In this document: piece by piece, positions 1 through 64,000 of the stretch
Position numbering within the stretch: the first letter of the stretch is position 1
Layout of the letters: every line of letters starts with the position of its first letter
Virus record (IMG/VR): IMGVR_UViG_3300022752_000013
Direction: 5' to 3' (one strand)
From: a virus
Lineage: Duplodnaviria; Caudoviricetes
DNA: 64,000 bases
The notes under the pieces: generated by a model
Seen by the model: only the letters and a program-made list of their open reading frames with translations
Database searches by the model: none
What the model was told of the DNA's origin: nothing
Made by a program: the position numbers and the translations under genes

Positions 1-444
1 AACAGTTTGTTTAATCCAGGCTTTTGGCTCAGGCAGTCCAGACCATTGCTCGCTGTCACCGCGTTGCACAGCAATCACAATGTTTTCGCCAGATCGCCAG
101 GGTCGTAGACTTATGCCTAACCTTTGTGCTCTGTTATCTTGACTGCCTGAGCCAAACCATGCACGACGATTCACACCGTTGAGACCCATTTTCCATGTAC
201 AACCCCGCTTTAACATTCCTACTTCTAACACAATCACGTCACGACCAGAGTCTCTAAATGTTTTCCAAACGTCCTGATTGTGTCGCATGCGCCCAGACCA
301 AAGATGACTCCATATCACCGCTACATCTGCGCCCAGATCGTGACTGTTAGATTGAATGCCCAGGGCATGTAACCCTTGTTCAAAGGCTGCAAATACAGGC
401 ACAGAGTTTAGTGCACCAAAGTTATTGAATAGACTGATTTTCAT
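1..444 (-). CDS. Capsule-polysaccharide (KpsS-like)/glycosyltransferase-like protein, runs off window edge
   Basis: Read by hand (not in ORF track): ATG at 444, MKISLFNNFGALNSVPVFAAF...ADVAVIWS...VLEVGMLKRG; resembles 3351-4316 and 4313-5128. Confidence 0.6.
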   Translation of the reverse strand, partial: MKISLFNNFGALNSVPVFAAFEQGLHALGIQSNSHDLGADVAVIWSHLWSGRMRHNQDVWKTFRDSGRDVIVLEVGMLKRGCTWKMGLNGVNRRAWFGSGSQDNRAQRLGISLRPWRSGENIVIAVQRGDSEQWSGLPEPKAWIKQTV

Positions 445-462
445 TTGATTAAATAGTTATAT

Positions 463-1110
463 ATGTATAAAATAAACTCACTGTGGTATTCTCCAGAGCC
501 ACCAAATGGATTTTTTAGTGAACGACTGCAGGAGGTGGTAGATGTACATTATCAAAATCGTTATCGTTGGTATGTGTACAACAATATTCCTCGCAAGCGT
601 GTGATGATTGATATTGGTGCCAACATTGGTATATTTGCTAGACCCAGTGCTGAACAGTTTGAACATGTGATATGTTTCGAACCAGTGCTAAAAAACTTTG
701 AAGTCTTGCAAAAAAATCTAGAAAATTATTCTAATGTAGAACTCTATAACTTGGGTCTCAGTGACCGAGATCAAACAGCAACATTTGAATTACAAACTCT
801 CAAGTGTGGACATACCAAACAAGTGGCAGAGTTTGTGCCCAACCCAGAGTTTGAAAAACACACTGGAGAATTAACCACCCTGGATCGATTCAATTTTGAA
901 TCGGTTGACTGGGTCAAGATTGATGTTGAAGGTTTTGAAAATGCAGTGTTAGACGGCAGTCGCGATACTATACAACGCAATAGACCTTGGTTGTTGATTG
1001 AGGATAACGGTCAACAAGATCAACACAGACAGTGGCTTAATGATTTGTGTGGCCCATATGAGGCAGCACCGGTCAAGAGCAAGAGTAATACGATATGGGT
1101 ACCATTATGA
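463..1110 (+). CDS. FkbM-family SAM methyltransferase
   Basis: MIDIGANIGIF motif I, CFEP, VKIDVEGFE..VL.G. Confidence 0.9.
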   Translation: MYKINSLWYSPEPPNGFFSERLQEVVDVHYQNRYRWYVYNNIPRKRVMIDIGANIGIFARPSAEQFEHVICFEPVLKNFEVLQKNLENYSNVELYNLGLSDRDQTATFELQTLKCGHTKQVAEFVPNPEFEKHTGELTTLDRFNFESVDWVKIDVEGFENAVLDGSRDTIQRNRPWLLIEDNGQQDQHRQWLNDLCGPYEAAPVKSKSNTIWVPL

Positions 1111-1823
1111 AGCATTTACCCTATGAACGACAAGGTTTTAGTCAAAATGATGAGACCGGAATTATTGAATACATGTTGGCAGGGATTGTAGACTCAAAAA
1201 AAACTTTTGTGGAGATTGGGTTTGGAGATGGAACACAGAACATGACTCTGGACTTGCTACATCAAGGCTATTGCGGTGTTGGTATAGACGGATGGGACTG
1301 GGATCCTTCTGTGACTGAGAGATGGCCGGATCAATTGATCAAAGTACAACAAATGATTTCCCCCGGAGATGTGGCACAGTACATTCCAGAACAATATTGG
1401 CAACCGGACTTTTTTAGTCTTGACATCGACAGTTTTGATTATGAAGTAGCATCAACTCTATTGCAATCAGGATTCCGCCCGGCTGTGGTATGTTGCGAAA
1501 TTAACAAGCACTTTGGTAACGATTGGGCTAGTTTTCCTTATGTTGAAAACACAATAAAAAAAGTCACGTACAATAGAAAATTTCATTATGGCTGTTCGTT
1601 ATCGAAGTACAAAGATTTGTGGTCACAATATGGTTATGAATTTTTTACATTTGACACCAGAGCCGTGAATGCGTTTTGGTTCCATCCAGACCAAGTCAAT
1701 CTGGATTTAGATGTTCCTAGAAATCAAACACTTGATGAGATAGATACTGCTATTATGAAACAACAAATTGCCGACCATCAGTATTGGAACAATAAAGAAA
1801 ACGGGATCTATCAAACAATATGA
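1107..1823 (+). CDS. FkbM-like methyltransferase-fold protein
   Basis: FSQNDETGII, FVEIGFGDG, SLDIDSFDY; ATGA overlap with previous stop. Confidence 0.7.
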   Translation: MKHLPYERQGFSQNDETGIIEYMLAGIVDSKKTFVEIGFGDGTQNMTLDLLHQGYCGVGIDGWDWDPSVTERWPDQLIKVQQMISPGDVAQYIPEQYWQPDFFSLDIDSFDYEVASTLLQSGFRPAVVCCEINKHFGNDWASFPYVENTIKKVTYNRKFHYGCSLSKYKDLWSQYGYEFFTFDTRAVNAFWFHPDQVNLDLDVPRNQTLDEIDTAIMKQQIADHQYWNNKENGIYQTI

Positions 1824-2647
1824 AATACGCAGTACTAACAACATTCCATGCCGCAGGATATCAAAAATATGCCAGTCGCATGATTGATACATTTTTACAA
1901 AACTGGCCATCGGAAGTTGACCTGTACGTTTACACAGAAGATTGCTCTATCACACAGAGTGCACCTAATCTACACGTAAGAGATTTACACGCTGTGAGTC
2001 CTGAAATTGTGGCATTCAAACAACGCTGGGGCAGTGATCCCAGAGCACGTGGCCTGGTTGCCACCGGACCAGCAGACCGTAAAGGCAAAGCACCCGGCAT
2101 AGGTTTTCGTTGGGACGCTATACGTTTTAGTCACAAAGCATATTCAGTTGCTCACTGTGCTGCCAACTGTTCAGCAGATGTGCTGTTCTGGATGGATGCT
2201 GACATGGTGTGTCATACACCTGTTACCACAGCATTTATAGATAGTCAAATACCTGCGGGCACAGGACTGGCTTACCTGGGTCGTGAAAAGAAATTCACCG
2301 AATGTGGTTTGTATGGTATGAACTTGCAGGATCCTATAACTCGAACATGGTTAAAAGAATTTCAACTGGCATATGATTCTGGTAGATTAATGACCATGAG
2401 CGAATGGAATGATTGTTGGGTGTTTGACGAAACTAGAAAAGAAGTACAAGCCTCTAATCCTGCATGGCGCCAACTAAACTGGTCAGCCGGACTAATCAAA
2501 GGCGAAGGGCACCCATTGATCAACACTGCCTGGGGTGCTTACTTAGATCATCTCAAAGGCAAGCGCAAAGACACAGGGCGTAGCAATGACAAAGATTTAA
2601 TACGCCCTAGAACAGAAAGTTACTGGTCATCTTCCGCAATCTCTTGA
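1820..2647 (+). CDS. GT-A fold glycosyltransferase
   Basis: FWMDADMV DxD motif, LYVYTED, NDCWVFD, YLDHLKG. Confidence 0.7.
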   Translation: MKYAVLTTFHAAGYQKYASRMIDTFLQNWPSEVDLYVYTEDCSITQSAPNLHVRDLHAVSPEIVAFKQRWGSDPRARGLVATGPADRKGKAPGIGFRWDAIRFSHKAYSVAHCAANCSADVLFWMDADMVCHTPVTTAFIDSQIPAGTGLAYLGREKKFTECGLYGMNLQDPITRTWLKEFQLAYDSGRLMTMSEWNDCWVFDETRKEVQASNPAWRQLNWSAGLIKGEGHPLINTAWGAYLDHLKGKRKDTGRSNDKDLIRPRTESYWSSSAIS

Positions 2648-3354
2648 CCATATTCTGCTTTGGAATGTTTGGCCTTGTAGTGTATCAAGTGCTCGCCCAT
2701 TACTGTGTGTGGTAGTGGTGTTTTGTAAGATTTAGCGAATCCATGGCAAAGGTCATTCACCCGACATTGTTTGACCACTCCAAGTGCGGCACCAAAAACA
2801 TCATTGTCATAAAATCTACGCAAGTCAGCGTGGTCTCTTTCGTGATACCTTCTAATATATTCTGTTCTGAATGTTTTAAATTGCCAGTGGCGAGTATTTA
2901 CAGCAAAGATGCCAGTTTCGGGTACCAACCAGTTGCCAGCATTTCCTGCTTTGTCAGAAGTATAAGTCACTCCCATGTACATGGACAAACAACCAGATTT
3001 CAATATATTTTCTAACATTTCTATTGGCAAGTCTTTGATGGTAACAACGTCGGCATCCATCCAAAAAATCCAATCTGCTTGCGGTTGGGCAATAGCATGC
3101 ATGAAACTGTAGGCTTTTTTGGCAAACTTCTTTTGACTTTGATTTAGATCAGGTTCCAATTGAAATTTTTCATAGTCAGGATCCAACTTGGAAAAATCTA
3201 TTTGCTCAATGCGGTCGTGCTTGGGCAATCTAAAGCCCTCTACATAGCAGGTTAATGTCAATTCTTCGGGCCAGTATTTGATAAAACTAGACACGCTGTC
3301 CTTGCCAATTAGATCATAATATGTTTGATTAAAACTTGTAATAACTTGTATCAT
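2620..3354 (-). CDS. GT-A fold glycosyltransferase, paralog of 1820-2647
   Basis: FWMDADVV, PETG, DNDVFG, HYKAK; start at 3354 gives ATGA coupling. Confidence 0.7.
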   Translation of the reverse strand: MIQVITSFNQTYYDLIGKDSVSSFIKYWPEELTLTCYVEGFRLPKHDRIEQIDFSKLDPDYEKFQLEPDLNQSQKKFAKKAYSFMHAIAQPQADWIFWMDADVVTIKDLPIEMLENILKSGCLSMYMGVTYTSDKAGNAGNWLVPETGIFAVNTRHWQFKTFRTEYIRRYHERDHADLRRFYDNDVFGAALGVVKQCRVNDLCHGFAKSYKTPLPHTVMGEHLIHYKAKHSKAEYGQEIAEDDQ

Positions 3355-4316
3355 CTCTTTGCCCATTTTTTCATGTGTGCCCAGGCGGCACCAGATCGTA
3401 ACTCATCATGACTCCAGTGAAACTGTGAGATGCGTTGTATCCATGCCAGTCGATCAGGAGTATGTGGTTTTTCAATCCTATTAAGACCAGAGCCTGCTAT
3501 ATCCCTTGCCTGACTACGCTCAGGATCTGTTACAAACACCGGTATGCCTTCTATGGCAGCAGCCACAGCAGGACTAGAGTTGTGATTGACCACCGCCCAA
3601 CAATTTTTAAAATCGTGCATAAGTGTACTGCCTGCTGGGCTAAGATGTACATTTAGCAATCTACGTCCAATACACAGTTTAAGCAAACGCTCGCAATATT
3701 TCACAGCCCTTTTATCTCCAGGGTGTGGACGTATTCTAATAGGACGATCAGTATATTTTCTTATCTCTGCAATGGTTTTTATTGCCCAATCAATCACGTC
3801 CCATCCGGCCATGCTCCACCCGCCATCACGCTGGAGGCATAACAATATGTGATCGCCTTGTGTGCGCCAAGGTTCCAACTGTACTCCTGTCTGTGCCTGT
3901 ATAGTCTGCCAGCGTTCAGGATCAGGTGACTTATCACAGTATTCTCCAGTGTTGGGAAACACACCATCATAACTATATCGCAACCAGTAACCAGGATTGT
4001 CAGTGTTTCTGTACAAGAATAAATTTGAATCAGCAATCACAGTTCTGCCGCCATTGGCCTGTTGTCCATCCACAATGTTTTGTCTCAATTGTAAATGAGC
4101 GGCAGTCTTTCCATGTTCGTGTACCCATCCCAGTATGACAGCCACATCACTGGGCTCGTACACTGGATCATCAGATATGATTCCATCATCATCACAGGCG
4201 TTTGCTCCTTGTATAAAATATCTCAAGGTGTTGCTCTTGTCTTGTGCCTTTTGCAAAGACTCTGCGGTGTATTGATCCTTTTTGGGCAAGGTAGCCAGGT
4301 AACTTACAATTTTCAT
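3351..4316 (-). CDS. Capsule polysaccharide biosynthesis (KpsS-like) protein
   Basis: IRIRPHP, NHNSSPAVAAAIEGIPVFV. Confidence 0.6.
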   Translation of the reverse strand: MKIVSYLATLPKKDQYTAESLQKAQDKSNTLRYFIQGANACDDDGIISDDPVYEPSDVAVILGWVHEHGKTAAHLQLRQNIVDGQQANGGRTVIADSNLFLYRNTDNPGYWLRYSYDGVFPNTGEYCDKSPDPERWQTIQAQTGVQLEPWRTQGDHILLCLQRDGGWSMAGWDVIDWAIKTIAEIRKYTDRPIRIRPHPGDKRAVKYCERLLKLCIGRRLLNVHLSPAGSTLMHDFKNCWAVVNHNSSPAVAAAIEGIPVFVTDPERSQARDIAGSGLNRIEKPHTPDRLAWIQRISQFHWSHDELRSGAAWAHMKKWAKR

Positions 4317-5128
4317 TCTTGCATCATCCTAAATGCTGTGCCATTTCTCAGTTCTTTCACATGATACTGTCCGTAGGCCATACTGTGACACCAAGCATCT
4401 ATTAGATCTTGATCGGCCCAAACAGGATCTTCAATACTATCCAATGTAGTGTTGGCCACTGGTGCTGCCACATGTGTTGGTGCTAGTACAAATGCAGGCA
4501 CCCCTGCAAATATACTTTCCACTGCGGCCACACTGTTGAATGTGACCAAGGCATGTACGTCATTGGCCAGTGCCTGACTCAATGGTGCAGTAGCGACTCT
4601 ATCTATACGTTTGTGCGCACGTTGTCGAACTTCCACTGGGCGGTCTGTGAGTTGTTTTATTTTTGCCACAGTATCTTTGACCCATTGTTGTTGATCAATT
4701 CCGTAAAATCTACAAGGTTTTTCGTCAGGTGCCGCTACTATGATTTTTCGTCCATGACGTCTTGGTTGCAATGTGATTCCTAACTTAGACCATCGATCTG
4801 CAGGACGTGGTTGAATCTCTTTGTGCTGTAAATCATTTTTTACTATTCTGTGATAGACTTTGATACCACGAGGATTGGTAGCAGTTGCATTGTTGCCTGC
4901 ATAGCCCGAATCTACATACCAAAAGTCATGATTGCCTTCCCAGCACCGGTGCATGATTTTGTGTTTGAGAATACCGCGTAGCACTAATTTTTTCTGATCC
5001 ACTTCAACATCATAATGAAAGTCAAAATAGTCACTGTCAGTGGGGTCGGCGCCAGCACTTTGAGCCAACATGTTGATGTATTCATCTTGATTGTTTTTGC
5101 TCAGAAATAACCAATTTTGATTTGTCAT
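4313..5128 (-). CDS. Capsule polysaccharide biosynthesis (KpsS-like) protein, paralog
   Basis: YVDSGY, VTFNSVAAVESIFAGVPAFV. Confidence 0.6.
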   Translation of the reverse strand: MTNQNWLFLSKNNQDEYINMLAQSAGADPTDSDYFDFHYDVEVDQKKLVLRGILKHKIMHRCWEGNHDFWYVDSGYAGNNATATNPRGIKVYHRIVKNDLQHKEIQPRPADRWSKLGITLQPRRHGRKIIVAAPDEKPCRFYGIDQQQWVKDTVAKIKQLTDRPVEVRQRAHKRIDRVATAPLSQALANDVHALVTFNSVAAVESIFAGVPAFVLAPTHVAAPVANTTLDSIEDPVWADQDLIDAWCHSMAYGQYHVKELRNGTAFRMMQE

Positions 5129-5138
5129 AATGTATTTG

Positions 5139-5693
5139 TCATTTTTTGGCCATTATGATATATTTTTTAACTATCATAGGTGCTGTCATTGTTGGCTTGT
5201 TTTTAATAACATCAAAATATTCGTCTTTAAGAATAGTATAGCCATGATCTATAAACTTTTGTTTCCACCACTCAGGGGTTTCTTGTATCAAATGTGCGTT
5301 TCTTCCATCGGCCAAAATCAACTTAGCAGGACTCAATGCAATCAAATGATAGATGTATTTGCTTTTAGTTGATAGATATGCCAAAGTTTGATCAATAAAT
5401 TCTGGCTCTACATGTTCCAATGCATCTGACGAATAAATTAAATCGTAAACTTTATCATCAATAGAGTAATCAAACTCAGCGTTTGCAGGATCATATCCAG
5501 TTATAGTTTTGTCTGGAAACTGCACTTTTAATGTTTGTATTAGATTGCCTTTGCCGCAACCAAAATCTAAAATGGTTTGTGGATTTTGATCTATGATAAA
5601 ATCAAACAAGTATCGTGGCATCTTGGCACGTTTTCCAAACGATGCTCGACGGTGTTCTCGTTGTAGCATTTTTTTATATCCGTTTGATATCAT
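5139..5693 (-). CDS. Class I SAM-dependent methyltransferase
   Basis: ILDFGCGKG, GYDP, SDALEHVEP; start chosen by ATGA coupling. Confidence 0.85.
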   Translation of the reverse strand: MISNGYKKMLQREHRRASFGKRAKMPRYLFDFIIDQNPQTILDFGCGKGNLIQTLKVQFPDKTITGYDPANAEFDYSIDDKVYDLIYSSDALEHVEPEFIDQTLAYLSTKSKYIYHLIALSPAKLILADGRNAHLIQETPEWWKQKFIDHGYTILKDEYFDVIKNKPTMTAPMIVKKYIIMAKK

Positions 5694-6370
5694 GTTCGTT
5701 GTAAACAGTAGTCGGCCAACATGTGCTCGCGATGCCATTCTTCGCTCTGTGGCGTTGTAGCAAACTCATGAAAGCAGGGAGTTCCTAGAGTATAATGCAA
5801 TAACTTAGCGTTGGAATTTGGTCCATACTCGTCTGGTAACCAGTTCCATTCTTTTGGCAACTCGCCAATGCGGTCATCTTCTAACCATGTAAATCGATGT
5901 AGTTCTGCACCTGTTGCTTTTTGTACATACTGTGGCACTAGTTTGCGATTGGGAAAACTATTACAATTCCATAAAATAACACTGGACCAATTTTTTCGAG
6001 GATAATTTTCATTTGGTGATCCTAAATATTTTTCTGTCATTCGAGTTTGATAATCATGTTTAACAACCATTACATCTTTGTCTAGTTCTCTTAATTCCCA
6101 AAGTTTTGCAACATCGTCACGCACAATCATGTCACCGTCTATAAAGATGGCCCAACCTGTAAATTGCATCAAGTGCGGCACAAGAAATCTACTGTAGATA
6201 AACTGATTTGACCCGTCGGTGTGTGTCTCTGTGTAGTCTTCAAACAAGTTCAAGGCCAATGGAATGATAGCAACAGGTTTTGAAGCATGCCGTATGATTG
6301 AGTTGGCACAGGTATGATATGCCACTGCTTCTCTTGGATCATACCCAACAAAGATCGGAATTGGTGTCAT
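5690..6370 (-). CDS. GT8-like glycosyltransferase
   Basis: IFVGYDPRE, YSRFLVP, FIDGDM, RKNWSSV, HYTLGTP. Confidence 0.8.
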   Translation of the reverse strand: MTPIPIFVGYDPREAVAYHTCANSIIRHASKPVAIIPLALNLFEDYTETHTDGSNQFIYSRFLVPHLMQFTGWAIFIDGDMIVRDDVAKLWELRELDKDVMVVKHDYQTRMTEKYLGSPNENYPRKNWSSVILWNCNSFPNRKLVPQYVQKATGAELHRFTWLEDDRIGELPKEWNWLPDEYGPNSNAKLLHYTLGTPCFHEFATTPQSEEWHREHMLADYCLQRT

Positions 6371-7125
6371 CGACGTTCTATGTCCTCTTCCACACAGTCC
6401 TCGCCGTACTGTATCTCAATCAGTCTGAGTGGATGATCGGTTTCGTTGCACAGTTGATGCCACTCGTTGAGTTTTATCCAGGTACTTTGATGTTGTGCTG
6501 GACTGGCCAATAGATCTCGATCAGTCGAATGTGGGTCTACAGTGTATACAGTGGCTTCTCCTTCGGCCACAAACCAGAATTCAGCACGTTTTTCGTGACG
6601 TTGCATGCTTAGGCATGTTTTGGGTGCAACCGTTAGTTCTTTGAGTTTGGTATGATTGCCTACTTCGTGTAGCACACGATAGTAGCCCCAGGCACGGTCA
6701 GTTCGAGGTTTCTTCCAGTTTTCAAGAATCCAACTACTGGAGTTGGCTTTGTTGTTGCCACCAACACCAAACACAAATTCCACATCATTAAACACCATTT
6801 CGGGAATGTTGTCCGATGTGCGATCGCCGCCATTGGCAAACACAATCTCATCATCGGGGTACTTGGCTCGTGTCTGACGAATAGCATCACAAGCAGTATC
6901 GTCGCCGTCATCAAATGCAATCACTTCGTCAACCATGTGTAGATTGTCCAGTATGGTCATTCTTTCACGCCATGACATAAACGGTCGGCCTTTTTTGCGT
7001 GTGAGCCACTCATCTGAGTTTAGACCCACAACCACGTGATCACCTAGGTGATCGGCATGATTGAGCAAAGAGATGTGTCCAGAATGTAGTGGATCAAATC
7101 CACCGGTTAATATAACAATTTTCAT
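6367..7125 (-). CDS. Cytidylyltransferase fused to mannose-6-phosphate-isomerase-like cupin
   Basis: TGGFDPLHSGH (HIGH), FANGGDR; C-terminal RAWGYY..LSMQRHEKRAEFW..IEIQYG. Confidence 0.9.
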   Translation of the reverse strand: MKIVILTGGFDPLHSGHISLLNHADHLGDHVVVGLNSDEWLTRKKGRPFMSWRERMTILDNLHMVDEVIAFDDGDDTACDAIRQTRAKYPDDEIVFANGGDRTSDNIPEMVFNDVEFVFGVGGNNKANSSSWILENWKKPRTDRAWGYYRVLHEVGNHTKLKELTVAPKTCLSMQRHEKRAEFWFVAEGEATVYTVDPHSTDRDLLASPAQHQSTWIKLNEWHQLCNETDHPLRLIEIQYGEDCVEEDIERR

Positions 7126-7162
7126 ATGAATATTTATATGCGCATATTACGATAAATACAAA

Positions 7163-7756
7163 ATGGAACACTTCTATCAAGACGTTGCCGGCTTTATGAG
7201 CCACAAAAACACAGTGATGCTTGACATAGTATTAGATCAGTTTCCTGAATCAGGCACCTGGGTTGAACTGGGATCCTGGACCGGGCGCAGTGCGGCCTAT
7301 TGTGTGGTTGAATTGCTTAATCGACAAAAACTAGGTAAATTTTATTGTGTGGACAGTTGGAAAGGTGAGGCCGATATAGCATATGACCCTGATACTGTGC
7401 AGGATCTTAAAAAAATATTTAGACAAAATGTAAAGCCAGTGATCAAACACATTACCATGCTGAATATGATGAGTTGGAATGCGGCCAAAAAGTTTGATGA
7501 TGATTCTGTGGACTTTTGTTATGTAGACGCAGGACACAGTTATGAAGCAGTGACCAAGGATCTTCGAGCATGGTGGCCAAAAATGCGACCAGGTGCCATG
7601 TTTGGCGGTGATGATTATACCAAAGGTTACCCGGGAGTACAACAGGCAGTTTGGGACTTCTTTGGCCCACTGGGTATAAAGGTACGTAGAGCAGGACGTT
7701 GTTGGCTGATAACAAAACCAAATGACCCTGAGCAAACTGATTTAAATACCATATGA
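7163..7756 (+). CDS. Class I SAM methyltransferase (Methyltransf_24-like)
   Basis: VELGSWTGRS, VDSW, YVDAGHSYE, GDDY. Confidence 0.85.
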   Translation: MEHFYQDVAGFMSHKNTVMLDIVLDQFPESGTWVELGSWTGRSAAYCVVELLNRQKLGKFYCVDSWKGEADIAYDPDTVQDLKKIFRQNVKPVIKHITMLNMMSWNAAKKFDDDSVDFCYVDAGHSYEAVTKDLRAWWPKMRPGAMFGGDDYTKGYPGVQQAVWDFFGPLGIKVRRAGRCWLITKPNDPEQTDLNTI

Positions 7757-8391
7757 ACAAATCCTGGTTAGAACATTATCGTAGCACATACTACGAATTA
7801 TTAAGCCCCGAAGTCAGTGGAGCGAAACGACTGTTAGTCGAAGGCATTTACAAACGTGCCATTGGTTTCGACATCATGTTTCGTTTGTTGCTGAATCAAC
7901 GCAGAGAAAACTTTTCTATCATTGAAACTGGCACCTTGCGCACACCTGGCAACTGGAAAGACGGGCAAAGTGCCGCGCTGTTTACAGAGTTTGTGGACTG
8001 GCATGAGGGACAGATGCGTAGTGTAGACATTGATCCAGAAGCAGTGGCGGCTGCACGTGGACACATTGTTAGTGATCGATTTAGTGTGGCTTGCAGTGAC
8101 AGTGTGACCTGGCTTGAATCGTTGACTGACTTGAATCAAGTTGACTTGTACTATCTAGATTCCTGGGATGTCAAATGGGATGACGACACAGATAGTGCCA
8201 ATCATCACCTGAAAGAGTTTCTGGTAATCGAGCCGCACCTGAAGCCAGGTTGCGTAGTGGCTATAGATGACAACAGTCGTTGGTATGCTAACAATCGCCG
8301 CACAGGCAAAGGTCGCGCTGTTGTGGAATATCTTGAAGCAAAGAATCATCTGCCCATTTACGACGAATATCAAATTATATTTCAATTTTAA
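7753..8391 (+). CDS. Methyltransferase-fold protein
   Basis: IIETGT, SVDID, LYYLDS, AIDD. Confidence 0.65.
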   Translation: MNKSWLEHYRSTYYELLSPEVSGAKRLLVEGIYKRAIGFDIMFRLLLNQRRENFSIIETGTLRTPGNWKDGQSAALFTEFVDWHEGQMRSVDIDPEAVAAARGHIVSDRFSVACSDSVTWLESLTDLNQVDLYYLDSWDVKWDDDTDSANHHLKEFLVIEPHLKPGCVVAIDDNSRWYANNRRTGKGRAVVEYLEAKNHLPIYDEYQIIFQF

Positions 8392-9182
8392 TGGTCATAG
8401 ATACTTTTTTATTCAATGACGAATTCGACATGCTGGACATACACCTAGCAATCACCGATCACTATGTTGACCGCTGGATAGTGCTGGAAGCCAGTAGAAC
8501 ATTCAGTGGCATACCCAAGCCCTATAACTTGACCAACAATTTGCAACAGTACCAAGAAAAATATCCAGATCGTATCCAAGTGGTCACATTAGAACTAAAT
8601 GAAGATCAAACCAATTTAATTTGCGAAACCATGATGCGCCAGGGTCTACAACCGGCCATTGATCAATACAGCGCCGACGACATTGTGATACATGGTGACC
8701 TTGATGAGATCATAGATCCTACCAAATGGTCAGCCATTGTCGACTTGATGAATGCTAACGATTGTGCAGTCACTTGTGGATTTGAAATGTACATGTACCG
8801 GTTTGACCAAAAGGCCGAACGTAACTGGAAAGGCAGTGTGGCGGCTCGTAAACACATGTTTGTGACCCCACACGAATTATACAAAGGCAACAGCACCAAA
8901 CGAAAAGATCGTAGTCATTGTGTAGGATTTAAAGAAGCAGTGGGTTGGCATTGGACCTGGATTGGTACAGACGAACTGGTAAAAAACAAAGCACGAAGTT
9001 GTATCGAAAGCCAACACAGAGACCCTGAACAAATACTTGAAGCATTCAAACGCCTGGACACTATTTCTGCAATCAATCACAAATGTACCACACACACCAT
9101 TGATACTGCATACCCTGAATCTGTACAAAACGTACTGAAGAATTACCCACAATATTGGACCCATGCTCCGGTGGTTGAATGA
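8391..9182 (+). CDS. GT17-like (N-acetylglucosaminyltransferase-like) glycosyltransferase
   Basis: IDTFLFNDEFDML, VLEASRTFSG.PKP, GDLDEI, GWHWTW. Confidence 0.8.
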   Translation: MVIDTFLFNDEFDMLDIHLAITDHYVDRWIVLEASRTFSGIPKPYNLTNNLQQYQEKYPDRIQVVTLELNEDQTNLICETMMRQGLQPAIDQYSADDIVIHGDLDEIIDPTKWSAIVDLMNANDCAVTCGFEMYMYRFDQKAERNWKGSVAARKHMFVTPHELYKGNSTKRKDRSHCVGFKEAVGWHWTWIGTDELVKNKARSCIESQHRDPEQILEAFKRLDTISAINHKCTTHTIDTAYPESVQNVLKNYPQYWTHAPVVE

Positions 9183-9991
9183 AAACTCGCGAGCAACTGA
9201 AACAAGAGCACCGTGAGGCTAGAGAAGCACATCGTGCGGCCAAGTACCAAGAGCCTGTTGTGACCGAAGCAGACCCTAATGCACCTGTGGATTGTGCCTG
9301 CGTAATACACGGCGATGTCTATAGTTGGCAATATGTAGACACTCTTTACAGTATGTTGAGTCGCAATTTGTCTAGAAAAATTCGCATGCATGTATACACT
9401 GAACATGATCGCGATGTGCCTGCGCACATGATCAAACATGTGTTGACAGAATGGCCAGGCATACGTGGAAGTAAAAAATCTTGGTGGTACAAAATGCAGT
9501 TGTTTAATCCTGCACACTATTCGGGGCAGTTGTTATATCTAGATCTTGACACAGTTGTAGTAAACAGTTTAGATTGGATAACCAAACTCAGTTCAGATCG
9601 CCTTTGGACCATTAGAGATTTCAAGACACTTTGGAGACCCAGATTCCAGGGTATCAATAGCAGTGTGATGTATTGGCACACTGAAAAGTTTGCAGATATC
9701 TGGACAGAGTTTAGCAAACAAAATATACCTAAAATGTGTAGCAAATATCACGGTGATCAGGATTACTTGAGTGCGGTGTTAACACCCACCCAAAGACGTT
9801 TTTTTCCAGAAAAGTCGGCGCTAAGTTGGCGCTGGCAAACACTAGATGGGGGTATGGACCCGTACACACGCAAGTATCTAATCCCTGGAGCAGGCACACA
9901 ATTTGGCTCGGAAACTAGCCTGCTAATTTTTCATGGGCAACCCAAACCTGATCAAGTGCAAGATTCTGTAATAAAAAATCATTGGCATTAG
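9179..9991 (+). CDS. GT-A glycosyltransferase
   Basis: WWYKMQLF, LYLDLDTVV, INSSVM, GDQDY, FHGQPKP. Confidence 0.85.
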   Translation: MKTREQLKQEHREAREAHRAAKYQEPVVTEADPNAPVDCACVIHGDVYSWQYVDTLYSMLSRNLSRKIRMHVYTEHDRDVPAHMIKHVLTEWPGIRGSKKSWWYKMQLFNPAHYSGQLLYLDLDTVVVNSLDWITKLSSDRLWTIRDFKTLWRPRFQGINSSVMYWHTEKFADIWTEFSKQNIPKMCSKYHGDQDYLSAVLTPTQRRFFPEKSALSWRWQTLDGGMDPYTRKYLIPGAGTQFGSETSLLIFHGQPKPDQVQDSVIKNHWH

Positions 9992-10019
9992 GCTAAATAC
10001 ATCAAAAGGAGATACTAAT

Positions 10020-10553
10020 ATGGGTACAAAACAAGTTAAAGTTGGATTTTTAATAGTTGCTGATGATCAAGTGTCAGCAAACGTAACTATTGCTTTCAAT
10101 GGCGTACAAAAATGGTCAGGACCATTGGCAAACACTAACGATTCTATTCCTGATTACGACACACCAGATGTTCCATATTCTTACGCTACATTTGATTTGG
10201 ACATACAAGACACTCCTGTACCATTGATAAGTGGGATGACAACTGCTAAAGATGTTACATTCACTGTGACAGGTGGTGATGCTATTTTTAAGACTATGTC
10301 ATCAAACTATGGTATCAGCAGGCAAGAAATAACTCCTCCAACTGACCCGGTGACCTATCAACTCATGCCCGGGACCTCAACTGAGTTTAATCAGATACTA
10401 CCAACCGCACAACCCACTTGGAATGATGTACCTCTCCTGGATAGATTTAATTTTGCTGATGACCCATGGGGACCCATGTTGGTTGAACCGGACGAACTAT
10501 TGGAATTTCCAGTCCAGATACAATGGTACAACGATTCTCTACCTACACCTTGA
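10020..10553 (+). CDS. Hypothetical protein (late promoter upstream, possibly structural)
   Basis: 177-aa ORF with SD AGGAG and TAAATA upstream. Confidence 0.6.
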   Translation: MGTKQVKVGFLIVADDQVSANVTIAFNGVQKWSGPLANTNDSIPDYDTPDVPYSYATFDLDIQDTPVPLISGMTTAKDVTFTVTGGDAIFKTMSSNYGISRQEITPPTDPVTYQLMPGTSTEFNQILPTAQPTWNDVPLLDRFNFADDPWGPMLVEPDELLEFPVQIQWYNDSLPTP

Positions 10554-10598
10554 TTTTAAATCCAGAGTATTACTAGCGAAAAGTACTACTTTTGTAAC

Positions 10599-10626
10599 AA
10601 CCCTGCCCTGTGCAGGGTTTTTCTTT
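10599..10626 (+). terminator. Rho-independent terminator, identical copy at 43893-43920
   Basis: AACCCTGC-CCTGT-GCAGGGTT hairpin plus T-tract. Confidence 0.8.
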
Positions 10627-10631
10627 GGCAG

Positions 10632-10660
10632 TTGACCAGGAATTTACAATTTGCTATAAT
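10632..10660 (+). promoter_or_regulatory. Sigma70-type early promoter
   Basis: TTGACC-N17-TATAAT. Confidence 0.85.
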
Positions 10661-10690
10661 CGTTGCATACAAACAAAAAAGGAACCTAAA

Positions 10691-10912
10691 ATGAATATCA
10701 AACTCCGAGCCGCATTTCAAACAGCAGGAATTCTTGCTGTGATTTGTACCGTATCAGTTGGTGTACAACTTTTGTTAACAGGTTTAACTGCTGATGAAAT
10801 CTCTAAAATTCTGTCAGTAGGAAGTATTACACTTTTGGTATATTGCATGTACCAATTGGTGCTGAGCCGCTTGGAATACACCCAAAAAGTCAATGAAATC
10901 GTTAAAAAGTAA
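10691..10912 (+). CDS. Small two-TM membrane protein
   Basis: MNIKLRAAFQ..., SD AAGGA, two hydrophobic segments. Confidence 0.7.
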   Translation: MNIKLRAAFQTAGILAVICTVSVGVQLLLTGLTADEISKILSVGSITLLVYCMYQLVLSRLEYTQKVNEIVKK

Positions 10913-10955
10913 TACTTTTAGCGTAGTTGACCAATAATTCAAAATCGGCTATAAT
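10905..10955 (+). promoter_or_regulatory. Palindromic operator-like site plus sigma70-type early promoter
   Basis: AAAAGTA-A-TACTTTT (10905-10919); TTGACC (10927)-N17-TATAAT (10950). Confidence 0.8.
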
Positions 10956-10989
10956 ATAGACTTAGTAACACACAAAAGGGCTAGTAACC

Positions 10990-12012
10990 ATGAGTGCAAT
11001 TCGAGTAGTAAACGGTACATACCGTAACAAACCCGTCCGTAATCAAGAATTTGTTCTTGTCAGCGGTTTCCAAACTGGCGCCAAAGGTAACTATGTTACT
11101 GTGAAAAATAATGGCACCTTCCCAAACTGCCCTGAAACGATTCGTATCAGCGTTGACAACATATCAGAAATAGAGTATACTAACGGCATGACACAATCCA
11201 ATACTGTACACTTTGAAAAGCCCGCTCCTGTTGTTGAATCTGATGAGGATGCAATGACTCGTATCCGCGAGCGTTTTGACATTCTTACAGAGATGACCAA
11301 GGCCGCCACAGCCGGCGACATCCGTGCTATGATTGTGAGCGGCCCCCCTGGGGTTGGCAAGAGTTTTGGTGTTGAGCAAGAAATCGAAAAGGCCTGCTTG
11401 TTTGACAAGATCTCAGGCAAGAAACTTCGTGCAGAAGTTGTCAAAGGTAGTGCCACACCCATTGGTCTGTTCCAAACACTTTACAAATACTCCGACGCCA
11501 ATTGCGTGTTGGTGTTTGACGACTGTGACAGCATTTTGCTAGATGACGTGGCTCTTAACTTGTTAAAGGGTGCCTTGGACTCCGGCAAGAAACGTACTAT
11601 TTCATGGTTGAGTGAGAGCAGTGCCTTGCGCCGTGAAGGGATCCCAGATCGGTTCGAGTTCAAAGGTAGTGTTATTTTCATTACTAACTTGAAGTTTGAT
11701 CAAATGAAATCGCAAAAATTGCGTGATCACTTGGATGCTTTGCAAAGCCGTTGTCATTATCTGGATCTGACCTTGGACTCACAGCGTGACAAATTGTTGC
11801 GCATCAAACAGATTGCCAAAGATGGTGTGCTGTTTTCAGACTATGACTTTGATGACGCCACACAAGACGACATCATCGATTTTATGCATGCCAACAAAGA
11901 TCGTTTACGCGAGTTGAGTTTGCGCATGGCACTGAAGATTGCAGACCTGCGCAAGATGTCGATGCTGAATTGGAAACGTCTAGCAGAGACAACTTGTATG
12001 AAGAGTGCCTAA
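10990..12012 (+). CDS. AAA+ ATPase
   Basis: Walker A GPPGVGKS, Walker B LVFDDCD, sensor FITN, SRC arginine finger. Confidence 0.9.
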   Translation: MSAIRVVNGTYRNKPVRNQEFVLVSGFQTGAKGNYVTVKNNGTFPNCPETIRISVDNISEIEYTNGMTQSNTVHFEKPAPVVESDEDAMTRIRERFDILTEMTKAATAGDIRAMIVSGPPGVGKSFGVEQEIEKACLFDKISGKKLRAEVVKGSATPIGLFQTLYKYSDANCVLVFDDCDSILLDDVALNLLKGALDSGKKRTISWLSESSALRREGIPDRFEFKGSVIFITNLKFDQMKSQKLRDHLDALQSRCHYLDLTLDSQRDKLLRIKQIAKDGVLFSDYDFDDATQDDIIDFMHANKDRLRELSLRMALKIADLRKMSMLNWKRLAETTCMKSA

Positions 12013-12113
12013 AAGAGTTTGAGGGTCACACCGCCTGGACACTTCTCTTAGTAATAAGACACTAGATCCTGCAACCGTGACCCTCCCCAATTAATAATTT
12101 TTTAAGGATTGAT

Positions 12114-12287
12114 ATGGCAGGCAAAGCAAAATCGGTTTACCTAACAGTGACTCCCAAAGGTCAATTCCAGACTGTTTTTCGCAAGACATTTTTTGATGCC
12201 AAAGGATACAACGACTATGTCAAGAGTGAAGAGTTCAAGACCAAATGGCCCAGTGATCAATTTGATGTTATAAAGGAAACCTACTGA
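12114..12287 (+). CDS. Small hypothetical protein (57 aa)
   Basis: Read by hand: MAGKAKSVYLTVTPKG...IKETY; SD AAGGA. Confidence 0.65.
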   Translation: MAGKAKSVYLTVTPKGQFQTVFRKTFFDAKGYNDYVKSEEFKTKWPSDQFDVIKETY

Positions 12288-12388
12288 TGTACGAAATTTA
12301 TGATGGTGACTTTTTGTTGTTCACAACAAACGACACAGAAGAAGCAGACTATTACAAGATTGAAGGATACATTGTACGAAAGGTTTAG
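12287..12388 (+). CDS. Micro-ORF (33 aa)
   Basis: TGATG coupling; MYEIYDGDFLLFTTNDTEEADYYKIEGYIVRKV. Confidence 0.5.
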   Translation: MYEIYDGDFLLFTTNDTEEADYYKIEGYIVRKV

Positions 12389-12444
12389 TGCGTGATACTC
12401 CAGATCAGGATCGCTAACTCTTACTAGCCCGGCGATCCTTTTAC

Positions 12445-12478
12445 AACAGGTACCCTTTAAAAAGGTACCTGTTTTTTT
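12445..12478 (+). terminator. Rho-independent terminator
   Basis: AACAGGTACC...GGTACCTGTT 10-bp stem plus T-run. Confidence 0.85.
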
Positions 12479-12505
12479 GACTTTTGTTTGCAATAAGTAT
12501 ATACT
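12477..12505 (+). promoter_or_regulatory. Sigma70-type promoter overlapping terminator T-tract
   Basis: TTGACT-N17-TATACT. Confidence 0.7.
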
Positions 12506-12511
12506 GTATCT

Positions 12512-13411
12512 ATGTCACAACAATATCTACATATTGAGTTAAACAAGGACTATACACTTGATTTCAAAATACACAACACGCCAATGGCCGATCTTTGGCT
12601 TGAGCGTATGGACTTGCGACACCCATATCCTATAGATCACCCTGACAGATTTTACGGCTTCGATTCTCAAGAACAGGAAATTTCTCGTGCAGAAAAAATG
12701 ATTCAAGATTGTATTGCCACAATCAATGGTTACCAACCAATTATCGAGCGTGAGTTTACCAATGTATATGATCAAGACTGTTTAAACTATCTGCACAATA
12801 TTTTTGAACGATATCATGGGTTATTAAATCAACAAAAAACTATTTGGTGGCTAAGAGCCCCAAACCCTGTAAAAAAGGCACTGGCAGAATTGAATTTGGC
12901 AGTTCACCGTTGTGAAACTTGCTCAAAATCAATTCTCAACAGATTTGTATGCACCTGGTATGGTGTACCCAAAGATGTTGTGTTACCCGAACATCTCATG
13001 ATGCAATATGGAGAGTTGTCTCCGCCTTTTGGCAGTGTGTGTATAAATTACACAGAGGTTGGCAAGACATTATTGGATCTTTCAATGGATAACGACGAAT
13101 ACATTGGCGATGATGCATTTCAACCATTCCATCATTATAGTCCAGATTTTGTAGTGAGGATGTACGAATTATCACCCGAACGAATAGACAAAATATTAAA
13201 AAACATGCAAACTTACTATCAAGAACATTATGATTTTTTTAGCAGTCGCGGATTGACAGATTTTAACCATGTTAAATTACAGCCGCTAGTCTTTCCTGTT
13301 GCTCAGTTAATAGAAACTACCACAAGAGAACAACTGCTTAAAGACATACAACAAAGACAATATATTACCAGAGTTTATATAGATGAAACGATGCACCATA
13401 CAAATCCGTGA
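12512..13411 (+). CDS. Hypothetical protein
   Basis: 299-aa ORF coupled to helicase. Confidence 0.7.
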   Translation: MSQQYLHIELNKDYTLDFKIHNTPMADLWLERMDLRHPYPIDHPDRFYGFDSQEQEISRAEKMIQDCIATINGYQPIIEREFTNVYDQDCLNYLHNIFERYHGLLNQQKTIWWLRAPNPVKKALAELNLAVHRCETCSKSILNRFVCTWYGVPKDVVLPEHLMMQYGELSPPFGSVCINYTEVGKTLLDLSMDNDEYIGDDAFQPFHHYSPDFVVRMYELSPERIDKILKNMQTYYQEHYDFFSSRGLTDFNHVKLQPLVFPVAQLIETTTREQLLKDIQQRQYITRVYIDETMHHTNP

Positions 13412-14852
13412 TGAAGTAAACATCCGACTAGAAGGACTAGATCTAGATGTTCGCAAGGCCTTGGTCACGGCTTTCAAATACGAAAACCCGGCCGCACGTT
13501 ACATGCCAGCAGTGCGACTGGGACGCTGGGATGGTAAGGTTGCATACTTCCAACTTGGCGGCAGTACATACACAAACTTGCTGCCTGAGATTGTTCCCAT
13601 CCTTGAAAAGTTTGATTACGACATTGAGATAGATGATCAAAGAGAGTACTCTACCTCATTTGAGTTTCAACAGGTGCGTGAGGATTCGTTTGCACACATC
13701 ATGTGGCCTAAAGGTCACCCTGCTGTGGGTGAACCCATCATCATGAGAGACTATCAAGTTGAGATTGTGAACAACTTTCTGGCCAATCCGCAATGCCTGC
13801 AAGAAGTGGCCACAGGAGCAGGCAAAACAATCATGACAGCGGCCTTGTCCAATGCTGTCACACCATATGGCCGCAGTATCGTTATTGTGCCCAACAAGAG
13901 TCTAGTGACGCAAACAGAAAAAGACTACATCAACATGGAGCAAGATGTGGGTGTGTTCTTTGGCGATAGAAAAGAATACGGACGCACACATACCATTTGT
14001 ACCTGGCAAAGTTTGAATGTGCTGTTAAAGAACACCAAGGCAGGCACAGGCAAAGTGACCATTGGCGAGTTTTTGGAAGGTGTGGTATGTGTTATTGTAG
14101 ACGAAGTACACATGGCCAAAGCAGATGCACTCAAAACTTTGCTAACTGGTGTGATGGCTAGAGTGCCAATTCGGTGGGGGTTGACCGGAACTATTCCCAA
14201 AGAGAAGTTTGAAAGCCAATCGTTGTTGGTTAGTCTTGGACCTGTTATTGGACGCTTGAGTGCTAATGAGTTACAGCAACAAGGTGTACTGGCTCAATGC
14301 CACGTGAACATTGTGCAACTGGTTGATCACGTGGAGTATAAAGAGTATCAAAGTGAACTTAAATACCTGCTGGAAGAGTCGGGGCGATTGGACACCATGG
14401 CCGACCTTATACGTCGGGTAAACGAAACAGGCAACACCTTGGTGCTTGTGGACAGGGTAGCCGCAGGGCATGCCTTAGTAGAGCGCCTGGGTGATCGTGC
14501 TGTGTTTGTATCCGGAGCGACCAAAGCAAAGGACCGTCAAGATGAATACGACGAAGTTGCAGAGTCAACAGACAAAATTATCGTGGCCACGTATGGTGTG
14601 GCCGCTGTTGGAATTAACATTCCGCGAATTTTTAATTTGGTTCTCATTGAACCTGGCAAAAGTTTTGTTAGAGTTATCCAAAGCATCGGGCGCGGAATTC
14701 GAAAAGCAGAAGACAAAGATCACGTGCAAATTTGGGACATTACTTCCACCTGCAAGTTTGCCAAGCGACACCTGACCAAACGCAAAACTTTTTATCGCGA
14801 GGCCAACTACCCTTTCACTCAAGAAAAACTAGAGTGGATGAAGATAGCATGA
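13383..14852 (+). CDS. uvsW: UvsW-like SF2 DNA helicase
   Basis: ATGAGKT, IVDEVH, GLTGT, QSIGRGIR. Confidence 0.9.
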   Translation: MKRCTIQIRDEVNIRLEGLDLDVRKALVTAFKYENPAARYMPAVRLGRWDGKVAYFQLGGSTYTNLLPEIVPILEKFDYDIEIDDQREYSTSFEFQQVREDSFAHIMWPKGHPAVGEPIIMRDYQVEIVNNFLANPQCLQEVATGAGKTIMTAALSNAVTPYGRSIVIVPNKSLVTQTEKDYINMEQDVGVFFGDRKEYGRTHTICTWQSLNVLLKNTKAGTGKVTIGEFLEGVVCVIVDEVHMAKADALKTLLTGVMARVPIRWGLTGTIPKEKFESQSLLVSLGPVIGRLSANELQQQGVLAQCHVNIVQLVDHVEYKEYQSELKYLLEESGRLDTMADLIRRVNETGNTLVLVDRVAAGHALVERLGDRAVFVSGATKAKDRQDEYDEVAESTDKIIVATYGVAAVGINIPRIFNLVLIEPGKSFVRVIQSIGRGIRKAEDKDHVQIWDITSTCKFAKRHLTKRKTFYREANYPFTQEKLEWMKIA

Positions 14853-15499
14853 AGAAGTTGCTAGTAGTAGGTGACAGTTTCATGCACCCTGACACAAATT
14901 TTCCTGGTCAACATTGGAGTGAAATGTTGCCTGAATATGAAATAATCATGCTTTCTCAACCAGGTTCAACCAATGGCATGATAGCCTGGCAGTTTTTTGA
15001 AGGATTAAAACTCAACCCTGATGCAGTGGTGTTAGGATTCACTGAACCCAATAGAATTGAGTTTGAAGCAACTGTTGAGCAACAAAAAAACTTTAAAAGA
15101 AAATGGTTAAGCAACGGGCACACAAGTTTAACATCTGATCAAAAACTAGCGGTAGATTATTATGTTGCACTGTCTGATGATCAAATGAATCGATTTAAAT
15201 CATGTGTAATAGCAAGAGGGTTATTTCTCACTTGCGAGAGTCAAGGTATACCCTATGCATATACGCTAAACGGACTTTTTAATAACCTTCATCATTTGCC
15301 GTACCCATCAGATCCTGATGTTAACAATATATTGAAAGAATTCTTTCATAGAATGTGTGCAACCAATTTGGCCACCTACCCTAAGTTTAAACAGTCACCA
15401 GGATTTCATACAGATGACCTGAGTTGGCAACAAAGATTTGCCCAGGAGGCCAGAGAAATATTGCAACAACCCATTGACAATACTATACAAATAGTATAA
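14849..15499 (+). CDS. SGNH/GDSL-like hypothetical protein
   Basis: LVVGDSF, PGSTN, C-terminal GFH; ATGA overlap sets start. Confidence 0.55.
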   Translation: MKKLLVVGDSFMHPDTNFPGQHWSEMLPEYEIIMLSQPGSTNGMIAWQFFEGLKLNPDAVVLGFTEPNRIEFEATVEQQKNFKRKWLSNGHTSLTSDQKLAVDYYVALSDDQMNRFKSCVIARGLFLTCESQGIPYAYTLNGLFNNLHHLPYPSDPDVNNILKEFFHRMCATNLATYPKFKQSPGFHTDDLSWQQRFAQEAREILQQPIDNTIQIV

Positions 15500-15502
15500 A
15501 AT
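15474..15502 (+). promoter_or_regulatory. Sigma70-type promoter
   Basis: TTGACA-N17-TAAAAT. Confidence 0.65.
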
Positions 15503-15508
15503 AAAACC

Positions 15509-16009
15509 ATGCGCATACTAACACTCGACAACGCTCCTTATGATCTTGATCATTTGCCTGAACAGGTAGAAGACATGAGATTTGCAATCTTGGACAATTC
15601 AGATCCTGCTAACCCAGACTATCATTATATTCCATTAATCTTTTTGGAAAGTTTTAATGCACCTGCCTTGGTGCTACAGATAGGCACCAACAGAATACGA
15701 ATGCCGGTAGACTGGCAAATACTCATTGGAGAACCCGATGTGGGTGATCTAGAAGTGCTACCATTGACCAGTATCAATGATAGAGGATTCCGTGCATTCC
15801 AATTCAATCCATTAAGCAGTTTCCGTCCCTCCTTTCCTAACATAGAGATAGTAGATGTGTATCAAGAAGTGGCCTGGTATGCACCCAAACTCAAAAACGG
15901 TCAAATGTTGTGTGTGCCTATAGACGATAGTGCCACTCCGGACTGTGTGTATTTTGTGAAAGACGTTAGTCGCAACTGCGAGATAGTGGACTACAACAAG
16001 GCCTGGTAA
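15509..16009 (+). CDS. Conserved phage hypothetical protein
   Basis: 166-aa ORF, operonic with following genes. Confidence 0.7.
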   Translation: MRILTLDNAPYDLDHLPEQVEDMRFAILDNSDPANPDYHYIPLIFLESFNAPALVLQIGTNRIRMPVDWQILIGEPDVGDLEVLPLTSINDRGFRAFQFNPLSSFRPSFPNIEIVDVYQEVAWYAPKLKNGQMLCVPIDDSATPDCVYFVKDVSRNCEIVDYNKAW

Positions 16010-16308
16010 TGGGAACACTCAAGCCCAATACCACTTACATTTACGAACGTGCCGACGGTGTTGTATATGCTCGAGAGTCAGGCGCTGACCCAAGTACCCG
16101 AATTGAAGTGGGCTATGAGTATGATCCTGTCTCGGGGCACCGGATAGATTACGATTCAAGAACAGGTAACGGCAGACCCTTGCATGACCATATTATGGAA
16201 GACAAGATGTGGGGTGAAATACGTCGTACTGCAAAAATCAATCCCACTTTACAAGATGCACTAGAACGTGCTATAATGATCTATCAATTGAGCAAAGAAC
16301 ATGAGTGA
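16009..16308 (+). CDS. Hypothetical protein
   Basis: TAATG coupling, 99 aa. Confidence 0.7.
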   Translation: MGTLKPNTTYIYERADGVVYARESGADPSTRIEVGYEYDPVSGHRIDYDSRTGNGRPLHDHIMEDKMWGEIRRTAKINPTLQDALERAIMIYQLSKEHE

Positions 16309-16747
16309 CAAACTAAACATTGCCAACGAGATGCGTATGTTTGACCGCAAGGTTAGATCATTCTATGACGATCTCACACCCGAGGAAAAGAAAAAGTTTT
16401 CAACCTATCTCATGATACGTTGGGGTTCGGCAGTGGAGGGCTCAAGAGAACTGCAAGAATTCTATGTAATTGCCACCAACGAGCGCCTGAACAAACACTT
16501 TTTTGATGTAGCCAAACATCCTAAATTGCAGTGGCTCATGGCTACCAGTGTAAGTCCAGGATTGGGCACACCAAGACATCCGTGGATTGCGCCCCGTAAA
16601 AAAGAAGCAGGACTCAGTGCCAAACGTCGAGCATTAATGTCCATGTACCCTGACTATAAAGATGATGAAATTGATGTCATGGCACAGATAACAACACAAA
16701 AAGAAATTGACGCTTACAACAAGCAAGCAGGTAATGAAAAGAAATGA
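16301..16747 (+). CDS. Clamp-loader small subunit-like protein (T4 gp62-like)
   Basis: Helical 148-aa protein, YLMIRW..N..LN.HF..HPKLQW pattern; replication context. Confidence 0.5.
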   Translation: MSDKLNIANEMRMFDRKVRSFYDDLTPEEKKKFSTYLMIRWGSAVEGSRELQEFYVIATNERLNKHFFDVAKHPKLQWLMATSVSPGLGTPRHPWIAPRKKEAGLSAKRRALMSMYPDYKDDEIDVMAQITTQKEIDAYNKQAGNEKK

Positions 16748-17418
16748 CATTCACGTGCGAGTATTGCAAGAAAACATTTGCTAGAGAAACATCAATAGCC
16801 GTTCACATGTGTGAACCCAAACGCAGACGACTTTCACGAGACGAAGCGGGTGTACGCATGGGCTTCCAGGCCTACATCCGATTCTATGAAACCATGCAAG
16901 GTTCGGCCCGGAACAAAACACATGATGATTTTTGTGAATCACCTTACTACCGAGCATTTGTAAAATTTGGCAACTATTGTGTAAACACTCGCGTGGTAGC
17001 ACCGGATCGTTTTATGGCCTGGTTGCTGAAAGCACAAAAGAAGATTGACAACTGGTGTAGCGACAAGGTGTACACCGAATACTTGATTGAATACCTGCGT
17101 GTGGAAGCAGTGGATGATGCTCTAGCACGAGCAGTAGAATACAGTATGCGTTGGGCAGAAGAAACAGACAATCCCCCACATGACTGTATGCGTTATGGCA
17201 ACACCAATGCATTGTGCTATGCTGTCACAGCAGGACGCATTAGTCCTTGGGTGATTTATAATTCAGAATCAGGGCAAAAGTTTTTGAGTGAACTCACAAC
17301 AGAACAAGTGGCCATGGTATGGCCTTACATTGATTCAGACGCCTGGCAAAAGAAGTTCTCAAACTATCCAGCAGATCAAGAGTATGCCAAAGAAATATTG
17401 AAACAGGCAGGATGGTAA
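16744..17418 (+). CDS. Zinc-finger-containing hypothetical protein
   Basis: N-terminal CEYC...HMC. Confidence 0.65.
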   Translation: MTFTCEYCKKTFARETSIAVHMCEPKRRRLSRDEAGVRMGFQAYIRFYETMQGSARNKTHDDFCESPYYRAFVKFGNYCVNTRVVAPDRFMAWLLKAQKKIDNWCSDKVYTEYLIEYLRVEAVDDALARAVEYSMRWAEETDNPPHDCMRYGNTNALCYAVTAGRISPWVIYNSESGQKFLSELTTEQVAMVWPYIDSDAWQKKFSNYPADQEYAKEILKQAGW

Positions 17419-17419
17419 C

Positions 17420-17776
17420 ATGATCAAAGCAATTCACACCATTGGAAAGTATATACAAGTAATAGGCGGCAGTGCCAGCACCTATGTGACTGCCCAGGCC
17501 GGTTCACAAGGAGTTGGTAACTTGCGTTTCAACACCAGCCAGCAACGACTAGAAGTATATGATGGCATGACCTGGTTGGAATTAAACTCACCACATGCCA
17601 GTGTAGGACTCAACGGAGTGGCTGAAGAGGCAATTGATTGGGCACGACGACAGATGGAAGAAGAAAAAAGGCTTGAGGTCCTGGCCAAAGAACATCCTGC
17701 TGTGTCAGATGCACTCGAAGCAGTTCAACAAGCCCAGGAACGAGTTAGAATTGTGGCAGCATTGGTGCAAGAATGA
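17420..17776 (+). CDS. Hypothetical protein
   Basis: 118 aa, operonic. Confidence 0.7.
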   Translation: MIKAIHTIGKYIQVIGGSASTYVTAQAGSQGVGNLRFNTSQQRLEVYDGMTWLELNSPHASVGLNGVAEEAIDWARRQMEEEKRLEVLAKEHPAVSDALEAVQQAQERVRIVAALVQE

Positions 17777-18333
17777 GCGCAGACATTGATTTAGATTTTG
17801 CTAATCGTGAAGATATACTGAAGTTAATTCAGCATACCCCGGCACGACAAAGCAATGGGCGAAAGCACAACTCAGGAGTGTATGTTACTAACATACCGCG
17901 TGATCCTTTTGCAGGCTGTGCATCTCTGGATTATGAAATTGCCGAACAGCGTGGATACTTTAAACTGGACTTCTTGAACATGAGTGTGTACAGTTTAATA
18001 AAGGATCCTGCACACTATGAATCGATGTTGGCAGCCGCACCGCCTTGGGAACGACTGTGGACTGATCGAGAGTGGGCACGACAACTGGTACACGTGGGCA
18101 ACTATACTGATCTGCTGGCACACATGCGACCAGATTCAATACCCAGGATGGCTGCTTTTATATCTATTATTCGTCCAGGCAAGGCACATTTACAAACACG
18201 CCCCTGGACAGAGGTGTTTGCATCAGTATGGGACGGGGATGATTCGCAAGGTTATACTTTTAAGAAGAGTCACAGTATTTCTTATGCGGCTCTTGTTTCT
18301 TTACACATGAATTTAATCAACACGTCTAACTAG
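17773..18333 (+). CDS. Minimal DNA polymerase III alpha (DnaE)-like catalytic core
   Basis: DIDLDF, KHNSGV, GYFKLDFL, IRPG, GYTFKKSH..SYA in only 186 aa. Confidence 0.8.
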   Translation: MSADIDLDFANREDILKLIQHTPARQSNGRKHNSGVYVTNIPRDPFAGCASLDYEIAEQRGYFKLDFLNMSVYSLIKDPAHYESMLAAAPPWERLWTDREWARQLVHVGNYTDLLAHMRPDSIPRMAAFISIIRPGKAHLQTRPWTEVFASVWDGDDSQGYTFKKSHSISYAALVSLHMNLINTSN

Positions 18334-18699
18334 GGTAATTGATTTACGCTTGCTCTTTTTGCGAGCAATGTCGTTCAAACTGCATATTGGGCCATGCAGA
18401 ATTTCCAAATCTTTGTTGGCAAACGTTCTCAAGGTGGGGCGAAACGGATCCCACTCCCCGCGCAGGAATATGTTAATAGGAATGCTTCTATTGCTTTCCC
18501 ACCACCAAGTGTTGGCCAAATCTATAAATTGACGCTTGGAATCCTGGTCTGTAACAGCCCCAAAGTCGTAGATGGTGGTAATTGCATCATCACGATTTTG
18601 CACTATGCCCACATATTCGTTACTGGCGTATATGCACAGGGTTATAAACGGATATTTGTCTGCCATTTTTTGAAATAAGTCACTGCCCATAAGTTTCAT
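18313..18699 (-). CDS. Conserved hypothetical protein
   Basis: 128 aa; TATAAATA late promoter on minus strand at 18706-18713. Confidence 0.75.
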   Translation of the reverse strand: MKLMGSDLFQKMADKYPFITLCIYASNEYVGIVQNRDDAITTIYDFGAVTDQDSKRQFIDLANTWWWESNRSIPINIFLRGEWDPFRPTLRTFANKDLEILHGPICSLNDIARKKSKRKSITLVRRVD

Positions 18700-18743
18700 T
18701 CGGTTTATTTATACAGTAAACTTTTAGGTAAATATTTGGAACT

Positions 18744-19835
18744 ATGTACTCAACCACAGCCTACATTTATCAACAGATCCAGAGAATTTTATTAATAGAC
18801 ACCACAGGCGTGGGTGAGGTATTTGTTCGGAGGTGGGAACCAGTGTACGCAAAAAAACTAACAATCAACAAGGGCGTGGATAACGTGATCTTGTTTGAAT
18901 TCATTAATCAAGATCAAAAGCCTGTAAACATTACCGGCAGCAATTTGATATTCAGACTAATCAACTTACAAGGCGATGTACAATTGCTGGAAAAAGAGAT
19001 GGTCATATTGAACGCACCGTTTGGACGTGCCAAAGTCACACTGAGTGCCGCAGACACAACAGAACTACCTACTGAACCTGCCAGTTACAGCATAGACAGA
19101 ACCAGTGGCAACCTAACAGAAGCAGTATTTGTGGATGCACAGGCCCAAGCCCGTGCAGATGTGGACATACAAGATAGTGTACTACCAGAGTTTGTGCCCA
19201 GTCACACAGTGACAGTACCTACCATATACGGCCCTGAAATCTACATCAATCCTGTGTTTGCTGGCAACTATCCTGACTGGGCGTTAAATCCTCCTCCGGT
19301 TGGCAATGTCCAGCCCAATCCCGAACGCTATTCAAGTTTTATCCCCACCATTGGTGCCAGTCTGACCACGTTTCAACTAAACATGAATCATTACACTGGC
19401 AATATCAAAGCACAAGCCGCTGAAACCTATCAAAGCACCTGGTATGATGTCAGCAACATATCTTCATATTACAATCGAACAGGTACAGAATACATCAATG
19501 TGCTGGGTTATCATCCACTACTGCGCCTTGCACTTAACAGTTATTCAGGAGCAGAAATTGTAGGGCCGGCCACTGCCAATGCTCAGGCTGCCAATGGAGT
19601 AATCACCGGAATTACAGTGACCAATTCGGGCAACGGTTATCTAGCACCGCCCTTGGTTACCATCATTGGGCTAGGTGCCGGAGCAACCGCAGAAGCAGAA
19701 ATTACTGGCGGTCAAGTTAGTGCCATAAATGTTACTAACGGAGGCTCAGGCTACACACCCTCGCCGGCACAACCTACTGTACCGGCTGCAGTTGTTATCA
19801 CAACAGGGGCAGTGGTAGACATAATTTGTAGATGA
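18744..19835 (+). CDS. Virion structural protein (baseplate/tail-associated)
   Basis: Beta-rich, C-terminal ITVTNSGNGY / VTNGGSGY repeats; late promoter at 18729. Confidence 0.65.
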   Translation: MYSTTAYIYQQIQRILLIDTTGVGEVFVRRWEPVYAKKLTINKGVDNVILFEFINQDQKPVNITGSNLIFRLINLQGDVQLLEKEMVILNAPFGRAKVTLSAADTTELPTEPASYSIDRTSGNLTEAVFVDAQAQARADVDIQDSVLPEFVPSHTVTVPTIYGPEIYINPVFAGNYPDWALNPPPVGNVQPNPERYSSFIPTIGASLTTFQLNMNHYTGNIKAQAAETYQSTWYDVSNISSYYNRTGTEYINVLGYHPLLRLALNSYSGAEIVGPATANAQAANGVITGITVTNSGNGYLAPPLVTIIGLGAGATAEAEITGGQVSAINVTNGGSGYTPSPAQPTVPAAVVITTGAVVDIICR

Positions 19836-20563
19836 CATTTAAAAAAATTGTTGGGTTTGGTGACTCCTGGATGTACGGAGACGAGTTGCTGGATCCTGCA
19901 CTAGTTCAACAGCATGCTGACGCACACAGTTGCTGGCACCAAAACGATCAATATCGAAACAGTCACAACTTTTTAGGGTTGTTAGGCAAACACTACAACG
20001 TTCCTATAGAAAATTTTGGAATTGCCGGCGGGTCAATGCAGAGTTCAATCTGGACATTCCTTTGGTGGCTGGAACACGAACCCTGTCCTGAAGATTGCAT
20101 GGTCTTGATTGGGCATACTGATTCAGACCGACTGAGTTTTTACAATCCTGACCATCGCAGTTACGCCAACGATCCTCCTTGGAACAAGTTCATACACTCA
20201 ACCTGGGTGCAATATGGGTCTAGTGTTGTGCCAGAGGAATTCAGAACCATGGTCAAACAGCAACTGGTATTGACCAACTGTTCAGAACTGGCCAGACTCA
20301 ATCACATGCAAACTCTACTGTTCTTTGACGGAGTGGCTGCTAGAAAACACATACCAATGATGCAGTTTCACATTATGCCGGCTGATAATCAATTGGATCT
20401 TCCAACAGAGATTTGGCCGGAATTTTCAACCACCATGTGGTTTCGAGATCATCCTAACAACCAAAAACGAGAATTAATTTTCCCAGGCGGCCATCCCAAC
20501 GAAATTGGGCATGAAATGATTGCTGACAAGTTGATTTCTACCATAGATTCTGCTACAATGTAG
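19832..20563 (+). CDS. SGNH/GDSL-like hypothetical protein
   Basis: GFGDSW, NFGIAGGS, GGHPNEIGH. Confidence 0.6.
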   Translation: MTFKKIVGFGDSWMYGDELLDPALVQQHADAHSCWHQNDQYRNSHNFLGLLGKHYNVPIENFGIAGGSMQSSIWTFLWWLEHEPCPEDCMVLIGHTDSDRLSFYNPDHRSYANDPPWNKFIHSTWVQYGSSVVPEEFRTMVKQQLVLTNCSELARLNHMQTLLFFDGVAARKHIPMMQFHIMPADNQLDLPTEIWPEFSTTMWFRDHPNNQKRELIFPGGHPNEIGHEMIADKLISTIDSATM

Positions 20564-20565
20564 CA

Positions 20566-21561
20566 ATGCTTGATATACTGCAATATTTGCCTGCAAAACG
20601 AAAACCCAGTCCACAAGGCTGGCTGAGTTTCAATGCAGTATGTTGCACCCATAATGGCAACAGCACAGACCGACGTGGACGTGGCGGTATCAAGGCAACT
20701 GAATCGGGTTGGAGTTATCACTGCTTTAATTGCTCATACACAGCCAGTTTTATTCTGGGCCGTACTGTGAGTTTCAAAGCCAAGAGATTGTTAGGGTGGA
20801 TGGGTGTGCCCGACAACGAGATTGAAATGCTCAATCTTGAAAGTCTGCGACATCGTAGCATTCACGGCATACTAGAAGATCGACAAAAGACATTCAATAC
20901 ACTCAGTGCTATTGAATTTGAAGATTCAGATGACTTTCCTCCGTTCAGTGAAGTGGTCACACCTGAGCATGTGTTATACTGGGATTACATACGCCGCCGC
21001 GGTGTTCCTGAAGACTTCCCCATAATGACATCGATCAAAACTGATGGGGTTCATTGGACAAGGCCATTTGTGTTGGTTCCGTTTACATATGATAACAAAG
21101 TGATAGGCTGGACTGCTAGATTCTTGGATGACAAACAGCCCCGGTACATCAATCACTCACAACCGGGCTATGTGTTTGGTACAGATCTACAACATGCAGA
21201 TTGGCAACATGTACTGGTGACCGAAGGCATCTTTGATGCACTCTCAATTGGCGGACTTGCGGTCATGCACAATACTATTAGTGATAGCCAAGCAAGATTA
21301 ATTCGCAGTCTTGGTCGTGAAGTAACTGTGGTACCAGATCAAGATGTCGCAGGTGTAGAACTGATCGATCGTGCTGTGGAACTGGGCTGGGCAGTGAGTA
21401 TACCTGAGTGGCCAGAAGGGTGCAAAGACGTTAACGACGCTGTGATAAAGTTGGGCCGACTAGGAGCCTTGCTAACTATTATGGCCGCAAGAGAAACTAG
21501 CCGAATCAAAATAGAGATAAAGAAGAAACACCTTGTTAAAAAACTACAGAGTCGACATTGA
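20566..21561 (+). CDS. DNA primase (Zn-finger plus TOPRIM)
   Basis: CC..H, HCFNC, VTEGIFDAL, VPDQD, CKDVND. Confidence 0.9.
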   Translation: MLDILQYLPAKRKPSPQGWLSFNAVCCTHNGNSTDRRGRGGIKATESGWSYHCFNCSYTASFILGRTVSFKAKRLLGWMGVPDNEIEMLNLESLRHRSIHGILEDRQKTFNTLSAIEFEDSDDFPPFSEVVTPEHVLYWDYIRRRGVPEDFPIMTSIKTDGVHWTRPFVLVPFTYDNKVIGWTARFLDDKQPRYINHSQPGYVFGTDLQHADWQHVLVTEGIFDALSIGGLAVMHNTISDSQARLIRSLGREVTVVPDQDVAGVELIDRAVELGWAVSIPEWPEGCKDVNDAVIKLGRLGALLTIMAARETSRIKIEIKKKHLVKKLQSRH

Positions 21562-22036
21562 TCGTTGGCGCGATCAACAACTCAGCGGATTTAAGTCAGC
21601 AAGCAAAGATGCTATTCTTGAACAAGAAAAAGTTATGTTAGATTTTGTTACGCAATTTTCAAATACTAAATGGTTATGGCAAGGCAATCAAACAAACTTC
21701 CGCAAAATTTGCGACCAACATATTACTATAGACAATATTGATTATCAAGGAGTAATTTTGTTTGGCAGCAGAACGTCTGGATTATCAACTAATCAGTTGG
21801 TAGAAAGAATACAGGAGTTAACTCACAATGTGGACTTTGCCTATGTTGGAATTAATCGATACTCCATAACCAAGCATGATATTGATATAGCACTGCCAGA
21901 CAGCATTGCTGATTCCCTGGATGTAATAATGAACTACTGCAACCCTAAATTTACACGATTGCATTCTTTTGAACATGTTGACGGAAACCACATGGTTGCC
22001 GCACATCCTAGAGATTGTTACGGATTATGCAGATAA
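21533..22036 (+). CDS. Hypothetical protein
   Basis: TTG-start 167-aa ORF overlapping primase end. Confidence 0.55.
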   Translation: MLKNYRVDIDRWRDQQLSGFKSASKDAILEQEKVMLDFVTQFSNTKWLWQGNQTNFRKICDQHITIDNIDYQGVILFGSRTSGLSTNQLVERIQELTHNVDFAYVGINRYSITKHDIDIALPDSIADSLDVIMNYCNPKFTRLHSFEHVDGNHMVAAHPRDCYGLCR

Positions 22037-22590
22037 TAGATTCGTATTCTCGGGCTGGGAGAATAACAACAGGCCAACGTCTGCGATTGTTTCATGTTGG
22101 TAGACCAAAAGTTCATGCCTGGCGCCAAACACGCCATGGCCATGAATATCCATTGGATCCGGTTGATCATTGGATCCTTGATAACATTGATTCCGTTGAT
22201 ATCACTGCTGTAGATTTTGCAGGTTGGTATTTAGAACAGTTTGGATTAAAGACAGTGTGCTTAGAATCAGACTGTATCGCCAAATTGTATTGGCCTCAAT
22301 GCCATGTAGAACCTGATGTAATGACCTGGCGCCCAACATACGTGTCTAAAGTCAATCCTGTAATATTTAAGAATCCGTGGTTTCTTCGTTACGCTACCGT
22401 GGATCAGTTTGTTGCATTTTTAGAAACATGGGTACAGTCAACAACAATAATAAGTTTTGAACCCAAGATGATACAACACAATTATCTCAAGTTCAAACTA
22501 CTTGATCTAGTGCGTCCACTGACAACATTTGAGATTGAAGAAATCGATAATAACTTTTGGAAAATATTGCCATGTACAAACACCAAGTAA
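22015..22590 (+). CDS. Hypothetical protein
   Basis: 191-aa ORF. Confidence 0.55.
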   Translation: MLRIMQIIDSYSRAGRITTGQRLRLFHVGRPKVHAWRQTRHGHEYPLDPVDHWILDNIDSVDITAVDFAGWYLEQFGLKTVCLESDCIAKLYWPQCHVEPDVMTWRPTYVSKVNPVIFKNPWFLRYATVDQFVAFLETWVQSTTIISFEPKMIQHNYLKFKLLDLVRPLTTFEIEEIDNNFWKILPCTNTK

Positions 22591-23405
22591 TTTTATTTCA
22601 TGCTGGGGCAAGTGGTAACTTTTTGGCAAACTTTTTGATTGTAAATAAGAACTTGCTTGAACCACAATTTCGTATAGATTGGCAACAACATAATACTAAC
22701 ATCTATTTTGCTGGCAACAGTTCCAGTGTTGATCGTCGAATTGTGTTTTTTGATGATGTTGTTGTATTGGATAAAATTTGCAACATATTAGAACAAGGTA
22801 CTCACCAAATAGTCCTGAGTCATTATCTGTCAGTGAGCCGACTACGCAATGTAAAAGAGGAAGTATGGGTGCGAAAGATATATCCTAAGACTAATATTTT
22901 TGGATTGATTAAGAATATACATTTTAAAAAACAAAGTTTAGAGTTTACAGATTATTCAGGTGCTGATTTTAGAACACAGATAGATCAAGCATTTATGATT
23001 ATTGCCGATCACTATCAGATAATAAAACAAGATCAAGATTGCCCAGATGATCTTACTATTGATTTTGGTTTGTTGTATAATGTACAATACCTTGTTGACC
23101 TGTTTGAATCAGTGCATGGGTTCGCTCCAGACAAGTTAAAAATAGATTGGGCACAAACTTATATCGACCAACAATTTGCTACCTGCAATGATTGTGACTA
23201 CAAAGATATGCAACAAATAATTGATCATGTGCAACCTAAAGATTTTTTTGATGTTGCTCTGGTATTGTTTATATACGAAAAAAATCACAACACCGTTGAT
23301 CGAAACAGACTATGGACAATAGATCATCTGCCCGACAATATAAATGATTCGTTGAAGTTTTTTATAACTAACTCTACAAAATACACAATTTTCAATAAGG
23401 ATTAA
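22572..23405 (+). CDS. Hypothetical protein
   Basis: HAGASGNFLANFL N-terminal motif. Confidence 0.6.
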   Translation: MYKHQVILFHAGASGNFLANFLIVNKNLLEPQFRIDWQQHNTNIYFAGNSSSVDRRIVFFDDVVVLDKICNILEQGTHQIVLSHYLSVSRLRNVKEEVWVRKIYPKTNIFGLIKNIHFKKQSLEFTDYSGADFRTQIDQAFMIIADHYQIIKQDQDCPDDLTIDFGLLYNVQYLVDLFESVHGFAPDKLKIDWAQTYIDQQFATCNDCDYKDMQQIIDHVQPKDFFDVALVLFIYEKNHNTVDRNRLWTIDHLPDNINDSLKFFITNSTKYTIFNKD

Positions 23406-23408
23406 ACT

Positions 23409-24854
23409 TTGTTAAAAGAATACGGACTTGATGTCCAACGACTATTTCTAGAAATGATGCTGGAAGACGCCACAAGTTATGTGCGTGTTCAAAACATTTA
23501 CAATCCGCAGAACTTTGACCGAAGTTTGAGACCAGCGGCTGAGTTCATCAAAGAACACACAGACAAACACAAGACCATGCCCGACAGGTCACAGATCTCT
23601 GCGACCACAGGCATTAAACTTGCGACAGTGCCGGACTTGAACGAAGGCCACTTTGACTGGTTCATGGGTGAGTTTGAAGCATTTACCCGACGTCAAGAAC
23701 TTGAACGTGCTATTTTGAAGTCAGCAGACTTGCTGGAGAAAGGCGAATTTGAACCCGTTGAAAAACTCATCAAAGATGCAGTACAGATATCACTTACTAA
23801 AGACATGGGCACGGATTACTTTGCTGATCCTAAGGCTCGCATTGAGAAATACTTTAACTCGGGCGGACAAGTAAGCACAGGATGGCCACAACTGGACAGA
23901 TTGTTGTACGGTGGGTTCAGTCGAGGCGAACTAAATATCTTTGCAGGCGGATCTGGTTCGGGTAAGTCACTTGTGATGATGAACATTGCCCTGAACTGGT
24001 TGCAACAAGGACTTAGTGGAGTTTACATTACACTTGAATTGAGTGAAGAACTCACAAGTTTACGAACTGATGCTATGTTGACCAACATGAGCACCAAGGA
24101 CATTAGACGTGACATGGACACAACTGAACTCAAGGTAAAACTTGTGGCCAAAAAGTCCGGCAACTATCAAGTGAAAGGCTTGCCGGCACAGAGCAACATC
24201 AATGATATTCGTGCTTATTTGAAAGAGTATCAGATTCAAACAGGCAAGAAGGTAGACTTTGTGATGATTGACTACTTGGACCTGCTGATGCCTGTGAGTG
24301 CCAAAGTCTCACCCAACGACTTGTTTGTGAAAGACAAGTATGTGAGTGAAGAACTCCGCAACTTGGCCAAAGAGTTGGCAGTACTAATGGTTACTGCATC
24401 GCAGTTGAATCGTTCAGCAGTTGAAGAAGTAGAGTTTGATCACTCGCACATTTCAGGTGGCATTTCCAAGATCAACACAGCAGATAATGTATTTGGCATC
24501 TTTACTAGCAGAGCAATGAAAGAGCGTGGCAAGTATCAAATTCAATGTATGAAGTCACGGAGTTCAACTGGTGTTGGTCAAAAGATTGATTTGGAGTACA
24601 ACATTGAAACCATGCGTATAACAGACGAAGGCGGCGACGAAAAAGACAACTTCCGTGGCGGTGCCAAACCCAGCATCATGGATTCAATCAAGGCCAAGAG
24701 TCAAGTTAAAATCACTGAAGAAGGCGAGTCTAGTACACCACCTTGGGAACGAGCCAAGCCCAAGGAAGACTTTGATCTAGAAGCACCTAAGGTCACTGCA
24801 GATGTACAAAGTGCTAAATTAAAACAACTGCTGGGGCAGATTAAACAATCGTAA
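23409..24854 (+). CDS. Replicative DnaB-like helicase (T4 gp41-like)
   Basis: GGSGSGKS, ITLELSE, IDYLDL, TASQLNR, KSRS. Confidence 0.92.
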   Translation: MLKEYGLDVQRLFLEMMLEDATSYVRVQNIYNPQNFDRSLRPAAEFIKEHTDKHKTMPDRSQISATTGIKLATVPDLNEGHFDWFMGEFEAFTRRQELERAILKSADLLEKGEFEPVEKLIKDAVQISLTKDMGTDYFADPKARIEKYFNSGGQVSTGWPQLDRLLYGGFSRGELNIFAGGSGSGKSLVMMNIALNWLQQGLSGVYITLELSEELTSLRTDAMLTNMSTKDIRRDMDTTELKVKLVAKKSGNYQVKGLPAQSNINDIRAYLKEYQIQTGKKVDFVMIDYLDLLMPVSAKVSPNDLFVKDKYVSEELRNLAKELAVLMVTASQLNRSAVEEVEFDHSHISGGISKINTADNVFGIFTSRAMKERGKYQIQCMKSRSSTGVGQKIDLEYNIETMRITDEGGDEKDNFRGGAKPSIMDSIKAKSQVKITEEGESSTPPWERAKPKEDFDLEAPKVTADVQSAKLKQLLGQIKQS

Positions 24855-24928
24855 TATACATTGTTAATTGTATCAATGGTTTATCTAACGCCAATAACCG
24901 ATAAATAAATCAAAGGTCACTGCCTCAA

Positions 24929-25177
24929 ATGCAAAAACGCACCAGAAGTTTGTTAGAAGAATTAGACTCAATGTATGTTGAGCGTGAGCGCCATCTAGTG
25001 ATAGAAAGCCGTGCCAGCAACGTAATAGCCAGTGCTATTAATCTGCTGGAGCAAATTGACGCCGCTTTTCCGCCAGAGCAAGCAGAAAATCTAACCCGTA
25101 AACTGCTCAACGCTATTCGCACTAGAGATGCTGGCCGTTTCGAAAGAACAGTGAGACGTACCCATGCAGATTCATGA
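24929..25177 (+). CDS. Conserved hypothetical protein
   Basis: 82 aa, TAAATA upstream. Confidence 0.7.
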   Translation: MQKRTRSLLEELDSMYVERERHLVIESRASNVIASAINLLEQIDAAFPPEQAENLTRKLLNAIRTRDAGRFERTVRRTHADS

Positions 25178-25943
25178 ATTGACTCGAAAACAACTGAATG
25201 AAGTTGATCTGGCTGGACCGAGCGGGCTTTGGTCTGGAATCAAGTCTGCGGCCAAAGCCATGGTACAGCCTGGCGGCGCGAAAGATGCCCTTAGAACAGT
25301 GGCTCCTGGTGCCAATCAAGGACTCGGAGGAACAGCGGCATTGGCAACTAGTGATTTTGCCAAACGTATGCAAGCCCAAAGTACAAACAAAGCATTTGAT
25401 CAAGTGGCAAAAAATTTGCAAGGCAACTGGGAACAACGCAGAGCGGCACAAGTAGGTGTAGCCGCTAAATCTGGTCAACCAATGACACAACAGACTATTG
25501 ATGCATTAATTGATGATTGGTATGCAACCACAGTGATTCCTGTAAATCTAAGGTCCGAAAAAAACACATACATGAATCCATCAGGCGGCCCTGCGCCAGC
25601 AAAAATTGTTTCAACCTTGCAGAACATAAAAAATGCAGAAACGTTACCGGATGCACAAAGACAACAAACACAAGCCACTGAAATTAAAAATTTAGCCGTG
25701 GCAACATCTGCAATGTCACAACTTCTTGCGCAACAAAATCCTCAATTGGCTGCCGCTGCCGCTAAAAGCGCACCCAAAACTGGTAGTGCCCAAGTAGCAC
25801 AAGCAAATATATCAAAAGCGGCTGGAATAAGTTCAACACAATTGTCTGCAATAGAAAAAATTACAGGAGCATTGCCTCCGGTGACCAGTCGTGATCCTAA
25901 CACAATAGCATATCTCCGAGCATTAGGATTTGACGTACAATGA
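25164..25943 (+). CDS. Putative virion (head-internal) protein
   Basis: MQIHEL...QLNE N-terminus typical of protease-processed proteins; Ala/Gln-rich. Confidence 0.55.
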   Translation: MQIHELTRKQLNEVDLAGPSGLWSGIKSAAKAMVQPGGAKDALRTVAPGANQGLGGTAALATSDFAKRMQAQSTNKAFDQVAKNLQGNWEQRRAAQVGVAAKSGQPMTQQTIDALIDDWYATTVIPVNLRSEKNTYMNPSGGPAPAKIVSTLQNIKNAETLPDAQRQQTQATEIKNLAVATSAMSQLLAQQNPQLAAAAAKSAPKTGSAQVAQANISKAAGISSTQLSAIEKITGALPPVTSRDPNTIAYLRALGFDVQ

Positions 25944-27865
25944 ACTTATTCGAAGGTGGTAACGTATTTAAAGATGCTGACGGAAACCCACTCACACAAC
26001 GCATCAATCAAACAGATGTACCCAGCACTGTAACATGGCTGGAACAATTAACTGGTCTAGAATTTCCACGTGAGCGTTGGTTGGGTTCAACAGGCAAAGC
26101 ACCCACATCAGGTGACATGGATCTAGCAGTTGATGCCAACGAAATTTCCAAAGAACAATTGGCTGCCAAACTAGAAGCCTGGGCCCGTAGTCATGGCCAA
26201 GATCCTAGAACCTGGGTCAAGAAATCAGGCGAAGTTCACTTGCGTACTCCTATCACAGGCCGTCCCGAACTTGGATATGTACAAACAGACTTTATGTTCT
26301 TCCCTAATCTAGATTGGGGCACATTCTACTACAATCAAACATTTCCATCAGCCTACAAAGGCATGCACCGTGCGGTGCTAATGAGTTCAATTGCCAAGCA
26401 ACTGGGACTTAAAATAGGTGCCAATGGCATGTTCAGTCGTGCCACAAATGAACTTGTGAGTCAAGATCCAGACTATGTGGCCAAGGCCATCTTAGGATCA
26501 AAAGCCACTAGAGAAGACCTGGGTAATGTAGAAAGCATTTACGCATTCTTGGCCCGTGACAAAGATCGCGATGCCAAACTCAAAGACTTCCGTGAGTATC
26601 TAGCCAAAGAAGGACTCAAGGAGCCCACACAACTGGAAGAAAGCGGTGACGTTTATTTCCTGGCACGCCTGCGTGACCGTATTGTAAATCAAGGCATGTA
26701 TGCTTTGGTAGAGGCAGCCGCGCCTACCCCTGCTGCCGCACCTGTGGGTGGCAAAGCCAAGGGCATCGAGCATCTAGAAGATTACGTATTTAGAAATGGC
26801 ACAGCCGGTGTCAAAACAGCACTGGCCATTGTGGATGCCTTCAAAGAAAATTCCAAGACTGCAAGCGTCAAATGGGATGGCAAACCTGCTGTGGTATTTG
26901 GCCGCAAGCCCGACACCGGAGAGTTTGTGTTAACAGATGATGCAGGCTTTACTGCCACCGGCTACAATGGTTTGTTTACCAGTCCTAGAGCCATTGCTGG
27001 CAATATGGCACAGCGTGATGCCAATGCCGAAGCCAAAGGCAACAAAGCAGACCGTGTACAAACACTCTTACCAGTGTATGAAAAAATCTGGCCCTACTTG
27101 GAGGCAGCAACTCCCTCCAACTTCCGTGGTTATGTCAAGGGCGACTTGTTGTATACCACGACACCTCCTGTGGTAGCAGGCAATGTAGAATTCAAACCTA
27201 ACACAGTGGAATATCGTATTCCGTTAAAGAGTGCCCTGGGTACAAGAATTGCCGATAGTGAAGTTGGCGTGGCAGTACACACCATGTATGAGGACGCTGG
27301 CGCTGCCAAACAACCACTCAACAGAGTCAAGTTCAATCCTGTGCCAGGCCTGTTGTTAATCGAACCCATATATGCCAAGTCCGTGGAAATTGAAAATCCC
27401 TACGTAAAAAAGATCAAGAGTCTATTGCGAACAATGGGCCCTGCAATTGACACCTTGTTTAATCCTGCTGAATTACGTGCCGCTAAAATCACTGACTTGG
27501 CCAAATTGGCAGTAGATTATATCAACCGGCGCATCAATCCTGAATACCCTGCTTACACCGGAGACTTTAAAGATCTGGTACCGGGCTTTATGGACTACTT
27601 GAAATCCACGCAAACTCCGCAAAAGTTCCGCAACATCACAGAATACCTGCGTAGTCCTACTTCCAACGAAGGCGCCCTGGCCGCTGCCTTTGTGTTGTTT
27701 GAACTGCTACATGATTTGAAACTGGACCTGCTGGGCAAACTGGATGCACAAGTACCGGGCAACGAAGGCTGGGTGTTTGCCACCCCTGCAGGCTATGGTA
27801 AGGCTGTGAATCGCTTTGATTTCACCGCCAGAAACCGCCAAAGAAACAACCCCACAACCACCTAA
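25940..27865 (+). CDS. Pol-beta-type nucleotidyltransferase fused to ligase-like (KxDG) domain
   Basis: LGSTGK..SGDMDLAV; KWDGKPA; NEGWV. Confidence 0.65.
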   Translation: MNLFEGGNVFKDADGNPLTQRINQTDVPSTVTWLEQLTGLEFPRERWLGSTGKAPTSGDMDLAVDANEISKEQLAAKLEAWARSHGQDPRTWVKKSGEVHLRTPITGRPELGYVQTDFMFFPNLDWGTFYYNQTFPSAYKGMHRAVLMSSIAKQLGLKIGANGMFSRATNELVSQDPDYVAKAILGSKATREDLGNVESIYAFLARDKDRDAKLKDFREYLAKEGLKEPTQLEESGDVYFLARLRDRIVNQGMYALVEAAAPTPAAAPVGGKAKGIEHLEDYVFRNGTAGVKTALAIVDAFKENSKTASVKWDGKPAVVFGRKPDTGEFVLTDDAGFTATGYNGLFTSPRAIAGNMAQRDANAEAKGNKADRVQTLLPVYEKIWPYLEAATPSNFRGYVKGDLLYTTTPPVVAGNVEFKPNTVEYRIPLKSALGTRIADSEVGVAVHTMYEDAGAAKQPLNRVKFNPVPGLLLIEPIYAKSVEIENPYVKKIKSLLRTMGPAIDTLFNPAELRAAKITDLAKLAVDYINRRINPEYPAYTGDFKDLVPGFMDYLKSTQTPQKFRNITEYLRSPTSNEGALAAAFVLFELLHDLKLDLLGKLDAQVPGNEGWVFATPAGYGKAVNRFDFTARNRQRNNPTTT

Positions 27866-27925
27866 GATTTTGCCAATTTCATAAATAAGAGTAGGGCGAG
27901 AGCCTACTTATTAGGAGATTTTAAA

Positions 27926-28357
27926 ATGGCAGTATTTACAAAAACAAACGGTACCACCCAACCAGTATTCCACATGGACACTGGCAATGCGCAAATTGTT
28001 GGAACATCCAACATTGCGGCAACGGGTTCGGTCAACTTTCAAGGACCAAAACTAGACTTTTTCTCAGTGGTGGCTAACGCTTCATTGGTCACAAGTGCTA
28101 ACGTTAACGGTTACATCAACAACATTTTGCAAGCGATTCAAACCAAAGCAACAGTTGCCATGTATCAAGTTAGCCCAGCAGCCCCGACTATCTTGAACTT
28201 GGCTATCTACCCAACTGATGCTTACACAGCCGCAACGCTGTTGACCACGGCTAATACCAGTGCAACAGTTGCTTCCGGTGGTCAAAACATCCAGTTGAAC
28301 AGTGCCGCAGGTAACGCCGCATTCACCACAAGCGCAAGTAACTTCGCTCCAGTCTAA
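27926..28357 (+). CDS. Putative capsid decoration/structural protein
   Basis: Late promoter 27881, strong SD AGGAG, Ala/Thr-rich, followed by terminator. Confidence 0.55.
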   Translation: MAVFTKTNGTTQPVFHMDTGNAQIVGTSNIAATGSVNFQGPKLDFFSVVANASLVTSANVNGYINNILQAIQTKATVAMYQVSPAAPTILNLAIYPTDAYTAATLLTTANTSATVASGGQNIQLNSAAGNAAFTTSASNFAPV

Positions 28358-28377
28358 TTTTAGATTGCGTGTGATCG

Positions 28378-28407
28378 ACCCTGGACGTAAAAAATCCAGG
28401 GTTTTTT
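28378..28407 (+). terminator. Rho-independent terminator
   Basis: ACCCTGGA...TCCAGGGT plus T-run. Confidence 0.8.
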
Positions 28408-28426
28408 GTTGGCCGTAAATACAGCC

Positions 28427-28840
28427 ATGACTACCAGGATTCGTGTGACTACTCAATTTGACTGCACAGCCACAGGGGTCACGGGACACTTTAGAACCAA
28501 TGTGTTGCCATTTGATGATCGTGAAGGTCAATCTGTAACAGATCAAATGACTTGGACTAGATCAAGAAACCAACAACGCAATTGGGAAACCATACTACAG
28601 ATCATTGGCCTGTATACACAGGCACAAGATATTTCGCCTACAGAGCACATCAATGAAAAATGGCAATTTGAATTCTCCACTGATTTTGATGATGTGTTTA
28701 GTGCTCATGGCGATCCATTGGGCTTGCTAAAAACCGCCTGTCGCGGAGTACCAATGTTTTACGACCTAGACACTCAGCCCAAAACTGATCAATTGGATCC
28801 AGACCAGAACATTGAATTTGCCATAGTGGACCATAAATAA
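28427..28840 (+). CDS. Hypothetical protein
   Basis: ATG 5 nt after TAAATA. Confidence 0.7.
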   Translation: MTTRIRVTTQFDCTATGVTGHFRTNVLPFDDREGQSVTDQMTWTRSRNQQRNWETILQIIGLYTQAQDISPTEHINEKWQFEFSTDFDDVFSAHGDPLGLLKTACRGVPMFYDLDTQPKTDQLDPDQNIEFAIVDHK

Positions 28841-28843
28841 CGT

Positions 28844-29119
28844 ATGGGAGCACACATGGTTGATACAACTGATATTGAAAAGAAAAGTCTCGAAGCCCAC
28901 GTTGAATTGTGTGCAGAACGCTATCGTGCTCTGGAACTGCAAATAGACAGCGTCAAAGCAGAAATATCCTCTGTAAAAATAGTGGTACAAGAAATGCATG
29001 GCATGATGCACGACATAGTCAACAAACGCAACAATCAAATCATAGGTTGGGGCATAGGAATTATTGGATTTTTAACAGCAACCTTGGGCTATGTGATCTC
29101 AAATTTTGTGCTGAAATGA
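28844..29119 (+). CDS. Coiled-coil protein with C-terminal TM helix
   Basis: SLEAHVELCAERY coiled coil; IIGWGIGIIGFL TM. Confidence 0.7.
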   Translation: MGAHMVDTTDIEKKSLEAHVELCAERYRALELQIDSVKAEISSVKIVVQEMHGMMHDIVNKRNNQIIGWGIGIIGFLTATLGYVISNFVLK

Positions 29120-29607
29120 ACGCCAGCCAAAAACTTGCGGCATTGGCCGAGCGAGAGTTGCCTAAATTGCTAGATCATGTGATTGTGGCAGATGGTGAAA
29201 AATACCGTGTGTTTGGCTCATATGTCATGCGTCAAACCACCCAGGGATATTCACTAACTTATCAAGACACGCCGGTGGGAACATTTACCAGCACTAGAAG
29301 CGCAGTGGCCTGGTGTATAGCCGATAAAAACCGTCAATACCGCCTGGCTAATGAAATACAGCACCTGGATTTTACCCTGTTAAGATTGCGCAACGACATT
29401 GAAGTACGTAGCAGTCAAGCCCAAAAAAGTTATGGAATATTTTGGGAAACAGTCAGTGCCAAAGCCGCACACAGGCGAGAACAAAGTCAGCAGATAGAAA
29501 ATGAATTAACAAAATGTATAAATTCGGCTAAATACTGGCAACTTCGAGGAAGCAACAATGAAACTGCAAGAACTGGCCGTAACACGCCCTACAAAACAAA
29601 TCGCTAA
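29116..29607 (+). CDS. Hypothetical protein
   Basis: ATGA coupling at 29116. Confidence 0.65.
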   Translation: MNASQKLAALAERELPKLLDHVIVADGEKYRVFGSYVMRQTTQGYSLTYQDTPVGTFTSTRSAVAWCIADKNRQYRLANEIQHLDFTLLRLRNDIEVRSSQAQKSYGIFWETVSAKAAHRREQSQQIENELTKCINSAKYWQLRGSNNETARTGRNTPYKTNR

Positions 29608-30445
29608 AGTGTTCGAGAGTCACTTTGACCAACGTCTATCTTTTGACTCAATGAACCGTGGCCAAGTGCGCGGCATGCTACAACGTGTGCGTGGCCTGGT
29701 CAGCGAACATCGCGCCAGCCCAGCATTTCATTACAGCGAAAAGAATCCTGCCTATCTAAAACTCATGATGATGGAACAGGCTCTGACACAACAACTTCGC
29801 GAGTATGGTGCTTCCACATCAGGCTCTACTCCTGGTGCACCCGGTGCTACTGCCGCATTGTCGACTGTGCAACAGCAACAGAAAAAGAAACAGATGCAGG
29901 ATGAGATCAAGCAAAAGCAAAAAGAAATTGCCGACTTGCAAAAAGCCATGATGAATCCAACAATGGCAGCAGAAAACAACACAGGCAACTTCTTGCGTGA
30001 ATCAGAAATTCAACAAGCACAAGTGGTATTGGCCGCACAAGACATGGTTGACCGTGTGCAGAAAATGTTGGAAGACACAACAGAAATGCAATTTAAAGAA
30101 TTGCCCGCATTGGTTGATTCAATCAAGAATGAAGTTGGCATGGATCAAGCCGCACAATTCAATGCAGATGCAGCCGCCGCACTGTCAGGACTGGTACAAA
30201 ATTTACAGGCCAGCAAAGGCCAACTGGAAGCCGCACTGGGTGTGGTAACAGGCCAAGGTGCTGGTGCTGTGGTGCCTGGTGCTGAAATGGGCGCAGACAT
30301 GGGTGCCGAGTTAGGTGCAGACATGGGTGCTGAACTAGGCGCAGAGGCCGGGCTTGATGCCGCTGCCGCTGATGCAGGCGCTGAACTTGAACCAGAACCC
30401 GAAGCCACTACACCAGCCGCCAGTTTGGGCCGCGGACGTAGATAA
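29558..30445 (+). CDS. Putative prohead core/scaffold-like protein
   Basis: MKLQEL start, LRE sites, coiled coil, low-complexity acidic tail. Confidence 0.55.
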   Translation: MKLQELAVTRPTKQIAKVFESHFDQRLSFDSMNRGQVRGMLQRVRGLVSEHRASPAFHYSEKNPAYLKLMMMEQALTQQLREYGASTSGSTPGAPGATAALSTVQQQQKKKQMQDEIKQKQKEIADLQKAMMNPTMAAENNTGNFLRESEIQQAQVVLAAQDMVDRVQKMLEDTTEMQFKELPALVDSIKNEVGMDQAAQFNADAAAALSGLVQNLQASKGQLEAALGVVTGQGAGAVVPGAEMGADMGAELGADMGAELGAEAGLDAAAADAGAELEPEPEATTPAASLGRGRR

Positions 30446-30783
30446 TGCGTATCGACGAAGTTGGCAACGGCCGGTCAGATGACACAGCCGCTCGACTTTT
30501 AGGCTTGGCCGAATTCTTATTGGGCCGAGCACGAGACACAGGTGGCCAAAAACAAATCAGCATGCAGACTTTTTTGAATCTGGCTCATAACATGCAGATT
30601 GATCTTACCCCAGAAACTCTTCAGAACATGGCCAGCCAGGCACCTCTCAATGGCGTGTTCATGCCCATTGAACCCAATTCGGGTGTGATCAAATTCAAAG
30701 GCAATGATTCTGGTACTGTGCCCATGCCGGTGAACCAAGCCCAAGACATTGTGGCTGCGGCAGCCAAACGAGCATTAAAATAA
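30445..30783 (+). CDS. Hypothetical protein
   Basis: TAATG coupling. Confidence 0.7.
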   Translation: MRIDEVGNGRSDDTAARLLGLAEFLLGRARDTGGQKQISMQTFLNLAHNMQIDLTPETLQNMASQAPLNGVFMPIEPNSGVIKFKGNDSGTVPMPVNQAQDIVAAAAKRALK

Positions 30784-30805
30784 ATCAAATATAGTCAACT
30801 AACGA

Positions 30806-30834
30806 TTGACCTAACATGTTAAATAGTGTATACT
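30806..30834 (+). promoter_or_regulatory. Sigma70-type promoter of the isc genes
   Basis: TTGACC-N17-TATACT; -35 is one arm of a GTCAA/TTGAC inverted repeat. Confidence 0.7.
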
Positions 30835-30853
30835 CAACTATGGGGAGGCGTAT

Positions 30854-30985
30854 ATGAAACTGCGTAAATTAAGAGACAAATTATATCATGCCATCTTCAA
30901 ACATGATAGTGCTAAAGAAAAAAAAGTTTGGTTCAAGATCCTTAAAAAATCTACCAAACACAAACACACTGAGGACATACGATAA
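30854..30985 (+). CDS. Small basic protein (43 aa)
   Basis: Read by hand; SD GGAGG; MKLRKLRDKLYHAIF...; TAATG coupled to iscU. Confidence 0.6.
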   Translation: MKLRKLRDKLYHAIFKHDSAKEKKVWFKILKKSTKHKHTEDIR

Positions 30986-31368
30986 TGGCATATTCAGATC
31001 GAGTGATTGATCACTACGAAAATCCACGTAACGTGGGTAAATTTGAAATTGACGATACCGTTGGTACCGGCATGGTTGGTGCGCCTGCTTGCGGTGACGT
31101 AATGAAGTTGCAGATAAAAGTAACAGATGGGATTATCACAGATGCAAGATTCAAAACATATGGATGTGGAAGCGCAATCGCGAGTTCTAGCCTCGTTACG
31201 GAATGGGTCAAAGGTCGTACACTTGAAGAAGCAGGATCCATTCGAAATAGCCAAATTGCTGAAGAACTTGCTCTTCCACCAGTCAAAATCCACTGTTCCA
31301 TCTTGGCCGAAGACGCCATCAAAGCCGCAGTAGCAGACTATCGCAAAAAGCATGATCTCGTTCACTGA
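30985..31368 (+). CDS. iscU: Fe-S cluster scaffold IscU
   Basis: YSDRVIDHYENPRNVG, APACGD, GCGSAIAS, LPPVKIHCS. Confidence 0.95.
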   Translation: MAYSDRVIDHYENPRNVGKFEIDDTVGTGMVGAPACGDVMKLQIKVTDGIITDARFKTYGCGSAIASSSLVTEWVKGRTLEEAGSIRNSQIAEELALPPVKIHCSILAEDAIKAAVADYRKKHDLVH

Positions 31369-31675
31369 TACAGCACGGAACAAAATACAAAAGTTAGTTA
31401 CAACCAAAAACTATGCTGGTATTCGTCTTGGGGTTAAAACCACAGGTTGCTCCGGGCTTGCTTATGTGTTAGAGTATGTTCGAGAATACACATCGGAACA
31501 GTATGTTATCAATTATGCACAGCCAGAATTTGTTGTGCTAGTAAATCAAAAAGACAACGTGTATCTTCAAAACATGACAGTAGACTATGTGCGCCAGGGT
31601 CTTAACGAAGGCTTTGAATTCTCAAACCCCAATGAGCGTGACCGTTGCGGTTGCGGAGAAAGTTTTCGAATATAG
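31352..31675 (+). CDS. iscA: Fe-S cluster assembly accessory protein IscA
   Basis: GCSGLAY, CGCGESF. Confidence 0.93.
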   Translation: MISFTDTARNKIQKLVTTKNYAGIRLGVKTTGCSGLAYVLEYVREYTSEQYVINYAQPEFVVLVNQKDNVYLQNMTVDYVRQGLNEGFEFSNPNERDRCGCGESFRI

Positions 31676-31715
31676 TTGACAGTTGGACTATAATAGTCTA
31701 TAATTGACTATAATT
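31676..31715 (+). promoter_or_regulatory. Sigma70-type promoter with triple TATAAT repeat
   Basis: TTGACA (31676)-N17-TATAAT (31699); G(A/T)CTATAAT three times at 10-bp period. Confidence 0.75.
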
Positions 31716-32432
31716 ATGTATAATCCAAAATTCGACTATCAGCCTATTCCCCGAGTCACAATAGAGGGTCGGCGTTACTATGCCACCCCTGACGGCAACA
31801 ACTTGCCGTCAGTGACCACAATCCTAGACAAAACAAAACCCCCAGAAAAAGTCGAAGCACTAAACCAATGGCGACGTCGTGTGGGCGCAGAAAAAGCACA
31901 GCAAATCACAACTGAAGCAGCCAATCGTGGCACACGTATGCACACGTATCTTGAGCAGTATGTCAAGGAGGGTGCTATCAAAGAGCGCGGATCAAATCCT
32001 TTCTCGTGGCCCAGCCATGTGATGGCAGAAACTGTGATTAGAGATGGCCTTAAAAATGTCAGTGAATTTTGGGGCATTGAAGTTCCGCTATATTTCCCCA
32101 GCATTTACGCAGGCACAACAGATGGCGCAGGTATACATTTGAATGAAGAATCCATACTGGATTACAAACAAACCAACAAACCCAAAAAGCGCGAATGGAT
32201 TGATGATTACTTTGTGCAACTGTGTGCCTACGCAGAAGCACACAACGAATTACATGGTACACGAATACGCAAAGGCGTGATTTTGATGTGTGTCAAACCC
32301 GATCTAGATGAGCAACACAATATCATTGGCGAGCCACAATATCAGGAATTTGTGCTGGAAGGCGCAGAGTTTGATCGTTACCGAGATCTATGGTGGAAAA
32401 AGGTCGAACAGTACTACATGCTAAATATGTAA
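31716..32432 (+). CDS. PD-(D/E)XK exonuclease (phage Cas4-like superfamily)
   Basis: LPSVTTIL, RGTRMH, GIE, AGTTD, LDYKQ, QLCAYA. Confidence 0.85.
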   Translation: MYNPKFDYQPIPRVTIEGRRYYATPDGNNLPSVTTILDKTKPPEKVEALNQWRRRVGAEKAQQITTEAANRGTRMHTYLEQYVKEGAIKERGSNPFSWPSHVMAETVIRDGLKNVSEFWGIEVPLYFPSIYAGTTDGAGIHLNEESILDYKQTNKPKKREWIDDYFVQLCAYAEAHNELHGTRIRKGVILMCVKPDLDEQHNIIGEPQYQEFVLEGAEFDRYRDLWWKKVEQYYMLNM

Positions 32433-32451
32433 TATCCAAAGGACTATCACC

Positions 32452-33012
32452 GTGGCAATTGTACAAGTATCTCGAATCACAAATCGTAAAGGTCTAGCAG
32501 AAAATGTGCCGCAACTGGCCGGCGCAGAACTTGGCTGGGCCATCGATGAACGTAGACTGTTTATCGGCAACGGCACCCTGCAAGAAGGCGCCCCTGTCAT
32601 TGGCAACACAGAAGTGCTCACTGAGTACTCAGACGTGTTCACTGGTCGCACACAGTTTTCGTTTGGCAACTATGTTGTAAATGCAGGAACCACTGCAACC
32701 TTGGCCAACAATGCCACCACAGAAACGGTGTTTACCATTGACGCCAGCACAATTCCAGCGTTTGAAGTAAAATACATGATACGCCGGGGCGTTTTTACTA
32801 GAACCGGCACATACATTGTTGTAGGCAGTACAGATGGTTCTGGTAGTCTGCCAACCCCAGTGGATGCTAATCCTTTACAAAACGGATCTACCGGCGTCAC
32901 CTTCACAGTGACTGAAAGCGCCAGCACTATTACATTTGCTTACTCCAGCACCAACACAGGTGTAACTGGAACTCTTTATTATTCTATCAGTTACTTTTTA
33001 CCTACAGTTTGA
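32452..33012 (+). CDS. Virion structural protein
   Basis: GTG start MAIVQVSRITNRKG, GELGW..D..RLFIG motif; late promoter. Confidence 0.6.
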   Translation: MAIVQVSRITNRKGLAENVPQLAGAELGWAIDERRLFIGNGTLQEGAPVIGNTEVLTEYSDVFTGRTQFSFGNYVVNAGTTATLANNATTETVFTIDASTIPAFEVKYMIRRGVFTRTGTYIVVGSTDGSGSLPTPVDANPLQNGSTGVTFTVTESASTITFAYSSTNTGVTGTLYYSISYFLPTV

Positions 33013-33437
33013 TGTGGCCGCTTACATTTGAACAGCGCCTACATGCGTGGGGCGCTCTTCGCGAAACAGTACAACACGCACCGGTTGAACAAGTCCTTAC
33101 CGAAGTCAATACCTGGTGGTTTCAAGCACCTTGGCGAGCATATCATTTGCACTGGGATGATCGGCCAAACTGGCCAGATCCTTGGGAACTTTTAAGCGAT
33201 AATATCTATTGTGATCTTGCTCGCGGGCTGGGAATCCTGTATACTATAACTCTGCTGGATCGTGCTGATCTGCAGGATTCAATATTGGCGGAATCAGATC
33301 AGGGCAATTTAGTCCTGGCACAGCAAGGGAAATATATATTGAATTGGGACTCGCAACAAGTGTTAAATATCAATCCAGGGCAGATCAAGGCCCAGCACAG
33401 CATAACGCAAGAACAAATACAACAACAAATCGGATAA
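33012..33437 (+). CDS. Conserved hypothetical protein
   Basis: WPDPWEL....YC..ARGLG motif. Confidence 0.7.
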   Translation: MWPLTFEQRLHAWGALRETVQHAPVEQVLTEVNTWWFQAPWRAYHLHWDDRPNWPDPWELLSDNIYCDLARGLGILYTITLLDRADLQDSILAESDQGNLVLAQQGKYILNWDSQQVLNINPGQIKAQHSITQEQIQQQIG

Positions 33438-33439
33438 CA

Positions 33440-34915
33440 ATGAAGCAAATTATAGTACAAAAACGCAGTGGTAGCCGCGAGCCACTTGCATTGGAAAAAT
33501 GGCAAGCACAAATAGCCAAGGTTTGTGCAGGCATAGCGGATGTCAGTCAAAGCATGATTGAGATCAAAGCCCAGTTGCATTTTTATGATGGCATCACAAC
33601 CAAAGAAATCGACGGCATCACACTCAGAGCCATAGTGGACCTGATTGACGTAGAATCAAACCCTGATGTGGGCCACACCAACTATCAGTTTGTGGCAGGC
33701 AAGCAACGACTATCAATGTTGCGTAAAGATGTATACGGTTCATACGATCCTCCTCACCTGTATGAGATTGTGAAGCGGAATGTGGCCACTGGCCTGTACA
33801 CTCCTGAACTCCTGGAATGGTACTCAGAGGAAGACTGGAATCGCATGGAAGACATGATTGATCATGTGAAGGACGAACAGTATTCATATGCGGCAGTGGA
33901 ACAACTGATTGAAAAGTATCTGGTCAAGAATCGTTCAACAAAAGAAATTTACGAAACACCACAAGTGCGTTACATGATTGCGGCTGCCACGGTGTTCCAC
34001 ACGGAAGAACCCAACACAGCCCGTATGCGTTACATAAAGGAATACTACAATGCCGCAAGTGATGGATTATTTACCCTTGCTACTCCCGTCCTTGCTGGTC
34101 TCGGTACCCCTACTAAGCAATTCAGTTCGTGCGTACTCATTAGGAGTGATGATGACCTGGATAGTATTTTTGCTAGTGGTGAAATGATGGCCAAGTATGC
34201 CAGCAAACGTGCTGGCATTGGCTTAGAAATTGGACGACTACGTCCACTAGGGTCGCCCATACGTGGCGGCGAAATCATGCACACCGGCATGATACCATTT
34301 TTAAAGAAGTGGTTCGGCGACTTACGCTCATGCTCACAAGGAGGTATTCGCAATGCAAGTGCTACTGTATTTTATCCCATTTGGCATCATCAGTTTGATG
34401 ATCTTATTGTTCTTAAGAACAATCAAGGAACCGAAGAAACCCGAGTCCGGCACATGGATTATGGGGTTGTGCTTAGTGCTTTCTTCTGGAGACGATTTAA
34501 AAACAAAGAAAACATAACATTCTTTGATCCCAACCAGGTACCTGATCTGTATGAAGCGTTCTATGCCAACACTGAACGTTTTGAAAAACTTTATGTCGAG
34601 TATGAAAAGCGTCGAGACCTGCGTACCAAGACCATGAGCGCGGAAGAAGTGTTCAAGTCAGGCATACTCAAAGAGCGCACTGACACCGGTCGCATCTATC
34701 TAGTGTTCATTGACAACGTTCAGAATCAAGGTCCGTTTGATACTGAGTACCATACCATTTATCAGAGTAACTTATGCCTGGAGATTTTGCTCCCAACAAA
34801 ATCTTTCAAGCGAATGAATCCTGAACGCAAGTTGATTAGAGTTAAAAAGTCCAATGTTAATGAGTTTATGAAAACTAAACCCACAGACATAGTTAAAATT
34901 AGGAAAATAAAATAG
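33440..34915 (+). CDS. nrdA: Class Ia ribonucleotide reductase alpha subunit, N-terminal fragment (NrdA-a)
   Basis: ATP cone, QFSSC, SNLCLE active-site loop; then a non-RNR basic tail and stop. Confidence 0.93.
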   Translation: MKQIIVQKRSGSREPLALEKWQAQIAKVCAGIADVSQSMIEIKAQLHFYDGITTKEIDGITLRAIVDLIDVESNPDVGHTNYQFVAGKQRLSMLRKDVYGSYDPPHLYEIVKRNVATGLYTPELLEWYSEEDWNRMEDMIDHVKDEQYSYAAVEQLIEKYLVKNRSTKEIYETPQVRYMIAAATVFHTEEPNTARMRYIKEYYNAASDGLFTLATPVLAGLGTPTKQFSSCVLIRSDDDLDSIFASGEMMAKYASKRAGIGLEIGRLRPLGSPIRGGEIMHTGMIPFLKKWFGDLRSCSQGGIRNASATVFYPIWHHQFDDLIVLKNNQGTEETRVRHMDYGVVLSAFFWRRFKNKENITFFDPNQVPDLYEAFYANTERFEKLYVEYEKRRDLRTKTMSAEEVFKSGILKERTDTGRIYLVFIDNVQNQGPFDTEYHTIYQSNLCLEILLPTKSFKRMNPERKLIRVKKSNVNEFMKTKPTDIVKIRKIK

Positions 34916-34944
34916 TAGGTAATAGTATTACAAGGTAGAACATT

Positions 34945-35316
34945 ATGAACAAAAATATAAGAGATTACATCAACTTAATAGAAACCGCCCAGCAAGGTGT
35001 GGCCGAAGGCTTGAACGAATTTGCACCAGATGGATTTAACGGTGGCAATGACGGCGAAGAGTTTAGTCCGGAAATCGCCAAGATGGCACAAGAAGATGGC
35101 TTTACAAAAGGTGCGAGTCTTGCTGACGGTGCAACATTAGAACGAGCAATTACTATTAACCACTGGCACGACCAACACGGTGGTATGTATAAACAATACT
35201 TTGCTAAAGGCTTCAAACAAGGTCGTATGAATAAAATCCGTCACGACAATAAACAATATAATCTCAACTTGAAGTTGATGAAAGACGGTAGCATTAGACG
35301 TGGAGAACAGAAATGA
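34945..35316 (+). CDS. Hypothetical protein inside split nrdA (putative head-packaged protein)
   Basis: INLIE, QGVAEG, LNEFAP motifs. Confidence 0.7.
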   Translation: MNKNIRDYINLIETAQQGVAEGLNEFAPDGFNGGNDGEEFSPEIAKMAQEDGFTKGASLADGATLERAITINHWHDQHGGMYKQYFAKGFKQGRMNKIRHDNKQYNLNLKLMKDGSIRRGEQK

Positions 35317-35516
35317 ACGAACAAGTTAAAATACTTTGGGCTAAGGCAGCCGAATCAAACTTTGGCGATAGTTGGGAAGAACAAACTGCCTTTATGTCTA
35401 AGTTCGCCGAGTTGATTGTGAGAGAATGTGCCGATATTGCTAATGCTGGTATTGATCCTGCTGAATCACATTTGATCGGCGATGATATTTTAAAACATTT
35501 CGGAGTTGAAGAATGA
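35313..35516 (+). CDS. Small hypothetical protein inside split nrdA
   Basis: KFAELIVRECA...LKHFGVEE; ATGA-coupled at both ends. Confidence 0.75.
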   Translation: MNEQVKILWAKAAESNFGDSWEEQTAFMSKFAELIVRECADIANAGIDPAESHLIGDDILKHFGVEE

Positions 35517-36532
35517 ACAAATTATATGAAGAAATAGAATGTCTACCGGAAGAACTGGATGATGAATACGAATACTACGAGATTGACGAAGCAGAGGGTA
35601 GAATCGCCCTGTGTACGCTGGGAAGTATTAACTGGGGTGCATTCAGGAATCCTGAAGACATGCGCCGTGCTTGTAGAATTCTGCAGAGATCCTTGTGTAA
35701 TATTCTTGACTACCAAGACTTCCTGTCAATCCAATCGCAGTTATCAAATGACGAAATCCAGCCGCTTGGTATCGGTCTTACTAACTTGGCTTACTGGCAT
35801 GCCAAGCGCGGACTCCAATATGGTAACAAGGACGCTTTGGCCGAAGTCAAGTCGTGGATGGAACATCAGGCTTTCTACCTTACCGAAGCCACAGTTGAAC
35901 TTGCTAAAGAGCGGGGCCGTTGCAAAGATTCGGACCGCACCTGGTACGGTCGTGGTATCTTTCCCTGGGAACGACGGGCCAAAGGAGTCAATGAACTCAC
36001 GGACTTCTCTCCTGAACTGAACTGGGAAAGCCTACGTGCTGACATGCGAGCATATGGTGTGCGCAATGCCACACTGATGGCTATTGCTCCTGTTGAAAGT
36101 TCTAGCGTGGTAATCAACTCAACCAACGGCATTGAAATGCCAATGAGTTTAATATCAGTTAAGGAATCAAAAGCAGGAAGCCTTACGCAGGTTGTGCCTG
36201 AGTACCACAAGTTGAAAAACAAATATCAAATGATGTGGGCACAAAAGGACTGTGATGGTTATTTGAAAACAGCGGCTGTGTTAGCGGCCTATGTTGATCA
36301 ATCAATCTCAACCAACACATTCTACAACCCAGCACACTTTGCAGATCGTAAAGTTCCCACAACATTGATTGCTAAAAATCTAATGCAGGCACACCATTGG
36401 GGGATTAAGACCTTCTATTATAGCCTTGTGAATAAGCAAGGATCAAAATCTACAGATGAAACCGCTCCTAATACGCCACTTGAACAGATCGACTTTGATG
36501 ACGAAGATTCCTGCGAAAGTTGTAAACTTTGA
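35513..36532 (+). CDS. nrdA: Class Ia ribonucleotide reductase alpha subunit, C-terminal fragment (NrdA-b)
   Basis: Acidic leader then EGRIALCTL, APVESSS, DQSIS, KTFYY, terminal CESC. Confidence 0.93.
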   Translation: MNKLYEEIECLPEELDDEYEYYEIDEAEGRIALCTLGSINWGAFRNPEDMRRACRILQRSLCNILDYQDFLSIQSQLSNDEIQPLGIGLTNLAYWHAKRGLQYGNKDALAEVKSWMEHQAFYLTEATVELAKERGRCKDSDRTWYGRGIFPWERRAKGVNELTDFSPELNWESLRADMRAYGVRNATLMAIAPVESSSVVINSTNGIEMPMSLISVKESKAGSLTQVVPEYHKLKNKYQMMWAQKDCDGYLKTAAVLAAYVDQSISTNTFYNPAHFADRKVPTTLIAKNLMQAHHWGIKTFYYSLVNKQGSKSTDETAPNTPLEQIDFDDEDSCESCKL

Positions 36533-36577
36533 TTAGTAAATAATAGTATTATTATTGTCTATTAGATAAATAATAGT

Positions 36578-37324
36578 ATGAATTACAAAAAACACTACGA
36601 TATGTTAATTGAAAGAAGCCGCACTAGAACTCTTACAGGATATGTTGAAAAGCATCATATTATTCCTAAGTGCCTGGGCGGTTCTGACGATAAAGATAAC
36701 ATTGCAGTATTAACACCAGAAGAACATTTTTTAGCACATCAACTATTAGTTAAGATATATCCTAATAGTCCTCCTTTAATAAACGCCGCGGTTATAATGA
36801 CAACTCATCATACTGAATCTAGAGCAAATAATAAATTATTTGGTTGGTTGAGACGCCGAGCATCCGAATACAGAAAAGAGTGGTTGCTAGAGAATGGACA
36901 TCCTAAGGGAATGTTAGGAAAGCATCACAAACTTGAAAACATTAACAAGATTACATCAGGTATAAAACAGAAAGCAGTTGAAAAGAGAATAGAAGTATAC
37001 ACATACAATCTAGATGGGTCTTTTTATAAAAAATATGATTCCTTAATAGAATGTGCTCAGGACTTAAAAACAAATGCATCAAATGTAAAGTATACAGCAG
37101 AAGGAAACTTTGGTCATTGTAAACAAAAACAAATAAGATATGAGTTTTTTGAAAATATAGAGCCATATGTTAAACCATCTCCTCTTAAAGGTAAAAAGAA
37201 AACTGAAGAACACAAATTAAATCAAAGCAAAGCAATGAAAGGTCGTACTCGCAGTGATGAGTGGAAAGCGGCACATAGTAATGCAATGAAGAAATACCAC
37301 GCAGAGAAAACGGAAACAGTATGA
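36578..37324 (+). mobile_element. mobE: Free-standing MobE-like HNH homing endonuclease with NUMOD-like C-terminal motifs
   Basis: MNYKKHY..LI, EKHHIIPKCLGG.D...N...LTPEEH..AH; located between nrdA and nrdB. Confidence 0.85.
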
Positions 37325-37518
37325 ACAGTGTAGAAAAGATCTGGGCTCGGGCCACCGGGCATCTAATGGGTGAGAGTGATCATGACCGTCCAGATGTGCC
37401 TATATTAACCTTGAGAGAAGCCCGAATAGCCTTGTTTTTCAAAACATTTTGGGTTATAATACATGTTATAACCTGCGGTTTCATTATAGCCAACACAATT
37501 AGACACTGGAACAATTAA
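37321..37518 (+). CDS. Small membrane protein
   Basis: WARATGHLMG...one TM segment...NTIRHW. Confidence 0.7.
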   Translation: MNSVEKIWARATGHLMGESDHDRPDVPILTLREARIALFFKTFWVIIHVITCGFIIANTIRHWNN

Positions 37519-38139
37519 ATGTTAGAAACCTGTTGTGATATATTAGTCGATGCGTACAAACGCAATTGGATAACCAGTAGAGATGGCAACATCTCTATTC
37601 GTCATCACGACCGTGATCACTTCTATATCACACCGTCGGGTGTGCGTAAGCAGACAATGCAACCGGATCAATTCAAGAAGATCGGTATTCACGGACTGTT
37701 GTGGCAAGAAGAATATTATACTGATATCAGTGCTAATCTAAAACCCAGTGGAGAGATTCCGTTGCACTTTGGCCTACAACGAGCAATGGGGCAACACAAG
37801 GATGATGTGCGGGTAGTAGTGCATGTGCATCCGACCTATTGCATCGCGGCCATGCATGCTGGTATTGATTTGAGCACTATTAGCGATAGTTTTCCAGAAC
37901 TCAATCGTTACACACGAGTAGCACCCAATGTGGGAGATGTGGCACCTATCAGTCAAGAACTTGCTGATGCGTGTCATCGTAATCTGGGATTAGACCCAGC
38001 AGGCAATATCAAATTTGATATTGTGGGTATCAAGGGGCATGGAGTAGTGGCCATTGATGTCACACCATGGCGTGCCTATGAGCACATTGAAAGATTAGAA
38101 CACATTTGCAAGATAGTACTTGCATCAGGAAAATATTAA
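37519..38139 (+). CDS. Class II aldolase/adducin-family protein
   Basis: DGNISIR, ITPSG, SGEIPLH, HVHP, GHGVV. Confidence 0.9.
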   Translation: MLETCCDILVDAYKRNWITSRDGNISIRHHDRDHFYITPSGVRKQTMQPDQFKKIGIHGLLWQEEYYTDISANLKPSGEIPLHFGLQRAMGQHKDDVRVVVHVHPTYCIAAMHAGIDLSTISDSFPELNRYTRVAPNVGDVAPISQELADACHRNLGLDPAGNIKFDIVGIKGHGVVAIDVTPWRAYEHIERLEHICKIVLASGKY

Positions 38140-38140
38140 A

Positions 38141-39243
38141 ATGAGTCGAGCACAATACAATTTAAAAACAAAAACAGATTATCTCAATCGCAAGATGTTT
38201 CTTGACCCAGCAGGTCCAGTGACAGTTCAACGATTTGAAGAAGTCAAGTACAACAAATTGGTCAAGTACGAGCAAGAAGCACGTGGCTTCTTTTGGGTAC
38301 CAGAAGAAATTTCACTGACCAAAGACGCACAAGATTTTAAAGATGCCTCAGATACTGTCAAGCATATCTTTACATCAAACTTGTTACGTCAAACTGCACT
38401 GGACAGTTTGCAAGGACGTGGTCCTAGCCAAATCTTTACACCTGTTGTTTCAATTCCCGAACTTGAAGCCCTGGTCTACAACTGGACATTCTTTGAAACC
38501 AATATCCACTCACGTAGTTACAGTCACATCATTCGCAACATCTACAACGTGCCCAAGGATGTGTTCAACACAATCCACGACACACAAGAAATTATTGATA
38601 TGGCTAGCAGTGTGGGCAATCATTACGATGCATTGCATGTGATCAACTGTCGTAAGGAAGCAGGCGAAATAATTACAGAGAATGAACACATCCGAGCAAT
38701 CTGGTTGGCACTCAATGCCAGTTACGCACTAGAAGCATTCCGTTTCATGGTATCATTTGCCACAAGCCTGGCCATGGTAGAGAATCGTATCTTTATTGGC
38801 AATGGCAATATTATTCAATTGATCCTGCAAGATGAAGTGCTACACAAAGAGTGGACTGGTTGGTTGATCAATCAAGTGGTCAAAGAAGATGCTCGCTTTG
38901 CAGAGATTAAGGCCGAATGCGAAGGCGAAGTATATCAAATGTACCTGGATGTGATCCGTGAAGAAAAAGCCTGGGCTGACTACTTGTTCAACAAAGGTCC
39001 TGTAATTGGTCTCAATGCAAACATTCTCAAAGACTTTGTGGACTTCACTGCATTCAATGCACTCAAAGAAATCGGAATCAAGTATACTGAAGAACATCCA
39101 CGCTCCACCCCCATACCTTGGTTTACAAGCACGTGGACACCAGTAAGAAACAAACTGCACTGCAAGAGAACGAATCAACTAACTATGTTATCGGAGTTAT
39201 GAGTGACAGCATTGACTACGACGAATTACCAGAACTATCTTAA
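38141..39243 (+). CDS. nrdB: Class Ia ribonucleotide reductase beta subunit; apparent 1-nt deletion near 39125
   Basis: FFWVPEE, ETNIHSRSY, LEAFRF, QDEVLH; canonical tail continues in shifted frame to TAA at 39241-39243. Confidence 0.9.
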
Positions 39244-39251
39244 GGAAAAAT

Positions 39252-39482
39252 ATGAAAGCAATTGTATGGTCAAAGAATCACTGCCCTTACTGCGATCAAG
39301 CCAAGAACTTGCTCAAATTAAAAGGCATTGAATATGAAGAACGCAACATCAATGATGGTTGGGACAAAGAGGATTTGTTGGCGGCTGTGCCAGGTGCAAG
39401 AACAGTGCCACAGATCTTTCTGGATGAGCAACTGATTGGTGGCTTCACTGAATTGCGTAAACATTTTAGCACTGAGGATTAA
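39252..39482 (+). CDS. Glutaredoxin
   Basis: CPYC, TVPQIF, IGGF. Confidence 0.95.
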   Translation: MKAIVWSKNHCPYCDQAKNLLKLKGIEYEERNINDGWDKEDLLAAVPGARTVPQIFLDEQLIGGFTELRKHFSTED

Positions 39483-40079
39483 ATGCCAGAATATACATCA
39501 GATTGGTTTTCCAACACAATTGTAAATTTTGAACACATCAAGGACAATTACAACAACTCATTTGATCGTATCCTGGAAATAGGTTGCCACGAAGGTCGAT
39601 CAACCTGTTGGATGTTACAGAATCTGCTGAGTGATACAGGAACTATCACGTGTGTAGATCCATTTGCCAACCATCATATCAATCCCTTTACTGGCCAAAA
39701 GCCCACTGAGGATCGCACCTGGGAAAATAGATTTAGAGCCAATACTGCCGAAGCCAAACAGCCCGAGCAAACCCTAGACGTTCATGTGGCCTTGAGTTTT
39801 CCTACCTTGGCCAAATTTATTGTAGAGCAACGTGAGTTTGATTTTGTGTACATCGACGGTAATCACTGCTGTGATGCTGTGATGGCAGATGCTGTGATGG
39901 CCTGGAGCCTGCTCAAGCCCGGTGGCTTCATGCTGTTTGATGATTACCTGTTTGAAGACGAACCAGACATACTGGATCGGGGCAAGATTGCCATAGATGC
40001 ATTCTGCACTAGTTTTACTAGACAACTTGATTTTTATTTGATCAACTATCAGTTGGCTGTGCGTAAGAAAAAAATTTAA
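39483..40079 (+). CDS. Class I SAM methyltransferase (Methyltransf_24-like)
   Basis: LEIGCHEGRS, YIDGNH, FDDY. Confidence 0.85.
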   Translation: MPEYTSDWFSNTIVNFEHIKDNYNNSFDRILEIGCHEGRSTCWMLQNLLSDTGTITCVDPFANHHINPFTGQKPTEDRTWENRFRANTAEAKQPEQTLDVHVALSFPTLAKFIVEQREFDFVYIDGNHCCDAVMADAVMAWSLLKPGGFMLFDDYLFEDEPDILDRGKIAIDAFCTSFTRQLDFYLINYQLAVRKKKI

Positions 40080-40091
40080 CAAAGGAAAAAA

Positions 40092-40388
40092 ATGTTACTC
40101 GAAATTGACAAAGGCCTTTCTGAAGGCGACGTGGTCACACTCAAACTCACATCAGGTGAGGAAATTGTAGCACGATTAGACAAAGAAACTGACACACACT
40201 ACAGGCTGACCAAACCCATGGTGATTGCCATGAGCCCAAACGGTCCTGGACTGTTGCCCTACTTGTTTACTGTGAGTCCGGACAAGACCATTGGCCTGAG
40301 CAAAAACACAGTAACCGTGGCCACAACTTCAGACAAGCAGTTTGCAAGTCAGTACATGCAGAGCACAACCAATATACAAATGGTTTAA
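40092..40388 (+). CDS. Conserved hypothetical protein (Sm-like fold, inferred)
   Basis: VTLKLTSGEEIVA. Confidence 0.65.
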   Translation: MLLEIDKGLSEGDVVTLKLTSGEEIVARLDKETDTHYRLTKPMVIAMSPNGPGLLPYLFTVSPDKTIGLSKNTVTVATTSDKQFASQYMQSTTNIQMV

Positions 40389-40419
40389 AACACCGGCTTT
40401 TCTTTTCCATAAATAATCA

Positions 40420-40635
40420 ATGGGACATCGCTTTGTGATCATGCAGGACGACCAGTTGTCGGAATACACAGAGTACGAACAAATTCCAGATCAGTTTGAT
40501 CACGTGATTGAGTTTGCTCCGGAGATTCCACCTGGACCCCATACTGATCAACAGCATGAAGAAATTGATCAGTGGCAGGTCAAGTTTGAAAGATTAATGG
40601 AAATAGAATATGCCAGCAGCCGCGAGAAAGAGTGA
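40420..40635 (+). CDS. Conserved hypothetical protein
   Basis: FDHVIEF.P..PPGPHT..QH. Confidence 0.7.
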   Translation: MGHRFVIMQDDQLSEYTEYEQIPDQFDHVIEFAPEIPPGPHTDQQHEEIDQWQVKFERLMEIEYASSREKE

Positions 40636-40993
40636 TAAATGTGTACCACACTGCTCTCCCTTTAACATAAAAGGTGCCAGTACCACGGTGTTTGTAAACA
40701 ACAGAGGTGCATCTCGTGTGGGCGATCCAGTTGTACCACACAAACAAGGTGGCGGTGCTGCCGGTGCTGCCGGAACGGCGGCATCTATAGGTGCAAAATT
40801 TGCACCGCCACCTTATAGTATTGCAATTGCTGTTGTTGGAAAACTATTAAAGTGTAAAAATCATGCTCCAAGAATTGGAGCAGGATCAAGTTCTGTTTTT
40901 ATCAATGGAAAAGCGGCTGCCTTTGTAGGTAGCAGTATAACTGGGTGTACCAGTGTTGCGGCCGGCAGCGCAGATGTTTTTATTGGTAGGTAA
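40610..40993 (+). CDS. PAAR spike-tip protein with internal insertion
   Basis: MPAAAR, VFVN, RVGD, VFING..A..VG. Confidence 0.9.
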   Translation: MPAAARKSDKCVPHCSPFNIKGASTTVFVNNRGASRVGDPVVPHKQGGGAAGAAGTAASIGAKFAPPPYSIAIAVVGKLLKCKNHAPRIGAGSSSVFINGKAAAFVGSSITGCTSVAAGSADVFIGR

Positions 40994-40995
40994 CA

Positions 40996-42285
40996 GTGCC
41001 TTCGATCCTGACCCCACTACAGATGATTGCTGGAGCCACACTCAGCAACAATCAAGGTGTGGCTATTGCTACAAATTTTACCAATGCCATCTCCTCATAT
41101 ACCGGCACCGCACTATTGACACCTTTGTTTGCGGCCCTTGGAAATAGTGCAAGTGCAAATTTAACTCCCACAACTCTTATCAGTTTAGAAACCATGGCAG
41201 CCAACAGTTGTCCTGCCCTGGCAGATAATACTCCTGAGGCATATGCCAGCAACATAGGTAACATACTAGGTCCCAGAGTAATTGCAAATTTTACCACCAA
41301 CTATGCAACATTTGAAGGTTCTATTTCGGGTAATACACTCACCGTGACCACGACTCCAGAACCTAACTTGATCTATGCGAGTCTACAACTCGGTGCTGTT
41401 GGTCTCACTGCAAATGCTTTTATCACTGCTGATCTAACTGGCAACGGCGGTGCCGGCGATTACGAAGTAACACCCGAACAAACTATTCCTTCTTCTACCA
41501 TGGTTGCCAATCCCTCACTGGCTTCTTTTGGCAACAGTATAAATGGATTCACAGGAGTTATTACCGACATCGGTAATACCTATCTTGGACAAGGCAACAC
41601 CACAGTTTTTGCACAAGTGTTTACCGCGGCACAAAGTTATATAAATCAGAATAATGATTTCATCAACACCGCCTACAATAGTCAAACCTACCTAGGTAGT
41701 ACATTTACTTCCATGAACAGTTTGATCACAGGTAACTTGACTGATATAAATTTAGCATTACCTGCGTTTGGTAGCGATTTGGCACGATTAGGTTTTCTTA
41801 TTGATCTTACCAATCTTGGTAATTTTGGTTTACCTAGTTCGGTATTCCGACAATTGGCCACAGTGACCAATCTAACTCCTAGAATTACTGTGGCTCTCAA
41901 ACAAGTGAATTTCAGTACCAGACAGATTGAAAACATTACCGATCCTGACATGCAATTGACTGACACTGAAGAAGCCAAGTTGTATCGAGCCATGCTTTTG
42001 ATCACAGGCCAAGCACTTCAGCAGGTTTGCGATATTCTGGGAATCACGTTGCCTGTGTTTGGTGTCAACACAACTCAGCCCCAAAACCCAGGATTGACCT
42101 CCATGGCAGACCTATTGAATCCTGTGAAAATATTCCCTACCAGTTTTGCCAGCCTCACAGTGAGAACCTACAATCAAAACACAACCAGTGAGTTGCGAGC
42201 CATCTATCTAGATTCAACTGGTACTATCAACAGCAGGTTGCTACAGTACCTGCCAAGATATGTTATAACAGTGGTGCCAGCATGA
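40996..42285 (+). CDS. Virion structural protein (baseplate/tail region)
   Basis: GTG start, Thr/Asn/Ala-rich, follows PAAR. Confidence 0.6.
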   Translation: MPSILTPLQMIAGATLSNNQGVAIATNFTNAISSYTGTALLTPLFAALGNSASANLTPTTLISLETMAANSCPALADNTPEAYASNIGNILGPRVIANFTTNYATFEGSISGNTLTVTTTPEPNLIYASLQLGAVGLTANAFITADLTGNGGAGDYEVTPEQTIPSSTMVANPSLASFGNSINGFTGVITDIGNTYLGQGNTTVFAQVFTAAQSYINQNNDFINTAYNSQTYLGSTFTSMNSLITGNLTDINLALPAFGSDLARLGFLIDLTNLGNFGLPSSVFRQLATVTNLTPRITVALKQVNFSTRQIENITDPDMQLTDTEEAKLYRAMLLITGQALQQVCDILGITLPVFGVNTTQPQNPGLTSMADLLNPVKIFPTSFASLTVRTYNQNTTSELRAIYLDSTGTINSRLLQYLPRYVITVVPA

Positions 42286-43223
42286 TTACCTACGAACGAC
42301 TTAGCAAAATTATACCCGCAGATCAAGCCCTGGCATGCAAGGCCATGAGCGTGAGTTTACAACAAGTAAAAAACATAGATACCTTGTCTTTGCCCCAGTT
42401 GGCCGCTGCCTTTGTCAACACAGTGACCACCAAGGACCTGGATCAAATCAATGCACTTACCACAGCGGTACCACCTGCTGTGGCACAGTTTTATACTGAT
42501 TACTATGCCACCGGAACAGGAACAGGAAACACACTGGTGTTGACTGATCTGTTGGGTGCCGCAGTTGGTGTGACCTATATTGATCAATTGAACAATGTTG
42601 TGACAACCATTAACTCACTAGGAAATGGTTTGTCAAATCTCACAACCATCTATGTCAGAATGCAAAACACAGTAAATGGTGTGTATGGCAATGCTGTTTC
42701 TGGGCCTGTTGTTATTCCTGCCGGTTACGGTAATGGCACTTATACCAATGCTGATGTGGCATTTAGTACTGCTTTGATTCCTAATGCGGTGATTGAAATT
42801 GGTAATGTAGTAACTGCTTATCCAACACAGACTACAGCACTCAACACAGAATTTAATACCATGGCACAAAAGATCATCAGCGAAACTGATAATTTAACTC
42901 TGGCCACTATAAACATAGCCGAATTGAATACTGATGATCGAAGTCCTGTTATGAGTTTTGTTGAAAGTCTTCCTGAATATGGTGTCAACAAAGAACAAAA
43001 TGGCCCCACATACTTTCTGGAACAAGTGGCCGATTTAGCCACTCTGGGCGGGCAAGCAATTGTGGCTTGCTTGCGTGAAGGGCAAAATCTAGCCATACTT
43101 AATAATGTGGGAATTGGTGTAGATACCAGCATTCCAAGCGAGCCCAGTTTGCCCAGTCCGGTTGCAAATCTTATTCCAGCCACATATACTGAGTCACAAG
43201 CAGCCAATTTAGTGGTGATTTAA
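42282..43223 (+). CDS. Virion structural protein
   Basis: ATGA-coupled, similar composition. Confidence 0.6.
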   Translation: MITYERLSKIIPADQALACKAMSVSLQQVKNIDTLSLPQLAAAFVNTVTTKDLDQINALTTAVPPAVAQFYTDYYATGTGTGNTLVLTDLLGAAVGVTYIDQLNNVVTTINSLGNGLSNLTTIYVRMQNTVNGVYGNAVSGPVVIPAGYGNGTYTNADVAFSTALIPNAVIEIGNVVTAYPTQTTALNTEFNTMAQKIISETDNLTLATINIAELNTDDRSPVMSFVESLPEYGVNKEQNGPTYFLEQVADLATLGGQAIVACLREGQNLAILNNVGIGVDTSIPSEPSLPSPVANLIPATYTESQAANLVVI

Positions 43224-43299
43224 TCACGTTGTGTGTGATTCCGCTAAATATTATTCTGTGTTTGTAATCAAACACTATCTTTTAAAAAGGGAAAACTAA

Positions 43300-43842
43300 A
43301 TGAAGAAAATCTTCGCAATCTTGGCCTTGGCCATTTCAGGTACTGCTTTTGCAGCCGACACGTTTACAGTCGAAAGTCAACGTATCAACAACACAGGTGC
43401 TGCCGCACAACAACAATATGTGCTGGGCATCAAGAAAGATTTCACGGGCTTTGCCGGTGACTTGGCATTTTCAAATGCACAAACTGACGGTACAAATGCT
43501 TTGAGCACACGTATCGAAGCAGGCGCAACAGTGGCCGGTCCAGTTGGATTGTATGCTCGTGTTGCAACAGGTCAAAAGTATAGCAACACTGCTGATTTCA
43601 CATACTACTCAGTTGAGCCAGGTATTGCAGTCGCAGTTCCGGGCGTGGCAGGTTTGACTGCCAAAGCGGGTGTTCGTTTCCGTAGTGCATTTCAAAGTGC
43701 AAACAATGACCAAACACACACAGCCCGTTACTCATTGGCCTATGCCTTGAGCAAGAACGATACCGTCGCTGTCAAGTATGACCGTGTTCAAGGTGACAGC
43801 AACCAAAAGATTGTTGCAGTAGCATACACACGTGGTTTCTAA
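43300..43842 (+). CDS. Outer-membrane beta-barrel (porin-like) protein
   Basis: Signal peptide MKKIFAILALAISGTAFA, alternating beta strands, C-terminal YTRGF. Confidence 0.75.
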   Translation: MKKIFAILALAISGTAFAADTFTVESQRINNTGAAAQQQYVLGIKKDFTGFAGDLAFSNAQTDGTNALSTRIEAGATVAGPVGLYARVATGQKYSNTADFTYYSVEPGIAVAVPGVAGLTAKAGVRFRSAFQSANNDQTHTARYSLAYALSKNDTVAVKYDRVQGDSNQKIVAVAYTRGF

Positions 43843-43892
43843 AAAGTAACACTTTTTTATTACCATAAAAAAGTAATACTCAAGTACTACAA

Positions 43893-43952
43893 AACCCTGC
43901 CCTGTGCAGGGTTTTTCTTTTGGTTGACTCGAAATAGCCGAAATGTTATAAT
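43893..43952 (+). promoter_or_regulatory. Terminator plus sigma70 promoter cassette (repeat of 10599-10660)
   Basis: 28 bp identical to 10599-10626; TTGACT (43924)-N17-TATAAT (43947). Confidence 0.85.
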
Positions 43953-43958
43953 CATAAC

Positions 43959-44192
43959 ATGAAGTTAGAAATCAACGAAATACTACAGTGGACCGGAGCA
44001 GTGTTTATCATTGCAGGTCACAGTCTCAACGCCGTGGGTCCTGCGGCCTATCCCTACAATATCCTTGCATTTTTCCTGGGCACTATACTGTTCATGGCCT
44101 GGAGCATTCGTGTTGCAAATAAGCCACAGTTACTGGTGAACATTGTTGCCTTGGCAATTGGGCTCACAGGACTAGTCAAAGCATTTGGTTGA
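43959..44192 (+). CDS. Small three-TM membrane protein
   Basis: Hydrophobic, YPYNI..FFLG motif. Confidence 0.7.
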   Translation: MKLEINEILQWTGAVFIIAGHSLNAVGPAAYPYNILAFFLGTILFMAWSIRVANKPQLLVNIVALAIGLTGLVKAFG

Positions 44193-44217
44193 CCAATAAT
44201 TACCCATTTGCTATAAT
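44189..44217 (+). promoter_or_regulatory. Sigma70-type early promoter
   Basis: TTGACC-N17-TATAAT. Confidence 0.85.
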
Positions 44218-44247
44218 ATACACATACAGACACAAAAGGAGCCTAAA

Positions 44248-44520
44248 TTGAAACAACTGACTGAAAGCCAAAAACGTGAAGTTCGCATGTATGGTGTTAC
44301 CGAAGTCGAACTTCGCGAGAGTGTAGAACGTAGCATTACATTTCGTACGTCAGGACCTGCCATGATGGTGGCCGGGCTAATGAGCGATAGCCAAGAGATG
44401 GTGTCTTATGGTCCTCACGACAACGACAACTTTGCTAACATCTTGGAAGACCAGCGTTTGACTCTAAACCGTGCAAAATTTATTTTATTCACTTACATCA
44501 TGAACAGGGAAACAGCATGA
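44248..44520 (+). CDS. Early hypothetical protein
   Basis: TTG start with SD AGGAG. Confidence 0.7.
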   Translation: MKQLTESQKREVRMYGVTEVELRESVERSITFRTSGPAMMVAGLMSDSQEMVSYGPHDNDNFANILEDQRLTLNRAKFILFTYIMNRETA

Positions 44521-44687
44521 GCCGTATGAGCGAACTTGATATTGACATTCGGTCCTTGCTGGAGAAGGGCCGGACTGCAATGGACATTGCCCGTGAACTG
44601 GAGATCCCGGTATCTTGGGTTTACGAGAAGCCAGAGGCACAAGAACCTGAAGAAGTTCTCAGCCCTTTTGCTACAATAAACAGTTGA
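44517..44687 (+). CDS. Small HTH-like hypothetical protein (56 aa)
   Basis: Read by hand: MSRMSELDIDI..LLEKG.TAMDIARELEIPVSWVYE. Confidence 0.6.
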   Translation: MSRMSELDIDIRSLLEKGRTAMDIARELEIPVSWVYEKPEAQEPEEVLSPFATINS

Positions 44688-44712
44688 CCAGAAATCCATT
44701 TTCGGTTATAAT
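44684..44712 (+). promoter_or_regulatory. Sigma70-type early promoter
   Basis: TTGACC-N17-TATAAT. Confidence 0.85.
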
Positions 44713-44743
44713 ACATTTTTAATTCATTAACTCAGGAGATTTT

Positions 44744-45112
44744 ATGTCTTATTCTTTTGCAGGTACTTCTGTACTAAAAGGTGAACTCAAAGTTCGTTTT
44801 GCTAACTCAGACGCTCGTGCCAAACAATTGGCCAAACTGGGCGACACAGATGTAAACATTGTTCAGTTGCCACGTGCAATGGACAAGTCCGAAGCGGTTG
44901 CATACTTGCTGGAGTCTGGCTTTGCCAAAGACATCTTGGTTCGTGCCGCACTTGAAGCCGAAGTGGCTCCCCGAGCCAAGGCTAAAGCACCACGCACGGT
45001 CAAAGTACGTGTGAAGTCAGTCAAGCCCAAAGCAAAGGTCAAAGTAGACCGCACCGCGGCCACTGAAGCCGAAGTGGATGCATTGTACGAGGCAGTTTAC
45101 GGTACCAAGTAA
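44744..45112 (+). CDS. Early protein with basic Lys/Ala/Val-rich C-terminal region
   Basis: LKVRFAN; PRAKAKAPRTVKVRVKSVKPKAKVK. Confidence 0.7.
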   Translation: MSYSFAGTSVLKGELKVRFANSDARAKQLAKLGDTDVNIVQLPRAMDKSEAVAYLLESGFAKDILVRAALEAEVAPRAKAKAPRTVKVRVKSVKPKAKVKVDRTAATEAEVDALYEAVYGTK

Positions 45113-45258
45113 TGGTTATCAATGCCTTGTTTGTTTGGCTCAGTTGGCGAGTTGCCAACTGGTGCTTTGAAAACGACAGCCCTGGTTGGGGCTGGGTTAA
45201 TATTTTTTTCAGTGCTTACAACGGTGCTGTGATTATGTATCAATTATTAGGAGATTAA
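45112..45258 (+). CDS. Small membrane protein (48 aa)
   Basis: Read by hand, TAATG coupling, Trp-rich hydrophobic. Confidence 0.5.
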   Translation: MVINALFVWLSWRVANWCFENDSPGWGWVNIFFSAYNGAVIMYQLLGD

Positions 45259-45259
45259 C

Positions 45260-45616
45260 GTGGGACTAGACATGTATGCATACACTGCCGCCAAAGAACA
45301 GGCAGATTACGAAACTGGTCAACGTGAGATTGCCTACTGGCGTAAACATCCTAATCTGCACGGTTGGATGGAACGACTTGCTGAATCTAAAAATGTCAAG
45401 TACGGCTCATTCAACGGTGTTGAACTAGAACTCACCTGGGAGGATCTGGATGAACTGGAACGTGCAATAACACATGACCAACTGCCAAGTACGCAGGGAT
45501 TCTTTTTTGGCAACGAGTCAGATGACTTTTACAAAGAACAAGATCTTGAATTCATCAAGAAAGCCCGAGCAGAATTGTTCTTGGGTTTAAAAGTGTTTTA
45601 TAACTCTTCATGGTAA
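45260..45616 (+). CDS. Conserved phage hypothetical protein
   Basis: MGLDMY, YWRKHPNLHGWM, GFFFG, YNSSW. Confidence 0.75.
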   Translation: MGLDMYAYTAAKEQADYETGQREIAYWRKHPNLHGWMERLAESKNVKYGSFNGVELELTWEDLDELERAITHDQLPSTQGFFFGNESDDFYKEQDLEFIKKARAELFLGLKVFYNSSW

Positions 45617-45628
45617 CCACTTAAATAT

Positions 45629-47002
45629 ATGAACGAGATCAATTTCTCAAATGAAAGGTTCGATGGCACGATGGCCGCAGGCTGGATCCGCGATCTAGAA
45701 AGTTCAGACAGCCGTATACACAAAGAAAAAACAATTGAAAAAGCATTAATGGCAGCCAAATTGGGCAGTGCCGATGCACAATGTTTTCTCTTTAATTGTT
45801 ACCAGGCCTACAATCCTTTCTACACTTTTAACATCCGTCAGGTGCCAGAGACTGAGGGTCTAACTGGTCGGCCCAACCCTTGGACAAAATTTTGGGGGTT
45901 GTTGGAAGCCCTACGCACAAGATCGAGCACAGGTAATCGTGCTAGAGAAGCCATTGAACAAATGAGTCAACAGTTTGATTCAGACGAGTGGAACAACTTG
46001 GCTCGACGTGTGATGACCAAGGATCTGCGTTGTGGTATCTCAGAAAAAACGCTAAACAAAGTACTGGGCAAAACAGAGTACCGGATTCCTGTGTTTACTT
46101 GTCAACTGGCGCAGGACTCTACAGACCAACCCAAGAAGTTGAAAGGCATCAAACGCCTAGAAGTCAAACTGGATGGTGTGCGAGTACTAGCAGTGGTTGA
46201 CGGCAGTAATGTCTCTCTGTTCAGTCGCAACGGCAAAGAGTTTGCAAACTTTACACAGATTGCAGACGCTATTGAAGATGCCCGTAAGCACTTTCAATGG
46301 GGTCGCGGCACAGGCGGACGTTTTGTATTGGATGGCGAGATTGTGGGCGAGAGTTTCCAGAAACTCATGAAGCAGGCACATCGCAAGAGTGATGCCAAGA
46401 CCGATGGCATGGTGTATCACATTTTTGATATTCTTCCATTGGAGTCATTGCAAGAAGGCCATTGTAACATACAACAGTACAAACGCATTGAGTGGATTGA
46501 GAGTGCCCGAGATCGGCTTTTGGAAACACCTTGCCTGCGTGTTATGAATGGCCTGGAGGTGGATTTGGACACAGCAGAAGGGCATGACATCATGAATCGT
46601 TTTGCCCAAGACGCTGTAGCCGAAGGCTTTGAAGGCATCATGATCAAGAGCCTGGATGCACCTTATGAGTGCAAACGCAGTGACTTTTGGATGAAATGGA
46701 AACCCACAATCTCAGTTGATCTCAATATAGTGGGTTTCGAAGAAGGAACTGGTCGCAATGCAGGCCGGTTAGGTGCTATAATATGTGAAGGAGAAGACAA
46801 TGACCGTAGAATTTGTGTTAATGTTGGTAGTGGGTTTAGTGATACTCTTCGTGATGAGTATTGGACCAGTAGGGATCAGTTACTTGGTCACTTGGTTGAA
46901 GTCCAAGCGGACGCAGTCACCCAAAATCAAGACGGAACATACAGCCTCCGATTCCCAAGGTTCTTGAGATTCCGTGACTTTGACGCTGGAGAAAAAATTT
47001 GA
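45629..47002 (+). CDS. ATP-dependent DNA ligase
   Basis: EVKLDGVR, LDGE, EGIMIK, WMKWK, SLRFPRF. Confidence 0.93.
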   Translation: MNEINFSNERFDGTMAAGWIRDLESSDSRIHKEKTIEKALMAAKLGSADAQCFLFNCYQAYNPFYTFNIRQVPETEGLTGRPNPWTKFWGLLEALRTRSSTGNRAREAIEQMSQQFDSDEWNNLARRVMTKDLRCGISEKTLNKVLGKTEYRIPVFTCQLAQDSTDQPKKLKGIKRLEVKLDGVRVLAVVDGSNVSLFSRNGKEFANFTQIADAIEDARKHFQWGRGTGGRFVLDGEIVGESFQKLMKQAHRKSDAKTDGMVYHIFDILPLESLQEGHCNIQQYKRIEWIESARDRLLETPCLRVMNGLEVDLDTAEGHDIMNRFAQDAVAEGFEGIMIKSLDAPYECKRSDFWMKWKPTISVDLNIVGFEEGTGRNAGRLGAIICEGEDNDRRICVNVGSGFSDTLRDEYWTSRDQLLGHLVEVQADAVTQNQDGTYSLRFPRFLRFRDFDAGEKI

Positions 47003-47193
47003 TGACACCTTTACATGATATTGTATTAGTAGCGGTTATGGTGGCACACAGTGCTTTTGGCCCTGCACAACTGGAGTACCAATCAGTTGATTATTTTAAC
47101 TCTTGGACTCGATGCCGCCAAGAGCAACAGAGATTGAGTCAAAAACAGGATAAAAGAACAGCATACATTTGTCTAAAGGTTGATAGGTCATAA
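47002..47193 (+). CDS. Small hypothetical protein
   Basis: TGATG coupling, N-terminal hydrophobic segment, two Cys. Confidence 0.55.
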   Translation: MTPLHDIVLVAVMVAHSAFGPAQLEYQSVDYFNSWTRCRQEQQRLSQKQDKRTAYICLKVDRS

Positions 47194-47421
47194 ATGACAG
47201 CACGATCAGCCAATGGTGTTTGCGGACATCTATTAAATCTAATTGACGGAACTGTAGTGTTTCGTGTGTATGATGCTGAACACAATTTCGTGGACTACGA
47301 TATACACCATAGTGACTTGTGTGTCACCATTGATGACACAGATGCGTACTTTTATCAACGAGATGGTCAAGACATATTGGATCATGCACCTATGACACTG
47401 GGGATGACAGATGATAGTTGA
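47194..47421 (+). CDS. Small hypothetical protein
   Basis: 75 aa, adjacent to previous stop. Confidence 0.65.
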   Translation: MTARSANGVCGHLLNLIDGTVVFRVYDAEHNFVDYDIHHSDLCVTIDDTDAYFYQRDGQDILDHAPMTLGMTDDS

Positions 47422-47530
47422 AATATTTTTATACGGTTTTATCTCAGCATTCGGTTGGTGGACTGCCACGCACTATGTGATCGAACCACATTTTCCGCCA
47501 TCCATTGAAAAGAAAGCAGAGCAAAAATGA
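47411..47530 (+). CDS. Small membrane protein (39 aa)
   Basis: Read by hand: MIVEIFLYGFISAFGWW...; ATGA-coupled to next gene. Confidence 0.55.
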   Translation: MIVEIFLYGFISAFGWWTATHYVIEPHFPPSIEKKAEQK

Positions 47531-47967
47531 AAATTGGACTCAGTTATAGTCGATGTGTCCGTGATATTGTGGATGGTGTAGTGGACATTGCGGATGTGTT
47601 GGTTCTTATCACTCGTACAGATTTTGATCCGCATGATGACAACCAGTGGCAGGGCATTTGGGAAGGTTACGGCGGCGGCACAGAAAATGCTTACAGTCGT
47701 GGATTCTTTAGCCAAAGCAATCCAGAGTGGGCTGGCTATCACGATGAAGATCGTTTTCGTAGTGTGAGCATTGAACTTTGGGAAACTGGTCGATTACACC
47801 AGCCACGCAAGTTTGGCTTCCATCCTAGTCGTCGTCCTGAAATTTGGCTCGAAGCCGTTCTGCCCAGCAGTGAACTTGATCGTAACCCTGCGGCTAAAAA
47901 TGCTTGGGATCAGTTTCAAACCATTGCAGGCCTAACCAATGTCAAACTAGACAAGGAGTATCGATAA
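47527..47967 (+). CDS. Hypothetical protein
   Basis: MKIGLSYSRCVRDIV..GRLHQPR. Confidence 0.7.
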   Translation: MKIGLSYSRCVRDIVDGVVDIADVLVLITRTDFDPHDDNQWQGIWEGYGGGTENAYSRGFFSQSNPEWAGYHDEDRFRSVSIELWETGRLHQPRKFGFHPSRRPEIWLEAVLPSSELDRNPAAKNAWDQFQTIAGLTNVKLDKEYR

Positions 47968-47968
47968 A

Positions 47969-48199
47969 ATGAGTAAACGTATTGGACCTATCACACTGGA
48001 CAGCGAGGCCGCTGATCGAATTACAGTGCTTACTCTCAAAGAACAACGGGCCCACCTCAAGAAGGAACTGACTGAGTGGAAGAAAGATCCCCGGTCAGAC
48101 TCAAATCCTGGTGGTAAGTGGATGCACCCTGAGGACGTGGCAATCAACACTCGCATGATTGAATCCTTAAACACAGTTATTAAGTACTTTGGCGAATGA
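47969..48199 (+). CDS. Hypothetical protein
   Basis: 76 aa, operonic. Confidence 0.7.
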   Translation: MSKRIGPITLDSEAADRITVLTLKEQRAHLKKELTEWKKDPRSDSNPGGKWMHPEDVAINTRMIESLNTVIKYFGE

Positions 48200-48657
48200 A
48201 AAAAACTTACTACGAAAAACGTGGCCGCAGGTACGTGCCTGTGGCAGAAAACGACTACGACATGTTTGATGCCTTTCCCAAAGGATCACATCTTGTGATG
48301 TGTTACCCAGGCGGGCAAAGCAAACGCTACAATATTAATCCCAACCATGCGGCCTTGCTTGCGGCCAGTCGTGTGGCTGAGTTTGCCATGTGTGATGCTC
48401 TGCGCAAGGCCAGCGAAGTACAACCAAGTCGTACACCTCTCACACCTGAGCAAATGGCAGCCTGGAATCATCTGATTGAAGTGTTCGGTGAAGATGCTAG
48501 ATCTCTATCTCGGGCCAGTGCCCATGACATTGCCGAAGCAGGATTGAAAGCATTGCAATCGGAAGCAGATCGATTAATGAAACACGCAAGTGTAAAAAAT
48601 GCATACGAACAATTCCTGTTGGTATGCGAATTAACCAAGGAGAGCAAGAGTGCCTAA
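48196..48657 (+). CDS. Hypothetical protein
   Basis: 153 aa, ATGA coupling. Confidence 0.7.
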   Translation: MKKTYYEKRGRRYVPVAENDYDMFDAFPKGSHLVMCYPGGQSKRYNINPNHAALLAASRVAEFAMCDALRKASEVQPSRTPLTPEQMAAWNHLIEVFGEDARSLSRASAHDIAEAGLKALQSEADRLMKHASVKNAYEQFLLVCELTKESKSA

Positions 48658-49888
48658 AAAGCCCAAAATAGCAGAAGTAGAAACTGTAAATCCTGAGCAT
48701 GACAAACTCCTAGAGGTACTAAAGTTCACGCCACGCACCTACAAAATCAGCATGTGGGGCTATGGTGGCGAAAAAGTCATGGGCACAGTGGACCGTGCGG
48801 TATGGGACTACTGCATGGAACACCAAGTTGATCTTTCTGAAATTGCCTGGAGCGATGAAGAAACTGTGCAAGATGACATGAACCTTGATGTGGACCGGTT
48901 GCCATTCCCTCCAGGCTCCTGGTATGAATGTGATGACATGGCACATGTCAATGGCGTTAGCCGCAATGCCGGTACACTACAGATTGAAGATGAAACTGGT
49001 GCTGTAGTATTTGAACGGAGATTAGAAGATATGGATGGAGGCAGTGACGATAGCCCCGAATGGTCATGCAATGACGAAGCCTGGGTTGGCAGTAAGCCCG
49101 CTGGCACAGTGGTGTTCATCGGTACCAGCAATGAAAAAGGCACATTCTTTGAAGGCAATATTGAACTTACACAACCATTTGACATTACCAAACTAACTCT
49201 GGGCTACGATGACATTGACGGTGAGGAACTGGTCAACAGCGTGACCTATGATGATGAAGACATTGATAACTTTGGTGGTAGTACAGATGGTAAGAGTTCA
49301 GACTTTGGAATGTATCTTGTGATGGATAACAACACCTGGGAAACTTATGCGCCCGAAGAAAAAGACTGGGGTCATCCTCCGCATGGATCAAGTCCCAGCA
49401 CTTGGGAACGATCTGAGACATTTAAGTTTACAAAAGTCCAACCCACACTGCCTGGCTATTACAGTTGTACATGGAAGCACTTTGGCACAACATATGGCAC
49501 AGCATACTGGGATGGCACACAGTTTGGCGAATGGGAATACGGCAAGTTCAATCCTATTACAGGAGAGATTGTGACTTGGTCAGGATACAACTGGGACACC
49601 GGTTCATGGGTTAACCAACCACCAGAACCTGTAGATATTGCGTGTGACAATAAAAAATGCGGTTGGGTAGGAATGGCATCAGAGCGTCGTGAAGATGCAG
49701 ACTACAACGACCATTGCCCCGAATGCGATGGCACAGAGTTTACTTGGATTGACTATGATCCAGACTCAGCAGTTGGACGCAAGAATCGTGCTAAGTACTG
49801 CGAAGAGTGGGATCCTGCAATTGCAATGGATCGAATTGTAGCATCTGCAGATGAAGAACCGGCCAAGTGGCCAGCAACAAGACCTTAA
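48650..49888 (+). CDS. Acidic multidomain hypothetical protein with C-terminal Zn ribbon
   Basis: CDNKKC...CPEC. Confidence 0.7.
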   Translation: MPKKPKIAEVETVNPEHDKLLEVLKFTPRTYKISMWGYGGEKVMGTVDRAVWDYCMEHQVDLSEIAWSDEETVQDDMNLDVDRLPFPPGSWYECDDMAHVNGVSRNAGTLQIEDETGAVVFERRLEDMDGGSDDSPEWSCNDEAWVGSKPAGTVVFIGTSNEKGTFFEGNIELTQPFDITKLTLGYDDIDGEELVNSVTYDDEDIDNFGGSTDGKSSDFGMYLVMDNNTWETYAPEEKDWGHPPHGSSPSTWERSETFKFTKVQPTLPGYYSCTWKHFGTTYGTAYWDGTQFGEWEYGKFNPITGEIVTWSGYNWDTGSWVNQPPEPVDIACDNKKCGWVGMASERREDADYNDHCPECDGTEFTWIDYDPDSAVGRKNRAKYCEEWDPAIAMDRIVASADEEPAKWPATRP

Positions 49889-49899
49889 AGGAGAAAACT

Positions 49900-50589
49900 A
49901 TGAATGATACACTTGTATTTAATGATGAACAATACCGTTCAGCAGAACAAATCAACTCGGCCATGGGCCGTGTTTACGGACACATGAGTCTGGCAGTGAT
50001 TGTGAGTATGCTGGTCAGTTACTGGGTAGGAACCACACCAGAGTTGCTACAATTATTTTTCACAGGCATAACAAAATGGATTGTGATTTTTGCTCCGCTG
50101 GTGGCAATCTTTGGTGTGAGCATGGTGCTGGGTAATAACCCAAGCAAACCAGTAGCACAGTTATGCCTACATGGCTTTGCCGCTTTAATGGGTCTGAGTT
50201 TTTCAATGATCTTTGCTGTGTTTGCCATGGGGTCAATTGTGAGTGCCTTTATGGGTGCGGCCATCTTGTTTGGTGTAATGAGTGGATATGGCTACTTTAC
50301 CAAACGCAGTCTTGACAGCATGGGCAAGTTTATGATTGTAGGTTTGATCGCCATCTGTATTGCCAGTATTGTGAACATCTTTATTGGCAGCACCGTGATG
50401 CAGATGGTGATCTCCGCACTGGCTATCATTATCTTCTTGGGACTTACTGCCTATGACACACAACAGATCCGTGAAGAACTCAGTGTAGAAACTACTGATG
50501 CCGCAGAAGTGCGTGGTGCGTTGACCTTGTACATGGACTTTATCAACTTGTTCTTGAATTTGTTACAACTGTTTGGCGATAGAAAATAA
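49900..50589 (+). CDS. Bax inhibitor-1/YccA-family membrane protein
   Basis: Seven TM segments, AYDTQ, ALTLYMDFINLF; SD AAGGAG. Confidence 0.9.
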   Translation: MNDTLVFNDEQYRSAEQINSAMGRVYGHMSLAVIVSMLVSYWVGTTPELLQLFFTGITKWIVIFAPLVAIFGVSMVLGNNPSKPVAQLCLHGFAALMGLSFSMIFAVFAMGSIVSAFMGAAILFGVMSGYGYFTKRSLDSMGKFMIVGLIAICIASIVNIFIGSTVMQMVISALAIIIFLGLTAYDTQQIREELSVETTDAAEVRGALTLYMDFINLFLNLLQLFGDRK

Positions 50590-50617
50590 ACATTACTGAT
50601 TTTAGAACAACAATAAG

Positions 50618-50646
50618 TTGACACGCCACCACTTTCTTTGTATAAT
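50618..50646 (+). promoter_or_regulatory. Consensus sigma70 promoter
   Basis: TTGACA-N17-TATAAT. Confidence 0.9.
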
Positions 50647-50654
50647 GTACATGT

Positions 50655-50818
50655 GCATGAGCAAGGAGATTGGTGGCGATCTAATGGTATGAGCGGGGTG
50701 ATCGATTCGCCCGGGCCCGACATAACCGTGGCAGGTAGATATAATGCCCACAAGGTTGAGACACTGTCCAAGACTCAGCAATGAGTCAAAACCGGCTGGT
50801 ACCCGGTGTATGCTCAAG
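50655..50818 (+). ncRNA. Candidate structured non-coding RNA or long structured leader
   Basis: Closing helix TGAGCA/TGCTCA, T-loop-like arm, GNRA hairpin and further stems, directly after a consensus promoter. Confidence 0.5.
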
Positions 50819-50846
50819 TTGGAAATCACAGTGAAAGGAAGTTTAA

Positions 50847-51164
50847 ATGTCTGTTAAAATAGAAGCCTCTGACGCCATGCTTCCGTCCCTTGACTCTCTT
50901 AAAACAACGGCTTTGCCCATGCACAAATTATATTTTGAATTGAGTGATGTTGACACATGGTATACTATCATGCGAGAAGCACGGGCTCAGTTTGGCAAGA
51001 ACTGGCGTAGTCAAGCACATGTCAAACGACGACTAGAACATGCCAATCTCTGGCGTCTAGGAGGCTCCACAGAACGTGTGTGGTTTGAAGTGCCAGATCC
51101 CAAGTTTGGCACCTGGATAGCAATTAAACATGCTGTTAGACAAGTCGAACCCACCGGTAAATAA
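50847..51164 (+). CDS. Hypothetical protein
   Basis: SD GAAAGGA; VWFEVPD..F.TW. Confidence 0.65.
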   Translation: MSVKIEASDAMLPSLDSLKTTALPMHKLYFELSDVDTWYTIMREARAQFGKNWRSQAHVKRRLEHANLWRLGGSTERVWFEVPDPKFGTWIAIKHAVRQVEPTGK

Positions 51165-51170
51165 TACTCT

Positions 51171-52694
51171 ATGATATTTGGTTTCAGCATCCTGTTCACT
51201 GCAATCTTGCTCAGTTGTGTGGCCGCTTACTACTCGGTAGCAGGTCTTACTGCTATATTCTCCGCGGCAACTATTCCTGTGATCATCATGGGCGGTAGTC
51301 TTGAACTTGGCAAGATTGTGGCCACTGTTTGGTTGCATAACAACTGGAAACGGGCTGGGTTCTTGTTCAAGGCATATCTAGTACCTGCGGTCATGTTCTT
51401 GATGCTGTTGACCTCAATGGGCATCTTTGGATACCTTTCCAAAGCACACTCAGATCAAAGTCTAGTATCAGGCGACTCAATTGCAAAGGTGGCAATCTAT
51501 GATGAAAAGATCAAAATATCTCGTGACAATATTGATGCCAACCGCCGAGCACTTAAACAGATGGATGAGGCAGTGGACCAAGTTATGGGCCGAAGCCAAG
51601 ATGAAAAAGGTGCCGACAAAGCAGTTGCAATACGAAGAGGCCAGCAAAAAGAACGGGCTAGGATACTTGTTGACATTGAAGCCGAACAGAAAAAAATTAC
51701 TAGCCTCAATGAAGAGCGGGCACCACTAGCGGCCGAGTTCCGTAAGGTTGAGTCGGAAGTAGGCCCAATCAAATACATTGCGGCCTTGGTGTATGGTGAC
51801 AACCCTGACTCAAATGTACTAGAGCGAGCAGTACGTCTTGTTATTATCATGATTGTGTTGGTGTTTGATCCACTGGCCTTGACCTTAATCTTAGCCGCCA
51901 ACAAACAATTCCAATGGGCTAGAGAAGGCACAGGCGGCTTCGTACATGACGAGCCCCGGTACGAGCCCGACGATGGTCCACTAACTCAAGACCAAATTGA
52001 TCAACTTGATAAATCTGCACAAGCATTTCGAACAGAGCCGCCCGACGATCCTATACCTTGCAACAAGTGCGGCACTAACTTAGTAGATGCGCCGGGTATT
52101 GGCTTGTTTTGCCCTAATAAAGAATGTGATGTTATAGACAATGTCAACGGTGAGCAACCTGTTAAGTTCGCACCAATTGAAATGGAATACAAGTTTATAG
52201 ACGAACACCACGAACCGGACCATGAGCCAGATTTACATGTATACGACGATGAAACTGATGCAGAAAAAGAAGCCAAGAGATTGTGGAAAGCAGTGCATCC
52301 TGACGGAACTATAAAAGAGCAAAGGCGCCTGCACGAAACAGGTGCTATAGACACATTACCCTGGCAAGATTATATCAATCTACGTGCAGACAATGATGGC
52401 AACCTTTTGAGCACTGGTCGATTGTTAGGCTTTGGTATCAAGTTTCCTGAAAATTCTGTCAAAGGTGACTCATTTATTAGAGTGGATCAAATGCCCAGTG
52501 CCTTGTACAAATACAATGGTTCTAAGTGGATCGAGGTTGACAAAGGACTTAGCGACCAGTATGCTTACGACACAGCCTATATTGATCACTTGATCGAGAA
52601 ACTGACCACAGGCGAATACGACCCTGAACTATTAAACGACGCAGAAAGAGAACAAGTGGCACAACGCTTACAAAACAACAACAAAGGTGCATGA
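51171..52694 (+). CDS. Membrane-anchored coiled-coil protein
   Basis: N-terminal TMs, coiled coil, VFDPLA TM, CNKC...C....C. Confidence 0.75.
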
Positions 52695-53902
52695 TGGCAT
52701 CAGATTTACACAACACCTGCAGTTTCTGCGGTAAACATAAAGACTCGGTAAAAAAACTCATAGTAGGCGAAAAAGTAGGCATTTGCAATGAATGTGTTGA
52801 TTTTTGTCAAGGACTATTGGTTGATGAAAAACCACAAACAGTTTCAGATCAAGCAATAGCACCTAAAAAATTAGATCCTGTTGTACTCAAAGAATACCTA
52901 GACCAGTATGTGATTGGTCAAGACTCAGCCAAGATCATGTTGAGTGTGGCCATTGTGAATCACTACAAGCGCATCAACAAAATCACAAACGAACCCGAAC
53001 TAGAAAAAGCCAATGTACTCATGCTTGGCCCTACAGGATCGGGCAAGACCTTGTTGGCCAAGTCGGTGGCCCGTTATCTTGATGTACCATTTGCTATTGC
53101 AGATGCCACCAGTATTACTGAAGCAGGCTATGTGGGTGATGACGTGGAAAGTCTTATCACAAGATTGTATACTGCCGCCGATGGCGATATCAACCGAACA
53201 CAACGTGGTATTATTTTTGTGGATGAGATTGACAAGATTGCTCGCAAAGGTGAGAGTGCCAGTATCACACGAGATGTAAGCGGAGAGGGTGTTCAACAGG
53301 CTCTGCTCAAGATGGTAGAAGGTACTGTGTGCCGTGTACCTGCAGGTGGCGGCCGAAAGCACCCAACTGGTGACATGATTGAAATTGATACCAAGAATAT
53401 TTTGTTTATTGCTGGTGGTGCATTTGTGGGCCTGGACAACATTGTTAAAAATCGTGTGCAAGGCACAAGCATTGGATTTGGTGCCCAGGTAGAAAGCAAT
53501 ACAGATGCCAATCTCTCTCTTACCACACCCGACGACCTGGTCAAGTATGGTATGATTCCTGAGTTTGTGGGTCGATTTCCTAACTGGGTTAGCCTACAAG
53601 AACTGTCCAAAGAAGACTTGGTACATATTCTTACAGGGGTAAAAAACAATTTTGTTGAGCAGTACAAGTGGTTGTTTGCCGAAGATGGTGTAGAGTTACA
53701 GTTTACAGAGTTAGCCTTGGATACTATTGCTGAACGTACTTTGAGCAGTAAAACAGGTGCCCGTGGTCTGCACAGTGAACTAGAACGTGTGCTGATGCCA
53801 CACATGTACAATCTCAAACGTTATCCGGGAATAGGTATTAGGTGCGTAGAAATTGGACCTGCTTTGGTAAATATTCCTATAGCACTAGAAGGCACAAATT
53901 GA
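52691..53902 (+). CDS. clpX: ClpX ATPase/unfoldase
   Basis: CSFCGK Zn-binding domain, [39 protein letters not shown]. Confidence 0.95.
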
Positions 53903-54120
53903 AACTACACGGAAGATCAGTAATAGTAACAGATGGCAATGTTGAACGAGCCTTGCGCAAGTTCAAAAAGAAAATTGCAGAATCTAACTTGATAAATGAT
54001 CTCCGTGACCGTGAGTTTTATGAAAAGCCCACTACCGAGCGCAAACGCAAAAAATCAGCCGCTAAGAATCGCTGGCGCAAAAAATTAGCAGATCAACAAC
54101 TGCCTCGAAAACTCTACTGA
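53899..54120 (+). CDS. rpsU: 30S ribosomal protein bS21
   Basis: TTG start; [26 protein letters not shown]; TAAATA at 53868. Confidence 0.93.
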
Positions 54121-54362
54121 TGTTTATTGAGTTCCAGTTACTGGATCAACCAGGAATGCCATTGCACCTGATAAAAAAAGAACTAGACAAATGGAGTGAA
54201 CGTTACAACATTCCCTACACCAGTAAAACAGTCAAGTACACACATCGAGTGTGTTTCGAACAAGATAATCTATATAATTTCTTTGTAATGAGTTGGAATC
54301 CCAATGGAATTGATTGCTTGAATCAATATGTGGTTGTGTCTGACCGAAACAATAGACAATAA
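54120..54362 (+). CDS. Hypothetical protein
   Basis: TGATG coupling. Confidence 0.65.
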   Translation: MFIEFQLLDQPGMPLHLIKKELDKWSERYNIPYTSKTVKYTHRVCFEQDNLYNFFVMSWNPNGIDCLNQYVVVSDRNNRQ

Positions 54363-54388
54363 ATGAGATTTCGTGTATAAATACACTT

Positions 54389-54445
54389 GTAGATGCCCAT
54401 GGTGGGGTCTACAACAAAGTCATATCTTGCTATAAGGAGAAAAAC
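54389..54445 (+). promoter_or_regulatory. ROSE-like RNA thermometer leader downstream of TATAAATA (54376-54383)
   Basis: 5' hairpin GTAGA..TCTAC; TCTTGCT (54425) able to pair with SD AGGAGA (54435). Confidence 0.6.
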
Positions 54446-54898
54446 ATGACAAATTCTAAAACTCTGACTCTACGTTCTTTTGACGTTCCCCAACTGCACA
54501 AATTTGGTATTGGTTTTGACCACCTGTTCGACGATCTAATGCGTGTGAGCAGTCTGCAAAGCAATTCAAATTATCCCCCACACAATGTGATCAAGACTGG
54601 TGACGACACAGTTACCATCGAAGTCGCTGTGGCCGGTTTTGCAGAAGGTGAAATCGACATTGCGTTGGAAAAACGCATGCTCACTATTACAGGTGCTCGC
54701 AAACTTGCGGAAGATCACACCCACGAGTATCTACACCGTGGCATTTCCAGCCGAGACTTCAAACACACATTTACCCTTGCAGAACATGTGGAAGTCAAAA
54801 GCGCCGCCATTAAGGATGGTATTTTAGCAGTTGCCCTTGAGCGCGAGGTTCCAGAAGAAGCCAAGCCTAAAACTATTGCTATCGCATACAATTCCTAA
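54446..54898 (+). CDS. Small heat-shock protein (IbpA/Hsp20 family)
   Basis: YPPHNV, IEVAVAGF, YLHRGIS.R.F, DGIL. Confidence 0.95.
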   Translation: MTNSKTLTLRSFDVPQLHKFGIGFDHLFDDLMRVSSLQSNSNYPPHNVIKTGDDTVTIEVAVAGFAEGEIDIALEKRMLTITGARKLAEDHTHEYLHRGISSRDFKHTFTLAEHVEVKSAAIKDGILAVALEREVPEEAKPKTIAIAYNS

Positions 54899-54957
54899 TA
54901 TAATAGTGTAAATACAGTAGCGGGACTGTCCCGCTACTGAACAAACAAGGATAAGAA

Positions 54958-55269
54958 ATGTCGCAAGCAGAAACTATTGTAGCAACAAGAACAAAAAACG
55001 CCGTCAAAGAACCAAGTCTGTATCGGGTCATCTACCTCAACGACAACACAACCACAATGGAATTTGTTGTGGAAACCTTGATAGAATTCTTTGGCTATAC
55101 TGAAGAAACAGCCGCACAAATCACTGTGGACATACATGATGCAGGATCGGCCACTGTGGCAGTGTTGCCGTTTGAGATTGCTGAACAAAAGGGCGGAGAA
55201 GTCACCCTGAGTGCTAGATCACAAAACTTCCCTTTACAAGTCAGAATTGAGCCTGACGTTACCAATTAA
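54958..55269 (+). CDS. clpS: ClpS N-degron adaptor
   Basis: YRVIYLNDNTTTMEFVV, IHDAGSA, FEIAEQK, FPL. Confidence 0.93.
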   Translation: MSQAETIVATRTKNAVKEPSLYRVIYLNDNTTTMEFVVETLIEFFGYTEETAAQITVDIHDAGSATVAVLPFEIAEQKGGEVTLSARSQNFPLQVRIEPDVTN

Positions 55270-56062
55270 TTTCAATTCGCTTGGGATAATACACATGATT
55301 GCGATGCGGAGTGTCACCACGTCCGCGGCAATTGTTGACATAACGTATGCCATTTAATGTTCGATCAACTGTGCCGTGATAGTGTCCAAAACACCAGGTG
55401 TGTATTTTGTGTTCAGTATCGTTGGTATGTACCAGGCGCATGAGTCTGTTGCCCATGCAATTAAAATGATAATTGCCCGCTAGATCTATATCGTGTTGAA
55501 TAAGTTCTGCATTGGGCACAGTATGAGTCACAATCACAATCTTCTTTACATCTTGATGAGTTTGCAGTCGTTGTACACTACTCACTAGATAAGCCGCATC
55601 TGTTCTGGCAGCATCTTGTATGCTTTGTGTATCAACCACAACTTCTGGATGTCTTGCTTCGTAGGTATCTTTCATCCATTTTTTGCTACCATCCATGTCT
55701 AGCGTTTCGTCTAGATCAAATCCCCACCACCCATTGGTGCCCAGTATAGCCACACCGTCAATTACCACAACATTGTCCTGCAGATAAGTCAGCCTTGGAA
55801 TTCTACGTATGGCTTGGTTAAGGTCACGATAACTTGAACCTAGATCATTTAATCGATACCGATGTTCGTCATTGCCATCTATATAAAACACTGCGGCATA
55901 GCAGTCAGAAAGATGTTTTAAGAACTTCTTAACAGTGGCATAATCTCTGGAAATATCGCCAGCCACCACGCACACTGGACTTGTGGCTTGTCCAGAAAAG
56001 TTTAGTTCTTCGTTCCATGTTTCCAGATGTAGGTCGGAAATTAAATCAAATGTCATTGTCAT
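55259..56062 (-). CDS. Calcineurin-like metallophosphoesterase
   Basis: SDLH, AGD, DGNDEH, THTVP, FGHYH. Confidence 0.88.
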   Translation of the reverse strand: MTMTFDLISDLHLETWNEELNFSGQATSPVCVVAGDISRDYATVKKFLKHLSDCYAAVFYIDGNDEHRYRLNDLGSSYRDLNQAIRRIPRLTYLQDNVVVIDGVAILGTNGWWGFDLDETLDMDGSKKWMKDTYEARHPEVVVDTQSIQDAARTDAAYLVSSVQRLQTHQDVKKIVIVTHTVPNAELIQHDIDLAGNYHFNCMGNRLMRLVHTNDTEHKIHTWCFGHYHGTVDRTLNGIRYVNNCRGRGDTPHRNHVYYPKRIEINW

Positions 56063-56086
56063 GATACATATTTAAAAGGAATTGCA

Positions 56087-56455
56087 ATGAACATAATATT
56101 TGGAACAGAAATGGCAAACAAGGCGCAAGACCGTTATACAGTGCTTGAGTTGGATACTTTTAACCTAGTGCCAACAGATGAAATCACCACTGCGTATTGT
56201 TTAGTTGAAACCATACCCATACAAGAAATACCTTCCATTGAGAGCCACAAAGATTTACATGCTAATCTGCTTGTAGAATATAGAAAACGCAACTGGAAAT
56301 ATTGTGAAGATGCCATTGAGTATTTGACCGGCAAATGGGGCGGCGAAGCAGATACTTTTTATAGTGAATTACACCAGCGCATACAAAATCTCAAACAAAC
56401 AGATCTTACAGAAGATTGGACGGGCCGATTGGATAAGACCGTCGAAGTTGTCTAA
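56087..56455 (+). CDS. Hypothetical helical protein
   Basis: 122 aa, SD AAGGA. Confidence 0.7.
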   Translation: MNIIFGTEMANKAQDRYTVLELDTFNLVPTDEITTAYCLVETIPIQEIPSIESHKDLHANLLVEYRKRNWKYCEDAIEYLTGKWGGEADTFYSELHQRIQNLKQTDLTEDWTGRLDKTVEVV

Positions 56456-57704
56456 CAAACTGTGTTTTCTCTTTTCGTCCTAAAAAATGCTGAATTCCAT
56501 TATTATTTTTAAGTAATTTTAAAAATTCTAAATAGTATTTGCCTCGAGTTTGCTTGACTTGATCACAAGCCAAATCTAAGTTGTTTTTCAATTCATCTCT
56601 GACTTGATTGAAAAACTCATTGCTGAAAAAATGTTTCTTATTAAAATCTACAATTCTTTTTACTTCTTGGGAAAAATCCTCAAGTTCCTGGCCTTGTAGG
56701 TCTTGTATTTGCTTCATGGATTTTATAATTTTTTCTAGACGCTTTAAACTGTCGGTTTCTTGATCATAGGATTCGTCAATCCAGGGAGCAAATGTTTTGA
56801 ATCCATAACTTCTTATGTATTCTAAGGAACCAGAACCACTGACCAGTATAAAAGGGTGTCCGCAGGCAATAGGCCTGAGAGTTTTTTCTGTTAAATGTAT
56901 TCTATTGTCATCAAACACAGTTTCTAAAACCACACTAATTTCAGTGTTTACAAAATCAACATAGTCATAATCTGCACTAGAGGTGCTGGGAAAATTGTTG
57001 TTTTTGATTTGATTGATTGACTCTGGAGCAGTTAATTCAAAACTGGTGTTTTTAAATTGATGTTGTGAAAAATGTACACCTTCGCTGTTGATATGCATTA
57101 CACTGGTTTGGCTGACCCTGTCAAGATTGTGTTCTACCAGCATTTCTAAAAACTTCAACCGATACTCTCTACGATGGCTCCAATCTCTACAGTAAATTAG
57201 AAATTTATTTTGAGGTCTTGAATTGATTTTTAGCCGTATGTCATACTCGGCAAACCTATACCAATCTCTGGCAATAACAGCATGTGCCCAATAGTGTATG
57301 CATATAAACCCATTCAGGTGATATTGTGCCAAGTCATTGGAATTTTTTTCAGAATGAAGCAAAATCACCTGATCATACATAGTTCCAGATTCTGAATACA
57401 CGTGAGTTTTTAGATTGAATCCAGCAAACAATGATAATTTTAAAGTGTCAATTAACGGATGATTACTGCTTTTGTTCAAAAAATCTTGATATTGTTCTGG
57501 TTGGTTGTAAAAATTCCAATCTAATAATTCTTGATCATTACATATAATCACTGGATATTTGTAAAAAGTTTCTTGATTGTAATTGCGTAACCGATTACAA
57601 TCTGAAATATTTTTACTGCCGTGTGGATGGAATACATATAGAACTACCGGCTGAGGGGATAAACCTTCTACCCAGTTATACAGATTATCTAAAGGAATAC
57701 TCAT
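56406..57704 (-). CDS. Putative GT-B (GT10-like) glycosyltransferase; paralog of 61924-62991
   Basis: ETVF...LTEKTLRPI..GHPF...GFKTF..WIDESYD. Confidence 0.5.
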   Translation of the reverse strand: MSIPLDNLYNWVEGLSPQPVVLYVFHPHGSKNISDCNRLRNYNQETFYKYPVIICNDQELLDWNFYNQPEQYQDFLNKSSNHPLIDTLKLSLFAGFNLKTHVYSESGTMYDQVILLHSEKNSNDLAQYHLNGFICIHYWAHAVIARDWYRFAEYDIRLKINSRPQNKFLIYCRDWSHRREYRLKFLEMLVEHNLDRVSQTSVMHINSEGVHFSQHQFKNTSFELTAPESINQIKNNNFPSTSSADYDYVDFVNTEISVVLETVFDDNRIHLTEKTLRPIACGHPFILVSGSGSLEYIRSYGFKTFAPWIDESYDQETDSLKRLEKIIKSMKQIQDLQGQELEDFSQEVKRIVDFNKKHFFSNEFFNQVRDELKNNLDLACDQVKQTRGKYYLEFLKLLKNNNGIQHFLGRKEKTQFVRQLRRSYPIGPSNLL

Positions 57705-58943
57705 ATGAAAAAGATTGGATTTATTGGGATTGGAAAATTGGGTCTCGATTGTGCTGAAGTTATGGCAGAGAAGCATGAAGTCAGAGGCTACGATATTTAC
57801 CCACGTGCAAGCGACTCAGTAAAAGTTTGTGACATTGATGAATTGGTCAATGAAAGCGAATGGATTTTTATTGCTGTACCTACTCCACATGCAGAAGGTT
57901 ATGATGGATCTGTGCCATCAAGCCACATGGAACCCCGAGACTTTGGACATAATGCTGTGATTGATGCTATTCATAAAGTTAATGCTCATGCTAGATCGCC
58001 CAAGAAGGTCGTGTTGATCTCCACAGTATTACCGGGCACCACACGCCGTAAGTTTTATCCACTTTTGGACAAGCAACATCAGTTCTTGTACAACCCTTAT
58101 TTGATTGCCATGGGCTCGGTCAAGTGGGACATGGTCAATCCTGAAATGATCATGATTGGCACCGAAGATGGCGCCTGGAATGGTATTGCCGACGAACTCA
58201 AGGACTTGTATGACACAGTGATGCAAAACGATCCACGCTACGAAATTGGCACCTGGGACGAGTGCGAATCAATCAAGATCTTCTACAACACATTCATCTC
58301 AGCCAAGGTTGGACTAGTCAACATGGTTCAAGACTTTGCTCTACGCATTGGCAATATTGACGTTGATGTGGTCACAAATGCTCTGGCACGAAGCACTATG
58401 CGTATCATGGGACCCAAGTACATGACCGCAGGCATGGGAGATGCAGGTGCTTGCCATCCACGTGACAACATTGCGTTGCGTTGGTTGGCCAAAGAATACG
58501 ACATTGGCTATGACTTGTTTGACACAGTGATGCATGCTCGTGAAATACAAGCCAAGAACCTTGCCATATTCCTGGTTGAACAGGCCAAACAACACGGCAT
58601 GAGCATTGTGATTCATGGCAAGGCCTACAAGCCTGATGTTGAATATTGTATTGGATCCTACTCAACTCTAGTTGGACACTATGTAAAAGAAGCAGGCTTT
58701 GGTGTGAGATATCTTGACCCCTTGGCCGATGATCCTGCAGAAGTTATTACAGAACTGGCAGGACCTGCTGTGATACTATGGGCACACAACCGCAAAATCA
58801 CATATGAGTACACCGGTGACCAGCCTGACACACTGCCTTACTGTGCTATTCCACGAGGCTCAGTAGTGGTTGATCCATGGCGTAAACTTCCTGACATTGA
58901 AGGACTGACTGTGGTCCATTATGGCAACACCCGCAACAAATAA
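57705..58943 (+). CDS. UDP-glucose/GDP-mannose dehydrogenase family protein
   Basis: GFIGIGKLG, IAVPTP, K..YNTF, GACHPRD, AYKPD. Confidence 0.92.
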   Translation: MKKIGFIGIGKLGLDCAEVMAEKHEVRGYDIYPRASDSVKVCDIDELVNESEWIFIAVPTPHAEGYDGSVPSSHMEPRDFGHNAVIDAIHKVNAHARSPKKVVLISTVLPGTTRRKFYPLLDKQHQFLYNPYLIAMGSVKWDMVNPEMIMIGTEDGAWNGIADELKDLYDTVMQNDPRYEIGTWDECESIKIFYNTFISAKVGLVNMVQDFALRIGNIDVDVVTNALARSTMRIMGPKYMTAGMGDAGACHPRDNIALRWLAKEYDIGYDLFDTVMHAREIQAKNLAIFLVEQAKQHGMSIVIHGKAYKPDVEYCIGSYSTLVGHYVKEAGFGVRYLDPLADDPAEVITELAGPAVILWAHNRKITYEYTGDQPDTLPYCAIPRGSVVVDPWRKLPDIEGLTVVHYGNTRNK

Positions 58944-59442
58944 TACCTGGGCCCAAGGACATGTTGAGCCTTGGTGGGATTTGCGTCATCGTGAATTGGC
59001 TTATTTTAATGAAGCATTCAATGATCCTGTGAGTCTCAGTGAATGGCGTGGCCTGGGCTACACCCAGAAAAAATTCACAGGAGACATGTATGACATGCGC
59101 ATGCCCGAACCGGAATGGATGCGCAAGTTTACAGATATTTTTCCGTTTCAAAATCTAAGTTGGAGTGTGTATCGCATGACTCCGGGTTGCGTGTTGCCCA
59201 TGCACAGCGATACCTATAACCGATTCAAGGAAATATATGCTGTGCCAGACACTGCCACTGTGGTACGTGTTATTGTGTATCTAGAAGATTGGGCCAGTGG
59301 CCACTACTGTGAAATGGCTGGTCGACCCATTACGGGATGGCGTGCCGGAGATTGGGTGTCATGGCATGATGGTTTTCCTCACTTGGCTGCCAACATGGGC
59401 CGAACTGATCGTTATACATTACAACTCACAGGAACCTTATGA
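58921..59442 (+). CDS. Fe(II)/2OG-oxygenase-like cupin
   Basis: PMHSD (HxD), distal PHLAAN, R..LQLTG. Confidence 0.7.
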   Translation: MATPATNNTWAQGHVEPWWDLRHRELAYFNEAFNDPVSLSEWRGLGYTQKKFTGDMYDMRMPEPEWMRKFTDIFPFQNLSWSVYRMTPGCVLPMHSDTYNRFKEIYAVPDTATVVRVIVYLEDWASGHYCEMAGRPITGWRAGDWVSWHDGFPHLAANMGRTDRYTLQLTGTL

Positions 59443-60350
59443 TATCAAGCGTCGACGAATGGAGACCATTAAAGAAGATTGTGGTAGGATCGGCTACAGA
59501 TGCCAACTGGCCCGTTAACGATCCTGTGTTTGCCAAAGAAGGTGAAAAGACTACCTGGAAAGAAACGCCTGTTCCACGTGGGCCTGTGCCCCAGTGGATA
59601 ATTGACGAAGCCAACGAAGATTTGGATGGTCTAGCAACGACCCTGATGAGCCTAGGCGTAGAGGTAGTGCGTCCGGATCCACTCAACTTTCAAACTCACG
59701 ATGGCATGTACAATTATTGCCCACGTGACAGGCTTCTTGTGTATGCCTCAACTGTGATTGATACTGCAATGATGTATCCTTGCAGAGATATGGAACTGCA
59801 ATGCTATCATGACATTGTCAAAGACGCTGAAGTGATTCACATGCCACGTGATCAAGGACTTGTGCTAGATGCGGCCAATGTATGCAGACTAGGAGATAGT
59901 ATGCTGTTCTTGGAATCAGCAAGTGGCAATCGCAAGGCCTACGAATGGTTGTGCGCACAGTTGCCTGAAGTCACGATTGAACTGTGCAATTTTTATGCTG
60001 GTGTACATATTGATTCGACTATTGTACCGCTACGTGAGGGCTTGGTCATGCTCAATGCTAGTCGTGTGACATTTGATAATGTACCGCGAGTATTTGACGG
60101 CTGGCACAAGATCTGGGTCAACGATGTGGTAGCACAGGATTTCTATAAATATCCATATGCATCAAAATGGATAGCAATGAATATGTTAGTAGTTGACCCC
60201 CACACTGTTATTTGTGACAAGAACCAAACTGAATTGATCAAGACTTTACAAAGTTACAGATTTGAAGTTATTCCTCTTGAACTACGACACAGCCGTACAC
60301 TAGGTGGTGGCTTTCATTGCGTCACACTAGACCTGCATCGTGAGACATGA
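59439..60350 (+). CDS. Amidinotransferase (glycine/inosamine-phosphate amidinotransferase family)
   Basis: CPRD, DAAN, HIDST, GGGFHCVT. Confidence 0.9.
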   Translation: MISSVDEWRPLKKIVVGSATDANWPVNDPVFAKEGEKTTWKETPVPRGPVPQWIIDEANEDLDGLATTLMSLGVEVVRPDPLNFQTHDGMYNYCPRDRLLVYASTVIDTAMMYPCRDMELQCYHDIVKDAEVIHMPRDQGLVLDAANVCRLGDSMLFLESASGNRKAYEWLCAQLPEVTIELCNFYAGVHIDSTIVPLREGLVMLNASRVTFDNVPRVFDGWHKIWVNDVVAQDFYKYPYASKWIAMNMLVVDPHTVICDKNQTELIKTLQSYRFEVIPLELRHSRTLGGGFHCVTLDLHRET

Positions 60351-60901
60351 ACATTGCCTGGTTGTTTGCTGAAAACACCCTGCTACCTCCTGCCACAGAT
60401 GTACAGGCCATAAAGAATGTGGCACCCATATGGGGCTCATGGCGCACACAACGCGGTTATCAAACAGACAATGTGATCTGTTGGGATCCTGCGCAGGCCA
60501 CTCAATTGGTTGCACAAGGTTACAGTGCCATCTGTAATCTTTTTGTACATCAGTTGGTTTATGACGAACTAGGCCAACCAGATGGTGTGCGGGCATTTGG
60601 TGGAGAGTTTGTTCATGCAGTAGATTCTCACGATGATGTTGTGGGTATGCATCTAGTGGCCAGTGCCGCAGATGTAATTCTTATGGTAGGATTTGATTTT
60701 ATCGAACCAAAAAACCCAACTGAATCCAGAACCAACTATTTAGGGTTGGCCGCACAAGTGATAAAGGACTATCCAAAACAGCAATGGGTCATGATTGATC
60801 ATTCAACCGAATTGTCCAAACAGTTCGAAGGACAAGAAAATATCACTTGCGATCGAATGAAAAATGTGTTACAATTACTCATGTTTAACACAACCGAATG
60901 A
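60347..60901 (+). CDS. Hypothetical protein
   Basis: 184 aa, ATGA coupling. Confidence 0.7.
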   Translation: MNIAWLFAENTLLPPATDVQAIKNVAPIWGSWRTQRGYQTDNVICWDPAQATQLVAQGYSAICNLFVHQLVYDELGQPDGVRAFGGEFVHAVDSHDDVVGMHLVASAADVILMVGFDFIEPKNPTESRTNYLGLAAQVIKDYPKQQWVMIDHSTELSKQFEGQENITCDRMKNVLQLLMFNTTE

Positions 60902-60904
60902 TGT

Positions 60905-61927
60905 ATGACTGCTCGAATTGGCTTTTGTTGCAAATGGCTCAATGACCCAAGCGAATGTGGGGGCATGAAAGTCAATGCAAAGGACCGTGAATTAAACGGC
61001 AGATCAACTACCATGAGGTGGCTTCGCGAACACAAAGACGAAGCGGAACAACGTCAGTGGGACATCATGAATCACAATACATCAGCGGCTGTGAAGATGA
61101 TTGAGCGTGTGGCCACATTACCCGAAGGCAGACGCATGGTACGACTGGGCAGTGAAATGCTACAAGGCTACACTGAGAAAGATTGGATCAACTGGTGGCA
61201 ACGCACTGAGATTCAAGATCACTGTGCAAAGATATTTGCACCCATAGGCGAAACTGCAAGACGACTAGGTGTGCGACTGAGTTTCCATCCTGGACAGTTT
61301 TGTGTGTTGGCCAGCGAGAGCGACGAGATTGTGGAACGCAGTATCCTCGAATTTGAATATCATGCAGACATGGCACGGTGGATGGGCTACGGCGAGACCT
61401 GGCATGATCATGGATTTAAAATTAACGTGCATTTATCGGGTAAAGGTGGTCCCGCTAAATTCCTGAAGACCTTGGGTCGTCTCACTCCAGAGGCCAGGAA
61501 CTTGATAACCATCGAGAATGACGAGATGACAAATGGATTGGACACTACTTTGGCTGTGGCTCAGCATGTGGCTCTTGTGTTGGATGTACACCACCACTGG
61601 ATCAACTCAGGCGAATATATCGAACCGCAGGACGTTCGTGCAAGTAGGGTTATTGACTCTTGGCGCGGTGTTCGTCCTGCAATGCATTTTAGTACTAGTC
61701 GCGAGGACGTTTTGGTCGATCATGATCCAGGAGTTCGACCAGACCTTGCTGAACTTCTTGCTAGAGGTTATAAAAAGCAGAAACTCCGAGCACACAGTGA
61801 CTTCTGTTGGAACCGGGCTGTGAACGCATGGGCACTGGGTTTTCGTGACCAGTTTGATATACAGGTAGAAGCCAAGGGCAAAAATCTTGCCAGTCAGCAG
61901 TTGTTTGACCAAAGTAACAATCAATGA
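60905..61927 (+). CDS. uvsE: UV-damage endonuclease (UvsE/UvdE family)
   Basis: RLSFHPGQF, IEND, LDVHHH, P.MHFS, RAHSD, EAKGK. Confidence 0.93.
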   Translation: MTARIGFCCKWLNDPSECGGMKVNAKDRELNGRSTTMRWLREHKDEAEQRQWDIMNHNTSAAVKMIERVATLPEGRRMVRLGSEMLQGYTEKDWINWWQRTEIQDHCAKIFAPIGETARRLGVRLSFHPGQFCVLASESDEIVERSILEFEYHADMARWMGYGETWHDHGFKINVHLSGKGGPAKFLKTLGRLTPEARNLITIENDEMTNGLDTTLAVAQHVALVLDVHHHWINSGEYIEPQDVRASRVIDSWRGVRPAMHFSTSREDVLVDHDPGVRPDLAELLARGYKKQKLRAHSDFCWNRAVNAWALGFRDQFDIQVEAKGKNLASQQLFDQSNNQ

Positions 61928-62991
61928 TAAAAATATGGTTGTCTGACAGAGCAAATTGGATAGATTATATAATCCGTACCAATGGTAACCACGTTGAAAT
62001 TGTCCAAGACCTAACACAAATAAAATCAGAATCTGATTCTAAGAATGTGGTGGTAGACATGATGCAGAGTAATAGCAGTTGTACCATTGAAGAAATACTA
62101 GAATATAACAAAATATTTGATCGAATAGTGTTGATCAATTGTGAAACACGTTCGGATCTAATGCAAATGGTACAGAGATTTGATCTAGCAAAAGTTCGAT
62201 TTATAAATCTTAGTCATTTAAATTATACTCCCCATAGTATGAAAATAACAGGAGTAGAAACTTTTTTTGGGGAAGTTCGAAAATTATATCATAACACTAA
62301 CTATGAGTCTCTTAACAATCTAAAGCCGTTGGTATCAAAAAATCTATATTTTGATGCTCTATTAGGAATGCCAAAAAAACACAGAGACTTTGTGCATCAA
62401 AAAATGCAAAATTATGGTGCCGACAAATTCTTTATACGATATCAACGTCCAGGGCAAACATTAGATGATTCTTTAAAAAATAATAATTGGCACTGGCCGG
62501 CTGGTGCCCTAATTAAATCAGAAACAGATCAAAAAAATTGGTACTCGGGTAATCAAATAAAGTTTGCAGATATGACAACCAACATATCTAACATTGTGCC
62601 TGTTGATATATATAATGACACATGCTACAGTATTGTAACAGAAAGTTTTTTTCTATCAGATTTTGTAATGCTGACAGAAAAAACTGCCAAGCCATTGATT
62701 GCCAAAAGATTATTTGTGATGTTTGCAGGTCCGGGTTATCTAGCACACCTGCATCGTTTGGGATTTCGAACGTTTGATTCAGTGATAGATGAAAGTTATG
62801 ATCTTGAACTTGATGCTGAAACAAGGTGGACTCGGGCATTTGATCAGGTAGAATACTTGTGTAATCAACCACAAGAATTAATATTGCAAAAAATACAGCC
62901 CATTTTGGAACATAACTACAATCTTTTTGTAGACCGAGACTGGAATCAAGAATACGAGCAAGCCATTGCCACTGCTGTAACTGATTTCTAA
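61924..62991 (+). CDS. Putative GT-B (GT10-like) glycosyltransferase
   Basis: SIVTES...LTEKTAKPL..KRLF...GFRTF..IDESYD. Confidence 0.5.
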   Translation: MIKIWLSDRANWIDYIIRTNGNHVEIVQDLTQIKSESDSKNVVVDMMQSNSSCTIEEILEYNKIFDRIVLINCETRSDLMQMVQRFDLAKVRFINLSHLNYTPHSMKITGVETFFGEVRKLYHNTNYESLNNLKPLVSKNLYFDALLGMPKKHRDFVHQKMQNYGADKFFIRYQRPGQTLDDSLKNNNWHWPAGALIKSETDQKNWYSGNQIKFADMTTNISNIVPVDIYNDTCYSIVTESFFLSDFVMLTEKTAKPLIAKRLFVMFAGPGYLAHLHRLGFRTFDSVIDESYDLELDAETRWTRAFDQVEYLCNQPQELILQKIQPILEHNYNLFVDRDWNQEYEQAIATAVTDF

Positions 62992-63020
62992 TCTTGTAAT
63001 ATTATCGTAATGTGTACATA

Positions 63021-63103
63021 TATAAATAAACTTAACCGCACACAACGATAGAGTGTGACCAGAACTCGTAACTGGTACTAAGCACCGCAAGGTGCTTTTT
63101 TTT
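63021..63103 (+). ncRNA. Candidate late-promoter small RNA ending in an intrinsic terminator
   Basis: TATAAATA, two 5-bp hairpins, AGCACC-GCAA-GGTGCT plus T8. Confidence 0.45.
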
Positions 63104-63170
63104 GGGCTAGTTTTAAAATTAAACACGGTAGTCATAAAAATGTCAAAAAATCCCGCTCTATAAATAAGGG

Positions 63171-63818
63171 ATGAAACCCACTATAGCCCTGTTCATTTAC
63201 GATCCCAAGTGTAGTGTACAAAGCGGCAATGGTATTATTCGAGCATTACAATCACACTACAACTTCAAGATATTCGGCAAGAATGAACTGGAAAAAGTTT
63301 TCTTTGACGATGTAGACATGATTGCAGTTCCGGGTGGACTGGGAGATGCCAGCAGTTATGAAACTGCATTCCGATACAATGCCCAACCAGTACGAGACTT
63401 TGTGGCCGATGGTGGTCGATATCTTGGCATCTGCATGGGTGCTTACTGGGCCGGAAGTCACTATCTCAACATCTTGCAAGACGTGGATGCTGAACAATAT
63501 ATCTGTCGCCCGGCAACAGACACACGCAGACCACATGCTAAGAATTTAGATGTGCATTGGAATCATGTTCCTCAAAAAATGTTCTTCTACGATGGCTGTG
63601 CCTTGGTAGGTGATACAAACAAATTCCAAACCGTGGCCACATACACGAACGGTGATGCCATGGCTATTCAACAAAACAACATTGGCTTGATCGGGTGTCA
63701 TCCTGAAAGTGAACAGTTCTGGTACGACAGTTATTCATGGATGCGTGGCCAATATCACAACGGTCGACATCATGGCATGTTGTTGGATTTTGTGGACCAA
63801 ATGTTTGTAACAAAATAG
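63171..63818 (+). CDS. BPL-N-like class I glutamine amidotransferase-fold protein
   Basis: VPGG, YLGICMGAY, GCHPE (Cys-His-Glu). Confidence 0.8.
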   Translation: MKPTIALFIYDPKCSVQSGNGIIRALQSHYNFKIFGKNELEKVFFDDVDMIAVPGGLGDASSYETAFRYNAQPVRDFVADGGRYLGICMGAYWAGSHYLNILQDVDAEQYICRPATDTRRPHAKNLDVHWNHVPQKMFFYDGCALVGDTNKFQTVATYTNGDAMAIQQNNIGLIGCHPESEQFWYDSYSWMRGQYHNGRHHGMLLDFVDQMFVTK

Positions 63819-63843
63819 TAACACAATTCTGCCTAAATACTAG

Positions 63844-64000
63844 ATGCCAAAAACATACCGCAGTATTTTTATCAGTGATGTGCATCTTGGCACAAGAGAC
63901 TGCAAGGCAGAAGAACTAAACAATTTTTTAAAGCACAACTCGTGCGATACCCTGTACCTAGTGGGTGACATCATTGACGCCTGGAAGATACAACAAAACC
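63844..64000 (+). CDS. UDP-2,3-diacylglucosamine-hydrolase-like (LpxH-like) phosphoesterase, partial
   Basis: FISDVHLG, LYLVGDIID. Confidence 0.8.
   Translation, partial: MPKTYRSIFISDVHLGTRDCKAEELNNFLKHNSCDTLYLVGDIIDAWKIQQN

Follow-up and report, generated by a model that had tools for sequence, protein, structure and literature searches.

The window, a 64,000-nucleotide stretch of DNA from a Caudoviricetes virus (IMG/VR record IMGVR_UViG_3300022752_000013), encodes the large subunit of ribonucleotide reductase (RNR) in two pieces, nrdA-a and nrdA-b, followed by a homing endonuclease gene, nrdB, and a glutaredoxin gene whose product is likely to be the reductant of the CxxC tail of NrdA-b (Table 1). 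The original prediction of an nrdA split into two genes with charge-complementary tails was confirmed by the open reading frames, the residue counts of the tails, and their isoelectric points. Pfam profile PF02867 is covered from position 1 to 222 by NrdA-a and from 222 to 522 by NrdA-b, so that no segment of the profile has been lost or duplicated. The cut, at profile position 222, falls between the finger loop carrying the radical Cys (SNLCLE) and the strand carrying a redox Cys (IALC). Alignment to E. coli R1 located all the residues listed for the two halves in Table 1, including the SNLCLE, IALC, YY, and CxxC motifs recognized earlier and, judged from this alignment, NrdA-a and NrdA-b together constitute a class Ia RNR alpha chain (NrdA) with every catalytic residue kept. 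The ATP-cone of NrdA-a scored 24.6 bits, just below the Pfam cut-off of 25.8.

Table 1. Genes and protein segments of the split nrdA locus (positions in the window)
Feature	Position	Strand	Remarks
nrdA-a, 491 aa	33440..34915	+	ATP-cone, all-alpha domain, first half of the RNR barrel
nrdA-a core	33440-34807	+	contains C225, N437, C439, and E441 equivalents
NrdA-a C-terminal extension (CTE), 35 aa, 13 K/R, pI 11.2	34808..34912	+	homologous to Aeh1, e11/2, and L023 tails
orf123, cargo gene in nrdA gap	34945..35316	+	87.5% identical copy at the same position in L169-L171
orf67, small viral family (..KFAELIVREC..HFGVEE), nrdA gap	35313..35516	+	
nrdA-b, 339 aa	35513..36532	+	second barrel half; C462, Y730/Y731, and C-terminal CxxC equivalents
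NrdA-b N-terminal extension (NTE), 29 aa, 13 D/E, pI 4.05	35513..35599	+	
MobE-type free-standing HNH/NUMOD1 homing endonuclease, low GC	36578..37324	+	canonical nrdA-nrdB position
nrdB, small subunit	38141..39243	+	record lacks one C after 39125
Glutaredoxin (CPYC)	39252..39482	+	homologous gene in L168/L169 carries PF00462

The gap between nrdA-a and nrdA-b spans 597 nt. ATGA overlaps couple orf123, orf67, and nrdA-b in a chain, the ribosome-binding site and ATG of nrdA-b sit within the last codons of orf67, and a GGAG lies 7 nt upstream of that ATG. The two nrdA frames are predicted to be translated separately, each between a start and a stop codon of its own, within one operon with nrdB; no terminator-like sites were found on the plus strand between nrdA-a and nrdB. 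Neither orf123 nor orf67 matched a Pfam or PHROGs family, no function was assigned to either by Pfam, PHROGs, or ESM Atlas, and neither has a paralogue within the window. Transcripts related to orf123 are present in lake metatranscriptome contigs. The 11-mer TAATAGTATTA occurs both past the nrdA-a stop and ahead of mobE, a count (allowing one mismatch) that was equaled in 1 of 100 shuffles. The gap is free of an endonuclease, as had been claimed, with the qualification that a MobE-like HNH gene starts 46 nt downstream of nrdA-b. Copies 100% identical to this gene adjoin an unsplit nrdA in one relative (L015) and a split nrdA in another (L091); because it also adjoins an unsplit nrdA, the downstream gene is independent of the split.

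Contigs from three independent lake studies, none of them the probable source (X2, X3, and X6), span both nrdA junctions with 0 differences. A phage near-identical to the window was not found in GenBank; the split allele of the window is seen repeatedly, in more than one lake and on contigs as long as 120-350 kb. Five lake or marine runs recorded as RNA contained only 5-11% of the sampled words, and contigs of three of these and of X20 match orf123-like pieces and pieces with the orf67 motif, leaving the nrdA junctions uncovered. The deposited record lacks a C after position 39125, putting the final ~38 codons of nrdB out of frame, and the nrdA of an unsplit relative (L017) contains an in-frame stop, so that defective RNR genes are present among the sequences examined. 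Both observations would suit a split nrdA that is non-functional in a phage dependent on the RNR of its host. However, the C is present in the contigs of all four lake runs, including the probable source, which contradict the record and leave nrdB intact; both nrdA halves are open, with all catalytic residues kept; the dN/dS of the tails is about 0.1; and the recurrence of the allele in several lakes, in long contigs, also speaks against decay, which we consider very improbable.

The CTE and NTE evolve, by the criterion of dN/dS (about 0.04-0.14 for the two tails together among split alleles), under purifying selection. The tails are better conserved at the DNA level than the flanking cores, with identities among these alleles of 62-89% in the CTE and 84-90% in the NTE, compared with 62-79% in the core. 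The acidic head of the window was also identified on NrdA-b proteins from metagenomes (~70, of 335-346 aa), and the basic tail in 13 NrdA-a proteins of 452-492 aa. Compared with composition-preserving shuffles, the CTE (KRMNPERK...KIRKIK, with 3 D/E) shows significant similarity to its counterparts in Aeh1 (z 5.7, p 2.5e-4), e11/2 (z 7.9), and L023 (z 9.5). For the NTE (MNKLYEE...DEAEG, with 1 K), the similarity to the Aeh1 NTE was not significant under such shuffles, which control for acidic composition. The CTE also bears a weak resemblance to the sequence that follows immediately on the split point, which ranks second among about 740 offsets (anchored z 3.9). The possibility that the CTE is an internal insert of intact NrdA was rejected, given that everything returned by the tail-region search was a split NrdA-a, 452-492 aa long, and apparent CTE matches in Vibrio and Stenotrophomonas phages proved to be intact genes in which the alignment had run on into the IALCTL region. 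AF2 modeling of both halves as a pseudo-single chain (window positions 33440-36529, with Gly in place of the stops [P0134] and 126 relatives in the alignment [A1], in which MAFFT left the fragment tails outside the query tail columns) yielded a mean pLDDT of 48.8, and of about 25 in the tails, too poor to reveal tail pairing.

The nrdA-a/mobE/nrdA-b arrangement of phage Aeh1 (Friedrich et al. 2007, cited in PMC3045599; Crona et al. 2010, PMC3045599) is functional and was presented in 2010 as a unique answer to fragmentation by a selfish element; it involves no splicing (PMC3045599). The Aeh1 tails, with pI 10.4 and 3.8, are dispensable for the binding of NrdA-a to NrdA-b and are required for the heterodimer to dimerize, for the holoenzyme to assemble, and for activity (PMC3045599). 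The “electrostatic zipper” of the original prediction therefore overstates the precedent. As in the window, PF02867 is divided in Aeh1 (1-221 and 222-522) between the C439 and C462 equivalents, a basic CTE, significantly similar in sequence, and an acidic NTE are present, both close to those of the window in length and in pI (10.4/3.8 vs 11.2/4.05), nrdB lies downstream, and the open frame of NrdA-b comprises 339 aa in both (323 aa in the Aeh1 annotation). Unlike the window, Aeh1, which belongs to another phage lineage, carries the HNH gene mobE in the gap, whereas the window has two small ORFs there and a MobE-type gene after nrdA-b, and relatives of the window have GIY-YIG endonucleases in the gap. 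Because the Pfam position is the same and the basic tail is homologous to those of Aeh1 and e11/2, the split is not independent of Aeh1; what stands of the earlier claim that it was fixed independently of its founder is that it persists without a gap endonuclease.

Escherichia phage e11/2 (vB_EcoM_112, Tequatrovirus) has the same split and homologous tails (RLIKIKKSDVAKF.. and ..YEDDEYTT..). Its NTE was found in about 35 of ~1100 T-even-type records and, as in the window's clade, the split is a minority allele; unlike in the window, the order is nrdA-MobE-nrdA, with MobE still within the gap. Splits of the e11/2 type have apparently been mentioned solely as “several others, unpublished” (bioRxiv 10.1101/2022.08.31.505936). 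In the T4 topoisomerase, gp39/gp60 is split by the free-standing MobA, with added CTE and NTE tails; MobA may disappear or give way to a GIY-YIG or VSR enzyme, and the tails are always kept (bioRxiv 10.1101/2022.08.31.505936). The likeness to the window consists in the splitting of an essential enzyme that retains its tails after loss or replacement of the endonuclease; the host gene is different, the tails are unrelated, and the T4 element additionally carries a translational bypass, of which none is seen in the window.

Phage RNR genes are common hosts of introns and inteins, and relatives of the window carry inteins, namely, a true split intein at SNLC|C in L053 and P0076, members of the window's clade, and an intein within nrdA-a in L023. 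These facts would fit the restoration of a single NrdA chain, by group I intron splicing, split-intein protein trans-splicing, or ribosomal bypass. In the fractured genes with split inteins described by Dassa et al. (2009; PMC2677866), the two parts of a broken nrdA enclose a free-standing gene of the GIY-YIG, Vsr-like, or HNH kind. Such genes, of which L053 and P0076 are true examples, share oppositely charged interface peptides with the window but differ in having Hint/intein domains, a ligated chain, and an insertion at the radical Cys; the tails of the window contain no intein motifs and the site is one loop further on. Pfam detects the inteins of both L053 and L023, yet no Hint/intein domain in either window fragment, and the tails, of 35 and 29 aa, lack both an N-junction Cys and a C-junction HN-Cys/Ser/Thr. 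An Rfam search of positions 33000-40500 (E<=1) found no intron, its sole match being a chance lncRNA elsewhere. Splicing is further contradicted by selection on the tails as protein, by the coupled ORFs that occupy the gap, and by the unspliced state of Aeh1 (PMC3045599), and bypass by the length of the gap, which far exceeds the 50 nt of the T4 gene 60 bypass. Restoration of a single chain thus appears even less probable than decay, and the reading of the locus as an Aeh1-type gene in pieces, supported by split position and tails, was upheld. The tails were also considered as a degenerate split intein, given the start of the L053 C-intein (MIKIKKI) and the end of the CTE (VKIRKIK); this was rejected for lack of catalytic motifs and for wrong topology, the MIKIKKI-like strand lying 3' of the endonuclease in inteins and 5' of the gap endonuclease in the case of the CTE.

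Across the sequences compared, the split nrdA is a minority allele in a clade of uncultured freshwater phages. The closest nrdA relatives (97%/95% aa identity) are unsplit, and the nearest cultured intact NrdAs are those of Xanthomonas phage X1, Ralstonia phage RSP15, and Stenotrophomonas Menderavirus. On the tree of the NrdA-b core, split alleles are scattered; the pattern calls for at least six changes, and branches with strong support make two of these unavoidable. L091, which is split, has the near-identical but unsplit L015 as its sister, and the sister of the window is L008, again unsplit. The flanks of L091 and L015 are identical as far as a sharp breakpoint, and the silent changes between the two are concentrated in the GR(V/I)ALCTLGS codons adjoining the insert.

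The majority of the sampled split alleles have an endonuclease. GIY-YIG homing endonuclease genes occupy the gap in L016, L021, L035, L091, L093-L095, and L168, and the gap resident in the lineage of the window is likely a GIY-YIG endonuclease rather than MobE, the element that the original prediction cites from Aeh1. In some split alleles, the endonuclease is found together with small ORFs; an orf67-family gene accompanies it in L168 and L016 and occurs without it in the window and L169. The gaps of L169-L171 hold cargo ORFs as in the window. In L094, only the first 49 nt of orf123 survive, past the endonuclease, the gap of L023 retains a 45-nt relic of the end of orf67, and that of L092 measures 7 nt. 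The orf123 stub and the orf67 relic make a deletion series visible, and the relatives with a 7-nt gap, the relic, or the cargo ORFs of the window indicate that the tails outlive the endonuclease.

The same gaps could have been filled in the opposite order, with some other event splitting nrdA once and the gap, flanked by highly conserved coding sequence, being colonized later by HNH and GIY-YIG endonucleases and cargo genes, independently, such that the window never lost an endonuclease. One conserved tail pair is common to three unrelated kinds of gap content and the orf67 family is found with and without an endonuclease, as this scenario would have it, and the weak likeness of the CTE to the segment downstream of the split would agree with an endonuclease-free origin by duplication. 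We nevertheless regard this order of events as unlikely, in view of the endonuclease in most sampled split alleles, the deletion series in L094 and L023, and the near-identical split/unsplit pair L091/L015, which differs by an endonuclease-bearing cassette.

Taken jointly, a two-piece NrdA, a conserved tail adaptor, a mobile cassette, and the disappearance of the endonuclease from the gap of the window provide what we consider, with good confidence, the best explanation of the data. NrdA-a and NrdA-b would rebuild one ten-stranded barrel with a shared active site, to which NrdA-a would contribute the C225 and C439 equivalents and NrdA-b the C462 equivalent. By homology with Aeh1, from which we infer both that the enzyme is active and what the tails do, the two extensions, basic CTE and acidic NTE, would form a conserved adaptor needed for the (a/b)2 large subunit and for an active holoenzyme with NrdB. 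The CTE-gap-NTE cassette would be a mobile allele, probably spread into unsplit nrdA genes by free-standing GIY-YIG homing endonucleases in the freshwater clade, although recombination that removes the cassette may instead have produced the mixture of split and unsplit alleles; the HNH enzyme MobE is the gap resident of Aeh1 and of T-even phages. The endonuclease of the window was probably lost rather than never present, leaving two cargo ORFs, and the split would be kept because neither nrdA half works alone.

More tentatively, with the chances somewhat short of even, the basic CTE and acidic NTE may be a portable adaptor for splitting nrdA that is tied to no single endonuclease. Such an adaptor would have moved between distant lineages (the T-even/Aeh1 Straboviridae and uncultured large freshwater phages), mobilized by unrelated families (HNH MobE and at least two GIY-YIG types) and, after endonuclease loss, would leave a permanent, selection-protected landing pad for cargo inside an essential enzyme; the CTE itself may have arisen by duplication of the target sequence adjoining the cut on its downstream side. 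The Aeh1-type tail pair is widespread, occurs in two phage groups that are not related, in each as a minority allele, travels with different endonuclease families, and persists after the endonuclease disappears, the life cycle recently reported for MobA and the T4 topoisomerase. Unsplit, endonuclease-bearing, cargo-only, relic, and empty-gap alleles make up a natural series among the relatives, one that could be used for testing the rescue of a split active site by tails and recognition by gap endonucleases, and the tails could serve as short natural peptides for the assembly of split enzymes.

The gene for NrdA, the ribonucleotide reductase (RNR) large subunit, is represented in the window by two genes (nrdA-a, nrdA-b), with two small cargo genes, orf123 and orf67, in the gap. 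Positions 1-222 of the Pfam RNR barrel model match NrdA-a and positions 222-522 match NrdA-b; because these ranges abut, the cut is clean, with no loss or duplication. In the alignment to E. coli R1, the equivalents of C225, N437, C439, and E441 fall in NrdA-a and those of C462, Y730/Y731, and the terminal CxxC in NrdA-b. The non-homologous extensions are a basic C-terminal tail of NrdA-a (CTE; 35 aa, 13 K/R vs 3 D/E, pI 11.2) and an acidic N-terminal head of NrdA-b (NTE; 29 aa, 13 D/E vs 1 K, pI 4.05), and a recount confirmed the charged residues as originally counted. ATGA overlaps connect orf123 with orf67 and orf67 with nrdA-b, and GGAG precedes the nrdA-b start; the last codons of orf67 supply both this ribosome-binding site (RBS) and the start. 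No intron was detected by Rfam in the RNR region of the window, nor any intein domain by Pfam in its NrdA-a or NrdA-b. Upstream lie IscU-like and IscA-like genes (30985-31675; ORF list only).

Gene order in the RNR region (33.4-39.5 kb of the window)
Feature	Coordinates	Strand	Basis or position
nrdA-a	33440-34915	+	ORF, Pfam
orf123	34945-35316	+	
orf67	35313-35516	+	
nrdA-b	35513-36532	+	ORF, Pfam
MobE-like HNH/NUMOD1 endonuclease	36578-37324	+	downstream of nrdA-b
orf65, then class II aldolase, nrdB, CPYC glutaredoxin		+	in this order 3' of the MobE-like gene

The split is not an artefact: the window sequence is from a lake metagenome, and both junctions are spanned with 0 differences by Logan contigs of three runs that belong to studies distinct from its probable source. 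In nrdB, the small subunit gene, the record reads TTTA-CAAGC where all relatives read TTTACCAAGC, and an extra C after 39125, absent from the record, is present in 4/4 lake runs, the probable source included (window 39119-39243). Without that C, the last ~38 nrdB codons are frameshifted and the conserved C-terminus QTALQENESTNYVIG...DELPEL, present in every relative, is lost. The deposited assembly most likely dropped this C in error, and we read nrdB of the real phage as intact. A single contig of lake run X2 joins 37509 to 38149 via 18 other letters, removing the class II aldolase between nrdA and nrdB; IMG/VR relatives likewise differ in whether they have the aldolase and orf65.

Aeromonas phage Aeh1, the characterised case (PMC3045599), carries mobE between nrdA-a and nrdA-b. 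The same Pfam model divides at 221/222 in Aeh1 and at 222 in the window, and the NrdA-b open frame is 339 aa in both. The basic tail of the window, ERKLIRVKKSNVNEFMKTKPTDIVK, aligns with the Aeh1 tail, EKMLFKVKKSEVDKFKLMVATDQYK (z 5.7, p 2.5e-4), and with that of coliphage e11/2 (z 7.9), both against composition-preserving shuffles; the acidic heads have common Y..(E/D)DEY motifs, a similarity that is not significant with composition controlled. Phage e11/2 is a Tequatrovirus annotated nrdA-MobE-nrdA-nrdB; among roughly 1100 records of T-even type, its acidic head occurs in about 35. Given the shared cut position and tail alignment, the window split appears to be the Aeh1 kind of cassette rather than one that arose separately. 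The two are alike in architecture and in the homology of the basic tail but unlike in gap content, phage lineage, and the endonuclease family of the window's relatives. In Aeh1, activity depends on the tails (pI 10.4 and 3.8), which are dispensable for NrdA-a to bind NrdA-b but required for the dimer of heterodimers and the holoenzyme (PMC3045599); this qualifies the proposed zipper holding two halves together. The two-piece RNR of the window is real and, by homology, very probably functional.

A search with NrdA-b yielded >100 metagenomic proteins (80-93% identity), about 70 of them 335-346 aa long with the head MN.LYEEIE[CY]LPEELDDEYEYYE[IV]DE and the remainder pieces of unsplit NrdA reading ...LPTKPFKRLDDADGRIALC.... 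Only about ten split loci were found in IMG/VR, where the closest nrdA relatives are unsplit (L008, syntenic with the window and 97% and 95% identical in aa). The gap is occupied in L016/L168 and L091/L094 by GIY-YIG homing endonucleases, at least two types in all, accompanied in L016 and L168 by an orf67-family gene; in L021, L035, L093, and L095 it holds a 243-aa relative with the DNA-binding half in common. The gap is reduced to 7 nt in L092 and, in L023, to a 45-nt spacer, an orf67 3'-end relic with the nrdA-b RBS (L023:2608-2652). In L169-L171 (177-350 kb contigs from another study), it holds the same cargo as in the window, an orf123 homologue (87.5% identity) and two orf67 paralogues; the gap of the window indeed has no endonuclease. 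The orf67 product is one of a large group of related small viral proteins (..KFAELIVREC..HFGVEE), and contigs of lake DNA and metatranscriptomes contain pieces of its two motifs, deeply covered and in many different contexts.

The same clade includes true split inteins at nrdA SNLC|C (in full, SNLC|CEI) with a free-standing 311-aa HNH gene (L053:505-2152; P0076) and, at L023:356-2032, an intein with a 369-aa ORF, placed in nrdA-a at core residue 298/299. Three different kinds of nrdA interruption thus occur within one phage clade, in which nrdA is a mobile-element hot spot. In a close relative, the unsplit nrdA (L017:4636-6948) is interrupted by an in-frame stop (..KDALH*VKTW..) and is either a pseudogene or mis-sequenced.

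Split alleles are scattered on the NrdA-b core tree, which requires at least six changes, two of them made unavoidable by branches with strong support; the window is sister to unsplit L008, and split L091 is the nearly identical sister of unsplit L015. In this second pair, identity extends as far as AAGAGACTGGA, where it breaks off sharply; across the insert, silent differences cluster in the GR(V/I)ALCTLGS codons before identity resumes, the pattern expected if the cassette homes with target-site immunity. Between split alleles, tail-coding DNA is 62-89% (CTE) and 84-90% (NTE) identical, more than the 62-79% of the 300 nt of catalytic core beside it, and the concatenated tails have dN/dS of about 0.04-0.14 wherever dS is estimable. 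The CTE resembles the segment of unsplit genes that comes after the split point (EGRIALCTLGSINWGAFRNPEDM...; z 3.9, second of about 740 offsets) in an alignment anchored on common FKR(L/M) residues, a weak hint that it may derive from duplicated target.

The MobE-like protein is 100% identical beside unsplit (L015:1239-1970) and split (L091:6066-6797) nrdA, so its gene is a recently mobile element in its own right and does not depend on the split. Its GC content is 32-37% compared with about 45% nearby, and among cultured phages it best matches endonucleases encoded between nrdA and nrdB, e.g. that of phage S16. In the window, nrdA-b is closer to L091 at its 3' end than other close relatives are, as if co-converted with the endonuclease. 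The 11-mer TAATAGTATTA occurs after the nrdA-a stop (34920-34930) and twice before the MobE-like gene (36541-36551 and 36571-36581, one of these two with one mismatch); a phage promoter or regulatory motif is possible, as is a mobile-element-end footprint.

We propose that two polypeptides are produced, with NrdA-b translation coupled to the preceding small ORFs, and that they would complete a single barrel with an active site common to both, the CTE and NTE restoring the dimer interface and holoenzyme assembly as in Aeh1. A gap-resident endonuclease would cut unsplit alleles, and repair would copy CTE-gap-NTE, spreading the cassette; after endonuclease decay, the split would be hard to revert and the gap would stay as a cargo site. 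Of this account, the sequences demonstrate the anatomy, the conservation, and the polymorphism; enzyme activity, tail function, homing, and event order are inferred. For MobA and T4 topoisomerase, the endonuclease was lost or replaced by GIY-YIG or VSR genes and the tails were kept (10.1101/2022.08.31.505936). The same 2022 preprint mentions, as unpublished, "Aeh1 and several others" with conserved NTE and CTE; reviews and surveys name Aeh1 alone (PMC3653736, PMC2988022). We found no description of GIY-YIG-bearing or endonuclease-free Aeh1-type nrdA splits in the open-access literature searched. The window split is of value mainly for the series of natural alleles that surrounds it.

Follow-up and report, generated by a model that had tools for sequence, protein, structure and literature searches.

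The E. coli alpha-operon (rpsM)/S4 leader and the rpsO/S15 operator are RNA folds that embrace both the Shine-Dalgarno (SD) sequence and the start codon of the first cistron, and control is exerted there at initiation, with the downstream genes coupled to it. In E. coli rpoH mRNA, the initiation region is enclosed by long-range pairing of the 5' region with sequence inside the coding region. The 30S subunit needs approximately positions -18 to +15 of an mRNA to be unpaired. In phages, genes for ClpX-like proteins and ribosomal protein S21 are thought to enable the takeover of host protein turnover and translation initiation. Here, we describe a promoter-driven, predicted structured RNA that is conserved across divergent phage contigs, found in a 64,000-nucleotide stretch of viral DNA (Caudoviricetes), the whole of which is referred to as the window. 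As judged by sequence comparison, this RNA is a new family, a putative cis-regulatory structured leader that lies outside all Rfam families and that folds together with the beginning of the gene for a 105-residue protein, p105.

The upstream neighbour of the leader is a Bax1-I/YccA-like gene (49867-50589; Pfam PF01027, E 1.4e-53). A sequence-only reading of the locus had claimed a consensus TTGACA-N17-TATAAT promoter, followed by a stretch lacking a credible open reading frame and giving rise to an undescribed structured RNA, and our analysis supports all three of these proposals. The promoter matches the consensus at 12/12 positions, is the sole perfect match in 47000-56500, and is kept in ~60 related phage contigs, its conservation being visible in a MAFFT alignment. 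Transcription is predicted to start at ~50653-55, and in the same alignment sequence conservation begins at G50655, at approximately +1. No conserved open reading frame was found on either strand of 50655-50846. A terminator-like site was likewise not found between 50655 and 50847, leaving the RNA and the p105 coding sequence (CDS) without a separating 3' end.

A p105 protein search of IMG/VR viral contigs, some of which are up to 343 kb long, returned 60 loci with 35-98% protein identity, and BLASTN showed that the stretch upstream of p105 is 67-71% identical even when the proteins share only ~50% identity. A covariance model (CM) built from 30 sequences, R1, detected a single copy in the window (50655-50849, 214 bits), and placed the RNA upstream of p105 in 53 of the 60 p105-anchored loci. 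Three further loci (L044, L055 and L056) carry a distant variant of the RNA, recognised by eye, one (L058) comes without upstream DNA, and three (L045, L054 and L060) are truly without the RNA. In the distant subfamily the RNA begins with GCAGUGAAGGGG and has its own promoter, placed after a terminator. A DNA-pattern scan that was independent of the protein produced 34 CM-confirmed copies; among those that were new and had downstream DNA, a p105 homolog follows immediately 3' in 16/16. Every copy of the RNA with downstream DNA heads a p105 operon, which bears out the suggestion, made in the earlier reading, of a 'riboswitch-like leader' of the gene starting at 50847, in so far as the fold includes the ribosome-binding site and the first 25 codons of p105. 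A pattern scan of genome contigs gave eight matches, only one of them real, on a phage-like contig binned into a Haliscomenobacter metagenome-assembled genome (MAG). In cultured phages, we found neither a DNA match to the stretch nor a p105 homolog.

Known RNA families do not account for the element. Searching the 64-kb window with Rfam 15 at gathering scores gave 0 matches, relaxing the search to E<=10 over 50400-51000 gave only a chance miRNA match (E 0.46), and 12 related loci, including the distant subfamily, also gave 0 matches.

We place the predicted structured leader at 50655-50922, a length of 268 nt in contrast to the ~165 nt claimed before; the element reaches into the CDS because helices K1-K3 and P0 covary there. 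Covariation in relatives had been proposed as a check on the RNA, and the relatives show both strong conservation and strong covariation. In a first CM-fitted alignment, 92.8% of cells are paired, compared with 26-41% when the 3' partners are slid by 1-3 columns, and 35/48 pairs are changed on both sides; in a second, 90.0% of cells are paired versus 29-41% after sliding by 1-3 columns, with 36/48 pairs changed on both sides. The covariation score in both alignments is 0.38-0.39, against 0.04-0.07 for slid partners, and 0/500 shuffles reach the observed value. The sequence from the window taken by itself folds no better than its shuffles (z of -0.54 for 197 nt and -0.56 for 246 nt), so that the fold drawn by eye did no better than chance. 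At -43.6 kcal/mol, the window's comparative structure lies far above the predicted minimum free energy (MFE) of -71.7. The evidence for the fold is comparative, and single-sequence thermodynamics is uninformative. Our predicted model comprises 14 helices, listed in window coordinates together with the surrounding features (Table 1).

Table 1. The predicted leader RNA, its promoter and the genes of the operon, in window coordinates
Feature	Position	Strand	Remarks
Sigma-70-type promoter	50618..50646	+	-35 TTGACA 50618-23; 17-nt spacer; -10 TATAAT 50641-46
Whole predicted structured leader RNA	50655..50922	+	268 nt; 5' UTR and codons 1-26 of p105 (~first 25 codons)
P0 5' strand GCAUGAGCAAGG	50655..50666	+	12 bp with 50911-22; closes whole fold
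P2	50673-76 / 50748-51	+	GUGG / CCAC; 89-93% paired
Rod 5' strands	50679..50697	+	Ha 50679-83, Hb 50684-88, Hc 50689-91, Hd 50694-97
Variable apical hairpin and CCCGGG tract	50698..50715	+	both often with 6-8-nt palindromes
Rod 3' strands	50716..50751	+	Hd 50716-19, Hc 50721-23, Hb 50725-29, Ha 50736-40, P2 50748-51
K1	50758-61 / 50895-98	+	GAGA / UCUC; 3' strand is codon 17 and first base of codon 18
3' domain	50762..50833	+	He 50762-66/50829-33; Hf 50767-71/50819-23
HA hairpin	50772-87	+	GNRA loop in most members, UUCG in some
HB hairpin	50791-807	+	loop CUGGUAC
Single-stranded junction strand	50834..50852	+	19 nt; Shine-Dalgarno AAGGA 50835-39, ATG1 50847-49
p105, first cistron	50847..51164	+	105-aa basic protein; ferredoxin-like fold (model)
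K2	50853-57 / 50890-94	+	GUUAA / UUGAC; encloses K3; 99.5% paired, 3 doubly changed pairs
K3	50862-66 / 50879-83	+	GAAGC / GCUUC; 87% paired, 4 doubly changed pairs
K1 3' strand, linker, P0 3' strand	50895..50922	+	50895-98; conserved A-rich linker 50899-910; 50911-22 with codon-25 ATG
p507, second cistron	51171-52694	+	membrane protein
ClpX-like ATPase	52691-53902	+	Pfam
Ribosomal protein S21 homolog	53842-54120	+	PF01165, E 7.9e-18
p80	54120-54362	+	last of operon genes

The whole fold is organised around a three-way junction closed by P0, in which the first 12 nt of the transcript are joined to codons 22-26 of p105. In 39 sequences, 90% of the P0 cells are paired, compared with 30-42% for slid partners, and many compensatory sets are seen; shuffling the partners gives 79% on average and 83% at most, with 0/500 shuffles reaching the observed value. 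The closing helix of the sequence-only reading (TGAGCA at 50658 with TGCTCA at 50811) shows no covariation and carries uncompensated changes, the 5' end pairing with 50911-22 instead.

One arm of the junction, made up of P2, Ha, Hb, Hc and Hd, is an irregular rod with invariant bulges. P2 occurs in the variants UGGG/CCCG, UGAG/CUUG, UGUG/CACA and GCGG/CCGC. Ha is 96-99.5% paired and all five of its pairs change on both sides (5/5; AUCUA/UAGAU versus GUUCA/UGAAC), while pairing in Hb-Hd amounts to 92-94%, and 8-9 of their pairs are doubly changed. The 3' side of the rod includes an invariant bulge, GGCA (50730-33), and a conserved UAA (50742-44), and the CCGUGGCA segment on this side is invariant or nearly so. 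A helix written as AACC-GTGG.../...CCAC-AA-GGTT had been assigned here in the earlier reading, and it gives way to different partners: ACCGU (50725-29) pairs with AUGGU (50684-88), and CCAC (50748-51) pairs with GTGG at 50673-76 in place of the claimed GTGG at 50728-31.

The rod ends in an apical hairpin that is only 65-80% paired and is missing altogether in the L033, L034, L042 and L159 types. This is the arm that had been read as T-loop-like (GGGTG-ATCGATT-CGCCC, 50696-50712); it is variable and dispensable, and the sequence of its loop is not conserved. The proposed D-loop-like stretch, TAATGGTA (UAAUGG, 50682-87), is base-paired inside the covarying helices Ha and Hb. A tRNA-elbow mimic or a decoy for anticodon nucleases, as suggested at the time, is not borne out by an element whose T-loop arm is its least conserved part and is lost in whole lineages, and whose D-loop is paired; ARAGORN detected no tRNA or tmRNA, and neither ARAGORN nor Rfam found anything tRNA-like. 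Palindromes of at least 6 nt occur in 17/24 distinct apical sequences; these sequences differ from one another, and the palindromes are individually insignificant (p about 0.2).

In the second arm of the junction K1 is the closing helix, and beyond it the RNA branches into a three-way-junction domain (He-Hf-HA-HB) and a coding-region hairpin (K2-K3). Helices of the 3' domain are paired in 95-96% (He), 89-90% (Hf), 94-96% (HA) and 88-91% (HB) of cells, with 2-5 doubly changed pairs each, and are accompanied by an invariant AAAACC (50788-93) and a conserved GUAUGC (50808-13). The hairpins of this domain, GACTCA-GCAA-TGAGTC (50772-87) and ACCGG/CCGGT (50791-807), had both been spotted in the single sequence, and both are real and covary. 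The strand with the SD and ATG1 is the only long single strand of the fold; it runs between the 3' strand of He and the 5' strand of K2, inside the junction closed by K1 and P0, and no covarying partner for 50834-50852 was found. Downstream of He, a GAAAG motif is retained even in members in which it is no SD.

The helices K1, K2 and K3 were derived from a sequence-only MAFFT alignment of 50752-50908 with 38 relatives. In this alignment K1 is 100% paired and is found in six Watson-Crick variants (GAGA/UCUC, GCGA/UCGC, GAGG/CCUC, GCGG/CCGC, GUGG/CCAC and GUGA/UCAC). A second in-frame ATG (50877-79) sits in K3. The distant subfamily keeps P0, K1 and K2 with further compensatory changes.

Several other pairings were considered and rejected. 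A pseudoknot between GCAUG (50655-59) and UAUGC (50809-13), proposed by RNAalifold, shows uncompensated variation at 50657 and 50811 and uses the 5' end that is taken up by P0, and a helix 'Pa' (50660-62 / 50755-57) is only 80-88% paired and was superseded by P0. Pairing of AAGGAGA (50663-69) with UCUCUU (50895-900) is present in the MFE structure, and this tract does not covary with the 3' strand of K1. Sequestration of the SD or start codon by AGACA/UGUCU or by the 5' strand of Hf is weak and bears no trace of co-evolution: the He/Hf 5' strand is only weakly complementary to the initiation region (mean z about -1), with cognate and non-cognate pairs scoring alike. No conserved alternative (ON/OFF) covarying pairing was found.

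The pairing of the leader with the CDS has consequences for the protein, the first 25 codons of p105 being, on our model, dictated by RNA pairing, a case of predicted dual coding. The synonymous third base of codon 17 (50897; U, G or A) covaries with base 50759 of the leader (A, C or U), 138 nt upstream, which only RNA pairing explains, and the choice of Ser or Pro at codon 17 follows leader base 50761. The same pairing would explain why the N-terminus is conserved in sequence yet predicted to be disordered. In an L053-type subgroup, the nucleotides stay conserved although the SD and ATG1 are lost, and the reading frame begins at the equivalent of ATG2 inside K3, so that the initiation region is still enclosed. 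Two p105 homologs without the RNA (L054 and L060) are also without the N-terminal 22-25 residues, and the p105 core is conserved to the same degree whether or not a homolog comes with the RNA.

No family for p105 was found in Pfam or PHROGs. Its AlphaFold2 model has a mean pLDDT of 79 and a ferredoxin-like beta-alpha fold, the N-terminal 25 residues being disordered. Foldseek against the PDB gave no match at E<=0.001, and a search of the ESM Atlas by fold and by features gave viral hypothetical clusters only. For p105 as a putative RNA binder, the structural matches of the modelled protein are generic ferredoxin-like ones only, the best reaching a Z of 6.9 in a wide structure search (VIA).

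The genes of the operon abut or overlap, and Hsp20 and ClpS genes come after it. The order RNA-p105-p507-ClpX-S21-(p80) is found in nearly all loci with the RNA, and the upstream genes vary. In three loci (L028-L030), S21, considered below as a candidate effector, is absent from the operon and the RNA is present. A Pfam search of the flanking genes (45629-55269) found no Ro/Rsr (TROVE) domain.

Part of the stretch is present in six RNA libraries, four of which were aligned to the window. A 396-nt contig from one metatranscriptome (X16) aligns to 50654-51037 and bridges the leader and the CDS, a lone 182-nt contig from another run (X19) equals 50662-50840 with 0 mismatches, and two 132-nt contigs from X15 end at 50846; such contigs cannot give RNA ends or levels and show presence in RNA libraries, and little more. 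Some of the metatranscriptome contigs include the promoter, which DNA carry-over or read-through could explain. The lone contig could be a hint of a stable processed RNA.

Our preferred reading, held with moderate confidence, is that the leader acts as a cis-acting translational operator with a putative effector, setting the translation of the p105 operon. With a 30S footprint that has to be unpaired and K2 starting 6 nt after ATG1 (at +7), K2, K1 and probably P0 would have to be opened for initiation. Left folded, the RNA would then either hold the first cistron off or permit a start only after standby binding at the exposed SD. Since the genes abut or overlap, the downstream genes would follow by translational coupling, and a trans-acting effector, by stabilising or loosening the fold, would set the level of expression. 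The many invariant unpaired nucleotides (CCGUGGCA, UAA, AAAACC and GUAUGC) speak for a defined tertiary structure or a binding pocket, and not for a hairpin that simply melts. As effector, we would put a protein of the operon first (autogenous control), a small ligand next and nearly as likely, and temperature after these. Among the operon proteins p105 would be the top candidate, as no other gene is linked to the RNA throughout, and S21 the second. We also entertain, more tentatively, that the element is a large sensor RNA of a new class, either a riboswitch responding to a signal of the host's state or the RNA component of a ribonucleoprotein with p105, that would time the takeover of host proteostasis and translation and might form a homodimer through its two self-complementary apical tracts; dimerisation through the apical palindromes is speculation.

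The features that suggest a binding pocket would also suit a metabolite or ion riboswitch, in which the rod and the three-way-junction domain form the aptamer and a ligand stabilises P0, K1 and K2, thereby hiding or freeing the initiation region. The fold is large and contains the initiation region, many of its unpaired junction and bulge nucleotides do not vary even between divergent members, and each genome has a single copy, placed in a 5' leader. We nevertheless regard this as rather unlikely, since the RNA is tied to one gene family (hypothetical protein, membrane protein, ClpX-like protein and S21) and not to metabolic pathway or transporter genes, no covarying alternative pairing that could serve as an expression platform was found, and the RNA shows no similarity to any Rfam riboswitch. 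In a thermometer, temperature or stress would melt the helices that link the 5' end, the initiation region and the early CDS, and a chaperone/protease operon would thereby be switched on. Such a device calls for weak pairing and has no need of dozens of invariant unpaired bases or of peripheral helices with GNRA caps; moreover, the rod and the 3' domain are the best conserved parts, yet they do not touch the initiation region. For these reasons we consider it very improbable, even with a ClpX-like unfoldase in the operon, Hsp20 and ClpS genes after it, and a 5' UTR joined to internal coding sequence around the start codon, as in rpoH.

Slightly less remote, and still improbable in our estimation, is a stand-alone or processed RNA acting in trans, be it as a p105 ribonucleoprotein, as a tRNA-elbow mimic or decoy, or by self-association through the apical palindromes, whose link to the mRNA would be incidental or serve co-expression. 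The lone X19 contig and the two X15 contigs ending just before the start codon fit such an RNA, as do the recurrence of 6-8-nt self-complementary apical tracts and the retention of GAAAG where it is no SD. Against this, four covarying helices (K1, K2, K3 and P0) need the CDS, no terminator precedes the CDS, and other contigs bridge the two; the contigs in question cannot define RNA ends, single palindromes are insignificant, and the tRNA-like features failed to hold up, as described above. That the locus does not act as RNA at all, and instead encodes a small protein on one strand or the other or works as an operator at the DNA level, we regard as scarcely credible. Open frames do exist, namely a 75-aa stop-free minus-strand frame (50602-50829) and a 48-aa TTG ORF on the plus strand, and the minus strand is stop-poor in many relatives, but among relatives these frames jump between strands and phases, several members are without any frame of >45 codons, indels are not multiples of three, and the substitutions are those of compensatory base pairing.

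Large RNA folds conserved across deep divergence are rare, and new classes have tended to reveal a ligand, a protein partner or a regulatory logic. In widespread uncultured giant freshwater phages, the leader heads an operon for a ClpX-like unfoldase and the phage's own S21, and because of this position it would offer a testable handle on the timing and mode of host takeover. The leader may be one of the 8,495 unnamed candidate RNAs that Fremin et al. 2023 (PMC10690425) obtained from IMG/VR, which include many such leaders; the work of Chen et al. 2022 (PMC9723584) on phage S21 makes no mention of such a leader.

Comparison with described RNAs sets the lake phage element apart in each case. 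Bacterial Y RNAs (YrlA) and elbow mimics are similarly multibranched, about 100-200 nt long and found in phages, whereas here the putative T-arm varies or is missing, the stretch resembling a D-loop is paired, no TROVE domain was found in the flanking genes (45629-55269) and no Rfam family matches. Translational riboswitches with the ribosome-binding site in the closing helix (SAM-II/V and preQ1-II) resemble it in being covarying, aptamer-like 5' leaders that include the initiation region; the lake phage RNA, however, has no pathway association or Rfam match and extends 76 nt into the ORF. The alpha-operon leader (Alpha_RBS, RF00140) and the rpsO/S15 operator are likewise compact multi-helix leaders of ribosomal-protein operons that reach into the CDS, but they share no sequence or structure similarity with our element (cmscan at E<=10 finds nothing), which is 2-3x larger (268 nt, 14 helices), and whose operon carries its ribosomal-protein gene, S21, in fourth place or, in some members that retain the RNA, has none. 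The rpoH thermosensor also pairs a 5' region with the CDS around the initiation region of a stress/proteostasis gene; it relies on meltable pairing without a conserved tertiary core, in contrast to the conserved large peripheral domains and invariant unpaired nucleotides of the lake phage RNA. Finally, the operators of phage T4 (the gene 32 pseudoknot, gp43 and RegA) would be functional analogues, as phage leaders that regulate their own gene at the level of translation. No relation of p105 to the gene 32, gp43 or RegA proteins was detected, and while the T4 operators are short hairpins or pseudoknots near the SD, the lake phage leader is predicted to be a 268-nt multi-domain fold.

Among the related loci, p153, p412 and the Bax1-I-like gene (BI1), which precede the promoter, are shuffled, inserted or absent relative to the window (in L001, L002, L006, L008–L010 and L012, among others), while the RNA and the operon behind it stay constant in these same relatives; the promoter and the structured leader thus together mark the boundary of a stable module. 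At one related locus, L045, a p153 homologue directly adjoins p105, the first gene of the operon, with neither promoter nor RNA in between. Further along, the operon includes a gene for a phage-encoded homologue of ribosomal protein S21. Taken as its longest ORF, this gene shares 61 nt with the ClpX-like gene, and its true start may therefore lie downstream of the start of that ORF; genes for Hsp20 and then ClpS follow.

Positions of features in and around the leader and its operon
Feature	Position	Detail
Stop-free frame antisense to the RNA	50602-50829	minus strand, 75 codons
Promoter spacer segment	50626-50632	CGCCACC
P2, 5' strand	50672-50678	GGUGGCG
Apical self-complementary tracts of the rod	50698-50715	two tracts
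HB loop	50796-50802	CUGGUAC, 7 nt
S21 homologue	53842-54120	PF01165, E 7.9e-18
Hsp20	54446-54898	
ClpS	54958-55269	

The RNA pattern had a single true match in 185,579 species genomes, on a 39-kb contig (L259, NZ_JBBAKG010000057.1) binned as a Haliscomenobacter sp. MAG. This contig shares the gene order of the window, p153-p412-BI1-RNA-p105-p507-ClpX-S21, at 68–98% identity. The most likely reading is that phage sequence was placed in a Bacteroidota MAG by the binning, and the contig is therefore a weak lead to the host at best.

Few stops occur on the minus strand across the relatives, and in the window a frame lies open opposite the RNA. The open phase varies among relatives, and some members are devoid of any long frame, so base composition probably accounts for the antisense frame.

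The CGCCACC segment of the promoter spacer is complementary to the 5' strand of helix P2, with one compensatory change in L020 (AGCCACC/GGTGGCT), and this complementarity is limited to the window's own clade; it could be relevant when transcription reads through from the upstream gene, or else be due to chance. At the apex of the rod formed by P2 and helices Ha to Hd, both self-complementary tracts have equivalents at the related loci, where self-complementarity is kept despite sequence change: the first occurs as ATCGAT, TTCGAA, GTCGAC, AGATCT, GAGATCTC or GTTCGAAC, and the second as CCCGGG, CCTAGG, AACCGGTT, ACCGGT or TCCGGA. With a palindrome of at least 6 nt in 17 of the 24 distinct apical sequences, these tracts could serve in RNA-RNA kissing or dimerisation, or else in alternative pairing with the strands of Hd. 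The distant subfamily, a divergent variant of the RNA, carries GGAGATCTC at its SD.

The HB hairpin has a well-conserved loop (YUGRWAS) that includes U-G-G-U-A. Judged by its sequence, this loop would be a better T-loop-like candidate, if the RNA has any such motif, than the GGGTG-ATCGATT-CGCCC arm proposed for that role by the sequence-only reading.
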